A program made the position numbers and the translations under genes. The notes beneath the pieces were generated by a model. It did not search any database and had not been told where the DNA came from. It saw only the letters and a list, made by a program, of their open reading frames with translations. 64,000 bases of DNA from a virus: IMG/VR virus record IMGVR_UViG_3300027608_000013; one strand, given 5' to 3'. Below, one piece after another: positions 1 through 64,000 of the stretch. Positions within the stretch are counted from its first letter, which is position 1. Every line of letters starts with the position of its first letter.

Positions 1-264
1 GAAACTATGAAGAAATTTGATCTAGTTAAACAATCCGGAGCACATTACACATTGGAAGATGTTGATACAGAAACTGGCGAAGTATTTAGCGAAATTAAAT
101 TTCAATCAAAGAACTTTATTGATAAAGTAATTTCCAAACCAGAAATCAAAGCAAGGTTATATCAAAGAATTTGCGATGCTTATATATTCAAATATCAAGC
201 CGGAATCGATGGCGGAATTGATGATGTAATTATCACCGATGAAGTTTACGACGAAGAAGGGTAG
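1..264 (+). CDS. RecA/UvsX-like recombinase, C-terminal part (5' end outside window)
   Basis: 'LVKQSGAHY...KFQSKNF' resembles the RecA C-terminal domain; acidic tail; sits ahead of replication genes. Confidence 0.65.
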   Translation, partial: ETMKKFDLVKQSGAHYTLEDVDTETGEVFSEIKFQSKNFIDKVISKPEIKARLYQRICDAYIFKYQAGIDGGIDDVIITDEVYDEEG

Positions 265-283
265 CATTCCAAATTAACAAGTT

Positions 284-883
284 ATGAATTACCAAAGAAT
301 ACATGATGCCATTATTGATAGAGCTCGCACAAGAATGTTGCTAGGCTACTGCGAACGGCATCATGTTATTCCTAGGTGTTTAGGTGGAAATGATGCAATT
401 GGAAATATAGTCAAATTAACAGCTCGAGAACATTTTATAGTTCATAAACTGTTGTGTGAAATTTATCCTAATGAAACTAAATTAGTTTATGCATATTGGA
501 TGATGTCTAGAAATGTTTCAAATTCTAAATATAAACGAGAGTATCGGGTATCAAATAGAGATTATGAACGATCGAAACAGTTATTCAGTGAAGTATCTAG
601 TTTTAGACAAAAAGGTAAAACATTATCTGATGCACACAAACAAAAACTTCAAATCGCAGCAAAAACAAGAAAAACTAGAATTCCAATAAAACATTCAGAA
701 AAAACAAAAGAAAAATTAAGTGCCATATGGAAAGGAACAACTAGATCAATTGAAGATAGACAGAAAATATCTGCAGGTCAACGTGGCAAAAAACATAAAA
801 TAATAAAATGCCCATATTGTAACATTGAAGGTGGAAATCGAACGATGAAACGATGGCATTTTGATAAATGTAAAAATAAATAA
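284..883 (+). CDS. Free-standing HNH homing endonuclease with NUMOD3-type repeats
   Basis: 'ERHHVIPRCLGGND..NIVKLTAREHFIVHKLL' HNH core; 'KGKTLSDAHKQKL', 'HSEKTKEKLS' NUMOD3-like repeats; C-terminal CPYC...WHFDKC. Confidence 0.85.
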   Translation: MNYQRIHDAIIDRARTRMLLGYCERHHVIPRCLGGNDAIGNIVKLTAREHFIVHKLLCEIYPNETKLVYAYWMMSRNVSNSKYKREYRVSNRDYERSKQLFSEVSSFRQKGKTLSDAHKQKLQIAAKTRKTRIPIKHSEKTKEKLSAIWKGTTRSIEDRQKISAGQRGKKHKIIKCPYCNIEGGNRTMKRWHFDKCKNK

Positions 884-886
884 ATT

Positions 887-1939
887 ATGAATAAATATCA
901 AGAATTGTTTAACAAATTAAAAGAAGACCGTGCCGTCAACACCGATGTGAATGATCATATCATGGTGTTTGACGGCCTTTAGCTTAACACATTCATACGT
1001 AGCTTTGGCGCTTCCCCATCATATAATGAAGATGGCGACCATGTAGGCGGCATAACTGGATTTTTATATTCAGTTGGAAAAACGATTAGAGATTTTAAAC
1101 CTAGTCGTTGCGTTATTGTTTTTGATGGTAGAGGAGGCTCTGCAAAAAGAAAACGCATTTACAGTGATTATAAAGGCAATAGGGCCAATAAAACAAAGCT
1201 TCGGCGTCACGACCACCATGAATCTACTATAGAAGAAGAACAAGAATCAATGCGTCATCAATTTTCTCGATTGATTTCATATCTAGATAATTTGCCTATT
1301 ACGTTTATTTCAATGGATGGTATTGAAGCAGATGATACAATTGCATACATAACTAATATGTATCAAGATATCAGTAAAAAGATGACTGTGGTATCTACGG
1401 ATAGAGATTTTTATCAATTGATTTGTCCTACATTGCAAGTATGGTCTCCAATCAAAAAGAAAATGTATGATGAAGCTGCATTAATTGAAGAATTTGGAGT
1501 TCATCCTGCAAATTATGTAGTATATCGTACTTTTACGGGCGATGCTTCTGATAATATTCCAGGTGTTGACGGATTTGGACCAAAGACTATCTTAAAGACA
1601 TTTCCAGAACTTGTTAGCAGCAAAGAATTTACGTTGCAAGATTTACAAAATAAATGTAAATTGTTAACTGAATCAAAAAATCATCAAAAAGTTCTTGCTA
1701 ACTATGACACTATTGATAAAAATTATCGATTAATGAACATAAAACTTTTAGATATTCCAGCTCAAACCTCAACTAAAATACGAGGAATATTAAATGAACC
1801 AATTCCGTCACTTAATCGAGCAGAATTCCAACGCTTATTTTATGAAGATAAGATGTGGTCTATAATGAAGAATTTGCCAGATTGGCTAAACAATACTTGG
1901 CTTTCTTTGAATGCATTTGCAAAACAAACACAACATTAA
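887..1939 (+). CDS. 5'-3' exonuclease / flap endonuclease (PolI N-terminal or T4 RNase H-like), interrupted by an in-frame TAG at 980-982
   Basis: Manual translation from ATG 887: MNKYQ...IMVFDGL*LNTFIRSF...VIVFDGRGGSAKRKRIYSDYKGNR, in frame with ORF 1250-1939 (EADD, STDRDF, GDASDNIPGVDGFGPKT motifs). Confidence 0.9.
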
Positions 1940-1941
1940 TT

Positions 1942-1969
1942 TTGGATATGTTAATAATTTTTATATTAT
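1942..1969 (+). promoter_or_regulatory. Putative early/middle promoter (TTGGAT-N16-TATTAT)
   Basis: Member of a recurring intergenic motif family; lies directly upstream of dnaB. Confidence 0.55.
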
Positions 1970-1975
1970 AGTTAT

Positions 1976-3331
1976 ATGACAGACAAATTATCCGAGTATG
2001 GCTATGGCTTTCAAGTAAAAGTTATAGCTGCAATGTTTACGGATAGAGCATTTTTACAACAAATTGCAGATATCATTCAACCAGAATATTTTGACTCAGA
2101 CTCAAATATTTGGTTATTAGAAATTATAATAGCCCACTTCCGCGAATATAAAACGCCACCTTCTAAAGATGTACTTAAAGTAAAAGTAACAGAAATTAGT
2201 GATGACGTTTTAAAAACTGCAATATTAGAGCAATTAAAAGAAGTATTCAGATTTATGGAATCTGATGATCTTTCCTTTGTTAAAGATGAAATACTTAAGT
2301 TTTGCAAAAATCAAGAAATTAAACAAGCAATTATGGATTCGGTAGGATTACTTAAAATGGGTAATTACGATGAAATAAAAACTAAGATTGATAGTGCAAT
2401 GAAAGCCGGTGCTGATACCAATATTGGATTAGATTATAAAGCAAATATTTCAGCTCGATATGCAGAATCGTCTAGACATACAATTACTACCGGGTGGGAT
2501 GTTGTTGATGATTTAATGGATGGCGGATTAGCTCGAGGAGAATTAGGTGTTGTAATGGCACCTGCAGGTATTGGCAAATCTTGGATGCTTATCAATATTG
2601 GAGCAAATGCAATGAGGGCTGGACATACCGTTATACATTATACATTGGAGCTCAATGAAAATTATGTAGGCCAACGCTATGATTCCGTATTAACAGGTAT
2701 TAACGCCCAAACATTGAAACATCATCAGGATACGGTTCAAGAAAAAATGAATTCATTGCGAGGTGATTTGATTGTAAAATATTTTCCAACCAAGTCAGTT
2801 GGTATAATGGGATTAAAGGCCCATCTAGAAAAAACAATCATGTTAGGTAAAAATCCAACATTAGTAATTGTAGATTACGGTGACTTGTTGAAGATCAATA
2901 CTAAAAAGGACAAGCACGAAGCCTTAGAAGAACTATACGAGGAGTTACGTGGTATGGCAGGGGAATATGATATCCCGGTATGGACTGCATCACAAGCAGG
3001 TAGATCTGCATTAGAAGAGGATGTTATTGAAGCTGATAAAATTGCATCATCATATGGAAAAGTAATGGTTGCCGATTTTTTAATGTCACTTTCTAGAAAG
3101 GTTGAAGATAAGATGTCAGGTACGGGTAGAGGCCATGTTATTAAAAATAGATTCGGCCCCGATGGTATTACATTACCTAGTAAAATTAATACAAACAATG
3201 GTCAATTTCAATTCTTTGAGCCACAGACAACTCAAGGTAAACAAACTACTCAGGTAATGAAAACCGGTGAAAATTTAATTAAGAAAAATTTAGCTCAAAA
3301 GTTTAAAGATCTGGGTGGAACATTAGGATAA
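1976..3331 (+). CDS. dnaB: Replicative DnaB-like (SF4) helicase
   Basis: Walker A APAGIGKS, VIVDYGDL, WTASQ, KNRFG motifs. Confidence 0.92.
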   Translation: MTDKLSEYGYGFQVKVIAAMFTDRAFLQQIADIIQPEYFDSDSNIWLLEIIIAHFREYKTPPSKDVLKVKVTEISDDVLKTAILEQLKEVFRFMESDDLSFVKDEILKFCKNQEIKQAIMDSVGLLKMGNYDEIKTKIDSAMKAGADTNIGLDYKANISARYAESSRHTITTGWDVVDDLMDGGLARGELGVVMAPAGIGKSWMLINIGANAMRAGHTVIHYTLELNENYVGQRYDSVLTGINAQTLKHHQDTVQEKMNSLRGDLIVKYFPTKSVGIMGLKAHLEKTIMLGKNPTLVIVDYGDLLKINTKKDKHEALEELYEELRGMAGEYDIPVWTASQAGRSALEEDVIEADKIASSYGKVMVADFLMSLSRKVEDKMSGTGRGHVIKNRFGPDGITLPSKINTNNGQFQFFEPQTTQGKQTTQVMKTGENLIKKNLAQKFKDLGGTLG

Positions 3332-3351
3332 AAACATATTTATATAAAATT

Positions 3352-3380
3352 AGGCACGGATTCACATCCGGCCTTTTTTT
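3352..3380 (+). terminator. Rho-independent terminator-like hairpin
   Basis: AGGC(A)CGGAT-TCAC-ATCCG-GCCT followed by a T-run after dnaB. Confidence 0.65.
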
Positions 3381-3426
3381 GTCTAAAAACATATTAAGTT
3401 AACATTAAACAAAAAGATTACAAACA

Positions 3427-4095
3427 ATGGGAAGGCCTAAAAAAAATTTACCGGAAGGAGTTACTACTAAAATAATTAAAAATATAGAATGTTTAATCCG
3501 ACAATGTCCATCATGTGACAAAGAAATTATATATTCAAGCCAATCATCGCGATGGAACGTACGATTAGCAATACAAGAAAATAGATTATGTTCTAGTTGT
3601 AGAATTCTACCCGATCCATGGAATAAAGGATTACCTCTTTCTGAACAACATAAATCAAATATTAGTAATTCTAATATCGGAAAAAGTAGACATAGCGATG
3701 AATACAAACAATGGTTGAAAACAAATAGTATGTTTTGTAAAACAGGTAAAGATAGCGTAAGTTTAAACGCATATTTGAAAAAGAATAATATAACATATGA
3801 TGAATATCTAGAAAGATTGCCTAAATTTAAAAAATATCATCGAGATGTAATGAATATTACCAAAAAACAAGATATATCAAATTTGTCAAATTTAAACTTA
3901 CGAGGACTTGCTGGAGTAACTGGTGCATATCATTTAGACCATATAATTTCTATAAAAGAAGGGTTTGATAAAAACATTTCTGCAGATATTATTGGACATA
4001 TAACAAATTTACAGTTTATTACATGGGAAGCCAATATTAAAAAATCAATTGAATATAAAAATAAAATAAAGGTAAATGAAAATGGAAACATCTAA
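3427..4095 (+). CDS. Putative HNH-type homing endonuclease with Zn-ribbon and NUMOD3-like segment
   Basis: CPSC..CSSC; 'PWNKGLPLSEQHKSNIS'; C-terminal 'YHLDHIISI...NLQFITWEANIKK'; overlaps the RNR start. Confidence 0.7.
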   Translation: MGRPKKNLPEGVTTKIIKNIECLIRQCPSCDKEIIYSSQSSRWNVRLAIQENRLCSSCRILPDPWNKGLPLSEQHKSNISNSNIGKSRHSDEYKQWLKTNSMFCKTGKDSVSLNAYLKKNNITYDEYLERLPKFKKYHRDVMNITKKQDISNLSNLNLRGLAGVTGAYHLDHIISIKEGFDKNISADIIGHITNLQFITWEANIKKSIEYKNKIKVNENGNI

Positions 4096-5938
4096 TGAAA
4101 TACTAAGTTCGATAACCGTATACATGAAATATGCCAAATATCTTCCGGAACTCAATCGTCGAGAAACGTGGGAAGAATTAGTTACAAGAAACAAACAAAT
4201 GCATCAAAAAACTTATCCACAATTAACGGATGAAATTGAAACTGCATACAAGTTTGTATATGCAAAAAAAGTATTGCCATCAATGCGTAGTTTGCAATTT
4301 GGTGGAAAACCAATTGAAATTTCTCCTAATCGAATTTATAACTGTGCATATTTACCAATTGATGATCACCGAGCATTTGGTGAAGCAATGTTTCTTTTAT
4401 TAGGTGGCACAGGAGTTGGGTATTCAGTTCAAAAACATCATGTAGAATTATTACCAGAAATACACAAACCAAACCCAAAACGTAATCGTCGCTACCTAAT
4501 TGCTGATTCAATCGAAGGATGGGCTGATGCTGTAAAAGTACTAGTTAAATCATATTTTGTAGGCGGATCAAACTTTGTATTTGATTTTTCTGACATTCGG
4601 CAAAAAGGAGCAAGATTAGTAACATCAGGAGGAAAAGCTCCAGGACCACAACCACTTAAAGAATGTTTGATCAAACTTCAAGGAATTTTAGATGCAAAAG
4701 AAGATGGAGATAAATTATCACCAATCGAAGTGCATGATATGGTTTGTCACGTTGCAGATGCGGTGTTAGCAGGTGGTATTCGTAGAGCAGCACTTATATC
4801 TTTATTTTCAGCAGATGACGAAGATATGATTGCGTGTAAGTCAGGTAACTGGTGGGAAACTAATCCACAACGAGGCCGTGCTAACAATTCAGCAACATTA
4901 ATGCGTCATAAACTTACCAAAGAATTCTTTATGGATTTATGGAAACGTGTTGAATTGTCAGGTGCGGGAGAACCAGGAATTTATCTAACAAATGATAAAG
5001 ATTGGGGAACTAATCCATGTTGCGAAATTGCACTACGTCCATTTCAATTCTGTAACCTATGTGAAGTTAATGCATCAGATATTGAATCACAAGAAGATTT
5101 AGAAGAACGAGTTAAGGCAGCTGCATTTATCGGAACACTTCAAGCTGGATATACTAGTTTTCATTATCTTCGTCCTGTTTGGCAACGCACAACTGAGAAA
5201 GATGCATTGATTGGAGTATCAATGACAGGAATTGGTTCTGGTACTGTATTGGGTTATGATATGAAAGCGGCAGCAAAAGCAGTTAAAATAGAAAATGAAA
5301 GGGTTGCAAACATAATTGGAATTAATCGTTCAGCTCGTACAACCACAGTTAAACCAGCAGGAACAACATCATTGACATTAGGTACATCATCAGGTATTCA
5401 CGCTTGGCACAATGATTATTATATAAGAAGAATCCGAGTAGGAAAAAATGAAGCAATTTATTCATACCTAGCAACCAATCATCCAGAATTAATTGAAGAT
5501 GAATATTTTCGTCCACACGATACCGCAGTAATTTCTATTCCACAAAAAGCACCAGAAGGCGCAATTATGAGAACAGAATCGCCTTTCCAATTATTAGACC
5601 GTATTAAGAAAGTGCATTTGGAATGGGTTAAACCAGGACACCGTTCAGGAAACAATACACACAATGTATCAGCAACGGTATCATTGCAGGATGATGAATG
5701 GGATTTAGCAGGTGAATGGATGTGGACAAACCGAGATCATTATAATGGATTATCAGTTTTACCATATAATGGCGGAACCTATATTCAAGCTCCGTTTGAG
5801 GATTGTACCGTTGAAACATATGAAACAATGATGCAATCACTTCATAATATAGATTTAAGCAACGTAATTGAATTAGATGATAATACCGACCTGTCAGGAG
5901 AATTAGCTTGTGCTGGATCGTCATGTGAGATTAAATAA
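4076..5938 (+). CDS. nrdJ: Class II (adenosylcobalamin-dependent) ribonucleotide reductase
   Basis: 'RRETWEE', 'YNCAY', 'GGIRRAALI', 'TNPCCEI', 'TTVKPAGT', C-terminal 'ACAGSSCEI'. Confidence 0.9.
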   Translation: MKMETSNEILSSITVYMKYAKYLPELNRRETWEELVTRNKQMHQKTYPQLTDEIETAYKFVYAKKVLPSMRSLQFGGKPIEISPNRIYNCAYLPIDDHRAFGEAMFLLLGGTGVGYSVQKHHVELLPEIHKPNPKRNRRYLIADSIEGWADAVKVLVKSYFVGGSNFVFDFSDIRQKGARLVTSGGKAPGPQPLKECLIKLQGILDAKEDGDKLSPIEVHDMVCHVADAVLAGGIRRAALISLFSADDEDMIACKSGNWWETNPQRGRANNSATLMRHKLTKEFFMDLWKRVELSGAGEPGIYLTNDKDWGTNPCCEIALRPFQFCNLCEVNASDIESQEDLEERVKAAAFIGTLQAGYTSFHYLRPVWQRTTEKDALIGVSMTGIGSGTVLGYDMKAAAKAVKIENERVANIIGINRSARTTTVKPAGTTSLTLGTSSGIHAWHNDYYIRRIRVGKNEAIYSYLATNHPELIEDEYFRPHDTAVISIPQKAPEGAIMRTESPFQLLDRIKKVHLEWVKPGHRSGNNTHNVSATVSLQDDEWDLAGEWMWTNRDHYNGLSVLPYNGGTYIQAPFEDCTVETYETMMQSLHNIDLSNVIELDDNTDLSGELACAGSSCEIK

Positions 5939-6150
5939 TGATACAACCAGCATCAAAAGATTGGATACAACAAGCCTTTGTTAGGGAGTTTGGAAACAAG
6001 CTCCTTCCATCGGACTTTTACTATGAAAATGGATATCGAGTTTTTACAGAATCATTTCACGTAAACCGAGGTACATGTTGTGGCAACGGGTGTCGACATT
6101 GTCCCTATGAGCCTATACATAAAAAAGGCACAAAAACTTTGAAAAAATAA
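5938..6150 (+). CDS. Small Cys-rich protein (DUF5522-like)
   Basis: 'FYYENGYRVFT..H..RGTCCGNGCRHCPY'. Confidence 0.7.
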   Translation: MIQPASKDWIQQAFVREFGNKLLPSDFYYENGYRVFTESFHVNRGTCCGNGCRHCPYEPIHKKGTKTLKK

Positions 6151-6184
6151 TATTTTTCATTATATTATAAATAAGAAATAAGTT

Positions 6185-6883
6185 ATGACAGATAAGAAAA
6201 CGAAAAATCTAGAACTAGTTGAATCTGGATTTGCTAATGGTATATCAATACAGTTAGCAATTAAACAATCAATGCTCGGCTCAGATGCTGAATTAACTAA
6301 AGAAGAAAAACAAACAATTATTGATAATGCTGCTTATCATTATGGAGAATTCCTTAGAGCATTAGGAGTTGCGTGGGAATTAGATCCTAATAGTGCAGAT
6401 ACACCTAGACGCGTAGCAAAAGCATATGTAAATGATTTATGGGCTGGTAGATATAATCCAATGTCAGGAATCACAGCATTTCCTAGTGATGGATATGATG
6501 GCATTGTATTTGAAGGAGGTATTCCATTAACTTCAATGTGTTCACATCATCATCAAACCATTTCCGGACTTGTTCACGTTGCATATATACCAGGCGACAA
6601 TAGCAATGTTATTGGTTTAAGTAAATTAAATCGTGTTGTAGAGCATTTTGGTAGACGAGGTGCTATTCAAGAACAATTAACAGTAGCAATTCATCACGCA
6701 ATAGATGAGCTTATTGAAAACAATAAAGGTGTAGCAGTTATGATTGAAGCAACTCATAATTGTGTGCAATGCAGAGGTGTTAAGCACGGCGGTGCTTCAA
6801 TGAAGACTGCAAAATTAGCCGGAGCATTCCTAGAAGACGGTAATGCAAGAGCAGAATTTTATCAATTTGTAAAAGGTTATTAA
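6185..6883 (+). CDS. folE: GTP cyclohydrolase I
   Basis: 'TPRRVAK', 'SMCSHH', 'GLSKLNR', 'IQEQLT', 'HNCVQCRGV'. Confidence 0.95.
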   Translation: MTDKKTKNLELVESGFANGISIQLAIKQSMLGSDAELTKEEKQTIIDNAAYHYGEFLRALGVAWELDPNSADTPRRVAKAYVNDLWAGRYNPMSGITAFPSDGYDGIVFEGGIPLTSMCSHHHQTISGLVHVAYIPGDNSNVIGLSKLNRVVEHFGRRGAIQEQLTVAIHHAIDELIENNKGVAVMIEATHNCVQCRGVKHGGASMKTAKLAGAFLEDGNARAEFYQFVKGY

Positions 6884-6884
6884 A

Positions 6885-7349
6885 ATGGCAAAATTTAACT
6901 CAACAAAATTATTTGACGGATATTCAACATGTTTCCGACAATGGCGAGCAGAAGATACACATTGCAAATTCTTACATGGATATGCAGTATCATTCCGAGT
7001 ATGGTTTGAAGGTGAATTAGATCATCGTAATTGGGTATGGGACTTTGGCGGTATGAAACGATCTAAAACAGAGATTAATCATATGTCACCTAAAGAATTC
7101 TTCAATTGGCTACTCGATCACACCACTATTATAGCTCAAGACGATCCGTATCTAGAAACTTTCAGACAAATGAACAAAGATGGTATTATACAACTTAGAG
7201 TGTTACCAGCTACAGGATGTGAAAGATTTGCAGAATTCTTATACGACACAATCAACACTTTCTTAGCAAAAGAAACTGAAGGTAGAGTAAAAGCAACAAA
7301 AGTAGAAGTATATGAACACGAAAGAAACTCAGCAAGTTATGGAGAATGA
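6885..7349 (+). CDS. queD: 6-carboxy-5,6,7,8-tetrahydropterin synthase
   Basis: 'HCKFLHGY', 'WDFG', 'LDH', 'GCERFAE', 'VYEH' T-fold motifs; adjacent to folE. Confidence 0.88.
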   Translation: MAKFNSTKLFDGYSTCFRQWRAEDTHCKFLHGYAVSFRVWFEGELDHRNWVWDFGGMKRSKTEINHMSPKEFFNWLLDHTTIIAQDDPYLETFRQMNKDGIIQLRVLPATGCERFAEFLYDTINTFLAKETEGRVKATKVEVYEHERNSASYGE

Positions 7350-7704
7350 TGAAACCTATGTATCGCTGTTTGAGTATTTAGGTAAAAGCTCTGGTGGTAC
7401 AAATATTGGTAGAGAAGTAACAGCAGAAGCTGTTAAACGAGGCATTGATATTAAATGGAGAACACTTCCTAAAGAAGTTCAAAAGCCAGAATATACGCAA
7501 GTACAACTATATCCGATATCATTCTTGGATTCATATTTTAGCAATAATTCTAACCCGGAACTAGATCGAACACCATTAGTAAGGCGTTCTGAATTAATTA
7601 AATTGCAACAACAATTTGAAGCACTCGAATCAATGTTTCAAGACGTAATTAAAAAATTAGATGTACCAATTAAATTAGATGATGACTATGACCTCCCATT
7701 CTAA
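7339..7704 (+). CDS. Hypothetical protein
   Basis: Open frame coupled between queD and queE; ends DDDYDLPF. Confidence 0.6.
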   Translation: MENDETYVSLFEYLGKSSGGTNIGREVTAEAVKRGIDIKWRTLPKEVQKPEYTQVQLYPISFLDSYFSNNSNPELDRTPLVRRSELIKLQQQFEALESMFQDVIKKLDVPIKLDDDYDLPF

Positions 7705-8470
7705 AAGAATTACAGACTATGACAAGGTCTTACCAATTGTCGAATTATATAGATGCGTTCAAAGTGAAGGATCTCGATTTGGTAGACCAACGATTGCCGT
7801 AAGAACTACGGGTTGCACACATAGATGTTTCTTTGGCGAGGGTGGATGGTGTGATAGCTGGTACACTTCAATACATCCTGAGAAAGGTACATTTACATTT
7901 AACGATATCATAAAGATATATGATGCCAATCCACATATTACAGAAATGATGTTGACGGGAGGTTCTCCGACAATGCATCCAGCATTAGTAAATGAATTAA
8001 CACACTTTGCACATGAAAGAAACATTATTATTACTATCGAAACTGAAGGATCTCATTTTGTTGCTACTGATTTTCCAATTGATGTCATTAGCCTCAGTCC
8101 TAAGTTTAATAATAGTATTCCCGTTTTGGGGACTGAGACGCCTCAGAAAGCTATTGTGGATGAAAAAATGATTACGCAACACAATAAATTTAGATTAAAT
8201 AAAACGGCCATGGCTGAAATGATAATGTATCATAAAGATTATCATTACAAACCAGTATGGGATGGCACTCCTGAAAATTTAGCTGAAATTGAGGAATTAC
8301 GTATAGAATTGCTTATTCCGAAAGAAAAGACATATATTATGCCAGCAGGTGATACTAGGGAAGAATTAATTCGTATGTATCCTATAGTGTTTGAAATGTG
8401 TGCCGAACATGGATACAACATGACAGGAAGAGACCATATTATAGCGTGGGATACGCAGCGCGGCGTGTAA
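7679..8470 (+). CDS. queE: 7-carboxy-7-deazaguanine synthase (radical SAM)
   Basis: 'VQSEG..GRPTIAVRTTGCTHRC..WCDS', 'LTGGSP', 'IETEG'. Confidence 0.9.
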   Translation: MMTMTSHSKRITDYDKVLPIVELYRCVQSEGSRFGRPTIAVRTTGCTHRCFFGEGGWCDSWYTSIHPEKGTFTFNDIIKIYDANPHITEMMLTGGSPTMHPALVNELTHFAHERNIIITIETEGSHFVATDFPIDVISLSPKFNNSIPVLGTETPQKAIVDEKMITQHNKFRLNKTAMAEMIMYHKDYHYKPVWDGTPENLAEIEELRIELLIPKEKTYIMPAGDTREELIRMYPIVFEMCAEHGYNMTGRDHIIAWDTQRGV

Positions 8471-8530
8471 ACTGCATATGATACTGAAAAAAGAATATAA
8501 TAGTAGAAAGTATAATAAACAAAGGTAAAT

Positions 8531-8725
8531 ATGGCACGATTACAAGATCAAAATCTTAAAATAAAAATTCAAATTTTAGATGCAGAAGATAATATTCTAG
8601 TATCAGGCGTAACTAGTTATACCATGGTACATGGTCTCGAAGTATATCAAGGCATCAGTGGTGTAGAAGAAATATATCGTATGTTATTAGATGAACTAGA
8701 ACAAAAACAACAAGCAGAAAAATGA
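8531..8725 (+). CDS. Hypothetical protein
   Basis: ORF in operon orientation. Confidence 0.5.
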   Translation: MARLQDQNLKIKIQILDAEDNILVSGVTSYTMVHGLEVYQGISGVEEIYRMLLDELEQKQQAEK

Positions 8726-8781
8726 ATTGGACAACAACCACAACGTTTGGCGACGTTAAAATAAATTATGAAATACGATGA
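8722..8781 (+). CDS. 19-aa micro-ORF (MNWTTTTTFGDVKINYEIR)
   Basis: ATGA overlaps with both the upstream ORF stop and the thioredoxin start. Confidence 0.45.
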   Translation: MNWTTTTTFGDVKINYEIR

Positions 8782-9029
8782 AAAGAATCTTATATTTCAC
8801 AGCAACATGGTGCGGTCCATGTTCATATGTAAAACCGCAATTACAAGAAGCTTCTAATCAAATATCAATATCATTTGTTGATGTTGATTCTAGCAAAGAC
8901 ACTGTTGCAAAATACAATGTTAAAAATATTCCATGTGCCGTTTTAATAGATAGTAACGGAACAGAATTAGGAAGAGTAGTCGGCAGCAATGTAACAAAAC
9001 AGTCAGTTATAAATTTATATAATCGTTAA
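8778..9029 (+). CDS. Thioredoxin
   Basis: 'FTATWCGPC' active site. Confidence 0.92.
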   Translation: MKRILYFTATWCGPCSYVKPQLQEASNQISISFVDVDSSKDTVAKYNVKNIPCAVLIDSNGTELGRVVGSNVTKQSVINLYNR

Positions 9030-9045
9030 AATAAAAGAACAAGTT

Positions 9046-9345
9046 ATGGAATGGAATCCAATTGGAGATCAGTTACTTTTAAAAGTAGCAAAGATTTCAG
9101 AAAAAACAAAAAGTGGAATTATCTTGGTAGATAGAGATATGCAATTCACACCAGCAGAAGTAGTAAAAGTAGGACCAGGTATATTCACAATGACCGGTGA
9201 TCGTATTCCTATGACAGTTAAAGAAGGCGATTCTGTATTAATTTACAAGTCTAATTTAGGCGAAAATAAAAGTGTAATGATTGATGATTCGGAATATTAT
9301 TTAATTCGAGAATCAGAAGTAGGATTAGTAAAATCTACAAAATGA
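9046..9345 (+). CDS. groES: Co-chaperonin GroES
   Basis: 'PIGDQLLL..EKTKSGIIL..VVKVGPG..VKEGD..YYLIRESEV'. Confidence 0.88.
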   Translation: MEWNPIGDQLLLKVAKISEKTKSGIILVDRDMQFTPAEVVKVGPGIFTMTGDRIPMTVKEGDSVLIYKSNLGENKSVMIDDSEYYLIRESEVGLVKSTK

Positions 9346-9575
9346 TAGAAACATTAGGATGGATTAGTACAGCATTGGTATTAGCCGGTTATATTTTAAA
9401 TGCACGTCAATTTTCAAAATTAGCAATGGTTGCTTGGATTGTAGGAGATATTGGTTGGATTACATATGATTTTTATATTGATAATTTCAGCCACTTAGTA
9501 CTTAGTTCAGTTATCATTGCAATAAATTTATACGGAATATGGAACTTATTATCAAAAAAGAAGACATCCAACTAA
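9342..9575 (+). CDS. Small 3-TM membrane protein (PnuC/SemiSWEET-like half-transporter?)
   Basis: Three hydrophobic helices; 'INLYGIWN' end resembles PnuC-like repeats. Confidence 0.5.
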   Translation: MIETLGWISTALVLAGYILNARQFSKLAMVAWIVGDIGWITYDFYIDNFSHLVLSSVIIAINLYGIWNLLSKKKTSN

Positions 9576-10045
9576 GGATAAAACGATTAGCATTAGATAT
9601 TGCTGATGATCACATAAAAACAGGCAACTTATTACCACCTGTAATGATATGCATACTTAATGGAGCATACATGTTTTATACGGATTTACTTAGAAATATG
9701 CCAATAGATGTTCAATCAGATTTTATCCGATTAAAGTCATATCAAGGGCAAGACAATTCCGGCGGTATTGAAATATTAAAAGGTTTAGAAGTAGATCTTA
9801 AAGGTCGCAATGTTTATGTGATTGATGATATTTGTGATACTGGTACAACCATATTACAAGCATTACTTATGGTAAATGGACATCTCCCACACCAAGTAAA
9901 AGTGATTACTTTGACTCGAAGAGGTGGTGGAGTTGATCTAACTGATTTCTGCGGTTTTATTATTGGAGATGAATTTATTGCAGGATATGGGCTTGACAAC
10001 GACGGAGTAGGAAGAAATTTAGAAGATTTATATAAGGTTAATTAA
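9539..10045 (+). CDS. Hypoxanthine/guanine phosphoribosyltransferase-like protein
   Basis: 'ILNGAYMF..DL', PRPP-binding 'VIDDICDTGTT', 'FIAGYGLD...RNL'. Confidence 0.88.
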   Translation: MELIIKKEDIQLRIKRLALDIADDHIKTGNLLPPVMICILNGAYMFYTDLLRNMPIDVQSDFIRLKSYQGQDNSGGIEILKGLEVDLKGRNVYVIDDICDTGTTILQALLMVNGHLPHQVKVITLTRRGGGVDLTDFCGFIIGDEFIAGYGLDNDGVGRNLEDLYKVN

Positions 10046-12561
10046 TGGCATATCAAGCAATAGCATATGATAAAAAATCCGGCGTGATGCACGTTTGGGA
10101 TGATGAGTTAGGACATCAAAAGTTTCCTTTCAAACCATACGCATATTTACCTGACGACGCTGGCAAATATAAATCATTAGACGGAACACGATTAAAACGT
10201 GTAGACGGCAATCATAAAGATAATCCGACAGCATACGAATCAGATATCAATGAAGAAATGCGAACATTGATTGATTTATATTATGAATCAGATTTAGCAT
10301 CAAAAGGTCACCGAGATTTCTTTTTTGACATTGAAACAGAACGCGATGAAGATGGATATTCAACTCCAGAAGAAGCTCGAGCTAGAATTACATCTATTGC
10401 ATATTATGACAAAGCAGGACAAGATCGTCGAGTATTAGTATTAGATGAAGAACGCCGATTGAAAGAAACAGGATTCAAAGGTGATGGGTATGTAGTTGAA
10501 ATATTTGATTCTGAAGCAGGAATGCTAACCCGTTTTATTAATGCATTTGCAGAAATACAACCCACTGTAATTTCCGGTTGGAACACTGATAATTATGATA
10601 TCCCGTATCTTATTAACAGAATCAAAAAAATATTAGGTGCTCAAGCAATTAAGAAATTATCTCCGGCTGGAATTGTTGAATGGAGCCGAAGCAGAGAAAG
10701 ATACAAAATATTTGGAGTATCTAGTTTAGATTACTTAACGCTTTACAAGAAATTTACATATACAGAACTTCCTAATTACCGATTAGATACGGTTGCTAAA
10801 TTTGAATTAGGTCGAGGTAAGATTGAATATGATGGCGATTTGAATCATTTGTTTGCAACAGACATCAATAAGTTTGTTGAATATAATATGGTCGATGTTA
10901 ATTTGGTTTATGATTTAGATGATAAATTGCAATTAATACCATTAGCTCGTACAATTTGCCATAAAGGTCACGTTCCATATGAAGATGTATATTATGCATC
11001 AAAATATTTAGATGGTGCTGCTGTTGTTGATTTGAAACGCAACGGATTAGTTGCCCCAAACAAACGATTCCGATTTATTGAAGACGAAACTCAAGATACA
11101 TTAGCAGGTGCGTATGTGATGCCACCGATACCTGGATTATACAAATGGATATATGACTTAGATTTAACATCACTGTATCCTAGTATCATTATGAGTTTGA
11201 ATATTTCACCAGAAACTAAAATTGGTGTAATTAAAAATTGGGAGGAAGAATGCCTATTAACTAATAGTGCTACGCAAGTAACATTTATGGATGGGACATT
11301 TGTGCAAGATATAAAAACATGGTTACAAGATAATGCATATACAGTTGCAAGTAACGGAGCAGTATATCGCACCGATATCAGAGGATTCTTACCTACCATT
11401 CTAGAAAAATGGTTTGATGAACGAGTTGAATTTAAAGATAAGCGAGATGAATATGAAGTAGGTTCTGAAAATTATAAATTTTATGATGCATTGCAGTTAA
11501 CACAAAAAGTATTGCTTAATTCATTTTATGGAGTATTAGGACTTAAAACATTCCGTTTCCATGATATGGATAATGCGGGTGCCATTACAGCAACAGGCCA
11601 AAGCGTAATTAAATTTTCAGCAAAGGTTATTAACAATCATTATGCAAAAGAAATCGGCAAAGATCATTTTATTAATGCAACGGGTATGAAAGCAGAGTTT
11701 GCATTCTATACAGATACAGATTCAACCTTTTGTAGTAGTTTGCCATTGATACAAGCTCGGTATCCGGATTATGATGAAACTGATGAACAATTTATGATTG
11801 CTAGAACCAATGAGATTGCATCAGAAGTTCAAACAAAAGTTAATGCAATGTATGATCGTTATGCAGTTGTATTTCATAATACAGAAACACATCGTTGGCA
11901 AATTAAACAAGAATATATTGCAAAATCTGGTTTATGGATTGCAAAGAAACGATATACACAATGGGTTATTTTCAAAGAAGGGAAACCTACCGATAAACTT
12001 GATGTTAAAGGTTTAGATGTTGTTAGATCTAGTTTTCCAGAAGATTTCAAAAAAATAATGAAAGAGACACTTTGGCATATTCTTAAAGAACGCAATAAAA
12101 CAGATACCACTGATATGATTCATAAATTCAAATCCGGATTGAAAAATTCTGAAGTATTGAATGTAATGAAGAACTCCGGAGTAAAAGAAATATCAAAGTA
12201 TACAAAGAAAAGAAAACCATTTACAGGATATTTAACAGGTACGCCAGCTCACGTAAAAGCAGCAATCAATTTCAATGATTTATTGTCAATGCACGGAATA
12301 CGAGATACAACTCTTATTCAAAATGGAGAAAAAGTAAAATGGGCTTATTTAGCAGATAATCCATTTGGGTTTGATACAATGGCATTGCGAGGATATCAAG
12401 ATCCACCTCAAATTGTAGAATTTGTCGCTCAATACATTGATAGGAATAAAATCTTTCAAAGAGAACTTCAAAATAAACTTGATGATTTTTATGCAGCAAT
12501 GAATTGGGGCAAGTTCCCGGAAAATAATAATGCAAATAAATTTTTTACATTTGGAAAATAA
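10045..12561 (+). CDS. Family B DNA polymerase
   Basis: Exo motifs FDIET, GWN..YDIPY, YNMVD; pol motifs DLTSLYPS, K..LNSFYG, YTDTDS, KKRY. Confidence 0.96.
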   Translation: MAYQAIAYDKKSGVMHVWDDELGHQKFPFKPYAYLPDDAGKYKSLDGTRLKRVDGNHKDNPTAYESDINEEMRTLIDLYYESDLASKGHRDFFFDIETERDEDGYSTPEEARARITSIAYYDKAGQDRRVLVLDEERRLKETGFKGDGYVVEIFDSEAGMLTRFINAFAEIQPTVISGWNTDNYDIPYLINRIKKILGAQAIKKLSPAGIVEWSRSRERYKIFGVSSLDYLTLYKKFTYTELPNYRLDTVAKFELGRGKIEYDGDLNHLFATDINKFVEYNMVDVNLVYDLDDKLQLIPLARTICHKGHVPYEDVYYASKYLDGAAVVDLKRNGLVAPNKRFRFIEDETQDTLAGAYVMPPIPGLYKWIYDLDLTSLYPSIIMSLNISPETKIGVIKNWEEECLLTNSATQVTFMDGTFVQDIKTWLQDNAYTVASNGAVYRTDIRGFLPTILEKWFDERVEFKDKRDEYEVGSENYKFYDALQLTQKVLLNSFYGVLGLKTFRFHDMDNAGAITATGQSVIKFSAKVINNHYAKEIGKDHFINATGMKAEFAFYTDTDSTFCSSLPLIQARYPDYDETDEQFMIARTNEIASEVQTKVNAMYDRYAVVFHNTETHRWQIKQEYIAKSGLWIAKKRYTQWVIFKEGKPTDKLDVKGLDVVRSSFPEDFKKIMKETLWHILKERNKTDTTDMIHKFKSGLKNSEVLNVMKNSGVKEISKYTKKRKPFTGYLTGTPAHVKAAINFNDLLSMHGIRDTTLIQNGEKVKWAYLADNPFGFDTMALRGYQDPPQIVEFVAQYIDRNKIFQRELQNKLDDFYAAMNWGKFPENNNANKFFTFGK

Positions 12562-12579
12562 GAATAAATTTTATATAAT
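12551..12579 (+). promoter_or_regulatory. Putative promoter TTGGAA-N17-TATAAT heading the dpdL/GT/dpdA operon
   Basis: Exact sigma70-like spacing; ATG starts 5 nt after the -10 box. Confidence 0.65.
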
Positions 12580-12584
12580 AAGTT

Positions 12585-13007
12585 ATGATTGGTTATAGAA
12601 CACATTGGTATGGTAAAGAGGTTGAAGGTCGATTTACGGATATCGAAACCCTATTTATTTCGGATATAAAATCATTACAGGAAAAGTTAGAAGTTCCCGC
12701 ACATGTTTATTTTTGTAGTCCAGCAACAGCACAATTGATTAAACAAGATGATTGGAAAAGTATGTTTGATTTAATTTCAGACAATACATTTGTTACAATT
12801 GAAGCAACACCTGGAATGGTAGAACAAATACCACCCATGATTAGAATTCGAACACACATCTTGTTAATGTTGAATTGTACGGATGCTGCCTTGTTAAAAA
12901 AGACAGATAGTATTAAAGTTGTATATGCAGATTATTCTTTATATTGTACCACAGTACATAATATGCAACAAGTTACCCCAGATGATTATAAATTTGATAG
13001 ACAATGA
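12585..13007 (+). CDS. Hypothetical protein, first gene of the deazaguanine-modification operon
   Basis: ORF coupled (ATGA) to the dpdL-like gene; no recognisable family. Confidence 0.6.
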   Translation: MIGYRTHWYGKEVEGRFTDIETLFISDIKSLQEKLEVPAHVYFCSPATAQLIKQDDWKSMFDLISDNTFVTIEATPGMVEQIPPMIRIRTHILLMLNCTDAALLKKTDSIKVVYADYSLYCTTVHNMQQVTPDDYKFDRQ

Positions 13008-13354
13008 AATATAGCGTAGTAGTAACATTTAGCATTGAAGGATTCCATTGTTGGCCTGATGCTAAAGAAATATTTCCAGAAATGGCATTCTTATCAGATA
13101 GGCATCGTCATATGTTTGGATTTCGATGTTATGCAACAGTAACACATACAGATAGAGATGAAGAATTTATTTTGTTAAACAGAAAGATACAAAAAGCTCT
13201 TCGTATAGCATTCATTAAGGCACAACCAAATATTTTAGAATTTGGATCAATGTCCTGTGAAATGATTGGCGAATGGTTATTAAATGAATTTTCTGCTTTA
13301 TATAAAGTAGAAGTTTGGGAAGATTGGGAAAATGGTGCATGCATAGAAAGATAA
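13004..13354 (+). CDS. QueD-paralog T-fold protein, DpdL-like (putative CDG decarboxylase)
   Basis: 'EGFHCWP..FLSDRHRHMF..SCEMI..VWEDWENG' with an LxxxHRHxF signature; located next to dpdA. Confidence 0.72.
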   Translation: MKYSVVVTFSIEGFHCWPDAKEIFPEMAFLSDRHRHMFGFRCYATVTHTDRDEEFILLNRKIQKALRIAFIKAQPNILEFGSMSCEMIGEWLLNEFSALYKVEVWEDWENGACIER

Positions 13355-13355
13355 T

Positions 13356-14387
13356 ATGAAGATATTTTTAGTAGATTTAGAATCAGTTCCAACACGATAT
13401 ACTTGTGAATGGAAATGGCACGTTCCGGCATTGCTTCGAGATAATGGATTTGACGTAGAAGTAATTGAAGGTGATTTAAGTATTCCAACAGCAACAACAC
13501 CAGGTGCCTTTTTGAACTTTGGCGGTACTAACATGTACAAGGCTACTCAAACACATCGTTTGGCAGAATTATTCACACGCGGTGAAATTAAAGAAGGAGA
13601 CCAGATTGTATTTACCGATGCTTGGCACCCGGGTATTATCAATGTTAAATACATGAGTGAACTCCTAAATATTTCCATTGTAACGCACGGACTTTGGCAC
13701 GCGGGTTCATATGATCCAAATGATTTTTTAGGTCGACTCGTAGGAGATAAACCATGGGTAAGACACGCTGAGCAAGCCTTTATTGGAGCATTTACACACA
13801 ATTGGTTAGCAACTCAAGCACATTTTCAATTAATGAAAGAAACTTATGACATTATGCATGACAGTTCTTTTGATAGAACAGGTTGGCCTATGGAATATAC
13901 CGAATCAATGATTGCTCCGAAGCTTTGGGCTAAGAAAGAAAATATCATTGTATTTCCACATCGAATAGCTCCAGAAAAGCGGTTAGATTTGTTTCAAGAA
14001 TTAGCTTCTAGGCCGGAGTTAAAACATTATCAATTTTGTGTTGCAATGGAAATGAATTTGACTAAAATAGAATATCACGAATTGCTTCAACGAGCTAAAT
14101 TTGCCGTCTCATTTGCAGATCAAGAAACATTGGGAATATCAATGTATGAATCAGCTTGTGCAGGAGCATGTCCAATTGTACCAAATAGATTATCATATAC
14201 GGAGATGTATGAACCAATGTTTAAACGAGCTGATTCAGTTGATTCAGCAGTAACGGCAATATTAGAATACGAACACGAAGAATTATCTGAAAATATAGCA
14301 CAATTGGTTGCAAAATTGCACAATAACTTTTTTTCAGCAACAAGATTAATTAATAAACTAAAGGAATACAATGAGCGAACAAAATAA
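13356..14387 (+). CDS. GT-B fold glycosyltransferase embedded in the deazaguanine operon
   Basis: 'FPHRIAPEK', 'QETLGISMYESACAGACPIVPNRLSY.E' GT4-like E-x7-E motif. Confidence 0.8.
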   Translation: MKIFLVDLESVPTRYTCEWKWHVPALLRDNGFDVEVIEGDLSIPTATTPGAFLNFGGTNMYKATQTHRLAELFTRGEIKEGDQIVFTDAWHPGIINVKYMSELLNISIVTHGLWHAGSYDPNDFLGRLVGDKPWVRHAEQAFIGAFTHNWLATQAHFQLMKETYDIMHDSSFDRTGWPMEYTESMIAPKLWAKKENIIVFPHRIAPEKRLDLFQELASRPELKHYQFCVAMEMNLTKIEYHELLQRAKFAVSFADQETLGISMYESACAGACPIVPNRLSYTEMYEPMFKRADSVDSAVTAILEYEHEELSENIAQLVAKLHNNFFSATRLINKLKEYNERTK

Positions 14388-15633
14388 AAGATTCATATAC
14401 TTTCCATCTTTATCTGCGGGATCAATGGTCTCTGCATTTAAAAAGGATATGAAGTTTGATAATGGCGATCCAGTAAAATTCTATGATTCACGCTATCCTA
14501 AAGATTGGAGACATCCATACTTTTTGATTACAGCAGGACATCATTACAAGAAAATGGATTTTCGAGATCAAATAGGATTAGAAAAAGATGTGTTAGTATT
14601 TGGAGATTCAGGCGGATACCAAATTGCAACAGGAGCATTGCCATATAGCAATGAATTGCGAGAAAAAATATTTCATTGGTTAGAAGCTAATAGTGATGTT
14701 GCAGCAAATTTAGATATTCCACCTAAAACAAAATATAAAAATAAATTTGCTGAATGTGCAGACATTAGTTATGACAATTTTGCTTATTTTGAAAAACATC
14801 AAAGTGGCAAGACAAAATATCTTAACATGTTGCAAGGATCTAACACTGATGAATATACATGGTGGTATCACAAATTTAAGCATTTTGATTTTCAAGGATG
14901 GGCAATCGGAGGTCCGCAAAAATTAGTAGACTTTATGTTTGCTGTTTCATTAATGCTTAAAGAAAAAACATTTGAAAATCCTAAATTAGAATATTTGCAT
15001 TTATTGGGTATTAGTAAAATATCTGACTTTTTTATTCTAGCAACTCTACAAAAGTTAATGAATAAAAATTATGGCAATAGAATCTATGTAACAACGGATT
15101 CATCTTCTCCGGGACAATATCCAGTATATGGAACATATCTTCATTCTGCAAATTACAAAACACAAACCTTTTCGGAATTGTATTTTCCTAAAAATGCTGA
15201 ATATAGAAGACAAGCACATATCCGACAAGGAAAAACCGGAGATGTTGGTGTAGATTTAACAAAACATGTACCATGTGCATTACATTGCCCCGGATGCGCT
15301 GATTTTACATATGAATTATTAGGCGGTAAAACGGCAGCTGGATTAGATAGATATTCACAAGAAGCTATGCCAAGAATGGTTGTTCACAATGTGCATTTGT
15401 ATGTGCAATGTGCAGACGAAATCAATCAATTAGTAGACAGCCATGTAGAATTGTTAGAAACAGTTGTTCCTCGCGATTTATATGATGTTATCTTGTCATT
15501 GCATGAAATGTTTGCAGATCCAGATGCAGCACCTCAAGTATATGAAAAATATATTAAAACATACAAAAAGTTTGGCGGAAGTAGCATATCAACTACTGAT
15601 GCTGAAAATTTCAATAGATTCTTTAAATTTTAA
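14371..15633 (+). CDS. dpdA: TGT-like transglycosylase (DpdA family)
   Basis: 'GDSGGYQ', 'NLDIPP', 'LQG', 'GWAIGG', 'LHLLG', 'TDSSS', C-x3-C-x2-C and 'HN' Zn ligands of the TGT fold. Confidence 0.82.
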   Translation: MSEQNKRFIYFPSLSAGSMVSAFKKDMKFDNGDPVKFYDSRYPKDWRHPYFLITAGHHYKKMDFRDQIGLEKDVLVFGDSGGYQIATGALPYSNELREKIFHWLEANSDVAANLDIPPKTKYKNKFAECADISYDNFAYFEKHQSGKTKYLNMLQGSNTDEYTWWYHKFKHFDFQGWAIGGPQKLVDFMFAVSLMLKEKTFENPKLEYLHLLGISKISDFFILATLQKLMNKNYGNRIYVTTDSSSPGQYPVYGTYLHSANYKTQTFSELYFPKNAEYRRQAHIRQGKTGDVGVDLTKHVPCALHCPGCADFTYELLGGKTAAGLDRYSQEAMPRMVVHNVHLYVQCADEINQLVDSHVELLETVVPRDLYDVILSLHEMFADPDAAPQVYEKYIKTYKKFGGSSISTTDAENFNRFFKF

Positions 15634-15647
15634 AAAACAGGTTATAA

Positions 15648-16358
15648 ATGGAAAAAAGTAAATTACAATCATTTATCAGTAGATATTATCTGGCTGGTAA
15701 TTGTGAAGCAGTTAAATTAAACGAAAACGACAAAGGTGTTAGTTGCGAATTAATTGATATGGATCAAACAGTAGTAGGAAAGATTCAATGGAATACTACC
15801 CCGTTCATGAAAGGTGAATTAGGAATCAACCATACGGGCGCATTGATAAAAATGCTAGGAGCTGTAGGTGAAAATATCAATATTGATGTAAAAGATGCAG
15901 CGGGAAAGAATTATGCAATGACAATTTCCGAAGGAAGCACAAAGGCAACTTTTATGTTAGCAGATACCACAGTTATTCCGGCAGTGCCAACAATTAATGC
16001 AGAACCTGATTATCTAATACAAATTCCAGTAAATGATGAATTCATTAGCAAATTTATCAAAGCAAAGAATGCATTGCCAGATGCAAAGAACTTTGCGGTG
16101 CAAGTACAAGGTGGAATTATTAAATTTATTATTAACTATACCACAGTTAATTCAGATAATATTTCTTTTGAAGTAGGTAAAACATCAAATGCAGATATGG
16201 AACCGGTTTGTTTCTCGGCAGATAAATTACGAGAAGTACTTATTTCAAATAAAGGCGATGCGGGTCAATTACATATTTCACCAGATGGTTTAGCTCGTAT
16301 TGATTTTGTTGGTAGTGATTTTGAATCTAGCTATTGGTTGGTAATGTTACAGAATTAA
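15648..16358 (+). CDS. Putative DNA sliding clamp
   Basis: About 236 aa two-domain beta-rich protein near clamp loader genes; C-terminal 'GLARIDF..SSYWLV' is PCNA/gp45-like. Confidence 0.6.
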   Translation: MEKSKLQSFISRYYLAGNCEAVKLNENDKGVSCELIDMDQTVVGKIQWNTTPFMKGELGINHTGALIKMLGAVGENINIDVKDAAGKNYAMTISEGSTKATFMLADTTVIPAVPTINAEPDYLIQIPVNDEFISKFIKAKNALPDAKNFAVQVQGGIIKFIINYTTVNSDNISFEVGKTSNADMEPVCFSADKLREVLISNKGDAGQLHISPDGLARIDFVGSDFESSYWLVMLQN

Positions 16359-16361
16359 GAT

Positions 16362-16790
16362 ATGCAAGTAAAAATAAAAAAATTACATGTAGATGCAGTT
16401 ATCCCGGCATATGGTAAGCCGGGAGATGCTGGAATGGATTTAACAGCAGTATCCGCAATCCTAGATGAATATGGAAATGTTGTTTATGGTATTGGATTGG
16501 CAATTGAAATTCCCGAAGGTCATGTAGGATTACTTTTTCCTAGATCATCAAATAGCAAAACAGACTTATACCTAACAAATCATGTAGGTGTTGTTGATTC
16601 TGGATATCGAGGTGAAATTATGTTTAAGTTTCGCCCCATTGATGGATTATTGAATGCTAAAGTTTTTCACAAAGGCGATCGAGTAGGACAATTAATAATA
16701 ATACCATATCCGCAAGTAACGTTAATAGAATCTGAAGAATTATCTGATTCAGAAAGAGGTGAAGGCGGATTTGGATCAACCGGAAAATAA
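16362..16790 (+). CDS. dut: Trimeric dUTPase
   Basis: 'AGMDL', 'PRSS', 'GVVDSGYRGE', 'RGEGGFGSTG'. Confidence 0.96.
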   Translation: MQVKIKKLHVDAVIPAYGKPGDAGMDLTAVSAILDEYGNVVYGIGLAIEIPEGHVGLLFPRSSNSKTDLYLTNHVGVVDSGYRGEIMFKFRPIDGLLNAKVFHKGDRVGQLIIIPYPQVTLIESEELSDSERGEGGFGSTGK

Positions 16791-16796
16791 TAAAAT

Positions 16797-17723
16797 ATGT
16801 TTGGAAAACAAGAAAATACACTTTGGGTTGAATCATTTCGACCTGACACATTAGAAGGATACATAGGAAATGAACACATTATTGAAAAAGTTAAAATATT
16901 CATTGCTAATGGTGATGTTCCACATCTATTATTTTATGGATCAGCTGGGACAGGTAAAACGACGTTGGCGAAAATAATTGCAAATAGCGTTGATGCCGAT
17001 TTAATGTATATTAATGCATCTGATGAAAACTCCGTTGATGCAGTTCGAGATAAGATTAAGCGTTATGCATCAACTGTTGGATTTAAGCGTTGGAAAATTA
17101 TCATTTTAGATGAAGCTGATTATTTAACGCCAAATGCCCAAGCAGCACTTCGCAATTTAATGGAAACATATAGCAAAACAACCAGATTCATATTAACATG
17201 TAATTATGTTGAAAAGATTATAGATCCAATTCAATCACGTTGTCAGACATTTGCAATAACTCCTCCAAATAAAACGGATGTGGCAAAGAGATTGGTAGCA
17301 GTACTTGAAGAAAAGGATGTTCAATATGATATCAAAGATATTGCTGCAATTATCAATGCATCATATCCAGATATCCGTAGAGCACTCAATGCAGCACAAG
17401 CATCTGTAGTTAATGGTAAATTGCAACTAGACAAAGCAAGTGCAATTCAAGCAAATTACATGTCCGAAGTGTTAGAAATGTTAAAATCGGCAAAAGATAA
17501 AAAATCTGCATTTACAAAGATTAGACAATGTATTGCTGATAGTAAAGTAAAAGATTTTACGCCATTGTATACATTCTTATATGACAATTTAGATGAATTT
17601 GCACATGGCCACATTGCACCATGCATTTTAATCATAGCAGAATCACAATTTAAAGATGCAAGTGTAGTAGATAAAGAAATCAACATAATGGCAATGTTTG
17701 TCAATTTATTAGGAGAAATATGA
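16797..17723 (+). CDS. Clamp loader AAA+ subunit (RFC small / T4 gp44-like)
   Basis: 'WVESFRP', GSAGTGKT, 'INASDE', 'LDEAD', 'IQSRC'. Confidence 0.93.
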   Translation: MFGKQENTLWVESFRPDTLEGYIGNEHIIEKVKIFIANGDVPHLLFYGSAGTGKTTLAKIIANSVDADLMYINASDENSVDAVRDKIKRYASTVGFKRWKIIILDEADYLTPNAQAALRNLMETYSKTTRFILTCNYVEKIIDPIQSRCQTFAITPPNKTDVAKRLVAVLEEKDVQYDIKDIAAIINASYPDIRRALNAAQASVVNGKLQLDKASAIQANYMSEVLEMLKSAKDKKSAFTKIRQCIADSKVKDFTPLYTFLYDNLDEFAHGHIAPCILIIAESQFKDASVVDKEINIMAMFVNLLGEI

Positions 17724-17935
17724 GTAAACCACAAATCAAACCAACAGATATGCAACCTATCATTTGTACAGAATGCGATGGGATGTATTTTCGTCAAGTA
17801 ATGGCAATTAACAAAGTATCAAAATTTTTAACGGGTGCAGACAAAGACACAATGGTACCAATTCCGGTATTTCGTTGTGATGATTGCGGAGCAATACCAG
17901 CAGAGTTCCAACCAGTTAAAGTGAAAACTAAATAA
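17720..17935 (+). CDS. Zn-ribbon protein
   Basis: CTEC...CDDC. Confidence 0.6.
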   Translation: MSKPQIKPTDMQPIICTECDGMYFRQVMAINKVSKFLTGADKDTMVPIPVFRCDDCGAIPAEFQPVKVKTK

Positions 17936-18150
17936 TGTCAATACCATATCATAAAGATACGATTAGCATTGTGTTCAAGACATCAAATCGAAGCAATGCA
18001 AAGACAAAAATAAAAACGTTTCGCAATAAATCAATTGATGATATTGTTGATGCTAAGCGTATCATAGGTATTCCGGATAATGCAGTGATATTAGAAATAG
18101 GAATGGGTAAACAGTTAGAGGAACAATATCGTAAAAAATATAAATTATAA
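17935..18150 (+). CDS. Hypothetical protein
   Basis: Coupled ORF. Confidence 0.55.
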   Translation: MSIPYHKDTISIVFKTSNRSNAKTKIKTFRNKSIDDIVDAKRIIGIPDNAVILEIGMGKQLEEQYRKKYKL

Positions 18151-18153
18151 TAA

Positions 18154-18603
18154 ATGGCAGACGAAAAGAAAGGTGCAACAATTTTTGATTTCATTGACGG
18201 ATTAACACACAAAAAGAAAGAATGGTCGAAATGGTCTGAAACGGATCAAAAGAAATTTTCAGTGTTCATTGTTAATCGTTGGTTGAGTATGAGAATGGAG
18301 TTTACGGAACTAGTTAATGAATTTCAAACATACACAATAGGATTACTTCGACCGCAAGAAACATATAGATTGTATCATGAATTTTTACCTGCATCCAAAG
18401 GATTTGCAAAATACATAAAAGGTAAATCTGAGGATAAGTATGAAAAGGAGTTAGTCGCACAAATTGCAGAACATTATCAAGTTGCCAAATCAGAAGCTGC
18501 CGATTACATAGATTTAATGGATAAGATGCAATGTGAACGCATATTGACCATGTATGGATATAGTGAAGGCGACAAAAAGAAACTATTGAAAGGAATACGA
18601 TGA
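18154..18603 (+). CDS. Putative clamp loader small subunit (T4 gp62-like)
   Basis: 'FDFID', 'FIVNRWLSM', 'LVNE', 'YIK..E', 'HYQVAKSEAADY' pattern near gp44-like gene. Confidence 0.6.
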   Translation: MADEKKGATIFDFIDGLTHKKKEWSKWSETDQKKFSVFIVNRWLSMRMEFTELVNEFQTYTIGLLRPQETYRLYHEFLPASKGFAKYIKGKSEDKYEKELVAQIAEHYQVAKSEAADYIDLMDKMQCERILTMYGYSEGDKKKLLKGIR

Positions 18604-18815
18604 GTGTACATACCCAATCACATTACAAAGGCAAAGACAGTCTTTATAAATTTGCAGAAGAGTGGAACTTGAATAGCTATGAATTTGATATCATTAAACG
18701 CATTGTAAGATGCCGGCATAAAGGTTCATTTCACCAAGATTTAGTTAAGACCAAAGATTTAATTGATATTTATCTTCGCGAACAAGAACATAAATATTTG
18801 GATATTACTGAGTAA
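18600..18815 (+). CDS. DUF3310-like small protein
   Basis: 'SHY..IIKRIVRCRHKG..QDLVK'. Confidence 0.55.
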   Translation: MSVHTQSHYKGKDSLYKFAEEWNLNSYEFDIIKRIVRCRHKGSFHQDLVKTKDLIDIYLREQEHKYLDITE

Positions 18816-18826
18816 TTTCATATAAT
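18798..18826 (+). promoter_or_regulatory. Putative promoter TTGGAT-N17-TATAAT
   Basis: Differs by one base from the copy at 51144-51172; ATG 5 nt downstream. Confidence 0.7.
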
Positions 18827-18831
18827 AAGTT

Positions 18832-19788
18832 ATGAAATCAGGAAATTATCTAAGTCCAATATATAAACTGTCAATGCCAGATGCAACGACGGTACCACGC
18901 AAAATATCTTATTCGCAATGGTCAATGTATGAACGATGTCCATTAAATTGGAAATTAGCATATATTGATGGCCTGTCTGCATTCACATCAAGCATTGATA
19001 CCGTGTTCGGTACAGCATTTCACGAAACATTGCAATACTATTTAACGGTATTATATACAGAGTCAGTTAAGAAAGCTGATTCATTGAATTTACCGGAAAT
19101 ATTGAAAAATAAATTGCGTGAAGAATATTTACGATGTGTTGCTGAAAATAACAATGAACATTTTTCAAATCCATTACAATTGGCTGAATATCACGGTGAT
19201 GGTGTTGCTATACTGGATTGGTTCAAGAAAAAAAGATCTGCATATTTTTCTACTAAGAATTATGAGTTAGTTGCAATAGAAATGGAACTATGTGTTCCTG
19301 CATCAGAAAAAAATAATTCAGTATATTGGTATGGATTCATTGATGTTGTTATTCGAAATACCGAAACCAACACAATACTTATATATGATATAAAAACATC
19401 TCGTAGTGGATGGAATGCAACCGCTAAATCAGATTCAATAAAAATGGCTCAATTGATTGCATATAAAAATTATTATAGCAAACAATTCGGAATGCCAATA
19501 GATAACATTACAGTTGAATTCTTCATTGTTAAAAGAAAGATAATAGAAGAATCAATGTTTCCTCAAAAACGCATTCAAATTGTAAGGCCAGCAGCAGGAT
19601 CAGTTACTAGAAAAAAAGTACAAAAACAAATTGATGCTTTTGTTGAAAATTGTTTTGATGCAGAAGGCACAAAGAATGCTGAAGGCATCTACCATGCAGT
19701 TGCAGGTAAAGGTGCAAAGAATTGTAACTATTGTCCATTTAAAACAGATTACGAAAGATGTCCGAAAGAGAACAGGATCAAGGAATAA
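18832..19788 (+). CDS. PD-(D/E)XK nuclease, Cas4/RecB-like exonuclease
   Basis: 'SYSQ..CP', 'GTAFHE', 'GFIDVV', 'YDIKTS', 'QL..Y', C-terminal CNYC..C. Confidence 0.85.
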   Translation: MKSGNYLSPIYKLSMPDATTVPRKISYSQWSMYERCPLNWKLAYIDGLSAFTSSIDTVFGTAFHETLQYYLTVLYTESVKKADSLNLPEILKNKLREEYLRCVAENNNEHFSNPLQLAEYHGDGVAILDWFKKKRSAYFSTKNYELVAIEMELCVPASEKNNSVYWYGFIDVVIRNTETNTILIYDIKTSRSGWNATAKSDSIKMAQLIAYKNYYSKQFGMPIDNITVEFFIVKRKIIEESMFPQKRIQIVRPAAGSVTRKKVQKQIDAFVENCFDAEGTKNAEGIYHAVAGKGAKNCNYCPFKTDYERCPKENRIKE

Positions 19789-20000
19789 AGTATAAGCACG
19801 AGCACGTGTTTGTATATCGATTTGAAATGGAAACCCATGTAAGTTGGCCAGGTAAGCGAGTAGGCACACAAGAATATACTTTGTGTACCAATTATCCAGA
19901 TCCAAACGGCAAAGCAAACAGAACATTGTTAGAATCGATGCTTCGTATGGTATATGGGCATATGCCTAAGAGTGTTAAATTTTTACATGAAAAAGTATGA
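19758..20000 (+). CDS. Hypothetical protein
   Basis: Overlapping ORF in operon. Confidence 0.45.
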   Translation: MSEREQDQGIKYKHEHVFVYRFEMETHVSWPGKRVGTQEYTLCTNYPDPNGKANRTLLESMLRMVYGHMPKSVKFLHEKV

Positions 20001-20401
20001 ATCGAGTAGCAGTAATTGGCAATACGGGTTGGCAAAATAGACGCAAAGTACAAGAAACGTTGCAACAATTAAAACAACGATTTGGCGATGAATTAATAGT
20101 TATTGGTGCCGGCGGACAAGAAGGGGCTAATAGCATGGTTAGAAAATATACATTAGAATTTGGAATTACGTATGAAGAATATAATCCTAGTTTTTCAGGA
20201 CATAACATGTACTCCGCTATGCCTGAGTCTTATTATGGAAAATCTTATCATTTTAGTCAGTTGCACCACCGTATGAAATTGATTGCAGAACGTTGTGATT
20301 ATATGATGATAATGACTAATGAAGATGCATTAGATCCAGTATTAAAAACTGCATACACAAACATAAATAAATTGAAAAAACCGGTTGTAATATTGGGCTA
20401 G
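19997..20401 (+). CDS. SLOG-superfamily (YspA/DUF2493-like) protein
   Basis: 'RVAVIG', 'IVIGAGGQEGA', 'IAERCD'. Confidence 0.6.
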   Translation: MNRVAVIGNTGWQNRRKVQETLQQLKQRFGDELIVIGAGGQEGANSMVRKYTLEFGITYEEYNPSFSGHNMYSAMPESYYGKSYHFSQLHHRMKLIAERCDYMMIMTNEDALDPVLKTAYTNINKLKKPVVILG

Positions 20402-20434
20402 TATATTTATAATAAAGTTATATAAAAGGAATAA

Positions 20435-21925
20435 ATGGAGTTACCAAAGTTACAAAAATTCGACCCTAACAAGCCGAAGAAAAAGAAAATTTTATTGTTA
20501 TCAGATGATTTTCGATTACCGTCGGGAATTGGAACAATAAGCAAAGAAATCATTTTTAATACCGTTAAGCAGTATGATTGGATACAATTAGGTGCCGCAC
20601 TACATCATCCAGATGCTGGTAAGGCATTTGATTTGTCAGCTGACATTGTACGGGAAACGGGTGTAGAAGATGCCTCAGTTAAATTGATTGCATGGAACGG
20701 ATATGGAGATCGAAATATTTTATTTTCAATTCTTCAACAAGAAAAGCCAGATGCAATATTTCATTTCACGGATCCTAGATATTGGACTTGGTTGTATGCA
20801 TTGGAACATGAAATCAAAACAACATATGGAGTTCCATTAGTTTATTATTCAATTTGGGATGATTTACCATATCCAATGTGGAACGCGCCATTTTATGGTA
20901 GTTGTGATTTGATTATGGGAATTAGTAAGCAATCTGATAATATCCATAGAGAAGTGCTTAAACAGAACGGATTCAAAGTTTTAGATTATGATGAATTTAT
21001 CAATCCTCGAGTAACCGTTGGATCTGATGAAATTATCACAGGTTTTGTTCCACACGGTTTAAATCATAACACATTCAAACCATTAGCCGCAACAGATCCA
21101 CAATATGTTGATATGTATACAAAAATTAAACAAGCTAATGATGTTGATTTTTTAGTATTTTGGAATAACAGAAATATTAGAAGAAAACAGCCAGGCGATG
21201 TTATTTTAGCATTCAAACACTTTGTTGATGGTTTACCTGAAGCAAATCGTGCACGAGTTGCACTTTTAATGCATACTCAAGTAGTAGATGATAATGGAAC
21301 TGATTTACGTGCCATATGGAAAACATTAGCACCGGCGTGCAAAGTATTATTTTCAGAAGCAAAGGTTAATGCACAAGAACTTAATGCAATGTACAATGTA
21401 GCAGATGTAGTAGTTAATATTGCTAGCAATGAAGGTTGGGGACTTAGTTCAACTGAAGCAATATTGGCAGGTACCCCAATCATTAACAATGTTACTGGAG
21501 GATTACAAGACCAATGTGGGTTTACGGATGAAAATGGAGAATGGATTAGATTTAACAATGAATTTGCAACAAATCACACCGGTAAATATAAAAATCATGG
21601 AGTTTGGGTAAAACCAGTATTTCCAAGTAATAGATCGTTACAAGGATCACCAGCAACTCCATATATCTTTGACGACCGAGTAAATTTCGAAGATGTTGCA
21701 ACAGCAATTCGATATTGGTATGATATGCATCCAATTGTGCGTCAAAATGCTGGAGAAGCGGGCAGATCATGGGCAATGCAAAACGGTCTTACGGCAGAAC
21801 AAATGGGCAACAAAATGATTCATATGATGGATTACTTATTTGAATGTAAACCAATTACAAGAAAGCGTTATACATTAACACAAGTTACAGAAACAAAATA
21901 CGAAAAAACAGGAATAGTAGAATGA
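20435..21925 (+). CDS. GT4-family glycosyltransferase
   Basis: 'LLLSDD..SGIG', 'NNRNIRRK', 'NEGWGLSSTEA..G.PII'. Confidence 0.9.
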   Translation: MELPKLQKFDPNKPKKKKILLLSDDFRLPSGIGTISKEIIFNTVKQYDWIQLGAALHHPDAGKAFDLSADIVRETGVEDASVKLIAWNGYGDRNILFSILQQEKPDAIFHFTDPRYWTWLYALEHEIKTTYGVPLVYYSIWDDLPYPMWNAPFYGSCDLIMGISKQSDNIHREVLKQNGFKVLDYDEFINPRVTVGSDEIITGFVPHGLNHNTFKPLAATDPQYVDMYTKIKQANDVDFLVFWNNRNIRRKQPGDVILAFKHFVDGLPEANRARVALLMHTQVVDDNGTDLRAIWKTLAPACKVLFSEAKVNAQELNAMYNVADVVVNIASNEGWGLSSTEAILAGTPIINNVTGGLQDQCGFTDENGEWIRFNNEFATNHTGKYKNHGVWVKPVFPSNRSLQGSPATPYIFDDRVNFEDVATAIRYWYDMHPIVRQNAGEAGRSWAMQNGLTAEQMGNKMIHMMDYLFECKPITRKRYTLTQVTETKYEKTGIVE

Positions 21926-23181
21926 GATCAGTAGTTATATCTAGTCCAGTAGCAACACAATCAGGCTACGGACATCATGCTCGAGAAGTAATCAAACAAT
22001 TCATAGATAAGCGAGGCGAAGAATGGGACATCAAGTTGCTTTCAATGCCATGGGGTCATACTCCTTTTACATTTCCAATTCCATTAGATTGGCAACGTAG
22101 AATAATTCCACTTCCATTAACGGAACAACCCGATGTTTGGGTGCAAATAACAGTGCCAAATGAATTTCAACCTATAGGTAAATATAATATTGGCGTAACG
22201 GCAGGAACTGAAGGAGATGTATGTCCTGCAGATTGGATCAATAAGATCAATCAAATGCAAGTTACAATTGTCCCTAGTGAATTTACCAAATCGGTATTTA
22301 CAGAAACAGCAAAACGCAATAATTTATCAATAACAACAAATATTCAAGTGATTCCGGAATATTTTGATGAAACACAATACAATAACAAATCAGTAACTAC
22401 TACCGTTGCTGGATTAGATGCAATTTCCGAATCGGAAACATTTTTAAGTGTTGGACATTGGCTTCAAGGTCAAGTAGGTGAAGATCGTAAAAATATTGGC
22501 GGAATGCTTCATTGTTTCTTTAATACATTTAAAACAAAAAAAGATGCACCTGCATTAATACTTAAAACAAGTGGCGCTACATATTCAGTTACAGATCGTT
22601 TTGAAATAGAAAATAGAATCAATCAAATTGCTTCATTGTTCCCGGGAGAAAAGTTACCTGCAGTATACATATTACATGGAGACTTAACAACGGCTGAAAT
22701 GAATGCAATGTATAATCATCCCAAAGTAAAGGCAATGGTATCATTTACAAAAGCAGAAGGATTTGGTAGACCATTACTTGAATTTGCAACAACGGGTAAA
22801 CCTATAATTGCACCACATTATTCTGGCCAAGCTGATTTCTTAAAGAAAGATTTTATATGTGCATTGCCGGGGCAATTGACTCCAATTCATCAATCATCAC
22901 AAAATGATTTTTTAATTGCAGATGCAAAATGGTTCACACCTGATTATAGTTATGCAGGATCCATGTTGAAAGATGTTTTAAAGAATTATAAGAAATGGTC
23001 AGAACTAGCAAAACGCCAAAGATACTTTGTTAACTCAACATTTACTGAAACGGCAGTGGCTAACATATATGATCAAGTATTAGCAATTATTGACTCTGGT
23101 GTTAATAAAATACCAAAAGCTGTTGAATTAAAATTGCCGGCATTGCAAAAACTACAATTACCAAAACTGCAAAAGGTTTGA
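21922..23181 (+). CDS. GT4-family glycosyltransferase
   Basis: 'SGYGHHAR', 'DRKN', 'EGFGRPLLEF..GKPII'. Confidence 0.9.
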   Translation: MRSVVISSPVATQSGYGHHAREVIKQFIDKRGEEWDIKLLSMPWGHTPFTFPIPLDWQRRIIPLPLTEQPDVWVQITVPNEFQPIGKYNIGVTAGTEGDVCPADWINKINQMQVTIVPSEFTKSVFTETAKRNNLSITTNIQVIPEYFDETQYNNKSVTTTVAGLDAISESETFLSVGHWLQGQVGEDRKNIGGMLHCFFNTFKTKKDAPALILKTSGATYSVTDRFEIENRINQIASLFPGEKLPAVYILHGDLTTAEMNAMYNHPKVKAMVSFTKAEGFGRPLLEFATTGKPIIAPHYSGQADFLKKDFICALPGQLTPIHQSSQNDFLIADAKWFTPDYSYAGSMLKDVLKNYKKWSELAKRQRYFVNSTFTETAVANIYDQVLAIIDSGVNKIPKAVELKLPALQKLQLPKLQKV

Positions 23182-23210
23182 TAACAATAATAATTTTAAT
23201 ATAATATAGT

Positions 23211-23831
23211 ATGAAAATAACATATGCTGTTACCGTTTGTAACGAATTTTTAGAAATACAACGCTTATTGAATTTTTTATTAAAGAATAAAAGATCAGAA
23301 GATGGTGTCGTTGTATTATATGATTCAAAGAATGGCGATCCAGAAATAGAATCATTTTTACGGGCTAAATCAGTTAATAAATCATTTGCTTGGCATAAAG
23401 CTGAATTTAAAGGCCATTTTGCTGATTGGAAAAATCATTTAACATCCTTATGTGATGGAGATTATATCTTTCAAATCGATGCCGATGAAATGATTGACGA
23501 ATATGTTTGTCGATTGTTACCGCAAATATTAGAAGCCAATCAAGTAGATGTAATTCGAGTTCCGAGAATCAACACAGTTAACGGTATGGATCAAGATCAT
23601 ATGCAACAATGGGGATGGGCTGTTAATGAACATGGATGGATTAATTTTCCAGATTATCAATGGCGAGTTTATAGAAATACCCCAGAGATACGTTGGGAGA
23701 ATAAAGTACATGAACAATTAACCGGATACAAAACTATAGCACATTTACCAACAGAAAAGGAATGGTGTTTATTGCATCCTAAAACGCTTGCACGGCAAAT
23801 AAAACAAAATGCATATTATGATACACTCTAG
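23211..23831 (+). CDS. GT2-family glycosyltransferase
   Basis: 'VTVCNE', 'IFQIDADE' DxD, 'PDYQWR', 'VHE'. Confidence 0.88.
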   Translation: MKITYAVTVCNEFLEIQRLLNFLLKNKRSEDGVVVLYDSKNGDPEIESFLRAKSVNKSFAWHKAEFKGHFADWKNHLTSLCDGDYIFQIDADEMIDEYVCRLLPQILEANQVDVIRVPRINTVNGMDQDHMQQWGWAVNEHGWINFPDYQWRVYRNTPEIRWENKVHEQLTGYKTIAHLPTEKEWCLLHPKTLARQIKQNAYYDTL

Positions 23832-24681
23832 TCCAATTACATTTTGTATATCAACTTATAATAATTTACCTTATTTAAAGTTAGCAATAAAATCTGTACG
23901 AAAGAATAGCTTTTACAAAGATGCTCCATTTATTATTCACGCAGAAAATTGTACGGACGGTACTAATGAATGGCTATCTCAAGTTAAAGACGAATATAAT
24001 TTAACTACGATTATTGAACCAAATAATGAAATAGTTAAAGGAATTGGCGGTGGCATGAATGTATGTGCTGAACATGTAGACACGGAATATATCATGTTTT
24101 TACACTCTGATTTTTATGTATCCAAAAATTGGGATTCAAGTTTATTAAAAATATTCGAAAAATACCCAAATGAAAAGATTTGGACTAGTTCACATCGTAT
24201 AGAGCCTAGAATGTTTGAAAATTCAGATTCTCGTCCGGGTACTATTATAATTAATAAAGATATATGGGGTGCATATCATACTGATTTTAATCCTACAGGA
24301 TTTGAACAATTTGCAAAAGAGTTTACGGAACAAAATTCAGAATATGAAATTTCTAAGGGAGAAGGAGTATCAGGCTTGATTCGAAAATGCGATTGGGATG
24401 AAATAGGAGGCAATGATCCTTTATTTGCACCTGCAAGTTGGGATGATATGGATTTATTTTTAAGGATGACCAATTCTGGATTCAAATTTATTTTAACTGC
24501 ATCGTCTTTAGTTTGGCATTTTGGTGCACGCGGTAGTCATAGATTAGAAGAGAATAACGGAAAAACGGCAGACCGGCAAAAACGAGCTGAAGAAAAAAAT
24601 ATACATATATGGCTAAATAAATGGCATGGTTTGCCTAAATATAACGATGTAGGTATGATAACAGGAATATTAATCAATTAA
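23809..24681 (+). CDS. GT2-family glycosyltransferase
   Basis: 'ISTYNN', 'CTDGT', 'FLHSDF', 'IGGND..F..DDMDL'. Confidence 0.85.
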   Translation: MHIMIHSSPITFCISTYNNLPYLKLAIKSVRKNSFYKDAPFIIHAENCTDGTNEWLSQVKDEYNLTTIIEPNNEIVKGIGGGMNVCAEHVDTEYIMFLHSDFYVSKNWDSSLLKIFEKYPNEKIWTSSHRIEPRMFENSDSRPGTIIINKDIWGAYHTDFNPTGFEQFAKEFTEQNSEYEISKGEGVSGLIRKCDWDEIGGNDPLFAPASWDDMDLFLRMTNSGFKFILTASSLVWHFGARGSHRLEENNGKTADRQKRAEEKNIHIWLNKWHGLPKYNDVGMITGILIN

Positions 24682-24695
24682 AAACAAAATAACAC

Positions 24696-25664
24696 ATGAA
24701 GAAACGAGCATTAATTACAGGAATCGGCGGAATGGATGGATCGCATCTAGCTGAATTCTTATTATCTAAAGATTATGAAGTATTTGGATTAGAACGAAGA
24801 AAATCTACTCCATATTCACCGAATTTAAAAAATGTTAGTAATAACATTAATTTATTGAAAGGAGATTTATCCGATCAAAACTCATTGCTTCGAGCAGTTA
24901 AAGAAAGTGAGCCACATGAAGTTTATAATTTAGGTGCACAATCATTTGCAGGAGAAAGTTGGGGAACTCCAGAACAAACATCTGATATTACAGGTTTAGG
25001 TGCATTACGGGTACTTGAAGCAATTCGAGAGTATGGAAATAAAAATACTAAATTTTATCAAGCATCGACATCAGAAATGTTTGGAAAAAAAGGTGGAACT
25101 GCAAATGAATTAACAGATTTTCATCCTTGTTCGCCATATGGTGTATCAAAATTATATGCACATTGGATAACGCGTAATTATCGAGAAAGTTACGGTATTT
25201 TTGCAGTAAATGGAATTTTATTTAATCATGAATCTGAAAGACGCGGTGTCGAATTTGTAACAAGAAAAATTACAGATGGCGTTGCAAAAATTCATTTAGG
25301 TTTAGCTGATCACATTACCTTAGGTAATTTAGATTCAAAAAGAGATTGGGGTTACGCTCCAGATTACGTAGAAGGTATGTGGATGATGTTGCAACAAGAT
25401 CAACCAGAAGATTATGTGTTAGCAACTGGCGAAACTCATTCAATTAAAGAATTTTTAGATGAAGCATTTAGATGTATCGGTGTTGATAATTGGACTAAAT
25501 TTGTTAAATTTGATAGCAAATTTCTTAGACCAGTTGATCCAATGTATTTATTAGGAGATTCTACAAAAGCAAGAGAAAAATTAGGATGGGCTCCAAAAAC
25601 ATCGTTTACGGAAATGGTTTCTAAAATGGTAACTAATGATATATCATTACTTCGAGGTATTTAA
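24696..25664 (+). CDS. gmd: GDP-mannose 4,6-dehydratase
   Basis: 'ALITGIGGMDGSHLAEFLL', 'YNLGAQS', 'YQASTSE', 'SPYGVSKLY', 'LFNHES', 'GNLDSKRDWG'. Confidence 0.93.
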   Translation: MKKRALITGIGGMDGSHLAEFLLSKDYEVFGLERRKSTPYSPNLKNVSNNINLLKGDLSDQNSLLRAVKESEPHEVYNLGAQSFAGESWGTPEQTSDITGLGALRVLEAIREYGNKNTKFYQASTSEMFGKKGGTANELTDFHPCSPYGVSKLYAHWITRNYRESYGIFAVNGILFNHESERRGVEFVTRKITDGVAKIHLGLADHITLGNLDSKRDWGYAPDYVEGMWMMLQQDQPEDYVLATGETHSIKEFLDEAFRCIGVDNWTKFVKFDSKFLRPVDPMYLLGDSTKAREKLGWAPKTSFTEMVSKMVTNDISLLRGI

Positions 25665-26605
25665 TGAAAAAAATATTGTTTATAAGTAGAAAAGCTGAAA
25701 GATGTGGCGTTGCTGATTATGGCCGCCGCATCAATTCGGTATTGCAAACATCTACATTATTTATAACTAATTGGGTTGAAATTGAAACAGCTGAAGAATT
25801 TACACTAGCTTTCAACGAAACGCAACCAGATCTGGTTCTATACAATTATTATCCTATAATATTACCGTTTATAACAGATGAATTTTTAAGTGATAAACGT
25901 CATGTTCCCCATGTTGCATTGTATCATGAAGTTGGATTAGCATTTACTCCTACTGCAATAATTGATGTTGATTCTACATTACCGGATAATTTAGAAAATT
26001 TACATTTTTCTGTTCCTAGACCATTATTCGATAATTTTAAAAATGATGATACACTGACACATAATGATATCATTACAATTGGAACATTTGGATTCGGATT
26101 TAGAGACAAAAATTTTCCAAAATTAGCACAATTGGTTTGTGAGCAGTTTGATACCGCAAAAATAAGAATAAATACGCCATTTGCTACATTTGGAGATGTT
26201 GATGGTCAATCAGCTCGTAACGAAATTGAAAAAATGAAATATGTAATTGCGAATAGCGGCAAGAATATTATTTTAGATGTCAATCATGATTTTTTAGAAC
26301 ATGAAGATTTATTAAATTTTCTACGAGGAAATGATATCAATATTTTCATGTATGAACCATTTAATGATAGAAGTTTGAGCGGAAGTATTGATTATGCGTT
26401 ATCAGCTAGAAGACCGATCGGTATTTCTAGAAGCTGGATGTTTAGGCATATCAATTGGGTCAAACCATCTATATTTGTAGATGAAATGCCTATACTGGAT
26501 ATAATAAAAAATGGAATAGCACCGTTGCAACCTATATATGAAATTCATTCAACCACGCAACTACTACTAAAATATGAATACATATTAAATACGATTTTAA
26601 AATAA
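25664..26605 (+). CDS. Putative GT-B glycosyltransferase
   Basis: 'CGVADY', 'GTFGFG..KN', 'SGSIDYALS'; paralog of 27851-28858. Confidence 0.6.
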   Translation: MKKILFISRKAERCGVADYGRRINSVLQTSTLFITNWVEIETAEEFTLAFNETQPDLVLYNYYPIILPFITDEFLSDKRHVPHVALYHEVGLAFTPTAIIDVDSTLPDNLENLHFSVPRPLFDNFKNDDTLTHNDIITIGTFGFGFRDKNFPKLAQLVCEQFDTAKIRINTPFATFGDVDGQSARNEIEKMKYVIANSGKNIILDVNHDFLEHEDLLNFLRGNDINIFMYEPFNDRSLSGSIDYALSARRPIGISRSWMFRHINWVKPSIFVDEMPILDIIKNGIAPLQPIYEIHSTTQLLLKYEYILNTILK

Positions 26606-26619
26606 AAAAAAAGGAATAC

Positions 26620-27849
26620 ATGAAAAACACAACAAAACTATTTAGTTTAGGCGACTTATATGTATCTGATTTCATTAATGTTGATTCAGATGCGAGAGCT
26701 GGTAAACACGATATGACATTAGTTATCGATGAAAGATATGGTGCAGCTCGATTAGATAAATGTACTCCGATACATTCAATGTTTGGAAAATATTGGTATC
26801 GAAGTGGAACTAACTTAACTATGACAAACGAATTGAATTCAATCGTTAATAGCGTAACATCAGTTCATAAATTAAAAGATAATGATTTATGGTTAGATAT
26901 TGCATGCAATGATGGCACATTATTAAAAGCAGTTCCTAATAACATCTTAAAATTAGGTATTGACCCTGCAGAAGATTCATTTGTAGAAGAATCATCTAAA
27001 GTAGCAGACGAAATTGTACAAGACTTTTTTACAGCTGAAAGTTATAGTAGATCAAAATTCAAAAATAAAAAGGCATCAGTTGTAACATGCATTGCGATGT
27101 TTTATGATTTAGATGAGCCAATTGATTTTTTAAATGATGTTCATTCAGTATTAGATGATGACGGATTATTTGTATTACAAATGAGTTATACTCCATTAAT
27201 GATTGAACAATTAGCATTTGATAATATCTGTCATGAACATGTTTATTATTGGTCGTTATTTTCAATTAAAAAATTATTAGAAGCAGCTAACTTTCAAATT
27301 GTCGATTGTCAATTGAATGATGTAAATGGCGGTAGTTTTAGAATATACATAAAAAAATCCATAGCTAATTTAAGTACATTTGCATCTAGACCATATCGGG
27401 ATGTATGCAATGTTCGAATTAATTCTTTGTTAGAATGGGAATCTAATTTAAAACTTGATCAAGTAAATACATGGGTTGATTTTTACAATAGAATAAAACA
27501 ATTAAAAGAACAAACAGTTAATTTTATTAAAGAAGAAAAAGCTAAAGGTAAAGTTATTTGCGGTTACGGCGCGTCTACTAAAGGAAATACCTTATTGCAA
27601 TATTTTGGATTAGATAATACATTAATTGATGCAATTGCAGAACGTTCTCATTACAAATTTGGATTGAAAACAATTGGAACAAATATTCCAATTATTTCTG
27701 AAGAACAAATGCGCGAACTAAACCCAGATTACATGTTAGTATTACCATGGCATTTTATTTCTGAATTTATTATAAGAGAAGACGAATATTTAACAAACGG
27801 CGGTAAATTTATTGTTCCGTGTCCTAGATTTGAAATAATTGGAAAATAA
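26620..27849 (+). CDS. NDP-sugar C-methyltransferase (SAM-dependent)
   Basis: 'LDIACNDG.LL', 'FDNICHEH', 'GYGASTKGNTLL', 'PDY.LVLPW.F..E' C-methyltransferase signature. Confidence 0.88.
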   Translation: MKNTTKLFSLGDLYVSDFINVDSDARAGKHDMTLVIDERYGAARLDKCTPIHSMFGKYWYRSGTNLTMTNELNSIVNSVTSVHKLKDNDLWLDIACNDGTLLKAVPNNILKLGIDPAEDSFVEESSKVADEIVQDFFTAESYSRSKFKNKKASVVTCIAMFYDLDEPIDFLNDVHSVLDDDGLFVLQMSYTPLMIEQLAFDNICHEHVYYWSLFSIKKLLEAANFQIVDCQLNDVNGGSFRIYIKKSIANLSTFASRPYRDVCNVRINSLLEWESNLKLDQVNTWVDFYNRIKQLKEQTVNFIKEEKAKGKVICGYGASTKGNTLLQYFGLDNTLIDAIAERSHYKFGLKTIGTNIPIISEEQMRELNPDYMLVLPWHFISEFIIREDEYLTNGGKFIVPCPRFEIIGK

Positions 27850-27850
27850 A

Positions 27851-28858
27851 ATGAAAATACTTTATGTTAATCCATCTAATCGCGAATGTGGTATATATCA
27901 ATACGGATTGCGTGTATATAATGCATTAAAAACATATTTACCTGATTGGTGTAATTGTGAATTGCATTATACTGAAAATTATGATAATGTCTATCAACAT
28001 GTTGAATTGTTAAATCAACTTAAGCCAAACGTAGTTTTATATTCATTTAATGATACCGCAATGCCATTTGTTAAACATTATATGAGTAATCCAGATAGGG
28101 CAATTCACCATATTGCAATATCACATGAACAAGAACAAGTCGTAATAGATAATCCGGGTATGTTCCCGGATGAATGGATTGGAGGAAAATTATTTGATAA
28201 TTGGATTGGACATGATCCAACATTAAACATTTCTAGACCCAATATATTCAATGCAACGCGACCAATAATACGAAGTGAAAATAGACTTACTAACAAAACA
28301 GACGATCGAATAGTATTTGGAAATTCTGGATTCGGACATCGCAGAAAAATGCATTATGAAATCGTAACTGCAATTCAACAAGAATATGATGAAGCTGTAA
28401 TTAGATTCAATATGCCACCATCCCATTTTGGCGATAAACATTGCGTAGAATCTAGAGCGATTGCTGAGCATTGTAGTACATTAATTCATAAACCAGGTAT
28501 TGAATTGCAAGTTACTTATGATTTATTAGAAACTGAACAAGATTTAGTTGAATGGATGTATGGAAATGATGTTAATATTTACTTTTCTCAACAATGGGAT
28601 GTACCACATCAGATGCGGGGCGTTAACTCATCGCCAGATACAGCATTATCTACTAGAAGGCCGTTAATTGTAAATCATTCATCTATGACTCGACACTTAA
28701 CACCATACTTTGGTGCTTATGGTGCAGATGGTTCAATTCGACAATTGATTAATATGCAATTAAGAAATAAAACACCAGAACTAATATACAACGAATGGAA
28801 TCCATCTAGAATGGCAGGAGAATATTATAAAATGATAAAAAAGGTATGTAACGTATGA
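27851..28858 (+). CDS. Putative GT-B glycosyltransferase
   Basis: 'CGIYQYG', 'GNSGFG..K', 'SSPDTALS'; paralog of 25664-26605. Confidence 0.6.
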   Translation: MKILYVNPSNRECGIYQYGLRVYNALKTYLPDWCNCELHYTENYDNVYQHVELLNQLKPNVVLYSFNDTAMPFVKHYMSNPDRAIHHIAISHEQEQVVIDNPGMFPDEWIGGKLFDNWIGHDPTLNISRPNIFNATRPIIRSENRLTNKTDDRIVFGNSGFGHRRKMHYEIVTAIQQEYDEAVIRFNMPPSHFGDKHCVESRAIAEHCSTLIHKPGIELQVTYDLLETEQDLVEWMYGNDVNIYFSQQWDVPHQMRGVNSSPDTALSTRRPLIVNHSSMTRHLTPYFGAYGADGSIRQLINMQLRNKTPELIYNEWNPSRMAGEYYKMIKKVCNV

Positions 28859-29823
28859 AAACAATATTAATAACGGGTGCTGGCGGATTTATTGGATCTC
28901 ATCTAGCAGAACGACTAAAACGAGAAGGCAATTATATAATCGGAGTAGATATTAAATATCCTGAATTCAAACAATATTTGGAAATATGTAATGAATTTCA
29001 TATTATTGATTTAAGAGTTCAATCTAATGTCGACCGGTTTATACCATCTCATAAAATTGATCAAATATTTCATTTAGCAGCTGATATGGGCGGTATGGGA
29101 TATGTTGTTGGAAAAGATGCACAAATTTTACAAAATAGCGGAAGAATTGATTTGAATATATTTGATTGGGCACATAAATATGGTGTTAATGATATTCTAT
29201 TTACATCTTCTGCATGCAGATATCCAGATGAATTACAAAATGGAGATGATATCATGTTACGAGAAGATATGGCATATCCAGCAAATCCGCAAGATGGTTA
29301 CGGGTGGGAAAAGATTTTTGGAGAATTGTTATGTAGATTTTATCATGAAAATCATAATATGAATACTCACGTTGTTGCATTTCATAATATATACGGCGAA
29401 AATGGAACATGGTGTGGCGGAAAAGAAAAATCTCCAGCTGCAATATGTAGAAAAGTAGCAGAAGCGCCCGACGGAGGATTTATAGAAATTTGGGGAGATG
29501 GAACGCAGTTACGTAGTTTTTGTCACGTATCTGATGCAATTGAAGGTATGATTCGAACAATGAATACTAATTTTCATTCTGCAATTAATATTGGCACTGA
29601 TCGTTGCATTTCAATTAAAGATTTTACTCAAATGATTATAGACATCAGTGGTAAAAATTTAACTATTAAATACGTAGATGGAGCAATTGGGGTAAAAAGT
29701 AGAAATTCAGATAACACGTTAAGCAAACAACTTTTAAATTGGGAACCTACAATTGATTTAGAACAAGGAATGGCTGCATTATATACGTGGATATTAGAAC
29801 AAGTTAATTTGGCAAAGAAATGA
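28855..29823 (+). CDS. NAD-dependent epimerase, GDP-mannose 3,5-epimerase-like
   Basis: 'GAGGFIGSHL', 'LAADMGGMG', 'SSAC.YP', 'YGWEK', 'GGKEKSPAAICRK', 'WGDG.Q.RSF'. Confidence 0.85.
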   Translation: MKTILITGAGGFIGSHLAERLKREGNYIIGVDIKYPEFKQYLEICNEFHIIDLRVQSNVDRFIPSHKIDQIFHLAADMGGMGYVVGKDAQILQNSGRIDLNIFDWAHKYGVNDILFTSSACRYPDELQNGDDIMLREDMAYPANPQDGYGWEKIFGELLCRFYHENHNMNTHVVAFHNIYGENGTWCGGKEKSPAAICRKVAEAPDGGFIEIWGDGTQLRSFCHVSDAIEGMIRTMNTNFHSAINIGTDRCISIKDFTQMIIDISGKNLTIKYVDGAIGVKSRNSDNTLSKQLLNWEPTIDLEQGMAALYTWILEQVNLAKK

Positions 29824-30173
29824 TTAAAATAAGTTTAGACGAATCATATGTATTTGATTTATTATCAATATATGAAGTTAAAATAGAATCTGCTACCGAT
29901 CTAGAAAAAAAAAATAAATTACAATGGTCATATAATTTTCTAGAACTTGAGATTATAGAATCTATAGGAAAATTTTTATTTAATTCTATAATCTCAAGCA
30001 AAGAATACTCAGATTTAAAATCTGCTAATAAAATTGTATTCGATTTGGTAGATCGAGCACATGAATCTGAATTATCAAAATTAACATCAGATGCAAACTA
30101 TACTAGATATTTGTATAAAATAGAATTACAACAAAAGTTTTTTGAAAATTTAGTAACAGAAGTTAAGATATGA
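29820..30173 (+). CDS. Hypothetical protein (glycan cluster)
   Basis: Coupled ORF. Confidence 0.55.
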   Translation: MIKISLDESYVFDLLSIYEVKIESATDLEKKNKLQWSYNFLELEIIESIGKFLFNSIISSKEYSDLKSANKIVFDLVDRAHESELSKLTSDANYTRYLYKIELQQKFFENLVTEVKI

Positions 30174-30877
30174 ATTATTTAGCCGGCGGGAAAATGGGAG
30201 ATTTTATCCATAGTTTACTTGTATGCAAATACAAGTTCGACCAAACTGGAGAAAAATCAAATATATTTTTATCAAATAATGGACATGCATTTGAATATGA
30301 TTTAGAATTTACATTTAATGAATTAAAAACATTAATGATGTGTCAACCATGGGTAGATATATTTAGTATACATGAATCTGAATCAATTGATATTGATTTA
30401 ACCGAATGGCGACATTCTCCATTATTATATCAAACCAATTGGTTGGAAATATATTCAAACATGTATCTAAATAATATTAAAATTCCTAATGAATATAATT
30501 GGATAACGGTTGAAAAAGACGATCGTTATTCAAATTCATTAATGATTAATAGATCTTTAAAAACTATTGATAATAATAAATTACATGTATACGATGATTT
30601 GATTTCAAAATATGACGATGTATATTTTATTTGTTTTGATGTTAAACAATATTATCAGTTCCCATTACATTATAAAACAAAGTTATTACTTGTTGATAAT
30701 TTACATGATTTCTTTATTAAGATTGCTAGTTGTCATTTTTTTATAGGAAATCAATCTGGGCCGTTTGCATGGGCATCGGCTCTAAATACTCCTAGAGCCG
30801 TTGAATTATTAAATATTATTGATAGACAACATTATATCAATGATTCAAATTATTATGAATATTTTAATTATTTTTAA
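30170..30877 (+). CDS. GT9-like glycosyltransferase
   Basis: 'GKMGDFIHSL' and 'FFIGNQSGP..ASAL' motifs. Confidence 0.65.
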   Translation: MNYLAGGKMGDFIHSLLVCKYKFDQTGEKSNIFLSNNGHAFEYDLEFTFNELKTLMMCQPWVDIFSIHESESIDIDLTEWRHSPLLYQTNWLEIYSNMYLNNIKIPNEYNWITVEKDDRYSNSLMINRSLKTIDNNKLHVYDDLISKYDDVYFICFDVKQYYQFPLHYKTKLLLVDNLHDFFIKIASCHFFIGNQSGPFAWASALNTPRAVELLNIIDRQHYINDSNYYEYFNYF

Positions 30878-30879
30878 TT

Positions 30880-31662
30880 ATGCATAACATAGTTTTATAT
30901 TGTAAATCATTTAAACGTGATATTGAATTAGTTAAACGTTTAATGGAATCTATTGATCGATACAATCGCGATAATATTGTAACATATCTAAGTGTACCTA
31001 AACATGATATGGAATTATTTCAATCATTAAATTTAAACAATGTTATTTTAATTGAGGATGAATTAGTATACGAAGGAAATGCTTCTGGTTGGATGCAACA
31101 ACAAATTGTAAAGTCATCATTTTATAAATTAAAATTAGCAAAAAATTGGGTATGTTTAGATTCAGATGCATTCTTTATAAAACCATTTTACATTACAGAT
31201 TTTATATATGAAGATGATATTCCATATACTGTGATGCATGAACAAAAAGAATTATTTACTTGGACTGCTATTAACTCTAATGTATTAGGATTTGATCCTA
31301 AAGAAAGTTTCAATTCCGATCGCAAACGAATCATGGATGTATTTGATAGAAAAGGTCGAATATATGATTTCGGCCCGGCACCTATAATTTGGTCATCTAA
31401 AGTTTGGCTAGATTTAGAAAATAATTATATGATACCAAATAATTTAACTATGCAGCAATTAATTGAATTTTGTGCATCTGAATTTACTTGGTATGGAGAA
31501 GCATTATTAAGATTCAAATCAATACCAATTTATCCCGCAGAACCATTATTCAAAGTTTTTCATTATAAACAACAATTGGAAGAATTTAATAAATTAAATA
31601 TTACAGCTGAATGTATATCAAAAAATTATTTAGGTATCATTGTACAATCAAATATCAATTAA
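30880..31662 (+). CDS. GT-A-like protein (DUF6492-like)
   Basis: 'GWMQQQIVK', 'CLDSDAFF' DxD. Confidence 0.6.
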   Translation: MHNIVLYCKSFKRDIELVKRLMESIDRYNRDNIVTYLSVPKHDMELFQSLNLNNVILIEDELVYEGNASGWMQQQIVKSSFYKLKLAKNWVCLDSDAFFIKPFYITDFIYEDDIPYTVMHEQKELFTWTAINSNVLGFDPKESFNSDRKRIMDVFDRKGRIYDFGPAPIIWSSKVWLDLENNYMIPNNLTMQQLIEFCASEFTWYGEALLRFKSIPIYPAEPLFKVFHYKQQLEEFNKLNITAECISKNYLGIIVQSNIN

Positions 31663-31663
31663 T

Positions 31664-32389
31664 ATGTTAGTAGCAACACTTAATCACAACTTACCAGATC
31701 TAACAGATAATCTTGTTAATCAATTACAACGAGATACATATTTTTCGAAATGCGAACTTATGGTATTAGATAATGGATCTGCAGAAACCATGGCTCAATC
31801 AACAACACATCGTTTAGAACAAAATATTTTCTTCGGAGGTGGATTCAATGTAGTACTTGATTATTTTCTAAATGAAACTAAACATGAATGGTTGTATTTT
31901 TTAAATAATGATTTGATATTCCATGGACCATCTTTTCTAAAAACATCAATTGATAATGCAATTGCTAGCAACGCAGATGTATATTCTCCATCAGTTATCA
32001 ATGCATCAATTGAACAATGCCATTGGAAACAAATGTGGAATTGGGGAAATGGAATGCGATCTGTTAAATGGATTGATTTTCAGTGTCCACTTATACATCG
32101 CAGAGTATTAGAAAAAATACAACAGTTTCCGCATGAATTAATATATGGGTGGGGATTAGATTTTTATACAGGTTGCGTAACGGAAACTAATGGATGGAAA
32201 ACTATAGTAGATGATACGCATACAATTTGTCATTTGAATTCACAAACATTCAAACAAAATAAAATTGATATAGGCGTTAATGATTTTTGTAGGAATGCTG
32301 AAACAAATATGAATACATTCTTTTTGAATTCTGAATTTAATTCATTATATTTTAATATGAGACAATACGGAGAAACATATAATATATGA
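31664..32389 (+). CDS. GT2-like glycosyltransferase
   Basis: 'VLDNGS', 'FLNND', 'GWGLD'. Confidence 0.75.
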   Translation: MLVATLNHNLPDLTDNLVNQLQRDTYFSKCELMVLDNGSAETMAQSTTHRLEQNIFFGGGFNVVLDYFLNETKHEWLYFLNNDLIFHGPSFLKTSIDNAIASNADVYSPSVINASIEQCHWKQMWNWGNGMRSVKWIDFQCPLIHRRVLEKIQQFPHELIYGWGLDFYTGCVTETNGWKTIVDDTHTICHLNSQTFKQNKIDIGVNDFCRNAETNMNTFFLNSEFNSLYFNMRQYGETYNI

Positions 32390-33558
32390 TATCTTTTATA
32401 ATACCTAGTTACAACAATTTGCGACACTTAAAGAATGTGTACGCTAGTATTCAAAAACATGCATCAGAAGCTGAAGTAATTTTATTAGATGATGGGTCAA
32501 CTGATGGCACATGGGATTGGATGCAAGAAAAATATAAACAAGATGAAAAGCTAGTTATATTACGAGCAGATGAAAGAATAGGACATACAATCCTTTACGA
32601 TAAAGGAATTGAATATGCTACAAATGAAATAGTGGGTATATTACATGCTGATATGATTTTAGGGCCAAATTATATTGAGAACATGATAAAGCACTTACGA
32701 CCAGGGAGAGTTGTCTGTGCAACCCGTATAGAACCACCTTTACATCCTGCAGGAAAAGAAAAAATCATAATGGATTTTGGTCAAGATTTTGATACATTAG
32801 ATATTGAGTCATTTGAAGAGTTTGTTATGCATCAACAAGAAAAAACAGTTGATGAAATTAGTTACGGAATGTTTGCTCCATGGATTTTATATAAAAAAGA
32901 TTTCCAAGCTATAGGAGGACATGATCCATTGTTCGCGCCATTCCCATACGAAGACTCAGATATATTTCAACGTTGGATATTAGCAGGTTATGAACTTATA
33001 CAAAGTCGGGATGCACTTGTATATCATTTAACATGTAGAGGGCATCGATGGACTGATCAGATTGGGCAAGATGATGACTATTATAAAAATGCATGTCACA
33101 AAGCTAGTAGAAACTATTTACGGAAATGGGGTAGTTGGATTAAAAATAATGAATATCAATATCCTATTATTACACCTAAATATAACATTGCATTTGTAGT
33201 TCAAAATTGTACTTTATCGATGCTTGAAACATTAGAGCCATGGTGTGATAGAATATACATAGAAGATGATATGCAAGTTATCACTACAGCATATATTGAA
33301 TCAGAACAACCAAATACACGCTTTGATCTTACTAAGCGAATATTCATCATAGGACATAACGATCCACGTGGAGAAAATGATATTGTAGTTGAGTTTGATG
33401 CTAAGCAGCTAAGCAATCACAACTTCCAATATATTCAGCAACTTGCAGCAATTATCAAAGATAGTGGTGCTATAGGTGAGTTTGAAATAGACATATTCAA
33501 AATTACAATATATTCATTAGAGGAACAACAAGATAATCTTATTATTTTGAAACAATAA
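32386..33558 (+). CDS. GT2-family glycosyltransferase
   Basis: 'IIPSYNN', 'LDDGSTDGT', 'LHADM', 'IGGHD..F..EDSD'. Confidence 0.9.
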   Translation: MISFIIPSYNNLRHLKNVYASIQKHASEAEVILLDDGSTDGTWDWMQEKYKQDEKLVILRADERIGHTILYDKGIEYATNEIVGILHADMILGPNYIENMIKHLRPGRVVCATRIEPPLHPAGKEKIIMDFGQDFDTLDIESFEEFVMHQQEKTVDEISYGMFAPWILYKKDFQAIGGHDPLFAPFPYEDSDIFQRWILAGYELIQSRDALVYHLTCRGHRWTDQIGQDDDYYKNACHKASRNYLRKWGSWIKNNEYQYPIITPKYNIAFVVQNCTLSMLETLEPWCDRIYIEDDMQVITTAYIESEQPNTRFDLTKRIFIIGHNDPRGENDIVVEFDAKQLSNHNFQYIQQLAAIIKDSGAIGEFEIDIFKITIYSLEEQQDNLIILKQ

Positions 33559-33569
33559 CATATTTATAT

Positions 33570-33890
33570 ATGAAAATACGAAAACCAAAGTTATTAGAAA
33601 CCGTGAAGGATGTAATGAAGAAAAGCACAAACTTTTTTCAGAGAATGTTGTCAGATTCGAAGAGTGGAGATATATCATCTAAGCGAGTTATCGGCGTTGC
33701 TGGTTTTATTGCATTGACTGCTATGATGTTTATTAATGCATTATATCCAAAGTCAATTGCACCCTCAAATGAATTAGTTTCAGCTATTGAATATATTGTT
33801 ATTGCTGCATTATTTAGTGCATCGGTTGATAAATTTTCGTATAAACATTCAGACAAAGAAATAACAAACCAGCCCCCAACTAAAGAATAA
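33570..33890 (+). CDS. 2-TM membrane protein, holin-like
   Basis: 'SSKR' followed by two TM helices; located upstream of holin and endolysin. Confidence 0.55.
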   Translation: MKIRKPKLLETVKDVMKKSTNFFQRMLSDSKSGDISSKRVIGVAGFIALTAMMFINALYPKSIAPSNELVSAIEYIVIAALFSASVDKFSYKHSDKEITNQPPTKE

Positions 33891-33894
33891 GGCA

Positions 33895-34320
33895 ATGTTC
33901 AATATGAAAACCATACCATTAGTAGCACTTACATTTACAACCACTGTTACATTTATTTGTACATATTTTTATAACTTAACACTAGAAAACTTTGAACAAT
34001 ATTTAGCTCTTATTGCAGTTGTATCAATAGATGGTTTTTTTGGAATAATAGCAGGAATCAAACGAGAAGGATTTAAAACATTCAAAGCAATCAAAGTATT
34101 ACGCACAGCAATTGTTTGGATAATGTTTTTATCAGTGTTGCTATTAGTTGAAAAGGGGTTTGCTGGAACTGCATGGTTGAGTGAAACCGTTATAATTCCA
34201 TTCATTGTATTTCAATTGATTAGTGCACTTAAAAATGCGTCAATGATTGGATGGATACCGTCATCATTATTAAATCAAATATTAGATAAAATAGATCTTC
34301 ACAAAGGAGATCGTAAATAA
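33895..34320 (+). CDS. Phage holin (holin_4-like)
   Basis: Multiple TMs, 'D..FGI..GI', 'SALKNA..IG'; adjacent to endolysin. Confidence 0.7.
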   Translation: MFNMKTIPLVALTFTTTVTFICTYFYNLTLENFEQYLALIAVVSIDGFFGIIAGIKREGFKTFKAIKVLRTAIVWIMFLSVLLLVEKGFAGTAWLSETVIIPFIVFQLISALKNASMIGWIPSSLLNQILDKIDLHKGDRK

Positions 34321-34328
34321 GGAAAGTT

Positions 34329-35204
34329 ATGGTATTAAAACGAGGAAGTAAAGGTCCTGGAGTAGTTACACTTCAAGAATTTTTAAAGATAGCGGCAGAT
34401 GGAGATTTTGGTCCTCAGACTGAGACCGCTGTTAAGATATGGCAGAAGTCCAATGGATTAATTGATGATGGCATCGTTGGTCGCAATACATGGGCTGCAA
34501 TGGGTATTCTAAATACCGACAATGCAGAGAACCTAGAAACGGCAAATGCATTGAGCATTAAAAAATATTGGATGGCTGACGGAACTTATTTTAAAGGTCC
34601 TGTTGCTAAAGATTGGATATTCCTACATCACACAGCAGGTGGACCTAATCCATATCAAGTTGCCGATATGTGGGCAAGAGATAATCGAGGCAATGTAGCT
34701 ACCGAATATATTTTAGGTGGACAAGCAGTTGATGGTAAATCTGTCAAATTAGATGGCGAATTGATTCAATGTTTTCCTGATGGAGGATATGGATGGCATA
34801 CTGGTACTGGTAACTCAGTAATGCATCGCAATTCAGTTGCAATAGAAGTATGTTGTATGGGTCAAATAGTAAACGGCAAAACATATGTTAATACCACAGC
34901 AGATCCAACACAAGTAATCAAATTAGCAAAACCATTCCGCGGATTTCAATATTGGCACAATTATTCAGATGCCCAACTACAAACTTTGGAAAACTGGATT
35001 AAATTTGTTGCTAACAAATATAGCATTGACCCACGCATAGGATTAGTAGAATACGTTCGCGCTAAAGGTGCCGCCGGCTTTGATGTATTAGATGTAGCAC
35101 GCGCAGAAAAAACACCGGGAATGTACTCACATACAAATGTTATACGTGGTAAAGTGGACATGTATCCACATCCAGATTTAATTGATATGCTCTTATCTCT
35201 TTAA
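34329..35204 (+). CDS. Endolysin: PG-binding domain + N-acetylmuramoyl-L-alanine amidase
   Basis: 'LKRGSKG..V..LQ..DGDFG..T..AV..WQ..DGIVG..TW' then 'FLHHTAG', 'SVAIE', 'HT...K.D'. Confidence 0.88.
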   Translation: MVLKRGSKGPGVVTLQEFLKIAADGDFGPQTETAVKIWQKSNGLIDDGIVGRNTWAAMGILNTDNAENLETANALSIKKYWMADGTYFKGPVAKDWIFLHHTAGGPNPYQVADMWARDNRGNVATEYILGGQAVDGKSVKLDGELIQCFPDGGYGWHTGTGNSVMHRNSVAIEVCCMGQIVNGKTYVNTTADPTQVIKLAKPFRGFQYWHNYSDAQLQTLENWIKFVANKYSIDPRIGLVEYVRAKGAAGFDVLDVARAEKTPGMYSHTNVIRGKVDMYPHPDLIDMLLSL

Positions 35205-35205
35205 T

Positions 35206-35553
35206 ATGAATTATAAACACATTGCTATTGCATTTGCAATGTTTCTTGTCGGACAAATCATTGTTTGGATTCAAGTAAATGGTCCTTTGATATGGGATTG
35301 GGCAAAAACATATCGGGTTGCATTAATGTTCCTAGGAATTCCTATAACATGGTTATTTATGGAAGCAACTCGTTATTCAGTAAGTGGGTTTGCTGGAATG
35401 TTTTGGCCCGGCAGGTTTACATCATTTGTAGCTGGAATATTCATATTTACTTGCATGACATATATCTTTCGGGATGAGGCAATCAATATGAAAACTGCAG
35501 TATCATTAGTATTAGCATTTTGCTTGATACTAGTCCAGCTCTTTTGGAAGTAA
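35206..35553 (+). CDS. 4-TM small membrane protein
   Basis: Four hydrophobic helices, SMR/DMT-like size. Confidence 0.55.
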   Translation: MNYKHIAIAFAMFLVGQIIVWIQVNGPLIWDWAKTYRVALMFLGIPITWLFMEATRYSVSGFAGMFWPGRFTSFVAGIFIFTCMTYIFRDEAINMKTAVSLVLAFCLILVQLFWK

Positions 35554-35589
35554 CGGTATTTATATTAAAATATTAAGGACTGATACATT

Positions 35590-37407
35590 ATGACTGATAT
35601 CAAATATAATTTACGAGAAAACAAACAATTACTTGCAAGATTACTAACAGAAGAACCTTTAGTTAGTTCGGAGGCAGATAAATACCCAAAATGGACGCCA
35701 AGTAAAGCTTGGACTGGTACTTATGCTAAGTATGAAAGTTTGTTAAAAGCAATGGGTGCAAAACCATATCCAAGACCTTTTGGCGAACAAGCAAATTACG
35801 AAATGCGAGTTGGCGATGATTATATTCGTTTTTACGATGATGGTACTGCTTATTCAACAAACAATTCTCAAGAAATGGGTTATGGTATTGATACAAAATT
35901 ATTTGCAATGCCAGGTACACCAAATAAACCTAGACTTACATTATATGATAAACTTGGGGGAGAACAGATACATGGGTATATTGAAAACAATAACGGTAAA
36001 TTAACATTTATTCCGCCAGATGCAGAAGACGCCGTAAAAGAAGAACCAGAAACATGGGTTGATTATGTACAATATGCATTATCACTTGTAGGCGTTATTC
36101 CAGGTTTCGGAGATATTGCAGACATTGTTAATGCTGGAATTTCATTCATGCGCGGCAATTATTTAGATGGTTTTATTAATTTAATAGGTGCTATCCCAGT
36201 AGTAGGTAGTGCAATTTCTATCCCATTCAAAGCAGCAATGAAAGGTCTAAAAGGAGTTGGAAATATGTTAGAAGCAGCTTGGCGAGGTAAGCGAGGTGCT
36301 ACAGAAGTATGGGCTAAATTGCATGCATCTGGAACATTGGATCCAAACACATTGAACATGTTAGCAGACGGAATGGGTACAATTGGCAATGTAATTAAAG
36401 GATTTAGAAATCGAGCAGATTGGGTGTTAAGTAATCAAGCTGCAAGATCGTTAGATGAATTTGCAGATTTCATGCAGGCCAATAGGCGAACTGCAAAAGA
36501 TGTGTTTTCTGGATCTGCTAAACGTGCTGATGATTTAGTTCAAGGTGGACAAAAAATGGGAAGAGGTAAAGGCATATTGAAAACTAGAGCCGATGCTGAT
36601 TGGGGTATAGTAAGTAAATTATTACCTAAAAAGTTTACACGAGCAATTGGAAATGCATTTAGTAGAACATTATCAGTAAAAGAATTAGGAAAACTTAAAG
36701 GAGCTATGTATGCAAAATTTGCCCGTAAAGCGGATAATCCAGCTACATTGTCATCTATTGCAAAAACAAATTTACCCGGTGGCGGCGGCTTTGTTAATTC
36801 GTTAGACGGAGCTCGAGATATTGAAATATTTTTACGAGGTATAAAAAATACAGATCCGCGGCAATATGAAATAATAAAATCACAAATTTTATCTAAAGCA
36901 GTCGCTGATAAGAATCCTTTACTTACAAACTTTATAAATAGCGAAACCAATGCATTGAAAACATTTATGACGCAACCAGGAACGTTTATTAGTTCAGCGT
37001 TTTCACGATGGCAGAATATGGCTCCGATAATATGGGGTGACATTAAGGATATGGGCGAAGATGTATTAATGACAGCCGGCATCGAAACGAAAGACGATAT
37101 TAACGGACTATTTTGGCCATTATTCAAAAAAGCAGTAGATGCAGCTGAATATGTACCGGTTGTCGGAGATGCGATTGGTTGGGCTAAGAAAAATGCAGTT
37201 GAGCCTGCAGGTAAAGCTATAAAATGGGCTTCAAAAATTCCAGTAATAGGTGCAGGCATTGCAACAGCTAAAAATGCATTAGGTGTTGATACTGATAAAT
37301 CGTATGATCCAAACGTAGAATTTCAAATAGTACCTGATGATGATCCTGGATTAAAACAACAAGAACTAGAAAAAGAAAAACGTATTCAACAAAATAAAAG
37401 ATATTAA
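35590..37407 (+). CDS. Putative virion protein with pre-toxin TG-like segment
   Basis: 'LSLVGVIPGFGDIADIVNA..RGNY..LIGAIPVVG' PT-TG-like helical hairpin, with further copies near the C-terminus. Confidence 0.55.
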   Translation: MTDIKYNLRENKQLLARLLTEEPLVSSEADKYPKWTPSKAWTGTYAKYESLLKAMGAKPYPRPFGEQANYEMRVGDDYIRFYDDGTAYSTNNSQEMGYGIDTKLFAMPGTPNKPRLTLYDKLGGEQIHGYIENNNGKLTFIPPDAEDAVKEEPETWVDYVQYALSLVGVIPGFGDIADIVNAGISFMRGNYLDGFINLIGAIPVVGSAISIPFKAAMKGLKGVGNMLEAAWRGKRGATEVWAKLHASGTLDPNTLNMLADGMGTIGNVIKGFRNRADWVLSNQAARSLDEFADFMQANRRTAKDVFSGSAKRADDLVQGGQKMGRGKGILKTRADADWGIVSKLLPKKFTRAIGNAFSRTLSVKELGKLKGAMYAKFARKADNPATLSSIAKTNLPGGGGFVNSLDGARDIEIFLRGIKNTDPRQYEIIKSQILSKAVADKNPLLTNFINSETNALKTFMTQPGTFISSAFSRWQNMAPIIWGDIKDMGEDVLMTAGIETKDDINGLFWPLFKKAVDAAEYVPVVGDAIGWAKKNAVEPAGKAIKWASKIPVIGAGIATAKNALGVDTDKSYDPNVEFQIVPDDDPGLKQQELEKEKRIQQNKRY

Positions 37408-37410
37408 TCC

Positions 37411-38463
37411 ATGATAACCGAATACGAAACACAGAGCACACTTAATCCAAAGCTTTGGGATGGATCGAGTCTTAAGCCCGGGCTTCGTGTTAAGTTTACT
37501 CGTATTGCAAAACATTTCTTTGATTTTCTAGATATTCAAGTACCTATCATAGATATTATTTTAATAGGAAGCAATGCAAATTATAATTGGACTGAACATA
37601 GTGATATTGATTTGCATGTTGTTATAGATTATCAAGCAGTAAATAAAAATTTACATCTTGTTAAAAATTACATGATGGCAAAAAAATCAATTTGGAATAC
37701 AAATTATCCATTAACATATCAAGGTATGGCTATTGAATTATATGCTCAAGATTGGAATGATAAATTGCATTCAACGGTAGGTCAATATTCATTAGCAAAA
37801 GGCAAATGGATCAAACAACCTTCTGCAGATACAGTTTCAATCGATGATGATATAATTGATCAAAAAGCGCAACCAATTGAATTTCAAATTGATGCTTTAC
37901 GAGAAACAGATCCTAAACTAGAAATCAAAATTCAAAACATATTATTGCATTTACGCAGAATGCGACAAACGGGTCTGGAATCAGAGGGAGAATATTCTAT
38001 AGAAAATCTAGCTTATAAGAAACTACGTAATACTGGTTATTTAGAACGTTTAAAGTTGATGTTAACTAAGAGTACTATGGCTTCCTTAGATGTTGATTCA
38101 CCTTTACAAGAAGGGAAAATGGGGTCATGCATTGAATCTTTAGCCCATCACATCACAAAGCGGCGAATCATGACAGAAACGGATTGGGAACAGGTAATGC
38201 AGGAAACGGATGCCGTAGAAGATGCAATGGGGCAATGGAAACATCCTGGTCGTTGCACCATGATACCAAGCAATCAAATAACAATGCAACGGGTGGCATA
38301 TCCGGTATTAGGAATTGATGATACTGGGCATTCCAAAATAATGCATCCGGAGAAACAATATACATATCCAGGCAAACGGGTATTTGAAATACCAATGAAC
38401 GGACGACAAAAAACTTTATTAATGCAATTACGTAATGCAATAACAGATTGGAATAGTTTATGA
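37411..38463 (+). CDS. Pol-beta-superfamily nucleotidyltransferase with extra C-terminal domain
   Basis: 'LIGSNANYNW..SDIDLHVV' GS-x10-DxD motif; 'IELY'. Confidence 0.75.
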   Translation: MITEYETQSTLNPKLWDGSSLKPGLRVKFTRIAKHFFDFLDIQVPIIDIILIGSNANYNWTEHSDIDLHVVIDYQAVNKNLHLVKNYMMAKKSIWNTNYPLTYQGMAIELYAQDWNDKLHSTVGQYSLAKGKWIKQPSADTVSIDDDIIDQKAQPIEFQIDALRETDPKLEIKIQNILLHLRRMRQTGLESEGEYSIENLAYKKLRNTGYLERLKLMLTKSTMASLDVDSPLQEGKMGSCIESLAHHITKRRIMTETDWEQVMQETDAVEDAMGQWKHPGRCTMIPSNQITMQRVAYPVLGIDDTGHSKIMHPEKQYTYPGKRVFEIPMNGRQKTLLMQLRNAITDWNSL

Positions 38464-38654
38464 GTGCAAGTAGAGGCTTAGGAGATGACATCAAAAAAAT
38501 AACTCGGGCTACCGGGTTGGATAAACTTGCAAAACAAATTGCACGTATACTTGATGAAGATTGCGGTTGTGATGATCGCCAAACATGGCTAAATGAAAAA
38601 ACAGAAAATTGGCCTATATATAAAAAAAGGAACATAGATGGCAATACTAAATAA
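38460..38654 (+). CDS. Small hypothetical protein
   Basis: 'GLGD.I.KIT.ATG...DCGC..RQ..LN'. Confidence 0.6.
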   Translation: MSASRGLGDDIKKITRATGLDKLAKQIARILDEDCGCDDRQTWLNEKTENWPIYKKRNIDGNTK

Positions 38655-39429
38655 GACCGGTATTACTAATGGCGGTACTATACAATCAGAACATGTAACA
38701 CGTACCATTGATGCATTGACCGGTGGATCTACAGATACCATAGTAGCAACGGGATCATTCTCTGGATCATTAATCGGAACGGTAACAGGCACATTGACCG
38801 GCACGGCATCGTTTGCAACATCAGCATCATACGTTTTAAATGCAACTACCGCTTCATATGCAATAAGTGCTTCAAACGCTACAACAGCTTCGTTTGTATT
38901 AACTGCTCAAACAGCGTCTTTAATTAAAGTAACAAATGATACCAATAGTGAAACACCCCTATATCTAACAGCTATTAACTCTAATAATGGAGCTCTAGAA
39001 CCAGAGCAACTTTTAAATATAGCAGTAACATATACTCCTGATACAAATATATTTGATATTGGTGGTGGTACTGTCTCAGCAGGAGTTTATATTCCTATAA
39101 ACACATCATCTATAGCATTTCAGGGTACAGCATCTTATGCCATGACGTCATCTCGTGCTATCTCTTCAAGCTTTGCAACTACCGCATCATATGTCGCATA
39201 TGCATCTAGTTTTCCATATACCGGTAGTGCTATAATTTCGGGATCATTAACTATGACAGGTTCATTAAACATTAGTGGTAGTATTAATTCAACATCTACG
39301 ATAACTACTGCTAATGATTTTGTAAGTACTAAAATTGGTGGTTCATTGTATTTAAGAAGTGCTAATGGCACTAACTGGCAAATATCCATTACTAATGCCG
39401 GAGTCCTATCAGCATCGATGGCGTCATAA
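38638..39429 (+). CDS. Tail-fibre-like structural protein
   Basis: Repeated 'TAS(F/Y)A' and 'SGSL/TGS' units; Ser/Thr/Ala-rich. Confidence 0.6.
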   Translation: MAILNKTGITNGGTIQSEHVTRTIDALTGGSTDTIVATGSFSGSLIGTVTGTLTGTASFATSASYVLNATTASYAISASNATTASFVLTAQTASLIKVTNDTNSETPLYLTAINSNNGALEPEQLLNIAVTYTPDTNIFDIGGGTVSAGVYIPINTSSIAFQGTASYAMTSSRAISSSFATTASYVAYASSFPYTGSAIISGSLTMTGSLNISGSINSTSTITTANDFVSTKIGGSLYLRSANGTNWQISITNAGVLSASMAS

Positions 39430-39470
39430 TAATAACATTAATGATATTTATATAAAAAAAGGAACAAATT

Positions 39471-39641
39471 ATGAAACTTACTAAAGAACAAGTACTAGGA
39501 ATTATACGTCACACATTAACATTTGTTGGTGGTATTTTTATTGCACGTGGTGTTATTGATGAAATTGCAGCAACTGAAATTATTGGTGGAGTGTTGACAC
39601 TTACTGGTGCAATATGGTCTATCATAGCAAAGAATGCATAA
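39471..39641 (+). CDS. 56-aa 2-TM putative holin (not in ORF track)
   Basis: MKLTKEQVLGIIRHTLTFVGGIFIARG...GAIWSIIAKNA; preceded by TATTTAT motif and AAGGAA. Confidence 0.65.
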   Translation: MKLTKEQVLGIIRHTLTFVGGIFIARGVIDEIAATEIIGGVLTLTGAIWSIIAKNA

Positions 39642-39642
39642 C

Positions 39643-40110
39643 ATGAAACGGCTTAATGAATGTGGTTGTGGTTGTGGCGGTGCTAAAGGCGGATGTCAAG
39701 ATTCACACGAAGGCTCAATGGCAAAACATGATGCAATGGAATGTGCAGAAGATGCCCAAGCAGTTGCTAACATGATTCAAGATGCTGATAATTTACCGGA
39801 GTGGTTGGAATCTAAAATAACATTGGCAGCAGATTATATGAATCGCGTTAAAGATTATTTGACTCATTATATGAATGATAACCATTCTCAATCAATGTCA
39901 GGCTTTGGCGGAAACGTTGCAAAACTACAATTTCTACCGGCAGACTTTACAGCAAAACTTAAAAACGCAATGAATGAGAAAATTCAAAAAGTTGAAGATG
40001 GTTGGGCAGTATATCCTAGCAAAGGTGGAAAGCGGTTAGGAACACACGCAACTCGTAAAGCGGCACTTAAACAATTGGCGGCAATAGAAATTGCAAAACA
40101 TAGAAAATAA
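39643..40110 (+). CDS. Hypothetical, probable head-internal protein
   Basis: Begins MKRLNE; 'LPEWLESKITLA.DY' block and basic C-terminal module. Confidence 0.6.
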   Translation: MKRLNECGCGCGGAKGGCQDSHEGSMAKHDAMECAEDAQAVANMIQDADNLPEWLESKITLAADYMNRVKDYLTHYMNDNHSQSMSGFGGNVAKLQFLPADFTAKLKNAMNEKIQKVEDGWAVYPSKGGKRLGTHATRKAALKQLAAIEIAKHRK

Positions 40111-40116
40111 ATTAAT

Positions 40117-40755
40117 ATGGCATACTTAAATGCTAATATACCAACAATTACGTGTTATATACGCAACGAATTTCTATTCAATCATGAAAAAGGGTTAGGA
40201 GAATTTACGGCAGCAGATGTACATTCTGTAGCATCTATACAAAAACGAACCCCATTATTTGAAGCATTTCTAGAAAATGGAGTCAATTGGACTCGTAGAC
40301 CAATTCATGCATTTTGCTGGAAACCAGATTCAGAACGTTTACCATTAACTGAACATGTTTATTGGGATTGTTTTTCACATTACATTAATGTACATGTTAG
40401 AGAACGATTGAGTGGTTATAGAGCAGATTTAATTTCAATAACAGGAGTTAAACGTCAAGGAAATTATTTATTTACATTGGATTGGGCGCACGAAAATAGA
40501 AACATGTTAGATACTAATTTTTCAGAAACGCCGGAACATAAGTGTGGACATGTATTTAAAATGGATAATGGAAATTATTTTATATATCCTAACAACAGAA
40601 TAATATGGATGGATAATGCTTGGACATTCAATCGAATTGATAAGAACCCTGGTTATAAAATTGATATGACTGTTTATTCAGTTGAAAGCAATGCTGGATA
40701 TGAAACTGATTATTCATATATGACAGAATTCAAACAAGATAAATTAAACAAGTAA
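40117..40755 (+). CDS. Hypothetical phage protein
   Basis: Intact ORF with 'WDCFS', 'EHKCGH', 'PNNR'. Confidence 0.65.
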   Translation: MAYLNANIPTITCYIRNEFLFNHEKGLGEFTAADVHSVASIQKRTPLFEAFLENGVNWTRRPIHAFCWKPDSERLPLTEHVYWDCFSHYINVHVRERLSGYRADLISITGVKRQGNYLFTLDWAHENRNMLDTNFSETPEHKCGHVFKMDNGNYFIYPNNRIIWMDNAWTFNRIDKNPGYKIDMTVYSVESNAGYETDYSYMTEFKQDKLNK

Positions 40756-40762
40756 TATTTAT
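40756..40762 (+). promoter_or_regulatory. Putative late-promoter motif TATTTAT (recurs at 33561, 44343, 57706, 60416 and others)
   Basis: ATATTTATTAATATG is identical before the ORFs at 40767, 44354 and 57717. Confidence 0.55.
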
Positions 40763-40766
40763 TAAT

Positions 40767-41099
40767 ATGAAACTATATGACATATTATTTGAATCTAAAG
40801 ACTCAGTAACCAAATTTGAGGATTTTGCTGAGACTAGAGGTAAAGGTGCTGCTAAGATAGCATCAACGGCCGAACAGAAAGGCGGGTTGGCATTATTAAC
40901 ATGGCATCATTTCAAAGTTAAAGCTGCATATTATAAACGAGCAATTGCTGGTAAATTTCAAATAGACCCAGCAAAAAAAGAATTTGCAGAAACTTTAAAA
41001 AAGATTTCATTGGATATGACAGCAATCGAATTTCAAAGAGAAGTAGGACGATTGGAAGTATTAGGTGAATTGATTATTAGAGAGGAACAAGGAAAATGA
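40767..41099 (+). CDS. Hypothetical protein (MKLYDILFE start)
   Basis: ORF following the late motif. Confidence 0.6.
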   Translation: MKLYDILFESKDSVTKFEDFAETRGKGAAKIASTAEQKGGLALLTWHHFKVKAAYYKRAIAGKFQIDPAKKEFAETLKKISLDMTAIEFQREVGRLEVLGELIIREEQGK

Positions 41100-41911
41100 T
41101 CCGTTTAAAATCTTTACTTACAGAAGTCAAAATAACCGGAAATGATGTATCAAATGATCAGTCATTTGTCAGTTACTTAAAAAAAGTAGAAGGATTTAAA
41201 GATAAAGCATATGATGATCAAGATCCTACTAAAGTAATAAACCCCGGAGATGTAGTCAAAGGAGTATTAACTATAGGATATGGACATACTGGTCCGGATG
41301 TAAAACCTGGTGATACAATTACTGAGCCTGCCGCGACTAGCAAACTAAAACAAGATATCATTGAACATTTTGATAGAGCATATGCATATGTTTCTGGGAA
41401 ATTTCCGAATGAAATAGCAAATTTAGATTTAGAACAATGGAAAATGTTAACGGATTTTGCATTCAACCCAGGACTTAATAAATTTCCTAAATTTGCAGAA
41501 GCAGTTGTCTTTAAAAATTGGCCTAGTGCAATTAAAAATTATAAAAGATTTTTTAATGGATCTGAATTAACTCAAAGAAATTCTCAATTTTATTCATTGT
41601 TTTTAGTTGATAAAGACACATCATATAAAGAATTAGGTAAAGGAAAAGACGCCCCAGCTAATCTTGTAGGAACAACTGGCAAAACATTAACATCTGTGGA
41701 TTATTGTTCTAAGTTAGCAGGAGCCCCTCAGTTTACAGCACAAATTGCTAGAATTATGCGATTTGCTGAATATTATGTTGAAGCAAATAAAAAGAAAAAC
41801 GGGGTTACGTTACCGTTAAATACTTATATTAAAAAATATTACCCGGAATTAACAAATATTGGTATAACACCACAAAATTGGGATAAGCCCGCATTTTGTT
41901 CTAGAGGATAA
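41096..41911 (+). CDS. GH24 phage lysozyme-domain protein
   Basis: 'VEG...AYDD...LTIGYGHTG', 'DFAFN.G', 'L..R'. Confidence 0.85.
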   Translation: MIRLKSLLTEVKITGNDVSNDQSFVSYLKKVEGFKDKAYDDQDPTKVINPGDVVKGVLTIGYGHTGPDVKPGDTITEPAATSKLKQDIIEHFDRAYAYVSGKFPNEIANLDLEQWKMLTDFAFNPGLNKFPKFAEAVVFKNWPSAIKNYKRFFNGSELTQRNSQFYSLFLVDKDTSYKELGKGKDAPANLVGTTGKTLTSVDYCSKLAGAPQFTAQIARIMRFAEYYVEANKKKNGVTLPLNTYIKKYYPELTNIGITPQNWDKPAFCSRG

Positions 41912-41917
41912 AAAATA

Positions 41918-42745
41918 ATGATACGATTAAAAAAATTATTAATAGAAAATGATTCGCCGATATACCCAACCGGTCATCAATATAATGTTCTAGAACAAGC
42001 TTCAGCAATATTGCGTAAAGAAGAATCAATAATTTTAACACCAATATGGGATGTTAATAATTGGCGTATTGGCTATGGTAGTAGTACTATTACAAAACCG
42101 GACGGCACTATTGTAACATTATCAAGCAACAAAGCAGTAAAACCAACCAATTCAATTACAAAAGAAGATGCTGAACGTGATTTAAAACGTAGATTACGAG
42201 ATGAATTTATACCTAAAACAAAACGAGATATCGGAACTAATTATAATAAACTTAATAATAGTACCTTAGCTGCATTGACATCTGTAACTTATAATTATGG
42301 AACAATTCCGTCTACCGTTTTAACTAGCGCTAGAACTGGAAATCTTAAAGAAATTGCAAAAGCTGTAGCTAAATTATCTGCTAATCCTAACCGACGTAAA
42401 CGAGAAGCAGATTGGATATTAAGTAGTGCATATGCCAACGTAGTAGAACCCACAAAAAAGCCTACCGCCACCGGAAAGAAATCCACTCCTACAATGGATG
42501 ATATATATAAACAACTTCAACAACCTCTAGATATGAACAGCATATTAGGTGCATTTGATAATCCGAAAGCTAGTACTCCTAAACCAAAAACTAGTACTAC
42601 CGCGCCAAGTACTTATGTTGTTGTATCTGGTGATACATTAGGCAAAATTGCAACTAAATACAAAACAACGATTCCAAATCTTAAAAAAATAAACAATTTA
42701 AAAACTGATACAATTAAAGTAGGACAAAAACTTAAAGTTAAATAA
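41918..42745 (+). CDS. GH24-like lysozyme + C-terminal LysM
   Basis: 'EE..WD..RIGYGS', 'SVTYNYG', 'RRKREA'; LysM 'YVVVSGDTLGKIA.KY..LKKIN..IKVGQKL'. Confidence 0.85.
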   Translation: MIRLKKLLIENDSPIYPTGHQYNVLEQASAILRKEESIILTPIWDVNNWRIGYGSSTITKPDGTIVTLSSNKAVKPTNSITKEDAERDLKRRLRDEFIPKTKRDIGTNYNKLNNSTLAALTSVTYNYGTIPSTVLTSARTGNLKEIAKAVAKLSANPNRRKREADWILSSAYANVVEPTKKPTATGKKSTPTMDDIYKQLQQPLDMNSILGAFDNPKASTPKPKTSTTAPSTYVVVSGDTLGKIATKYKTTIPNLKKINNLKTDTIKVGQKLKVK

Positions 42746-42780
42746 TTTGGATTTCTAATTCAAATTTTATATTATATGTT

Positions 42781-42987
42781 ATGAAAGATGAAAATTTTAT
42801 TCTTCAGTTATATAAAGAATCAGTAAATGCAATGTCAGGATCCAATTGGATGTGGCCTGATTCTTGGGATATACCTAGAAAAATTAATTTTTTAAATGAC
42901 GCATTAAGTTATGGTGAAAAATTCGAATTATATGAACAATGCGGGATTATTAGAGATGTCAAGCAAAAAATTGAAACCCAAGAGTAA
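42781..42987 (+). CDS. Hypothetical protein with UVR-like coiled motif
   Basis: 'ELYEQCGIIRD'. Confidence 0.5.
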   Translation: MKDENFILQLYKESVNAMSGSNWMWPDSWDIPRKINFLNDALSYGEKFELYEQCGIIRDVKQKIETQE

Positions 42988-43231
42988 ACGGGGAACATGG
43001 CAAGTAACTTTGCATGATGATCCCGTAAATACATTTGATCATGTAATTGAATGTCTCGTAGACATTTGTGCACACAATGAATTTCAAGCACATCAATGTG
43101 CATTAATAGTACATAACAGAAAACGTTGTGTAATATATAAAGATAATTGGGCTGGATGTGAAACAGTGAAACATATGTTACGTTCAGAAGGTTTAACAGT
43201 AACAGTTGAAAAATATGAAAAAGATAGTTAA
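42956..43231 (+). CDS. clpS: ClpS-like N-degron adaptor
   Basis: 'LHDDPVNTFDHVIECL..QAHQCALIVH'. Confidence 0.8.
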   Translation: MSSKKLKPKSKRGTWQVTLHDDPVNTFDHVIECLVDICAHNEFQAHQCALIVHNRKRCVIYKDNWAGCETVKHMLRSEGLTVTVEKYEKDS

Positions 43232-43400
43232 TTGGATTCTTAAAATACGTATCGCATTACGTCATGCAGAATACCATCGAAATTTAAGATGGGCACAAGA
43301 AGCCCGAATCAAACAAGATATTATTGCATTTAAACGTTATATTTATCGAGCAGAAGATGCTTGGCGCAAACTAGTTATATTATCAGAAAAAACAAAATAA
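43215..43400 (+). CDS. Hypothetical protein
   Basis: Coupled ORF. Confidence 0.45.
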   Translation: MKKIVNWILKIRIALRHAEYHRNLRWAQEARIKQDIIAFKRYIYRAEDAWRKLVILSEKTK

Positions 43401-43787
43401 ATGGGAAAGAAATCCGCACACACCGGCGAATCGCCGAAAGACAGATGTATTAACATCATGGACAAGTTTATTGCACGTAGCAATAGACAAGCAGCTCATA
43501 AACCAGTATTACCGGCTCGAAGAAAAGATCCAGATGTGTCAATGGAATTATGGCCACTTAAAGATCAACTTGAATATTGGGAAAAAAGAACAGATGCTGA
43601 CCGATTTGATGAGAAGTATCAATATTATTCAAAATGGATTGACGAAGTTCAACAAAATTCCGGAGTGCATTCAACATTTTTTACGGATTGTATAATGAAG
43701 TTGAAACCGGAGTTGCTTGAATTGTTTGAAAAGAAAACCATTCCGGGTAAAGCGGCAAGAGAACTTCAAAAATATGGCGTATATTAA
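43401..43787 (+). CDS. Hypothetical protein
   Basis: Coupled ORF. Confidence 0.55.
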   Translation: MGKKSAHTGESPKDRCINIMDKFIARSNRQAAHKPVLPARRKDPDVSMELWPLKDQLEYWEKRTDADRFDEKYQYYSKWIDEVQQNSGVHSTFFTDCIMKLKPELLELFEKKTIPGKAARELQKYGVY

Positions 43788-44342
43788 ATGGCTGAAAAAG
43801 AGTACAAATATATTTATGGCATTGGTAAGACGGCATTAGATATTCCTGAAAGCGATATACGATATGCAATGGAGAATACCAAATCCAATGCAGAAGCAGC
43901 TCGCTTTCTAAAAGTCTCTTTTACTACTTATAAAAAATATGCTCGGTTATATACTGATAGGAATTCTGACAAGACATTGTATGAACTACATAAGAATCAA
44001 TTTGGTATAGGCATACGAAAAGACGTTGCAAATGCCCGCAAAGGAATATATTCTATAGATGCAATACTTGAAGGTAAGCATCCGCAATATCCTTCTTGGA
44101 AACTTCGCAATCGATTATTGGCATTAGCAATATTGCCAGAAGAATGCAATTCATGCGGATATGCAGAACGCAGAGTAACTGATGATACAGTGCCATTGAT
44201 GCTAGATCATGTTGATGGAGATGAAACCAATCATTGCATAGAAAATATTCAAATGCTTTGTCTCAATTGTTACTATCAGCAAACAGGAAATCCTTTCAAT
44301 CAAAACAAAGAAACTTATTGGAATTACAATTTGCTTGAATGA
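43788..44342 (+). CDS. HTH + HNH nuclease-like protein
   Basis: 'SNAEAARFLKVSFTTYKKY' HTH; 'CNSCG..LDHVDGD..N..ENIQMLCLNC'. Confidence 0.75.
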   Translation: MAEKEYKYIYGIGKTALDIPESDIRYAMENTKSNAEAARFLKVSFTTYKKYARLYTDRNSDKTLYELHKNQFGIGIRKDVANARKGIYSIDAILEGKHPQYPSWKLRNRLLALAILPEECNSCGYAERRVTDDTVPLMLDHVDGDETNHCIENIQMLCLNCYYQQTGNPFNQNKETYWNYNLLE

Positions 44343-44353
44343 TATTTATTAAT

Positions 44354-45103
44354 ATGATATCAATGAAAAAGCTTATTGTCGAAGGACGTTATGATAGTTT
44401 AGTTACTACGCTGTCAAACAAACTGCTTGGAATTGTAAAGGATAGTTACGAAAATGTAGATGATTATACTGGTGAATTCTCCGGACAAAAGATTTATTTC
44501 AAGCAAGGAGAAACAATTCCTAATATTGATGATGATGACCAATTCAAACACATTTACTTTGAAGAAGTAGAGAACACCGAGATACCGGTAGAATTCTATT
44601 TATCATTCAAAGTAATGTGGGTAGAAGGACTCAATGATTTTCGTTACGGTGGCGATGCATATAATCCAACCACACGCAACTCCGCAGAACCTCCCCTAAT
44701 AGAAATACGTTTTGAATTAGATCCTGCAGATTATCCTCGCATATTGAGTGACGTTGCAATGCATCTTCGTGATGTACTTCGACATGAAATTGAACATACA
44801 ACACAAAGTGGTTGGAATACAATTGATGGAAAATACATTGCATCAGATCAAGCGCTTCGTAAAAAAATAGAATCTGGTGCACTTCCACCAGCACGATATT
44901 TCACATTACCAAAAGAAACTCCAGCAATGATCCAAGGTTTATATTTCAAAGCCAAAAAAAGCAAACAACCATTTGCACAAGTAGTAAACGATTACCTAGA
45001 TTTATGGGTTAGCAATGGTGCATTAACTCCACAAGATAAACAATATATATTAAAAACATGGAAAACATATTTGACTAAACTGGCAATAAGACAGGAGCTG
45101 TAA
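44354..45103 (+). CDS. Putative zincin-type metallopeptidase (HExxH)
   Basis: 'LRHEIEH.TQ' and downstream 'Y..LP.E..A' third-ligand pattern. Confidence 0.55.
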   Translation: MISMKKLIVEGRYDSLVTTLSNKLLGIVKDSYENVDDYTGEFSGQKIYFKQGETIPNIDDDDQFKHIYFEEVENTEIPVEFYLSFKVMWVEGLNDFRYGGDAYNPTTRNSAEPPLIEIRFELDPADYPRILSDVAMHLRDVLRHEIEHTTQSGWNTIDGKYIASDQALRKKIESGALPPARYFTLPKETPAMIQGLYFKAKKSKQPFAQVVNDYLDLWVSNGALTPQDKQYILKTWKTYLTKLAIRQEL

Positions 45104-46149
45104 TGATAAAATTAACACCGATATTAGAAATGCAACTAATTAAAGAAGCGTTGCCATTAAGTAAAGCACGAGAATTTGCTAGTATAGAACGAAACCCCGG
45201 AATTGAAAAACACTTAAATTTAATTTTTGAAAAACTTAAATCTGAACCAGGTGCAAAAGTGTTAAATGAGTTGGGCCGAGTTGCAATTCCAGTAGAATTA
45301 AGCGCATCAGAATACTTACCTGCAGGTTATACAGGAGATGACGAATGGGATGAAGATTTTGATCATTCCACTCAGTTAGAGACGTTTGCTGAGTCTCTTT
45401 GGGATGCAGAAGGTTGGATAAATGCTGTTATACGTAGAAATCCTAAGAAAATTGATTCTAGTTATAAACCAATAGATACTAGCATGATAAGCCTTTATAA
45501 TATTATAACAGGAAAAAATCTTAAAGATAATTATGACCGAGAAGTTAAAATGGCTAAATTTATTCCGTATCTCATAACAACAGCTTATAAATTAGAAAAT
45601 ATTGAGACTGGTATTAACTCCCCAGATAAACGTGAAACTGACGAACAATTAAAAACTAAAATAAAAGAAAAAATAAATCAATTATTAGCAGATTATAATA
45701 ATATCCCAGAAGTAAAACTTAGAATGGGAATGTCAAATGTAACATCGAGTACAAAGTTTTATATAGTTTTTTCAAAACATTCATATGATGTTGCCGGAAT
45801 GAGTACCGATCGCGGCTGGACAAGTTGTATGAATATATACAAAGGTATAAATGCAAGGTACATACAATATGATATAAAAGAAGGAACGATTGTAGCATAT
45901 CTAATTAAAGAAGGTGATTTTAATATAAATAATCCAACGGCTCGATTAGCAATAAAACCTTATGTGAATATTGATAATCCAGATGACGTTTATTTTCAAC
46001 CTGAAAACAAAATATATGGAACTCCATTTATGGATATGAAATCTGCAGTAAATACAATTTTTGATAAAATACAACCAGGAAAAGCTGGGACATTTGCATT
46101 AGTTGATACTTTATATTGTGATTCTGGAGTCAAAAACATCGAAAAATAA
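45103..46149 (+). CDS. Hypothetical protein
   Basis: Intact ORF; 'MSTDRGWTSCM' block. Confidence 0.6.
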   Translation: MIKLTPILEMQLIKEALPLSKAREFASIERNPGIEKHLNLIFEKLKSEPGAKVLNELGRVAIPVELSASEYLPAGYTGDDEWDEDFDHSTQLETFAESLWDAEGWINAVIRRNPKKIDSSYKPIDTSMISLYNIITGKNLKDNYDREVKMAKFIPYLITTAYKLENIETGINSPDKRETDEQLKTKIKEKINQLLADYNNIPEVKLRMGMSNVTSSTKFYIVFSKHSYDVAGMSTDRGWTSCMNIYKGINARYIQYDIKEGTIVAYLIKEGDFNINNPTARLAIKPYVNIDNPDDVYFQPENKIYGTPFMDMKSAVNTIFDKIQPGKAGTFALVDTLYCDSGVKNIEK

Positions 46150-46177
46150 TTATAAATAAATTGAAGGATATACACCG

Positions 46178-46645
46178 ATGCAATACATTGATGAAGCTTG
46201 TTGGGATGGTTACCAACAACGAGGAATGAAAGATAAAGGCGGTAAACAAGTACCTAACTGTGTGCCGATAAAAGAAGCCGAAGCATATTGTGAACAATGC
46301 TTAATAGAATACATCAAAGAAGCACATACTACAGATCATCCGGAATTTATAGAAATTATACAACCTGGACTTAATGAAGCCGAGTATCAAGGTCGCCAAG
46401 TTCAATTAGGAAAACCAAGCCGCGGCGACGTAAAGAAATTCAAAGTGTATGTTAAAAATGGCAGTGGCAATGTTGTAAAGGTTAATTTTGGCCATGGCGG
46501 TACATCGGCAAAAAAAGCTGGGCAAGCAACAATGCGTATCCGTAAAAGCAATCCGGCACGTAGGCGTTCATTCCGTGCAAGACACCGTTGTGAAACTCCC
46601 GGTCCGCGTTGGAAAGCACGTTACTGGTCTTGTAGAAATTGGTAA
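46178..46645 (+). CDS. Basic modular protein, probable head-internal protein
   Basis: 'CWDGY..G.K...VPNCVP' and 'EAEYQGR..RRSFRARHRC..ARYWSC' modules separated by xxE sites. Confidence 0.6.
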   Translation: MQYIDEACWDGYQQRGMKDKGGKQVPNCVPIKEAEAYCEQCLIEYIKEAHTTDHPEFIEIIQPGLNEAEYQGRQVQLGKPSRGDVKKFKVYVKNGSGNVVKVNFGHGGTSAKKAGQATMRIRKSNPARRRSFRARHRCETPGPRWKARYWSCRNW

Positions 46646-46682
46646 CGGTTGGATACTCAATTAAAATTCCATAAACTATAGT

Positions 46683-46805
46683 ATGAAACAGATAGAAATT
46701 ACATTGCAGGAAATTTGGCAAGCAACTCGTCCAATCATACAGAAGAACAAGAAAAAATATAATAGAAAAACGAAGCATATGCATGTTGATAATAAAAAGT
46801 CCTAA
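46683..46805 (+). CDS. 40-aa basic peptide, ArfA-like (not in ORF track)
   Basis: MKQIEITLQEIWQATRPIIQKNKKKYNRKTKH...; preceded by a TTGGAT-N17-TAAACT promoter-like sequence. Confidence 0.5.
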   Translation: MKQIEITLQEIWQATRPIIQKNKKKYNRKTKHMHVDNKKS

Positions 46806-46875
46806 ATAAATACTAATCTATATTAGGTTTTTGGTACAATCTATATTATCAATTGATATTTATTAATAAATAACT

Positions 46876-48108
46876 ATGAAACCATTAATCATCTCCCTCC
46901 TATTTATTTTAATAAATTTATTTTCCTACTCTCAAGGAGTAGCGATTAATTCAGATGCTAGTAATCCAGACGCATCAGCCATTTTGGATATCAAATCTAC
47001 CACAAAGGGTGTTCTAATATCTAGAATGACCCAAACTCAAAGAAATTCTATTACTTCTCCAGCAACCGGACTGTTAGTTTACCAAACAGATAACACCCCT
47101 GGATTCTACTACTACAACGGTACAACATGGATTGCGTGTGACACAGACACAGATACAAATAGTGGAGGTACTTTAACAAGTGTAACAGCAGGGAGTGGAC
47201 TTGATGGTGGTACTATAACATCTACCGGAACAATATCAATGCCAAATGTGGGTACTGGAGGAAGTTATGGTTCGGCTACACAAACACCAGTTTTAACTAC
47301 TGATGCTCAAGGTAGAGTAACGGCCGTTACAAATACAACAATTACAGGAACAACACCTGGAGGTGCAGCAGGTGGGGATTTAACTGGAACATACCCAGAT
47401 CCTACAATAGGAACAGGTAAAGTAACTTCAACTCACATATTAGATGGAACTATTACAACAGCAGATGTTGCAAATAGTGCAATCGACGGAACAAAAATAA
47501 ATTTAACATCAAATGCAAATGGCGATATGATGTATTATGATGGTACTGATTGGGTGAGGGTTGCTGCTGGAACATCAGGGCAAGTTTTACAAACCAATGG
47601 TGCTGCCATACCGACCTGGGTTACTAAACCTGATAAATTTAACATCAATTTTACCAATGGAGCTGGATTATCTGTAACCAATAATTTGTGGTATACTTTA
47701 ACAGCATCTCAAACATTAACATCTACCGCTCAAGGAACATCCCCAGATAGAAGTGGATTAGCAATTCCCATCCAAAATGCTTTTACATTTACAGCAACAC
47801 AAGCTTGTACTATGACTGGATTTAGAATGTGGATTTCAAATAGTACAACAAATAAAATTTATGCTGTTTCTGTTTATAAATACCCCATTGCCACGAATGC
47901 AACAGTTTTAGGTACTGGTGCTGCTTTAATTGCTTCAACCAACGTAACAGTTTCACCAACTGTTGCTTACGGAATGACATCAGTTACCATAACTCCAACG
48001 GCAACAACAATAAATGCGGGGGAAGTAATTATGATAATGATAAAATCATCACCTACTAATACCCAAACAGTTTACTTAAACGGATCAATGGAATTTACAA
48101 ATCAATGA
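46876..48108 (+). CDS. Secreted Bacteroidota-type fibre/adhesin-like protein
   Basis: Signal peptide ending 'YSQ'; '[30 protein letters not shown]' module; Gly/Thr-rich repeats. Confidence 0.7.
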
Positions 48109-49421
48109 TAAAATTTATATTCATATTATTTTTTCCATTGTGGATTTATTCACAAGGTTCCCTAGTTGTGTCTAGTGGTACAAATATTGTCTCAACAAAT
48201 AACCCAACTATAAATTTATATAATACCAATTTATCCAATAATACAGGAACGAACAATTTAGGTTCAGGAACTATATGGGGATTTACTGGAAATGTATCAC
48301 AAAATATAAACGGTACAAATATCACAAACTTCCACGGTTTAAGATTAAATAACACGGCCGGTTATACTTTAGCATCCAACACCACAATTACAAATCGTTT
48401 AGAAATGGTTAATGGTAATATTGATTTAAACGGTAATACTTTAGAGGTTGGGTCAAGTACATCAAATCCTGGTGAAATTAATTGGGTAAATGGAACAATT
48501 ATCGGACCACTTAAAAGATGGTTTGCCCCCTCAACTAATTCAACACAATCATCAGGTATCTTTCCAATTGGAAACAATACTACAAATAGAAACGTAATTA
48601 TAAATTATACTCAAGCACCAACGGATGGTGGTTATATAATTGTTGAATATAAAAGTGGCATTCCTTCAATGGCGGATATATATGGTGGCTTACCAATATG
48701 GACATCAGATGGGCAAGTTATTCAAAATTACGAAAATGAAGGATATTTTGATATAACACCATTTGATTACAATAGCTCTTTAAACACAAAACAATACACA
48801 TTAACCATGCGAGCAAATCAATTAGTTAATATGAATGATAAATCTATTGTACGACTAATTAAAAGCCCTGGACCGTCTCATACAACATGGGTATCTTGTG
48901 GTTCACATTCCTCTATTAATGGATCTTTAAATAGTGATTTTACTGTAACAAGTACAAATGTTACTGGGTTCAGTTGGTTTAATTTTGGTAGTCAAAATGA
49001 AAATCCATTACCGGTTGAATTACTTTATTTTGAAGGAATAGCATACCCATCGTTTAATAGTTTAAAATGGGCTACCGCTTCAGAACACAATTCAGATTAT
49101 TTTTTAATTGAAAGATCAACAGATGGAGAAGATTGGAGACAAATAACAATAAAGCCGGCAGCAGGTAATTCAACAGAAAAAACAAACTATTTTTATTTAG
49201 ATAACATTGATCAATTTATAATACATTACTATAAATTAGTTCAATATGACATTGATGGTAAATTTGAGGTTTATGGTCCAATAATGTTGGACAACAGAAT
49301 CAAAGAAAAAAAGATTGTAAACTATATCAATACAATGGGACAAGAAGTTAACCCTATTCACGCAACCGGATTAATTTTTGAGGTGTATGAAGATGGATCA
49401 ATAAAACGCGTTATAAGATGA
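48105..49421 (+). CDS. Secreted protein with 'PLPVEL' FN3/Ig-like C-terminal region (T9SS-cargo-like)
   Basis: Signal peptide; '[43 protein letters not shown]'. Confidence 0.72.
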
Positions 49422-49894
49422 AAAAAATAATTCCAAATTTGCTAGCAATTGTAATTGCAGTGGCGTTTCCACTCATTATGAGTCAATTAGAAGATGTAAA
49501 ATCAGTGAGTGCCTTTTGGAATACCGAGTCACAACCATTGTTTATTATTATGAATGCTGCAACATCATACTTTTTATTTTCTTCAGACAGATGGCAAATG
49601 CCCGGGCTATTGCTTTTATTGTTAACAGCATTCAGCGTTACGGGTTGGCCGGTTGCACATAACATATTTGCATTTACATTTTTTATCACAGCAACGTTTC
49701 CAATGATAGCAGCGCATCGGTTGCATTGGTATTTGTTTCCATATTTTGTAGGAGCAGCAGCAATGTATTTCAATTTGTTAATAGGAGAAATCATTTGCAT
49801 TGAAACTCTTTGTTTGTATCATTTACATCTGATACTATATAAACAATGGTTGTTAAATAAACATCAAAAATCATTGCAAAAGATTGGAAAATAA
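49418..49894 (+). CDS. Multi-pass membrane protein
   Basis: Five to six hydrophobic segments. Confidence 0.6.
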   Translation: MKKIIPNLLAIVIAVAFPLIMSQLEDVKSVSAFWNTESQPLFIIMNAATSYFLFSSDRWQMPGLLLLLLTAFSVTGWPVAHNIFAFTFFITATFPMIAAHRLHWYLFPYFVGAAAMYFNLLIGEIICIETLCLYHLHLILYKQWLLNKHQKSLQKIGK

Positions 49895-49929
49895 CTTTTT
49901 ATTTCATATAATATAGAAAATAAAGAGTT

Positions 49930-51081
49930 ATGAAAAAACAAATTTTAGGAGAAGTAGCTTACTCGAGTGGAAAAGCTTATATTCGCAATGTAGATGACGG
50001 CACTGATATTACTCATCTATTTAGGCCAATCATGGTTCAACATGCAGTTACTCACAGTGAGATGTTAGCATTTGATCCAGAAACGAATCGCGCAAAACGA
50101 ATCGCCAATGTAAATAATACGGAACATCCACAACCACCAGAACCAGAAATGAGTAAACAAGAGATAGATCCGATAATGCAACTTATTCAAAATTCGCATA
50201 AGATCAAACCAGCAACATTGGAAATGTCTGATATTAAATGGAAGTATTTGGTTCGTTCAGCAGTTAGAGGTAAAAACATAATGATGGTTGGGCCTGCAGG
50301 TTGTGGTAAGACGCAAGCCGCTAAGGAATTGCCTAAGGCAACTAATCGTCCATTCTTTTATTTTAATTTAGGTGCAACTCAAGATCCAAGAGCAACCCTT
50401 ATTGGTAATACGCATTTCAAGGATGGTGAAACAAGTTTTGATGAATCCGCATTTGTCAAAGCAATTCAAACCGAGAATGCAGTTATCTTGTTAGACGAGT
50501 TATCTAGAGCACACCCAGAAGCATGGAACATCTTAATGACAGTACTTGATGAAGGTCAAAGGTATTTGCGTTTGGATGAAGATGTTAATTCACCAACCAT
50601 TCGGGTTGCAGCTAATGTATCCTTTATTGCTACAGCAAACATTGGTACCGAGTATACATCTACCCGCGTATTGGATAGGGCATTGATGGATCGATTTGAA
50701 ATCATTGAAGTTGATATTTTATCTTTATCTCAAGAAGAAGATTTATTAACAAAGCGATTTGCCAATAAAGTTTCCGGATCATTGATTCACGCAGTAGCAG
50801 ATATTGCAGATGCAACCCGTAAAGAATGGAGATCAGAAGAAGGAAAGTTATCCACAATGATATCAACCCGTATGACAGTTAGGATATGTGAATTGTTAGC
50901 AGATGGATTTTCATTGTCAGAAGCCGCAGAGGTATCTGTATTACCGTTCTTTGATGCATCAGGTGGTGCAGACTCAGAAAGAACATTTGTTAAACAAATT
51001 ATACAAAAGCATATTGCAACCGAAATGAAAGACATATTCAATACGGGAGAAGAAGATACAACAGAGGACCACCCGTTTTAA
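49930..51081 (+). CDS. MoxR-family (CbbQ/NirQ/CobS-like) AAA+ ATPase
   Basis: GPAGCGKT, 'LLDELSRA', 'IATAN', 'DRALMDRF', 'STR'. Confidence 0.9.
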   Translation: MKKQILGEVAYSSGKAYIRNVDDGTDITHLFRPIMVQHAVTHSEMLAFDPETNRAKRIANVNNTEHPQPPEPEMSKQEIDPIMQLIQNSHKIKPATLEMSDIKWKYLVRSAVRGKNIMMVGPAGCGKTQAAKELPKATNRPFFYFNLGATQDPRATLIGNTHFKDGETSFDESAFVKAIQTENAVILLDELSRAHPEAWNILMTVLDEGQRYLRLDEDVNSPTIRVAANVSFIATANIGTEYTSTRVLDRALMDRFEIIEVDILSLSQEEDLLTKRFANKVSGSLIHAVADIADATRKEWRSEEGKLSTMISTRMTVRICELLADGFSLSEAAEVSVLPFFDASGGADSERTFVKQIIQKHIATEMKDIFNTGEEDTTEDHPF

Positions 51082-51098
51082 TTTTTCATAGCTCAAAG

Positions 51099-51132
51099 AA
51101 GGGGTAGTAACAATTGTTCTACCTCTTTTTTT
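51099..51132 (+). terminator. Rho-independent terminator-like hairpin
   Basis: AAGGGGTAG...CTACCTCTT followed by a T-run. Confidence 0.6.
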
Positions 51133-51143
51133 ACATTATTCGG

Positions 51144-51172
51144 TTGGATATTACTGAATAATTTCATATAAT
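51144..51172 (+). promoter_or_regulatory. Putative promoter TTGGAT-N17-TATAAT
   Basis: Near-identical to 18798-18826. Confidence 0.7.
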
Positions 51173-51188
51173 ATATAAAAATAAAGAG

Positions 51189-53282
51189 ATGAAAGATTCA
51201 AAAAAAACACATAAACCGGTTTCAATTACTAGATATAGTGCATCTAGCTTTTGGTTAGACCGAGACTTTGATACAAACTTTAAACGTGAAGGAGGCGGTG
51301 TTGATTTAGCTAAATTAGCAGCAGCACAACGAGCTATAGGTAATTTTGTTAATATTGTAACAGGGCAACAAATTCCAGTTATATTTCAAAGTTCTGATTC
51401 AAGCTATACCGATGGTGAGCGAGTTGTTATTGGAACCAAATTGGATGGTAAACATTTTGATCCAGCAGTCGGATTAGCTTTACATGAAGGCTCGCATATT
51501 GCGTTGACTGATTTTGATTTGTTTAAACGAGCAGATGGATATAGTCCAAACGGCCTAGGGAATACAGTATTTGGCGATATAGTAAAGCAACATACTACTC
51601 CGGACAATGTAATGGATTTACGGATGCTAGACAATCAAGATTATGCATTAATTAAAGATTTATTAAATTGGATTGAAGACAGACGCATTGACTTTCATAT
51701 TTACACAACCGCTCCTGGTTATCGAAATTATTATGAAGCAATGTATAATCAATATTTTAATGACAAAGTTATTGATAAAGCATTACTTGCAGGCGAAAAG
51801 TGTGATGAGCTTCGAAATGATTACATGTTTCATATTATTAATTTTACCAATGCTAATAGGAAATTAGATGCATTGACTGAGTTACGAAGCATATGGAACT
51901 TAATTGATATAAAAAAAATCAGTAGATTGAAATCCACAACGGATGCATTGCTATTAGCTTGTCAAGTTTATAAAATTATTGATAAAGCAACCGCGGCAGC
52001 TGAACAAGCAAAGAAAGATGCCGAAACGGCTGATATCTTAAATAAAGCTAATACAGGTAGCGATGACTCGACCGAAGATGAAGAAGGCGAAGGTAATGAC
52101 AGTGGTGGATCGGCAGACGGTGATGAAACTGATAGCAACGGAGATTCTGATATCAATCCTAATGCGTTATCGTATAAAGAGTTAGAAAAATTGCAAAACG
52201 CAATTGACAAGCAACGTGAATTTATAAATGGCAATTCAAAGAAAGCGGGCCGTATAACAAAAAACCAAGCTGCAACCGTTAATGCATTGCGAGAATCGGG
52301 CACAGAAGTCAGAACAATTTCAGCAGACCCAGCATCCGGCATTTTGGATAATTTAGAAACAATTGTTATTAAAAAATTAACACCTGGTATTATATGTTCA
52401 TTACCTCATTTGTTTGAATCTTATTCTAATGAGTTCATCACCGGTAAACGAAATTATCAAGCAGAATCTTATCCATCGCGTGATATTGCAAGGAATGACA
52501 ACGCAGTTACTAAAGGTATTATTTTAGGTAAACAATTGGGTCGCAAATTGCAAGTACGTGATTCTGAAAGATCTCTCAAAACAACACGTTTGCAAACTGG
52601 TAAAATTGATAAGCGTTTAATTTCACAATTAGGTTATGATAATGCAAATGTATTTCATAGAATTGTTACGGATAGATTCAAGAATTATTTTATTCATATT
52701 TCAATTGATGCATCTGGTTCAATGTCAGGTCGAAAGTTTAATAATGCAATTACTTCGGCAGTAGCCGTAGCACAAGCTGCATCAATGACAACCGGAATTC
52801 GCGTACAAATATCTTTGAGAGGTACTCATCATCTAAATACTGGTAAAGAAAAAGCTATTACAATGTATGTATATGATTCAGCTCAAGATAAAATGAGTAA
52901 AATCAAATCATTGTTTAAATATTTGGATACATATGGTTGTACCCCGGAAGGATTGTCATTTAAAAGTATTGAAAAGGATATCAAAAAGGATGCAAAGGGT
53001 GATGAATGTATTTTTATTAATTATTCAGATGGTGAACCGAGTGGTGTTAGTGGCACTAGTAATAGATATGATGGTGTCAAATATACCAAAAAAGTTGTAA
53101 ATGAATTTAAGGCAATGGGTATCAATGTTATTTCATATTTTATTTACGAAGGTTCTATATATGAAAGCACTAGATTGCAGTTTAGAGAAATGTATGGCCC
53201 AGATGCTCAATTCATTGATCCAATCGATATGAATCAAGTATCTAAAACAGTCAATGAAAAGTTCTTGGAAATGTTAGATTAA
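51189..53282 (+). CDS. CobT-like VWA partner protein with N-terminal HExxH domain
   Basis: 'LHEGSH..NWIED.RI'; acidic linker; MIDAS 'IDASGSM', 'TPE', 'SDGEP'. Confidence 0.85.
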   Translation: MKDSKKTHKPVSITRYSASSFWLDRDFDTNFKREGGGVDLAKLAAAQRAIGNFVNIVTGQQIPVIFQSSDSSYTDGERVVIGTKLDGKHFDPAVGLALHEGSHIALTDFDLFKRADGYSPNGLGNTVFGDIVKQHTTPDNVMDLRMLDNQDYALIKDLLNWIEDRRIDFHIYTTAPGYRNYYEAMYNQYFNDKVIDKALLAGEKCDELRNDYMFHIINFTNANRKLDALTELRSIWNLIDIKKISRLKSTTDALLLACQVYKIIDKATAAAEQAKKDAETADILNKANTGSDDSTEDEEGEGNDSGGSADGDETDSNGDSDINPNALSYKELEKLQNAIDKQREFINGNSKKAGRITKNQAATVNALRESGTEVRTISADPASGILDNLETIVIKKLTPGIICSLPHLFESYSNEFITGKRNYQAESYPSRDIARNDNAVTKGIILGKQLGRKLQVRDSERSLKTTRLQTGKIDKRLISQLGYDNANVFHRIVTDRFKNYFIHISIDASGSMSGRKFNNAITSAVAVAQAASMTTGIRVQISLRGTHHLNTGKEKAITMYVYDSAQDKMSKIKSLFKYLDTYGCTPEGLSFKSIEKDIKKDAKGDECIFINYSDGEPSGVSGTSNRYDGVKYTKKVVNEFKAMGINVISYFIYEGSIYESTRLQFREMYGPDAQFIDPIDMNQVSKTVNEKFLEMLD

Positions 53283-53312
53283 TTCATTAATATATTTATA
53301 TAAAAGTTATAA

Positions 53313-54943
<1,631 letters not shown>

Positions 54944-54944
<1 letters not shown>

Positions 54945-55156
54945 TGACACCATTATATTATCATAACAACGAAGCATACCAAGTTAAAAGGGGCGTTTTG
55001 ATTCATCATTTCGCTCCTACCTTAGAAGATCAACCGAACATGGAGTATGTGCAACTGTATAGAGATTGGGTTGGAGCAGATCATGTATTGAGAACTGCAA
55101 CCCATTTTCTTTTTTGTGAAACTGTACCAACAGTCGACTTTGAAACAATTGAATAA
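54944..55156 (+). CDS. Hypothetical protein
   Basis: Coupled to groEL. Confidence 0.5.
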
Positions 55157-55172
55157 TTTCATATAATATAGT

Positions 55173-55424
55173 ATGACAGAAAAAGAATTAGAATCATTAG
55201 GATTTACGAAAGATGTATATGGTGATTTCGATGGAGAATGGCACTATTACTCATTGCAACTTGCATCCGGGTTTGGATTCATATCATGTGCAAACAACCA
55301 AGTAGGCGAAGGCGGTCAATGGTTTGTTGAGTTCTTTGATTCAGATCCACTCATAAGATTTACGGAATTTAGTGAAGTTCAATCATTGATCAATTTAATT
55401 AAAAGTAGAATTGTAAATGAATAA
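55173..55424 (+). CDS. Hypothetical protein
   Basis: Follows a promoter motif. Confidence 0.55.
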   Translation: MTEKELESLGFTKDVYGDFDGEWHYYSLQLASGFGFISCANNQVGEGGQWFVEFFDSDPLIRFTEFSEVQSLINLIKSRIVNE

Positions 55425-56241
55425 AATATATAAGATATTCAAACAACATCGACGCCAACTATTATTCATCTATATATTCATGCTCATTGCTGAGCTGTCT
55501 AATTTAGCAACACCGTTTCTGCTTGGTAAAAGCATTGATGGCTTGATAAACGGAACCTGGGAATGGTTAGTATTGTTAGGCGGATCATATTTTCTATCTA
55601 CGTTTTTTAACTATAAGCGAATGGTGTATGATACCAAAGTGTACACGCTAATATACAACAATATCGTGTTTCGATTTCTTCGGCAACCGCAACATGACAC
55701 GTCCACTAAAATTGCTAGAACAGATATGGCACACGACATCGTTAATGTACTAGAAGGATATGTGCATTATTATATTGCAACCATTGTTACAATTATAGGA
55801 TCCATTGGGTTTATTTATTCAGAAAATTGGCAAGTTGGGGTGTTGGTTAGCATTGCATTTGTGTTTATACTTGCAGCTGTAACAATATCGTACGGCAAAA
55901 TAAAACAGGCAATCAAACTTAGGAACACTCATCATGAACGTAAAGGGGACGCTATACAATCCGGATATGCTGCATCAGTATTGTTTTTTAACCGCCGGAG
56001 ACAGTTAGATATATTTGCATCAACCCTGCAGGGTAAGAGTTGGTTCCTCATCATGATGATTAAAAACATATTTTTATTTATTGCTATAATATTGTTAGTA
56101 CTCACAACTCAACATGTTACGATAGGTAACGTGATCACGGTATACTCGTATGTGAACAATTTTCTTATCGCATTGCTGTCAGTACCAGTAGCAGTAGAAA
56201 TGTACACCCGATTAAGTGACATATTAAAACGAATACATTAA
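55417..56241 (+). CDS. Stand-alone ABC-transporter six-TM membrane domain
   Basis: 'PFLLGKSIDGL', 'RMVYDTKVY', six TM pattern; no ATPase domain. Confidence 0.7.
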   Translation: MNKIYKIFKQHRRQLLFIYIFMLIAELSNLATPFLLGKSIDGLINGTWEWLVLLGGSYFLSTFFNYKRMVYDTKVYTLIYNNIVFRFLRQPQHDTSTKIARTDMAHDIVNVLEGYVHYYIATIVTIIGSIGFIYSENWQVGVLVSIAFVFILAAVTISYGKIKQAIKLRNTHHERKGDAIQSGYAASVLFFNRRRQLDIFASTLQGKSWFLIMMIKNIFLFIAIILLVLTTQHVTIGNVITVYSYVNNFLIALLSVPVAVEMYTRLSDILKRIH

Positions 56242-56244
56242 CCA

Positions 56245-56466
56245 ATGACAGTAAGTGAATTAATAGAACAACTAAGTAAATTAGATCCAGAGTTACGAGT
56301 ATTCCGGCCTGGATATGAAGGTGGTTTTGCTGATGTAACAATTTCAGAACCAGAATCATTTTGTTTGGATGTATATGCCGAATGGTGGATGGGCGCCCAT
56401 GAATATGCTAAATTTCTTAAGGGTGAAGAATCAGAATATAAACAAGTAAACGGAATAGTGTTATGA
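56245..56466 (+). CDS. Hypothetical phage protein
   Basis: 'MTVSELIEQLSKLDPE..V..GYEGG..D'. Confidence 0.6.
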   Translation: MTVSELIEQLSKLDPELRVFRPGYEGGFADVTISEPESFCLDVYAEWWMGAHEYAKFLKGEESEYKQVNGIVL

Positions 56467-56621
56467 CACAAGAAGAAATGGTAAAAATAATGAATGTGCA
56501 ACGAGAGCTAATTGACTTGCTATATGGTCAAGTTGTGGATTTATCCATGATGTCTAAAATTGAATTGGGTGATGATGTAATTGCTGAAATACAACGATTA
56601 AAATCAATTATCAATGAATAG
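56463..56621 (+). CDS. 52-aa hypothetical protein (not in ORF track)
   Basis: MTQEEMVK...KSIINE; overlaps both neighbours. Confidence 0.5.
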   Translation: MTQEEMVKIMNVQRELIDLLYGQVVDLSMMSKIELGDDVIAEIQRLKSIINE

Positions 56622-57699
56622 CTTAGATAAACAGTATCAAGAACTCCTATTTGACATCATTGAACGTGGTGTTGATAAAGATACTAGAAATGGAAAAACA
56701 CGTTCTATGTTTGGTAGACAGATACGACACAAGATGAAAGAGGGCTTTCCATTGCTCACAACAAAGAAGATGTATTGGAAAGGTATCGTAACAGAATTGC
56801 TCTGGTTCCTACGTGGTGATACAAACATTAAATACCTTGTTGATAATGGTTGTAACATATGGACAGGTGATGCTTATAAAAAATATCTAGACCAGTTTAC
56901 GGGATATGAAGATGTTCCAAATCAAGAAGAGTTTATTCAATTTATCAAAACAGATTTTAAATTTGCTGAGCGTTGGGGTGATTTAGGTCCAATCTATGGT
57001 AAGCAGTGGAGAAGTTGGAAACAATTTAAGACTATTCACGTTGATGAATTAGATAAAACGGAAGGTATCTATAAAATACATTCAACAGAGTTCACACACA
57101 CAGACCAAATCGCAAACCTTATCAACGACCTTAAAACAAACCCAGACTCAAGACGATTAATGGTTAATGCATGGAATGTAGGTGAATTGGATTCAATGAC
57201 ACTTCCACCTTGCCATTATGGATTTCAAGTTTATACAAGAGAGTTAAGTAATTATGAAAGAAATAAAATAGCAAACTTATCAACCCATGACTATCTATCA
57301 GATAAAATCTTAGACGAACACAACATCCCAACCAGAGCAATCTCTTTAATGTGGAATCAACGTTCAGTAGATGTGCCATTAGGTCTTCCTTTCAATATTG
57401 CATCTTACGGCCTGCTACTTGAAATACTAGCTCAAATGACCAATATGGTTCCTGATGAATTGATTGGTAACTTAGGTAACTGTCATATCTATGAAAATCA
57501 ATTGGAGGGTTGCAGACAACAAATACCAAGAGAGTCATTTGCATTGCCTAAACTTCGTATTAACACAGAGTTTTGGGCTACTTCTAATGATGTTGCTGTA
57601 TATACTTTAGATACCGAAATATTTTCAATGCTTATAGAAGATTTTCAAATTGAAGGCTATGAATCGCATCCAGCAATTAAATTTCCATTATCTAATTAA
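56614..57699 (+). CDS. thyA: Thymidylate synthase
   Basis: 'GFPLLTTKK', 'ELLWFLRG', 'LPPCH', 'QRSVD..LGLPFNIASY', 'HIYENQ'. Confidence 0.96.
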   Translation: MNSLDKQYQELLFDIIERGVDKDTRNGKTRSMFGRQIRHKMKEGFPLLTTKKMYWKGIVTELLWFLRGDTNIKYLVDNGCNIWTGDAYKKYLDQFTGYEDVPNQEEFIQFIKTDFKFAERWGDLGPIYGKQWRSWKQFKTIHVDELDKTEGIYKIHSTEFTHTDQIANLINDLKTNPDSRRLMVNAWNVGELDSMTLPPCHYGFQVYTRELSNYERNKIANLSTHDYLSDKILDEHNIPTRAISLMWNQRSVDVPLGLPFNIASYGLLLEILAQMTNMVPDELIGNLGNCHIYENQLEGCRQQIPRESFALPKLRINTEFWATSNDVAVYTLDTEIFSMLIEDFQIEGYESHPAIKFPLSN

Positions 57700-57716
57700 C
57701 TTGTATATTTATTAAT

Positions 57717-58304
57717 ATGAAGTTGTTATTAGTTATATTATTGTTTTGCGGTTATGCCTATTCACAGTGCGCGGGTACACAATCATTTACTTTAACTCCG
57801 GCACCCACAGCAGGAACATATCTCCCGGGACAGACTGTAACATTGTGTTATACGATGACAGGATATACACAAGCAGGTACCAATTGGATTGATGGTTTTG
57901 ATTTAACAATAGGAACAGGTTGGACATCTGTTACTCCGCAAACCGCACCAGCAAATTGTGGTGGCAATGGAACGGGAGGACAGTGGGTATGGAAGACTTC
58001 TGTAACATCTGTTGCAACACCAATACAAACAGTAGGCCCTGGTTACTTTTTTGATTTAACGGTAGATGGCAATCCGGGAAATGATTTTGGTGATTCGGGA
58101 TCATGTACATGGACATTTTGTGTAACACTTGTAGTAGCCAATTCATGTACACCTCAAAGTTTACTGTTACAAGTGACTGCCGGCCCGGATGGCTTATGGG
58201 GAAGTTATAACAGTAATAGTTGTGATGCAGTAACACCATTCACAATATTCAATGGAACAATTAACGCCGCACCGATTACATTGAGTGCAATACAACACAA
58301 TTAA
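57717..58304 (+). CDS. Secreted Cys/Thr/Gly-rich protein ending LSAIQHN
   Basis: Signal peptide 'AYSQ'; beta-rich. Confidence 0.7.
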   Translation: MKLLLVILLFCGYAYSQCAGTQSFTLTPAPTAGTYLPGQTVTLCYTMTGYTQAGTNWIDGFDLTIGTGWTSVTPQTAPANCGGNGTGGQWVWKTSVTSVATPIQTVGPGYFFDLTVDGNPGNDFGDSGSCTWTFCVTLVVANSCTPQSLLLQVTAGPDGLWGSYNSNSCDAVTPFTIFNGTINAAPITLSAIQHN

Positions 58305-58318
58305 AAAAAAGGAACACT

Positions 58319-58876
58319 ATGAAAAAACTATTATTATTTGTCGGATTGCTAATTAGTAGCATCGCAACAGCCCAATTAACAACAACAAACCCAGATACCG
58401 TTTGTTATCAAACCACAGCATTATCTACTTATACAGTACCATCGGTAGGCACCGGAACATATACTTGGACAGTGCCGGCTTGTGCAACACTAGTGTCAGG
58501 TCAAGGAACCAATTTAATATCTGTCAATTGGTCAGCTTGTCCTCCCGGATTGATTAACAATGCAATCACAGTTGCATATACAAGTACAGCAGGATGTCCA
58601 GCAACACCAGTAACACTCAATGTATTAATTTATCAGGTTGTTCCTGTGATAACTCCAGTAGGGCCATTTTGTGCTGGTGCACCATGTGTAACATTAGCAG
58701 CAACTCCAACGGGTGGTGTATGGTCTGGTACGGGTGTATCAGGCAATCAATTTTGCCCGGGTATCACAAATAGTTTAATAACATATACATATACACAATC
58801 AGGTTGCACGTTCTCTGCCAACACAGGTGCAGTGATTAATCCAACGCCAGTATTATCCCCAATACAGCACAATTAA
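58319..58876 (+). CDS. Secreted PKD/Ig-like protein ending LSPIQHN
   Basis: Signal peptide 'ATAQ'; 'YTW.VP..SGQGT..I.VNW', 'GG.WSG.GV' repeats. Confidence 0.7.
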   Translation: MKKLLLFVGLLISSIATAQLTTTNPDTVCYQTTALSTYTVPSVGTGTYTWTVPACATLVSGQGTNLISVNWSACPPGLINNAITVAYTSTAGCPATPVTLNVLIYQVVPVITPVGPFCAGAPCVTLAATPTGGVWSGTGVSGNQFCPGITNSLITYTYTQSGCTFSANTGAVINPTPVLSPIQHN

Positions 58877-59439
58877 TGAAGTTGCTTAGATACATAGCAT
58901 TCTTGATGCCGTTTGTTGCAATCTCGCAGCAGACCGTGGAAATATGTGGCGATACGAAGACATTTAACTATTCTACGACGTCGGATATTGCTAGCACTAT
59001 AGAATGGTATGTAAATGGGGCATATTATTATGGAGAAGAGATTATCATAACATGGTCGCAGCCTGGAACATATACACTCACTGCAACGGCAACGGCAGAC
59101 GGCTGTCCTAGCACACTACAAACATATACAGTAACAGTTACGGAATGTGATCCATTAGTATACTTTGTCCCTAATACATTTACTCCGAATGGCGATGAAC
59201 ACAATATATTGTGGGGGCCGGTATTCAATGGACCATATGACCGAATGGATTATCATTTATCCATATTTAATCGATGGGGCAATTTGATTTGGGAAAGTTG
59301 GGATGCTGCAGCTCGGTGGGATGGAACCTATGATAATCGCAAAGTTACTGATGGCGTTTTCACTTGGGTTATTGATTTTGGTATATTAGATACCGATGAA
59401 CGCAGATTGATTGGCGGATACGTAACAATTCTCAGATAA
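58876..59439 (+). CDS. Secreted protein with T9SS type B (gliding-motility-associated) C-terminal domain
   Basis: 'VPNTFTPNGD..N', 'IFNRWG..I.ES', 'WDGTY', 'DGVF.W.I', 'GYVTILR'. Confidence 0.85.
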   Translation: MKLLRYIAFLMPFVAISQQTVEICGDTKTFNYSTTSDIASTIEWYVNGAYYYGEEIIITWSQPGTYTLTATATADGCPSTLQTYTVTVTECDPLVYFVPNTFTPNGDEHNILWGPVFNGPYDRMDYHLSIFNRWGNLIWESWDAAARWDGTYDNRKVTDGVFTWVIDFGILDTDERRLIGGYVTILR

Positions 59440-59501
59440 AGTTTTGCAAACGGTTGGATATTTATTGTTTATTTATTATATTATTAGTATAAAAAATAAA
59501 G

Positions 59502-59657
59502 ATGGAAATAATTCAATTAAATTCAGAAACATTCAAACTAGTTAATCTTAGTAATGATACCGTATTATATACCGGCAGTTTAGAAGATTGCCAAATAGTA
59601 ATGTATGCAGGGGAAGATGCTCGATTACAAGAAGAATTTGTCTTAATGATGAGTTGA
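59502..59657 (+). CDS. 51-aa hypothetical protein (not in ORF track)
   Basis: MEIIQLNSETF...; preceded by a TTGGAT promoter-like motif. Confidence 0.45.
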   Translation: MEIIQLNSETFKLVNLSNDTVLYTGSLEDCQIVMYAGEDARLQEEFVLMMS

Positions 59658-59661
59658 TACA

Positions 59662-59735
59662 TGTTCCGTTAGTGTAATTGGCAACACGTCTGTTTTTGGT
59701 GCAGAAGAGTCGAGGTTCGAAACCTTGTGGGACAA
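59662..59735 (+). tRNA. tRNA-Gln (TTG)
   Basis: Acceptor TGTTCCG/TGGGACA, D-arm GTGT..ACAC, anticodon stem TCTGT/GCAGA with loop TTTTGGT, T-loop GTTCGAAA. Confidence 0.85.
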
Positions 59736-59740
59736 CATCG

Positions 59741-59897
59741 GTTACTTGATTCCTGGTAGTAGAGTAACAACCATTGGGGTATTCGGGACAACCCACGAAT
59801 GGTGGCGCAAGCTAAGAGATACTTGCAATGGTAGAGTGCCAAATACAAAGAAACGAGACGTAAGGGTGATCTTGCGTTGGTTGACAAATCTCTACCA
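59741..59897 (+). ncRNA. Unidentified multi-stem structured RNA between tRNAs
   Basis: Five or more stems visible, including a 9-bp stem (with G-U pairs) capped by a GUGA (GNRA) tetraloop. Confidence 0.6.
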
Positions 59898-59901
59898 ACA
59901 T

Positions 59902-59988
59902 AGTCAGGTAGCTCAGTGGATTAGAGCATGATATGCTGTAACCAATCAGGATTTTCAGAGGTCACAGGTTCGAATCCTGTCCTGACTA
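59902..59988 (+). tRNA. Atypical tRNA or tRNA-like RNA (possible Tyr-GTA with bulged anticodon stem)
   Basis: Acceptor AGTCAGG/CCTGACT, D-arm GCTC/GAGC, T-arm ACAGG-TTCGAAT-CCTGT; irregular anticodon arm around CTGTAAC and a long variable region. Confidence 0.6.
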
Positions 59989-60217
59989 CAAAATTTTTAA
60001 ATTATGATTTTAGACACTAAACTTAGAAAGTTTGCAGAAGAAACAACTGACATGCTTTATAATATTTACTATGAACAAATATTAAATGGTGAAATATCTC
60101 CAGATATACAAAAAGAAGAATATTCTTCTATTGTTGATGATACTATTAACTATTTTTTAAGAATTGAGGAGTATGAAAAGTGTTTAGAATTACAGGTTCG
60201 AATCCTGTCCTGACTAC
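59964..60217 (+). repeat. 26-bp direct repeat of the tRNA 3' end flanking a small ORF
   Basis: ACAGGTTCGAATCCTGTCCTGACTAC at 59964-59989 and 60192-60217. Confidence 0.9.
60004..60213 (+). CDS. Hypothetical protein with 'EEYEKC' UVR-like motif
   Basis: ORF between the direct repeats; its stop codon lies within the second repeat. Confidence 0.5.
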   Translation: MILDTKLRKFAEETTDMLYNIYYEQILNGEISPDIQKEEYSSIVDDTINYFLRIEEYEKCLELQVRILS

Positions 60218-60229
60218 GCAAAAAACATT

Positions 60230-60405
60230 GGATGGAGTTTCCTTACCTCAACGGAGATAGGTTTTACAAGTTCATATGGGGGATTAGCTCAGATGGCTAG
60301 AGCACCTGCCTTGCACGCAGGGGGTCAACGGTTCGAATCCGTTATCCTCCACCAGCAAAAAAAACACGGGATGTAGTTTCCTTACCTCAACAGAGATGGG
60401 GTTTT
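60230..60405 (+). repeat. Two copies of a ~36-nt tRNA-trailer motif
   Basis: Shared core AGTTTCCTTACCTCAAC at 60236-60252 and 60375-60391. Confidence 0.8.
60278..60354 (+). tRNA. tRNA-Ala (TGC) with encoded CCA
   Basis: GGGGGAT/ATCCTCC acceptor with G3-U70, anticodon stem CCTGC/GCAGG, loop CTTGCAC, 3' ACCA. Confidence 0.95.
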
Positions 60406-60488
60406 GAAGTCCGGATATTTATACATAACAGTACCTACCACGCTACCCATTAGAACAGCGTCCCAGGGTAGGTCTTTTAAAAGAATAC

Positions 60489-60548
60489 ACCCGCCATGGT
60501 TAATGTATTAGGGACGTCCCTAGTCGCTCACACTTAGCGGGTTTTTTT
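60489..60548 (+). terminator. Stem ACCCGC/GCGGGT + T-run ending the tRNA island
   Basis: Inverted repeat with a large loop followed by TTTTTT. Confidence 0.45.
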
Positions 60549-60593
60549 ATGCACAAATATTTGATTTTGTATATATATTTTATATAATAAGTT

Positions 60594-61316
60594 ATGAAGA
60601 TGAGAATAACATTAATATCAGATACCCACGGAAAACATCGTTTATTAGATGAAGACTTACCAGGTGGCGACTTATTGATCCATGCCGGTGACTTTATGAA
60701 CGGTGGCTATGGTTTTGAAGAAGCAACAAGTTTTTTAGAGTGGTTCAATAAAATAGACAACTACACAGACAAAATATTCATTGCTGGTAATCACGATCGT
60801 GTATTTGAGAATACGCCACAGTGGGTTGAAACCAACTTGGCCAATTATCCTACAATAGATTACCTACAAGATGAGTCTTGGGTTGACTACGCGGATGGAC
60901 CGAACGGAGACTTTCCGGAAGACAATGTACGCGTATATGGTTCTCCATGGCAACCTGAGTTTCATAATTGGGCTTTTAATTTGCCACGTAACGGTGACGC
61001 AATGAAAGAGCGATGGGATGCAATACCTGACAATACAGATATCTTAATTACACACGGTCCACCCTTTGGACATTTAGATATTCCCGGAGGCCAAAACGTA
61101 CGAGCAGGGTGTGAAATGCTACGTCATCGTGTAGATACAATACATCCTAAGATACATGTATTTGGTCATATACATGGCGGTTGGGGACATTACTTTGATG
61201 GGCATACCCATTACTTCAATGCCTCAGTGTTAGATGAATCATATCGCTATACACAGACACCATGGACCTTTGATTGGAATCACCTAACAAATGAAATAGA
61301 ATGGATGGACAAGTAA
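60594..61316 (+). CDS. Calcineurin-like metallophosphoesterase (MPPED/239FB-like)
   Basis: 'ISDTH', 'HAGD', 'AGNHD', 'ITHGPP', 'FGHIH'. Confidence 0.92.
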   Translation: MKMRITLISDTHGKHRLLDEDLPGGDLLIHAGDFMNGGYGFEEATSFLEWFNKIDNYTDKIFIAGNHDRVFENTPQWVETNLANYPTIDYLQDESWVDYADGPNGDFPEDNVRVYGSPWQPEFHNWAFNLPRNGDAMKERWDAIPDNTDILITHGPPFGHLDIPGGQNVRAGCEMLRHRVDTIHPKIHVFGHIHGGWGHYFDGHTHYFNASVLDESYRYTQTPWTFDWNHLTNEIEWMDK

Positions 61317-61455
61317 TATTATTAACATATGTATTCCTTATCATTGGAATTGCATATTGGCACCATAAAGGAAGAAGACGATGATTTGCAGTGAAGATTT
61401 TAATGGATTCAATTTGGATAATGCAAATTAATTTCTTATAATAAAGAAAAAGAGT

Positions 61456-61680
61456 ATGGCAAAAGTAATTTTAGAGTTTGATCCTATTGAAGATAGAGAA
61501 GAAATGGAATCAGCTATCAATGGCGGTAAATGGAAAATGTTAGTATGGGATTTGGATCAGCATTTGCGGTCTGAATTAAAATACAATGAAGCAATTACCG
61601 GAGATGTATATGAAGCTCTAGAAAAACTTAGACAGCATCTTCATGAATTAAAAAGCGAAAGTGGTTTAACTTTGGAATAA
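61456..61680 (+). CDS. Hypothetical protein
   Basis: Follows TTGGAT-N17-TATAAT at 61414-61442. Confidence 0.6.
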   Translation: MAKVILEFDPIEDREEMESAINGGKWKMLVWDLDQHLRSELKYNEAITGDVYEALEKLRQHLHELKSESGLTLE

Positions 61681-61681
61681 A

Positions 61682-61978
61682 ATGGCAAAGAGATTAACAA
61701 GAGAAGAAAAACGAGAACAAGCCGTAGTTGATTTGATTAACGAAATGTTTCAGATTGCTGGACTCACTGTTACCTTTAAAGACGTTCAAAATCAAGAAAA
61801 TTGGTTTAATCGGTATGAAATGACTGAAGAGCAACGTGAAGAATGGAAACGTTGGGGCAAAAAATATTTGATGAAAAAATTAGGTATGTATGCTTCGCGT
61901 GCAGAAAAAGAAATGTCTTGGATTGGATTAATGTGGGGACTAAAAACAAAAACAAATGAGCAAGATAAAGCAAACTAA
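61682..61978 (+). CDS. Hypothetical protein
   Basis: ORF in operon. Confidence 0.6.
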   Translation: MAKRLTREEKREQAVVDLINEMFQIAGLTVTFKDVQNQENWFNRYEMTEEQREEWKRWGKKYLMKKLGMYASRAEKEMSWIGLMWGLKTKTNEQDKAN

Positions 61979-62297
61979 GATACCAGTTCAACTAGAAGAC
62001 TTAGCTGAATTATTGACACAAAGTAAACCCAATTGGAAACTTGTTAGAGAACGAGATGGCATAACAAAACATTCAGTTAGCGTAACATGGATTGACTACA
62101 AAGAAGATGGATTCTTTAAAGAACGCCACGATACACCAGCAGTTGGTAGGTCATTGCTTATGTCTCCTTTCACTCAGTTTTTTACTTGGCAAACAACCGT
62201 TATAACAGAAATTACGGAACAAAGAGAAGACTATATTAAATTTAAAACAGAAAATAGTAATTACGAATTATTTAAACTAGAAAATGAAAAACTTTAG
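61956..62297 (+). CDS. Hypothetical protein
   Basis: ORF in operon. Confidence 0.6.
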   Translation: MSKIKQTKIPVQLEDLAELLTQSKPNWKLVRERDGITKHSVSVTWIDYKEDGFFKERHDTPAVGRSLLMSPFTQFFTWQTTVITEITEQREDYIKFKTENSNYELFKLENEKL

Positions 62298-62871
62298 CTA
62301 TTTAAAAACATTTGTGTCTCCATTTAAAAGACCTAAATTTGAATTCTATTTGGGTAAAACGGCAATAGGAACTCCTTACTTTTATCCTCGAAGATGGATT
62401 AAGGCAACACCAGCATTGGCTCGAGAAGCTGCTTTGCGAGAAATAAAACGTGTAGAAGATTTTAATACTCGCAATGCAAAAAATGGATCCACTCAAACAG
62501 TACCTGATTATGACACAGCATATGCTCGCGCAATGAGATGTAGATATCCAAAAGACAAATGCGTTGGCATTGACTTTGTTGAATTGGGATGGAAAACAAA
62601 ATGGTCAGCAACAGATATTCGGTTTGAATGGTCACCGCGTTGGTCATTTGTATGCTTTGGCTATCAATTTGTTGTAACATTTTGTGCACCAGAAGAATCA
62701 CATTATTGGGAATCTTGGTTGTATTATGAATTGCATACCGACAAAACCAAATCCAGACGAGAACGCATTGCACAATGTCGAGAGAAGTTTCCAAATATTT
62801 GGGTTAGGCATACAACGGATGGAGAAGAAAAAACTAATTACTATGATTTAATCTTAAGAAAAGGATATTAA
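62284..62871 (+). CDS. Hypothetical protein
   Basis: Trp-rich ORF in operon. Confidence 0.6.
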   Translation: MKNFSYLKTFVSPFKRPKFEFYLGKTAIGTPYFYPRRWIKATPALAREAALREIKRVEDFNTRNAKNGSTQTVPDYDTAYARAMRCRYPKDKCVGIDFVELGWKTKWSATDIRFEWSPRWSFVCFGYQFVVTFCAPEESHYWESWLYYELHTDKTKSRRERIAQCREKFPNIWVRHTTDGEEKTNYYDLILRKGY

Positions 62872-62872
62872 A

Positions 62873-63091
62873 ATGAAAAAATTATTATTGATTTTGCCGG
62901 TTTTGGTTGCGTGTAAAGCATCTAAACCAAGTTGCGAAGCATATGGATCCATTCCAAGAGCGGATACCGTATACTTGGAACAAATACATGATCATTTCGA
63001 AACTGATTCAACTTATAAGTGTATATACTTTCCGGAGGAAACATTTATAATTACGTATCACGATACAAGCACACAAGTTCAAACAAAATAA
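62873..63091 (+). CDS. Putative lipoprotein
   Basis: MKKLLLILPVLVA-C lipobox-like signal. Confidence 0.55.
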   Translation: MKKLLLILPVLVACKASKPSCEAYGSIPRADTVYLEQIHDHFETDSTYKCIYFPEETFIITYHDTSTQVQTK

Positions 63092-63107
63092 AAAAAAAAG
63101 GAAAATT

Positions 63108-63575
63108 ATGGAAATTACATCATTCGTTTTAGGAGTACTAGCGATTGTTACAGTAGCAATGGTTGCTGTGATTGTTGTAGGTATTGTTAAGATACTGAAA
63201 TTAACTAAACAAGTAAACTATGTAACAACGCGTTTAAATATATCGCGAGGCGAATTGTATCGTTATATTGACGATACTAAGGCAGATGTTTGGCGCCAAT
63301 TTGAAGAAACAGGGCGTGATGTCACTGTGGTTGAAAAAACCATTATCAATCAAATTGATCAAACTAATCAAGAACTTCATCGAAGGATTGATCAACTTAA
63401 TCAAGAACTTGATGTTAAGATTACGCAGGCTCGACAAGAAACAGGTAAATCAACGCATACAGTGCGCACTGATTTAAGTGGTTATATTGATTCGCGCATT
63501 GACAAACTTATTGACACTTATTTTGAATACAACTCAATAAGTAAGAAATCAAAAAAAGAAGTTATTAACGGATAA
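63108..63575 (+). CDS. N-terminally anchored coiled-coil membrane protein
   Basis: One TM followed by heptad-like repeats ('IDQTNQEL..IDQLNQEL'). Confidence 0.6.
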   Translation: MEITSFVLGVLAIVTVAMVAVIVVGIVKILKLTKQVNYVTTRLNISRGELYRYIDDTKADVWRQFEETGRDVTVVEKTIINQIDQTNQELHRRIDQLNQELDVKITQARQETGKSTHTVRTDLSGYIDSRIDKLIDTYFEYNSISKKSKKEVING

Positions 63576-63597
63576 AAAAATATTTGAATTTGTGTGT

Positions 63598-63625
63598 AAA
63601 GGGCTTGGATAACAGGCCCTTTTTT
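63598..63625 (+). terminator. Terminator hairpin overlapping a promoter-like motif
   Basis: AAAGGGCT-tggataaca-GGCCCTTT followed by a T-run. Confidence 0.6.
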
Positions 63626-63650
63626 GCTATTATATAGAAAATAAAGAGTT

Positions 63651-63905
63651 ATGAAAAAAAGAAGTTTTAAATTGATTGTGTTGCGCACATTGAAACGTCT
63701 AGGATTGTTATGCAAACCACCGGTGAAATCGCAATATATAAAAGTAGCATCTGTTGCATATCCAGATGGTACCCGTAACATATTATCAGGAAAAGTACAT
63801 CGCGATAAAGTTGTTAACGAACATGATTTAGCATCAGCAATACATGTATGGAAAGAGGTAAGAAAGAAACCAGCAACCCGTAAAAGAGTATCAACTAAAA
63901 AATAA
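63651..63905 (+). CDS. Basic hypothetical protein
   Basis: ORF with AGTTATG start context. Confidence 0.55.
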   Translation: MKKRSFKLIVLRTLKRLGLLCKPPVKSQYIKVASVAYPDGTRNILSGKVHRDKVVNEHDLASAIHVWKEVRKKPATRKRVSTKK

Positions 63906-63929
63906 AAATAAACAAAAAAAAGTAAAATT

Positions 63930-64000
63930 ATGGAAAAATTAGAACAATTGAAAAAAGAAATGTTGGATGCAAAAGAAGCATATGAAACATTCAAAACAAA
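63930..64000 (+). CDS. Partial ORF running off the window
   Basis: MEKLEQLKKEMLDAKEAYETFK... Confidence 0.4.
   Translation, partial: MEKLEQLKKEMLDAKEAYETFKT

Follow-up and report, generated by a model that had tools for sequence, protein, structure and literature searches.

The interrupted exonuclease reading frame

The locus described here raises the question of whether, and by what means, a phage 5'-3' exonuclease gene that carries an in-frame TAG close to the codon for its first catalytic Asp can still yield its protein product. The gene lies in a 64,000-nt stretch of viral DNA (IMG/VR record IMGVR_UViG_3300027608_000013), the whole of which we refer to as the window; the phage is a freshwater one. 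A first-pass annotation had read the exonuclease frame, beginning at ATG 887, as D-G-L-stop-L-N-T-F-I-R and had proposed that ribosomes hop over the stop codon. We found the same start and the same reading, GAC GGC CTT TAG CTT AAC ACA TTC ATA CGT, at positions 971-1000. The further statement that the frame continues without a shift past TAG, with all of the catalytic motifs downstream, was likewise borne out, in that the frame remains open for 318 codons up to TAA at 1937-1939, and Pfam searches and an alignment to the Taq 5' nuclease agree with this reading. The features of the locus are as follows.

1-264, + strand: 3' end of the upstream gene, the left flank of the cassette, with its TAG stop at 262-264 (ORF list; RecA/UvsX-like in related contigs)
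265-988, + strand: mobile cassette of about 720 nt, comprising a short leader, the HNH gene, the cassette's own exonuclease codons 1-31, TAG and the landing codon (junction mapping)
284-883, + strand: Mob-like HNH/NUMOD3 homing endonuclease gene, 199 aa (PHROGs, Pfam, homology)
887-979, + strand: exonuclease ORF part 1, codons 1-31, of which the last is the take-off Leu; it holds the first catalytic Asp, D29 (translation)
932-976, + strand: 19-bp hairpin, -25 kcal/mol, its 3' arm ending one base before the take-off codon (RNA folds)
977-979, + strand: proposed take-off codon CTT (Leu31), the same in all TAG-bearing alleles
980-982, + strand: in-frame TAG, followed by C, the same in all TAG-bearing alleles
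983-985, + strand: proposed landing codon CTT, replaced by CTG in one contig (L112/L180)
986-1939, + strand: exonuclease ORF part 2, 317 codons plus stop, with all remaining catalytic motifs (Pfam, Taq alignment)

Part 2 of the exonuclease ORF belongs to the recipient genome and lies outside the cassette. The translation read through TAG matched 5_3_exonuc_N (PF02739; 1.2e-29, 103.5 bits, cut-off 34.3) and 5_3_exonuc (PF01367; 40.1 bits, cut-off 40), both above their gathering scores, and also the PHROGs exonuclease family phrog_107 (2.8e-34). When aligned to the Taq 5' nuclease, D29 falls opposite Asp18 (D18) of Taq, the EADD, TxDxD and GDxSDN motifs are retained, and the D-G-x5-R spacing is obtained only with 6 nt skipped; a 2-residue gap is needed in Taq and M. 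smegmatis Pol I opposite the extra residues. The 31 N-terminal codons still encode the conserved VNDH(I/L)MVFDG sequence, including the catalytic Asp. The nearest exonucleases from cultured phages, those of Microcystis and Flavobacterium phages, are 39-43% identical to the protein, and we found no second exonuclease in the 64-kb window. The sequence DG-LN(T/M/A)FIR occurred without a gap in 17 of 17 close homologues and in 71 of 71 related loci. Because all of the TAG-less relatives read in this way, the interruption is an insertion of 6 nt and not a point nonsense mutation, as the first-pass annotation had maintained. Gene callers report the exonuclease of the related loci as a 31-aa ORF followed by a truncated exonuclease.

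Positions 977-985 have the arrangement of a stop-hop, namely matched (cognate) codons around one in-frame stop with the frame unchanged, and they are the sole matched-codon stop in the window that has long open frames on both sides and is unexplained by a neighbouring start. Two other sites, TAC TAA TAC at 48054 and TTA TAA TTA at 63045, were dismissed as chance occurrences, each being located just 5' of an ordinary start codon. The rest of the 64-kb window contains no other interrupted ORF. We also ruled out a global reassignment of TAG: ORFs called with table 11 tile the window, and TAG, although the rarest stop type, is the true stop of 4 of its 75 ORFs.

A local readthrough event, in which a near-cognate or suppressor tRNA of the phage or its host decodes UAG, would give D-G-L-X-L-N, with two extra residues by the catalytic Asp and perhaps at a deliberately low level. 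We consider this quite improbable. Not a single insertion between D-G and the conserved Arg was present in the aligned homologues or in two solved Pol I 5' nucleases. Readthrough would leave the second Leu codon unexplained, and likewise the use of CTT twice when TAG-less alleles never use it; moreover, an enzyme that tolerated two added residues would be better served by a sense codon, which should have replaced TAG. That TAG is a true stop for four ORFs, and that the TAG of the gene upstream alternates with TAA in a relative, also speak against readthrough. In its favor, termination in E. coli is weak at UAG when C comes next, and among the tRNAs encoded in the window is a tRNA-Gln(UUG), near-cognate to UAG. 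No suppressor tRNA was found in the 64-kb window, which is only a part of the genome. The readthrough product would differ from the hop product by two residues only (Atkins review, PMC5009743).

Recurrence of the 6-nt insert in independent sequences

The first-pass annotation had cautioned that the interruption might be an assembly artefact, with a second TAGCTT at 1000-1005 as its possible source. We observed the identical CTT TAG CTT in more than 25 independent contigs (IMG/VR, JGI, ENA and Logan); the 9 nt are present in 14 IMG/VR contigs, 3 further JGI contigs and 10 ENA/Logan/JGI loci, the presence of the insert in these other data sets being judged from assembled contigs; X5 gave no coverage of the site. 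They also recur in an independent 2024 freshwater assembly (X2, a 604-nt contig, gapless) and in a metatranscriptome contig (X18), the 6 nt thus being kept in RNA-library nucleic acid. Another RNA contig (X20) is without the 6 nt and might have suggested removal at the RNA level; it differs at 15 other positions and represents a TAG-less allele. The caution can be set aside, as many independent assemblies on different backgrounds carry the same 9 nt, and the TAGCTT at 1000-1005 is irrelevant because the downstream stretch varies among TAG-bearing alleles. In the aggregate, those predictions of the first reading that could be computed all held, including occurrence of the 6 nt in independent assemblies and of the insertion as more than a singleton.

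These observations bear on three further routes to a product, to which, taken together, we give very little credence. Artefact of assembly or sequencing is one, and it is already refuted by recurrence of the insert in many independent assemblies with different backgrounds. Heterogeneity of the DNA, with some genomes losing the 6 nt, is another; the CTT...CTT direct repeat could in principle permit deletion by slippage, but none of the 14 assessable contigs with a cassette-type 5' block was without the insert. The third is termination followed by re-initiation, which would supply the 31-aa peptide and a truncated enzyme as a split protein. Split genes associated with Mob endonucleases are known, for example the Mob-split nrdA and gp39/gp60 (Manning & Atkins, bioRxiv 10.1101/2022.08.31.505936). 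Against this, no ATG, GTG or TTG follows TAG in the window before 1250 (codon 122), the sole near-start, an Ile codon four codons past the landing codon, varies among ATA, ATC and ATT, and the second piece would be without the catalytic Asp.

The adjacent HNH gene and the mobile cassette

The ORF at 284-883 matched phrog_655 (homing endonuclease, 2.8e-49) and Pfam NUMOD3, and over its full length the protein is about 38-39% identical to annotated Mob-type (MobE-like) homing endonucleases of T4-like phages. The His and Asn residues of the HNH motif (H26, H27, N41, H50 and H54) are invariant in our HNH alignment (A2), and dN/dS for the gene is 0.15-0.3. At the DNA level, the only match among cultured phages covered about 113 nt of the HNH gene, with 75% identity to T-even mobD-type genes. 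Its TAA stop at 881-883 leaves, as first described, 3 nt before the exonuclease ATG at 887.

The proposed co-occurrence of the insertion with an upstream HNH gene was upheld by our survey. In the first sample, the HNH gene was upstream at 10 of 10 TAG-bearing loci, as opposed to 1 of 71 TAG-less loci, and every TAG-bearing locus found later had an HNH gene or an HNH pseudogene directly upstream. Conversely, of the IMG/VR contigs that have the cassette-type 5' block and could be assessed, 14 of 14 carry TAG. TAG-less alleles with an HNH neighbor do occur (L096, L100, L113, L185-188 and L192), and in these codons ~16-31 are rewritten and the hairpin is lost. Since the HNH gene is also found beside such alleles with a rewritten 5' coding region, the insert is apparently one of two solutions to immunity among HNH-linked alleles.

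In related loci, the gene before HNH gave RecA_N/Rad51 Pfam matches, and in HNH-less genomes its stop codon overlaps the exonuclease ATG (TAATG). We mapped the junctions of the cassette from three pairs of loci (L013 vs L017, L027 vs L055, and L001 vs L003), the members of which are 95-98% identical outside the cassette. Identity of this order returned just 5' of the HNH ATG on the left, and no more than 10 nt past the landing codon on the right; synonymous divergence between alleles started directly after the landing codon. The cassette's copy of codons 1-31 is ~68% identical to the target that it replaced and one codon shorter, and among TAG-bearing alleles this block is ~95-100% identical, as against ~75% for the HNH gene. 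The first-pass annotation had surmised that the HNH gene and the insert travel as a mobile cassette, and when near-identical genomes that have or lack the unit are compared, the HNH gene, codons 1-31, TAG and the landing codon are seen to move together.

The cassette occurs on at least 7 exonuclease backgrounds, and on the exonuclease tree the distribution of TAG-bearing alleles calls for 7 changes or more. As TAG-bearing alleles have near-identical TAG-less partners, most of the insertions look recent on these comparisons. The insertion itself is of single origin, with its matched codons conserved and not re-evolved independently.

Conservation of the putative hop site

We compared 11 cassettes in which the HNH genes are well diverged (dS ~1; 22 of 23 fourfold sites varying; third-position tree length 7.5), and observed that GGC CTT TAG CTT is unchanged across all of them. 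TAG-less alleles encode this Leu with CTC, TTG, TTA, CTG or CTA, and none of the 71 uses CTT. The matching of the flanking Leu codons, which was central to the first reading, is therefore a property of the TAG-bearing alleles, which have CTT/CTT or, in one case, CTT/CTG. As would be needed for bypassing, take-off and landing codons can thus be read by the same tRNA in all alleles but the last, which requires a tRNA-Leu that reads both codons, and the poorly decoded A-site codon that follows take-off, UAG, is invariant. In a degenerate scan that left the stop and its flanking codons free, CTT TAG CT[T/G] was the only form recovered apart from two chance matches, and there was no covarying pair of take-off and landing codons; the chance matches, in L175 and L179, are unrelated.

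Low dN/dS on both sides of the insert had been predicted, and the exonuclease indeed keeps its catalytic motifs and has a dN/dS of 0.01-0.08 in close TAG-bearing pairs. In each such pair, exonuclease dS is at least as high as HNH dS, and the exonuclease differences cluster in L107/L108. The test for purifying selection after acquisition of the cassette is confounded, because exonuclease dS exceeds HNH dS in the close pairs and the differences are clustered in this manner. On sequence grounds, this pattern points to recombination or repeated invasion, and the intact downstream frames and low dN/dS could derive largely from TAG-less ancestors or from refreshment by recombination.

These considerations lend some substance to the possibility that the insert is purely selfish and inactivating: TAG would terminate translation, the exonuclease would be lost or made in traces, and the cassette would be kept by super-Mendelian homing, with the 6 nt retained for self-immunity only. 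If insertions are mostly recent, as the near-identical TAG-less partners suggest, intact frames need no selection, and the higher dS of the exonuclease in all pairs is in keeping with this. T4 rnh mutants are viable, so that a nuclease of this type may be dispensable. The MobA element, furthermore, is possibly mildly deleterious (Manning & Atkins, bioRxiv 10.1101/2022.08.31.505936). Yet we judge a selfish, inactivating insert to be unlikely. Immunity by spacing needs no exact sequence, whereas CTT TAG CTT and the hairpin have stayed invariant or undergone compensated changes, against a background of variation at 22 of 23 fourfold sites of the HNH gene. Of the 9 single-base substitutions possible in TAG, 8 would convert it to a sense codon, and no such change was observed. 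Three lineages (L021, L040/L105 and L112) have a broken HNH gene, but no lineage has a broken exonuclease, a gene that is 1.6-fold longer and the frame of which is intact in every complete TAG-bearing allele; with equal neutral decay, a rough Poisson expectation would be ~5 exonuclease breaks (p ~0.01). Also, the 31 N-terminal codons keep VNDH(I/L)MVFDG with its catalytic Asp. The short exonuclease in L197 reflects a scaffold gap of Ns and is not a deletion.

The hairpin to the 5' side of the take-off codon

In TAG-bearing variants of the hairpin at 932-976, 99% of cells are paired, and the changes observed among these alleles comprise 2 double compensatory changes and 5 one-sided changes that preserve pairing. 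A weaker homologous hairpin with covariation support is present in TAG-less alleles, the structure being twice as stable with the insert (-25 kcal/mol) as without it (mean of -12.8 kcal/mol). Because it is already present in TAG-less alleles, the hairpin did not evolve for hopping, and it may serve another purpose. Possibly, it is a terminator or attenuator; a simple terminator scan did not flag it.

Discussion

We think it rather probable, from the comparisons above, that the locus contains a homing cassette of the MobA/gene-60 kind, and that a +6 stop-hop takes ribosomes past its immunity insert, so that the canonical D-G-x5-R spacing is regained. Hopping is favored over other routes because no relative has the 6 nt and because only a hop would yield a product with the spacing of the family. 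We infer the cleavage specificity, the immunity, the hop and its efficiency from sequence. The cassette spreads horizontally between phage genomes, at a site between the RecA-like and 5'-3' exonuclease genes, and brings the 6 nt CTTTAG ahead of the resident Leu codon. From the position of the junction and the rewritten target regions of HNH-linked TAG-less alleles, the HNH enzyme is predicted to cut insert-free alleles near the hairpin and Leu codon, and the insert would render its carrier immune to such cleavage.

During translation, peptidyl-tRNA-Leu would be positioned on CUU 977-979 while the A site holds UAG, which is decoded slowly. The tRNA-Leu would then unpair, the mRNA would move by 6 nt, and re-pairing would occur on CUU 983-985. 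A single Leu would thus be encoded by 9 nt, and the protein would contain the canonical D-G-L-N-T-F-I-R motif. The predicted junction peptide is ...HIMVFDGLNTFIR, as compared with ...DGLXLNTFIR from readthrough. At take-off, the 3' arm of the hairpin (964-976) would be located in the mRNA exit path of the ribosome, and its re-forming could drive forward movement. A competing event of a known type, +1 slippage from CUU to UUU, would yield a dead-end product with a stop at 1044-1046. Synthetic stop-hops have an efficiency of ~1% or less. As such events are low-level, a useful yield from the exonuclease gene would need stimulators, which are postulated here. Among P-site codons in RF2 frameshifting, CUU beside a stop is the one that shifts most readily (PMC5009743), and for gene 60, pairing of the exiting mRNA has been proposed as a forward driver (PMC5009743; bioRxiv 10.1101/2024.12.09.627546).

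We lean, by a little and less firmly than for the cassette and hop as such, towards a broader interpretation, in which this is the first natural and selected in-frame stop-hop, involving a 6-nt immunity insert in the catalytic D-G-L-N motif of a nuclease important for replication, aided by refolding of a co-opted and strengthened hairpin, and representing the MobA/gene-60 solution in a minimal form that evolved a second time and independently. To our knowledge, T4 gene 60 is essentially the only natural example of translational bypassing in bacteria and phages that has been studied well, to which the 'byps' of yeast mitochondria can be added. If our interpretation is correct, stop-hopping, hitherto known from engineered constructs only, is used in nature, and homing endonucleases have more than once gained immunity by recoding that leaves the host gene undamaged. 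A site of 9 nt and one hairpin would be a much less complex system than gene 60 in which to study take-off, re-folding of mRNA in the exit channel, and landing, and would provide a clean natural test bed for the model in which pairing of exiting mRNA drives forward bypassing. With regard to annotation, 'pseudogenes' beside homing endonucleases may conceal more recoding sites.

Comparison with known systems

The closest parallel is T4 MobA/gene 60 (Huang 1988; Bonocora 2011; Manning & Atkins, bioRxiv 10.1101/2022.08.31.505936). In both systems, a Mob-type HNH gene is directly upstream of the recoded ORF; the insert brings a diverged and slightly shorter copy of the target sequence that it replaces; UAG follows a take-off codon that matches the landing codon; the cassette ends at or just past the landing codon; the insert is located at an invariant catalytic metal-binding motif; the element is old, with recent insertions in many backgrounds; and the endonuclease has become a pseudogene in some lineages while the bypass is kept. 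The two also differ from each other in several respects. The gene 60 target is a topoisomerase that is split into two ORFs with added tails, whereas here it is a 5'-3' exonuclease that is not split, and the 50-nt coding gap of gene 60 contrasts with 3 nt (a 6-nt step) in frame. The take-off stem-loop within the gap and the mini-SD of gene 60 are impossible with a 3-nt gap, leaving the upstream hairpin at 932-976, which was already present in the target gene, as sole candidate stimulator. Because there is no room for a stem-loop or SD, we regard the element as one that would function in the manner of gene-60 bypassing while standing outside the gene-60 cassette family.

The synthetic stop-hops of E. 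coli (Weiss, Dunn, Atkins & Gesteland 1987; O'Connor 1989; in PMC5009743) resemble our site in having matched Leu codons around one stop, with 9 nt per amino acid, and in them the P-site peptidyl-tRNA re-pairs 6 nt downstream, as proposed here. They are low-level events (PMC5009743; bioRxiv 10.1101/2024.12.09.627546) and were engineered without stimulators, whereas the exonuclease site occurs naturally, is conserved, and has a conserved hairpin next to it. According to a 2016 review, no natural stop-hop was known (PMC5009743), and we found none in the later literature. The frameshift sites of RF2 (prfB; CUU-UGA-C) and Ty1 (CUU-AGG-C) share with the present site a dissociation-prone CUU in the P site, a slow A-site codon and a C thereafter, and the RF2 site has also been analysed with UAG as its stop (PMC5009743). 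In these, re-pairing is at the overlapping +1 codon and changes the frame, whereas only a +6 step would be productive here; the stimulator for RF2 is an upstream Shine-Dalgarno sequence.

Lastly, free-standing homing endonucleases are known to achieve self-immunity through polymorphism of the target or through genes in pieces, as in the MobE-split nrdA. The rewritten, HNH-linked alleles without TAG appear to represent the classical mutated-target solution. The solution adopted in TAG-bearing alleles, in contrast, would keep both the protein sequence and the hairpin, and would rely on recoding.

The interrupted exonuclease gene

The window is phage-like and derives from a freshwater metagenome, with 33% G+C and densely spaced genes, all on one strand. 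Two adjoining features are relevant here:

284-883, + strand: HNH/NUMOD3 open reading frame (PHROGs: homing endonuclease)
887-1939, + strand: 5'-3' exonuclease frame (Pfam domains), beginning at ATG 887 and open past an in-frame stop until 1939

The exonuclease ATG begins three bases past the end of the HNH frame. As the first-pass annotation had stated, the exonuclease frame reads GAC GGC CTT TAG CTT AAC at 971-988 and continues in the same frame to 1939; both 5'-3' exonuclease domains in Pfam span the stop. No other interrupted ORF was found in a scan of the window, and its genetic code is standard, since TAG ends 4 of its 75 ORFs. In public protein sets, alleles carrying the TAG are mis-annotated, automatic gene callers dividing each into an ORF of 31-32 aa and a truncated exonuclease that starts at an internal Met (loci L182-L198).

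D-G-L-N-(T/M/A)-F-I-R is ungapped in 71 related viral loci and in close homologues with identities of up to 93%, which bears out the earlier claim of 6 extra nucleotides; the solved Pol I 5' nucleases align only with a gap of 2 residues where the extra residues stand. A hop from the take-off codon CTT (977-979) over the TAG (980-982) to the landing codon CTT (983-985) would skip the TAG and one CTT and so restore the D-G-x5-R family spacing beside the catalytic Asp. Stop-codon readthrough would also preserve the frame and would leave the extra residues in the protein; we consider it quite improbable.

The same nine bases were observed in 9 of the first 80 loci, in five additional IMG/VR contigs, in three JGI metagenome contigs, in ten loci from ENA, Logan and JGI assemblies (reached via the HNH protein) and in X2, an independent 2024 assembly, and the metatranscriptome contig X18 retains the 6 nt. 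Recurrence across these independent assemblies excludes an assembly artefact or a singleton, both of which the first-pass annotation had raised.

Association with a mobile HNH cassette

An orthologous HNH gene lay directly upstream at 10 of 10 loci with the insert (TAG+) versus 1 of 71 without it (TAG-minus) in the first sample, the co-occurrence that had been predicted, and every TAG+ locus found afterwards carried an HNH gene or pseudogene. Junctions were mapped on three genome pairs that are 95-98% identical outside the cassette (L013/L017, L027/L055 and L001/L003); the left junction falls a few bases 5' of the HNH ATG and the right one no more than 10 nt past the landing codon. In HNH-less genomes, the stop of a RecA-like gene overlaps the exonuclease ATG. 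The cassette, of about 720 nt, brings its own version of exonuclease codons 1-31, which is ~68% identical to the sequence replaced and shorter by one codon. TAG+ alleles are scattered in the exonuclease tree, where well-supported branches force at least 7 changes, and exonuclease dS exceeds HNH dS in every pair; together these observations point to an old element repeatedly invading older backgrounds. The sharp junctions, scattered alleles and HNH linkage strongly support the earlier proposal that HNH gene and insert travel together, in a mobile cassette that comprises the HNH gene, codons 1-31, the TAG and the landing codon.

In related phages, free-standing endonucleases concentrate in the RecA-exonuclease-helicase module, a hotspot for them: more distant HNH homologues (44-52% identity) occupy other sites upstream and directly downstream of the same exonuclease gene (L025/L026, L038/L039, L117-L121):

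L025/L026, 4104-4583 and 233-763: distant HNH homologues

Elsewhere in the window, a 222-aa ORF (3427-4095) between the DnaB-like helicase and class II ribonucleotide reductase genes had no match in Pfam and only phrog_5104 (unknown function) in PHROGs; its H-x3-H...N...N pattern is suggestive of another HNH-type endonuclease. At 59902-59989 lies an 88-nt tRNA-like gene that scores 48.7 bits against the Rfam tRNA model; ARAGORN assigns it to Ile(GAT), but places the anticodon implausibly. Its last ~25 nt (T arm and acceptor 3' strand) are repeated ~205 nt downstream, at 60193-60217, beyond a short ORF-like stretch, and could be a tRNA end that a mobile element interrupted or duplicated and left behind.

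Constraint on the proposed hop site

The HNH genes of 11 cassettes differ at pairwise dS of 0.4-1.5 (dN/dS 0.15-0.3), and, where the encoded residue is conserved, 22 of 23 fourfold sites are variable. GGC CTT TAG CTT AA is unchanged throughout the same 11 cassettes, the first synonymous differences standing immediately 3' of it. Among all TAG+ alleles we observed two variants: one has GGT for GGC and still pairs, as G-U, and the other has GGA for GGC together with landing codon CTG, in a single contig whose HNH gene is frameshifted; otherwise the matched Leu codons noticed at first pass are CTT/CTT throughout. No further variants emerged when the search pattern left both the stop and its flanking codons free. 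The Leu codon of TAG-minus alleles is CTC, TTG, TTA, CTG or CTA and in none CTT, and the TAG accompanied the cassette-type 5' block in 14 of 14 assessable contigs. Immunity to the endonuclease would not by itself call for an exact sequence.

In every complete TAG+ allele the downstream frame is intact (317-322 codons, all catalytic motifs), including three in which the HNH gene is broken and both hop site and exonuclease are intact:

L021, 2366-2992: HNH nonsense codon
L040 (= L105), 2389-2994: HNH nonsense codon
L112, 1501-2096: HNH frameshift

Laboratory T4, with its mobA pseudogene, offers a parallel to such inactivation with the hop site kept. Equal neutral decay would predict about five breaks in the longer exonuclease (rough p ~0.01). 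The low exonuclease dN/dS anticipated earlier was found (0.01-0.08 in close TAG+ pairs), and is only suggestive of selection after acquisition, being confounded by recombination or repeated invasion: L107/L108 have similar dS in HNH (0.07) and exonuclease (0.11), which fits descent from a TAG+ ancestor, yet their differences are concentrated near the junction, and the remaining pairs have a much higher dS in the exonuclease than in the HNH gene. A selfish insert that simply inactivates the gene would be compatible with that confounding; we think it unlikely, since the TAG has been kept although eight single-base changes would yield sense codons.

RNA structure before the proposed take-off codon

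932-976: hairpin, 19 bp, -25 kcal/mol, last paired base being the third base of the Gly codon

The 3' end of this hairpin directly adjoins the take-off CUU, and no shuffle of the enclosing 91 nt (920-1010) folded equally well. TAG-minus alleles form a less stable hairpin at the corresponding position (mean -12.8 kcal/mol over the 48 nt upstream), in which 92% of cells are paired, versus 26-50% with partners slid; double changes occur at six pairs, GC/AU and AU/GC swaps at several, the Gly third base included, and 0 of 500 shuffles matched the real pairing. The hairpin is thus ancestral to the exonuclease gene. It is conserved within codons ~16-30 (the 45 nt before the Leu codon, homologous to 932-976) of the TAG-less, HNH-less genes L003-L059 and L118, where it may be an attenuator, an mRNA stability element or an endonuclease target.

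In the cassette, the 5' arm is remodelled, with A-V-N-T in place of N-S-S-P-S and one codon fewer. Diverged cassettes show double changes that keep pairs (U-A to G-C, C-G to U-A) and one-sided changes (four A-U or G-C to G-U, one G-U to G-C); the terminal pair is broken once. Bases 964-976, which account for ~-18 kcal/mol of the pairing, presumably lie, given the ribosome footprint, within the mRNA exit path while CUU occupies the P site, and their re-pairing could draw the mRNA forward during the hop. Wills, Parsawar & Atkins put forward pairing of exiting mRNA as a forward driver in gene 60 bypassing (bioRxiv 10.1101/2024.12.09.627546).

HNH genes of this family, at 61-79% identity, precede the TAG-less alleles L096, L100, L113, L185-188, L192, L193/194 and L044 as well, and they interleave with TAG+ cassettes in the HNH tree. 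Most of these alleles have a rewritten stretch at codons ~16-31 and no longer form the hairpin (-2 to -8 kcal/mol), an example of the rewritten N-terminal region, among L096, L100, L113, L185-L188, L192 and L002, being SLTPTNPNDHIMVCDG; L044 is the exception (-14.5 kcal/mol, hairpin retained), and L002 has a rewritten allele beside HNH remnants only. The pattern fits an endonuclease recognition site covering the hairpin region, and rewriting the target seems to be another way of gaining self-immunity. An allele might thus escape by rewriting its target, losing protein and hairpin conservation, or by keeping both and adding 6 nt.

Comparison with known systems

Stop-hops with matched codons flanking the stop are established in synthetic constructs, and none was known in nature according to the 2016 review of Atkins and colleagues (PMC5009743); we found none in later literature. 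CUU-stop-C is the RF2 frameshift heptamer, and CUU was the most shift-prone P-site codon tested, also with UAG as the stop (PMC5009743). The CUU-UAG-C of the hop site shares this +1 shift heptamer type with prfB; a +1 slip at 977 would read 22 more codons to a stop at 1044-1046, possibly a competing dead end. Judged from sequence comparison, the proposed stop-hop accounts best for the conserved anatomy and is somewhat probable. The element would work like the MobA/gene 60 homing cassette of T4 and yet stands outside that family, from which it differs in its target gene, in a gap of only 3 nt, and in having neither a gap stem-loop nor a Shine-Dalgarno element.
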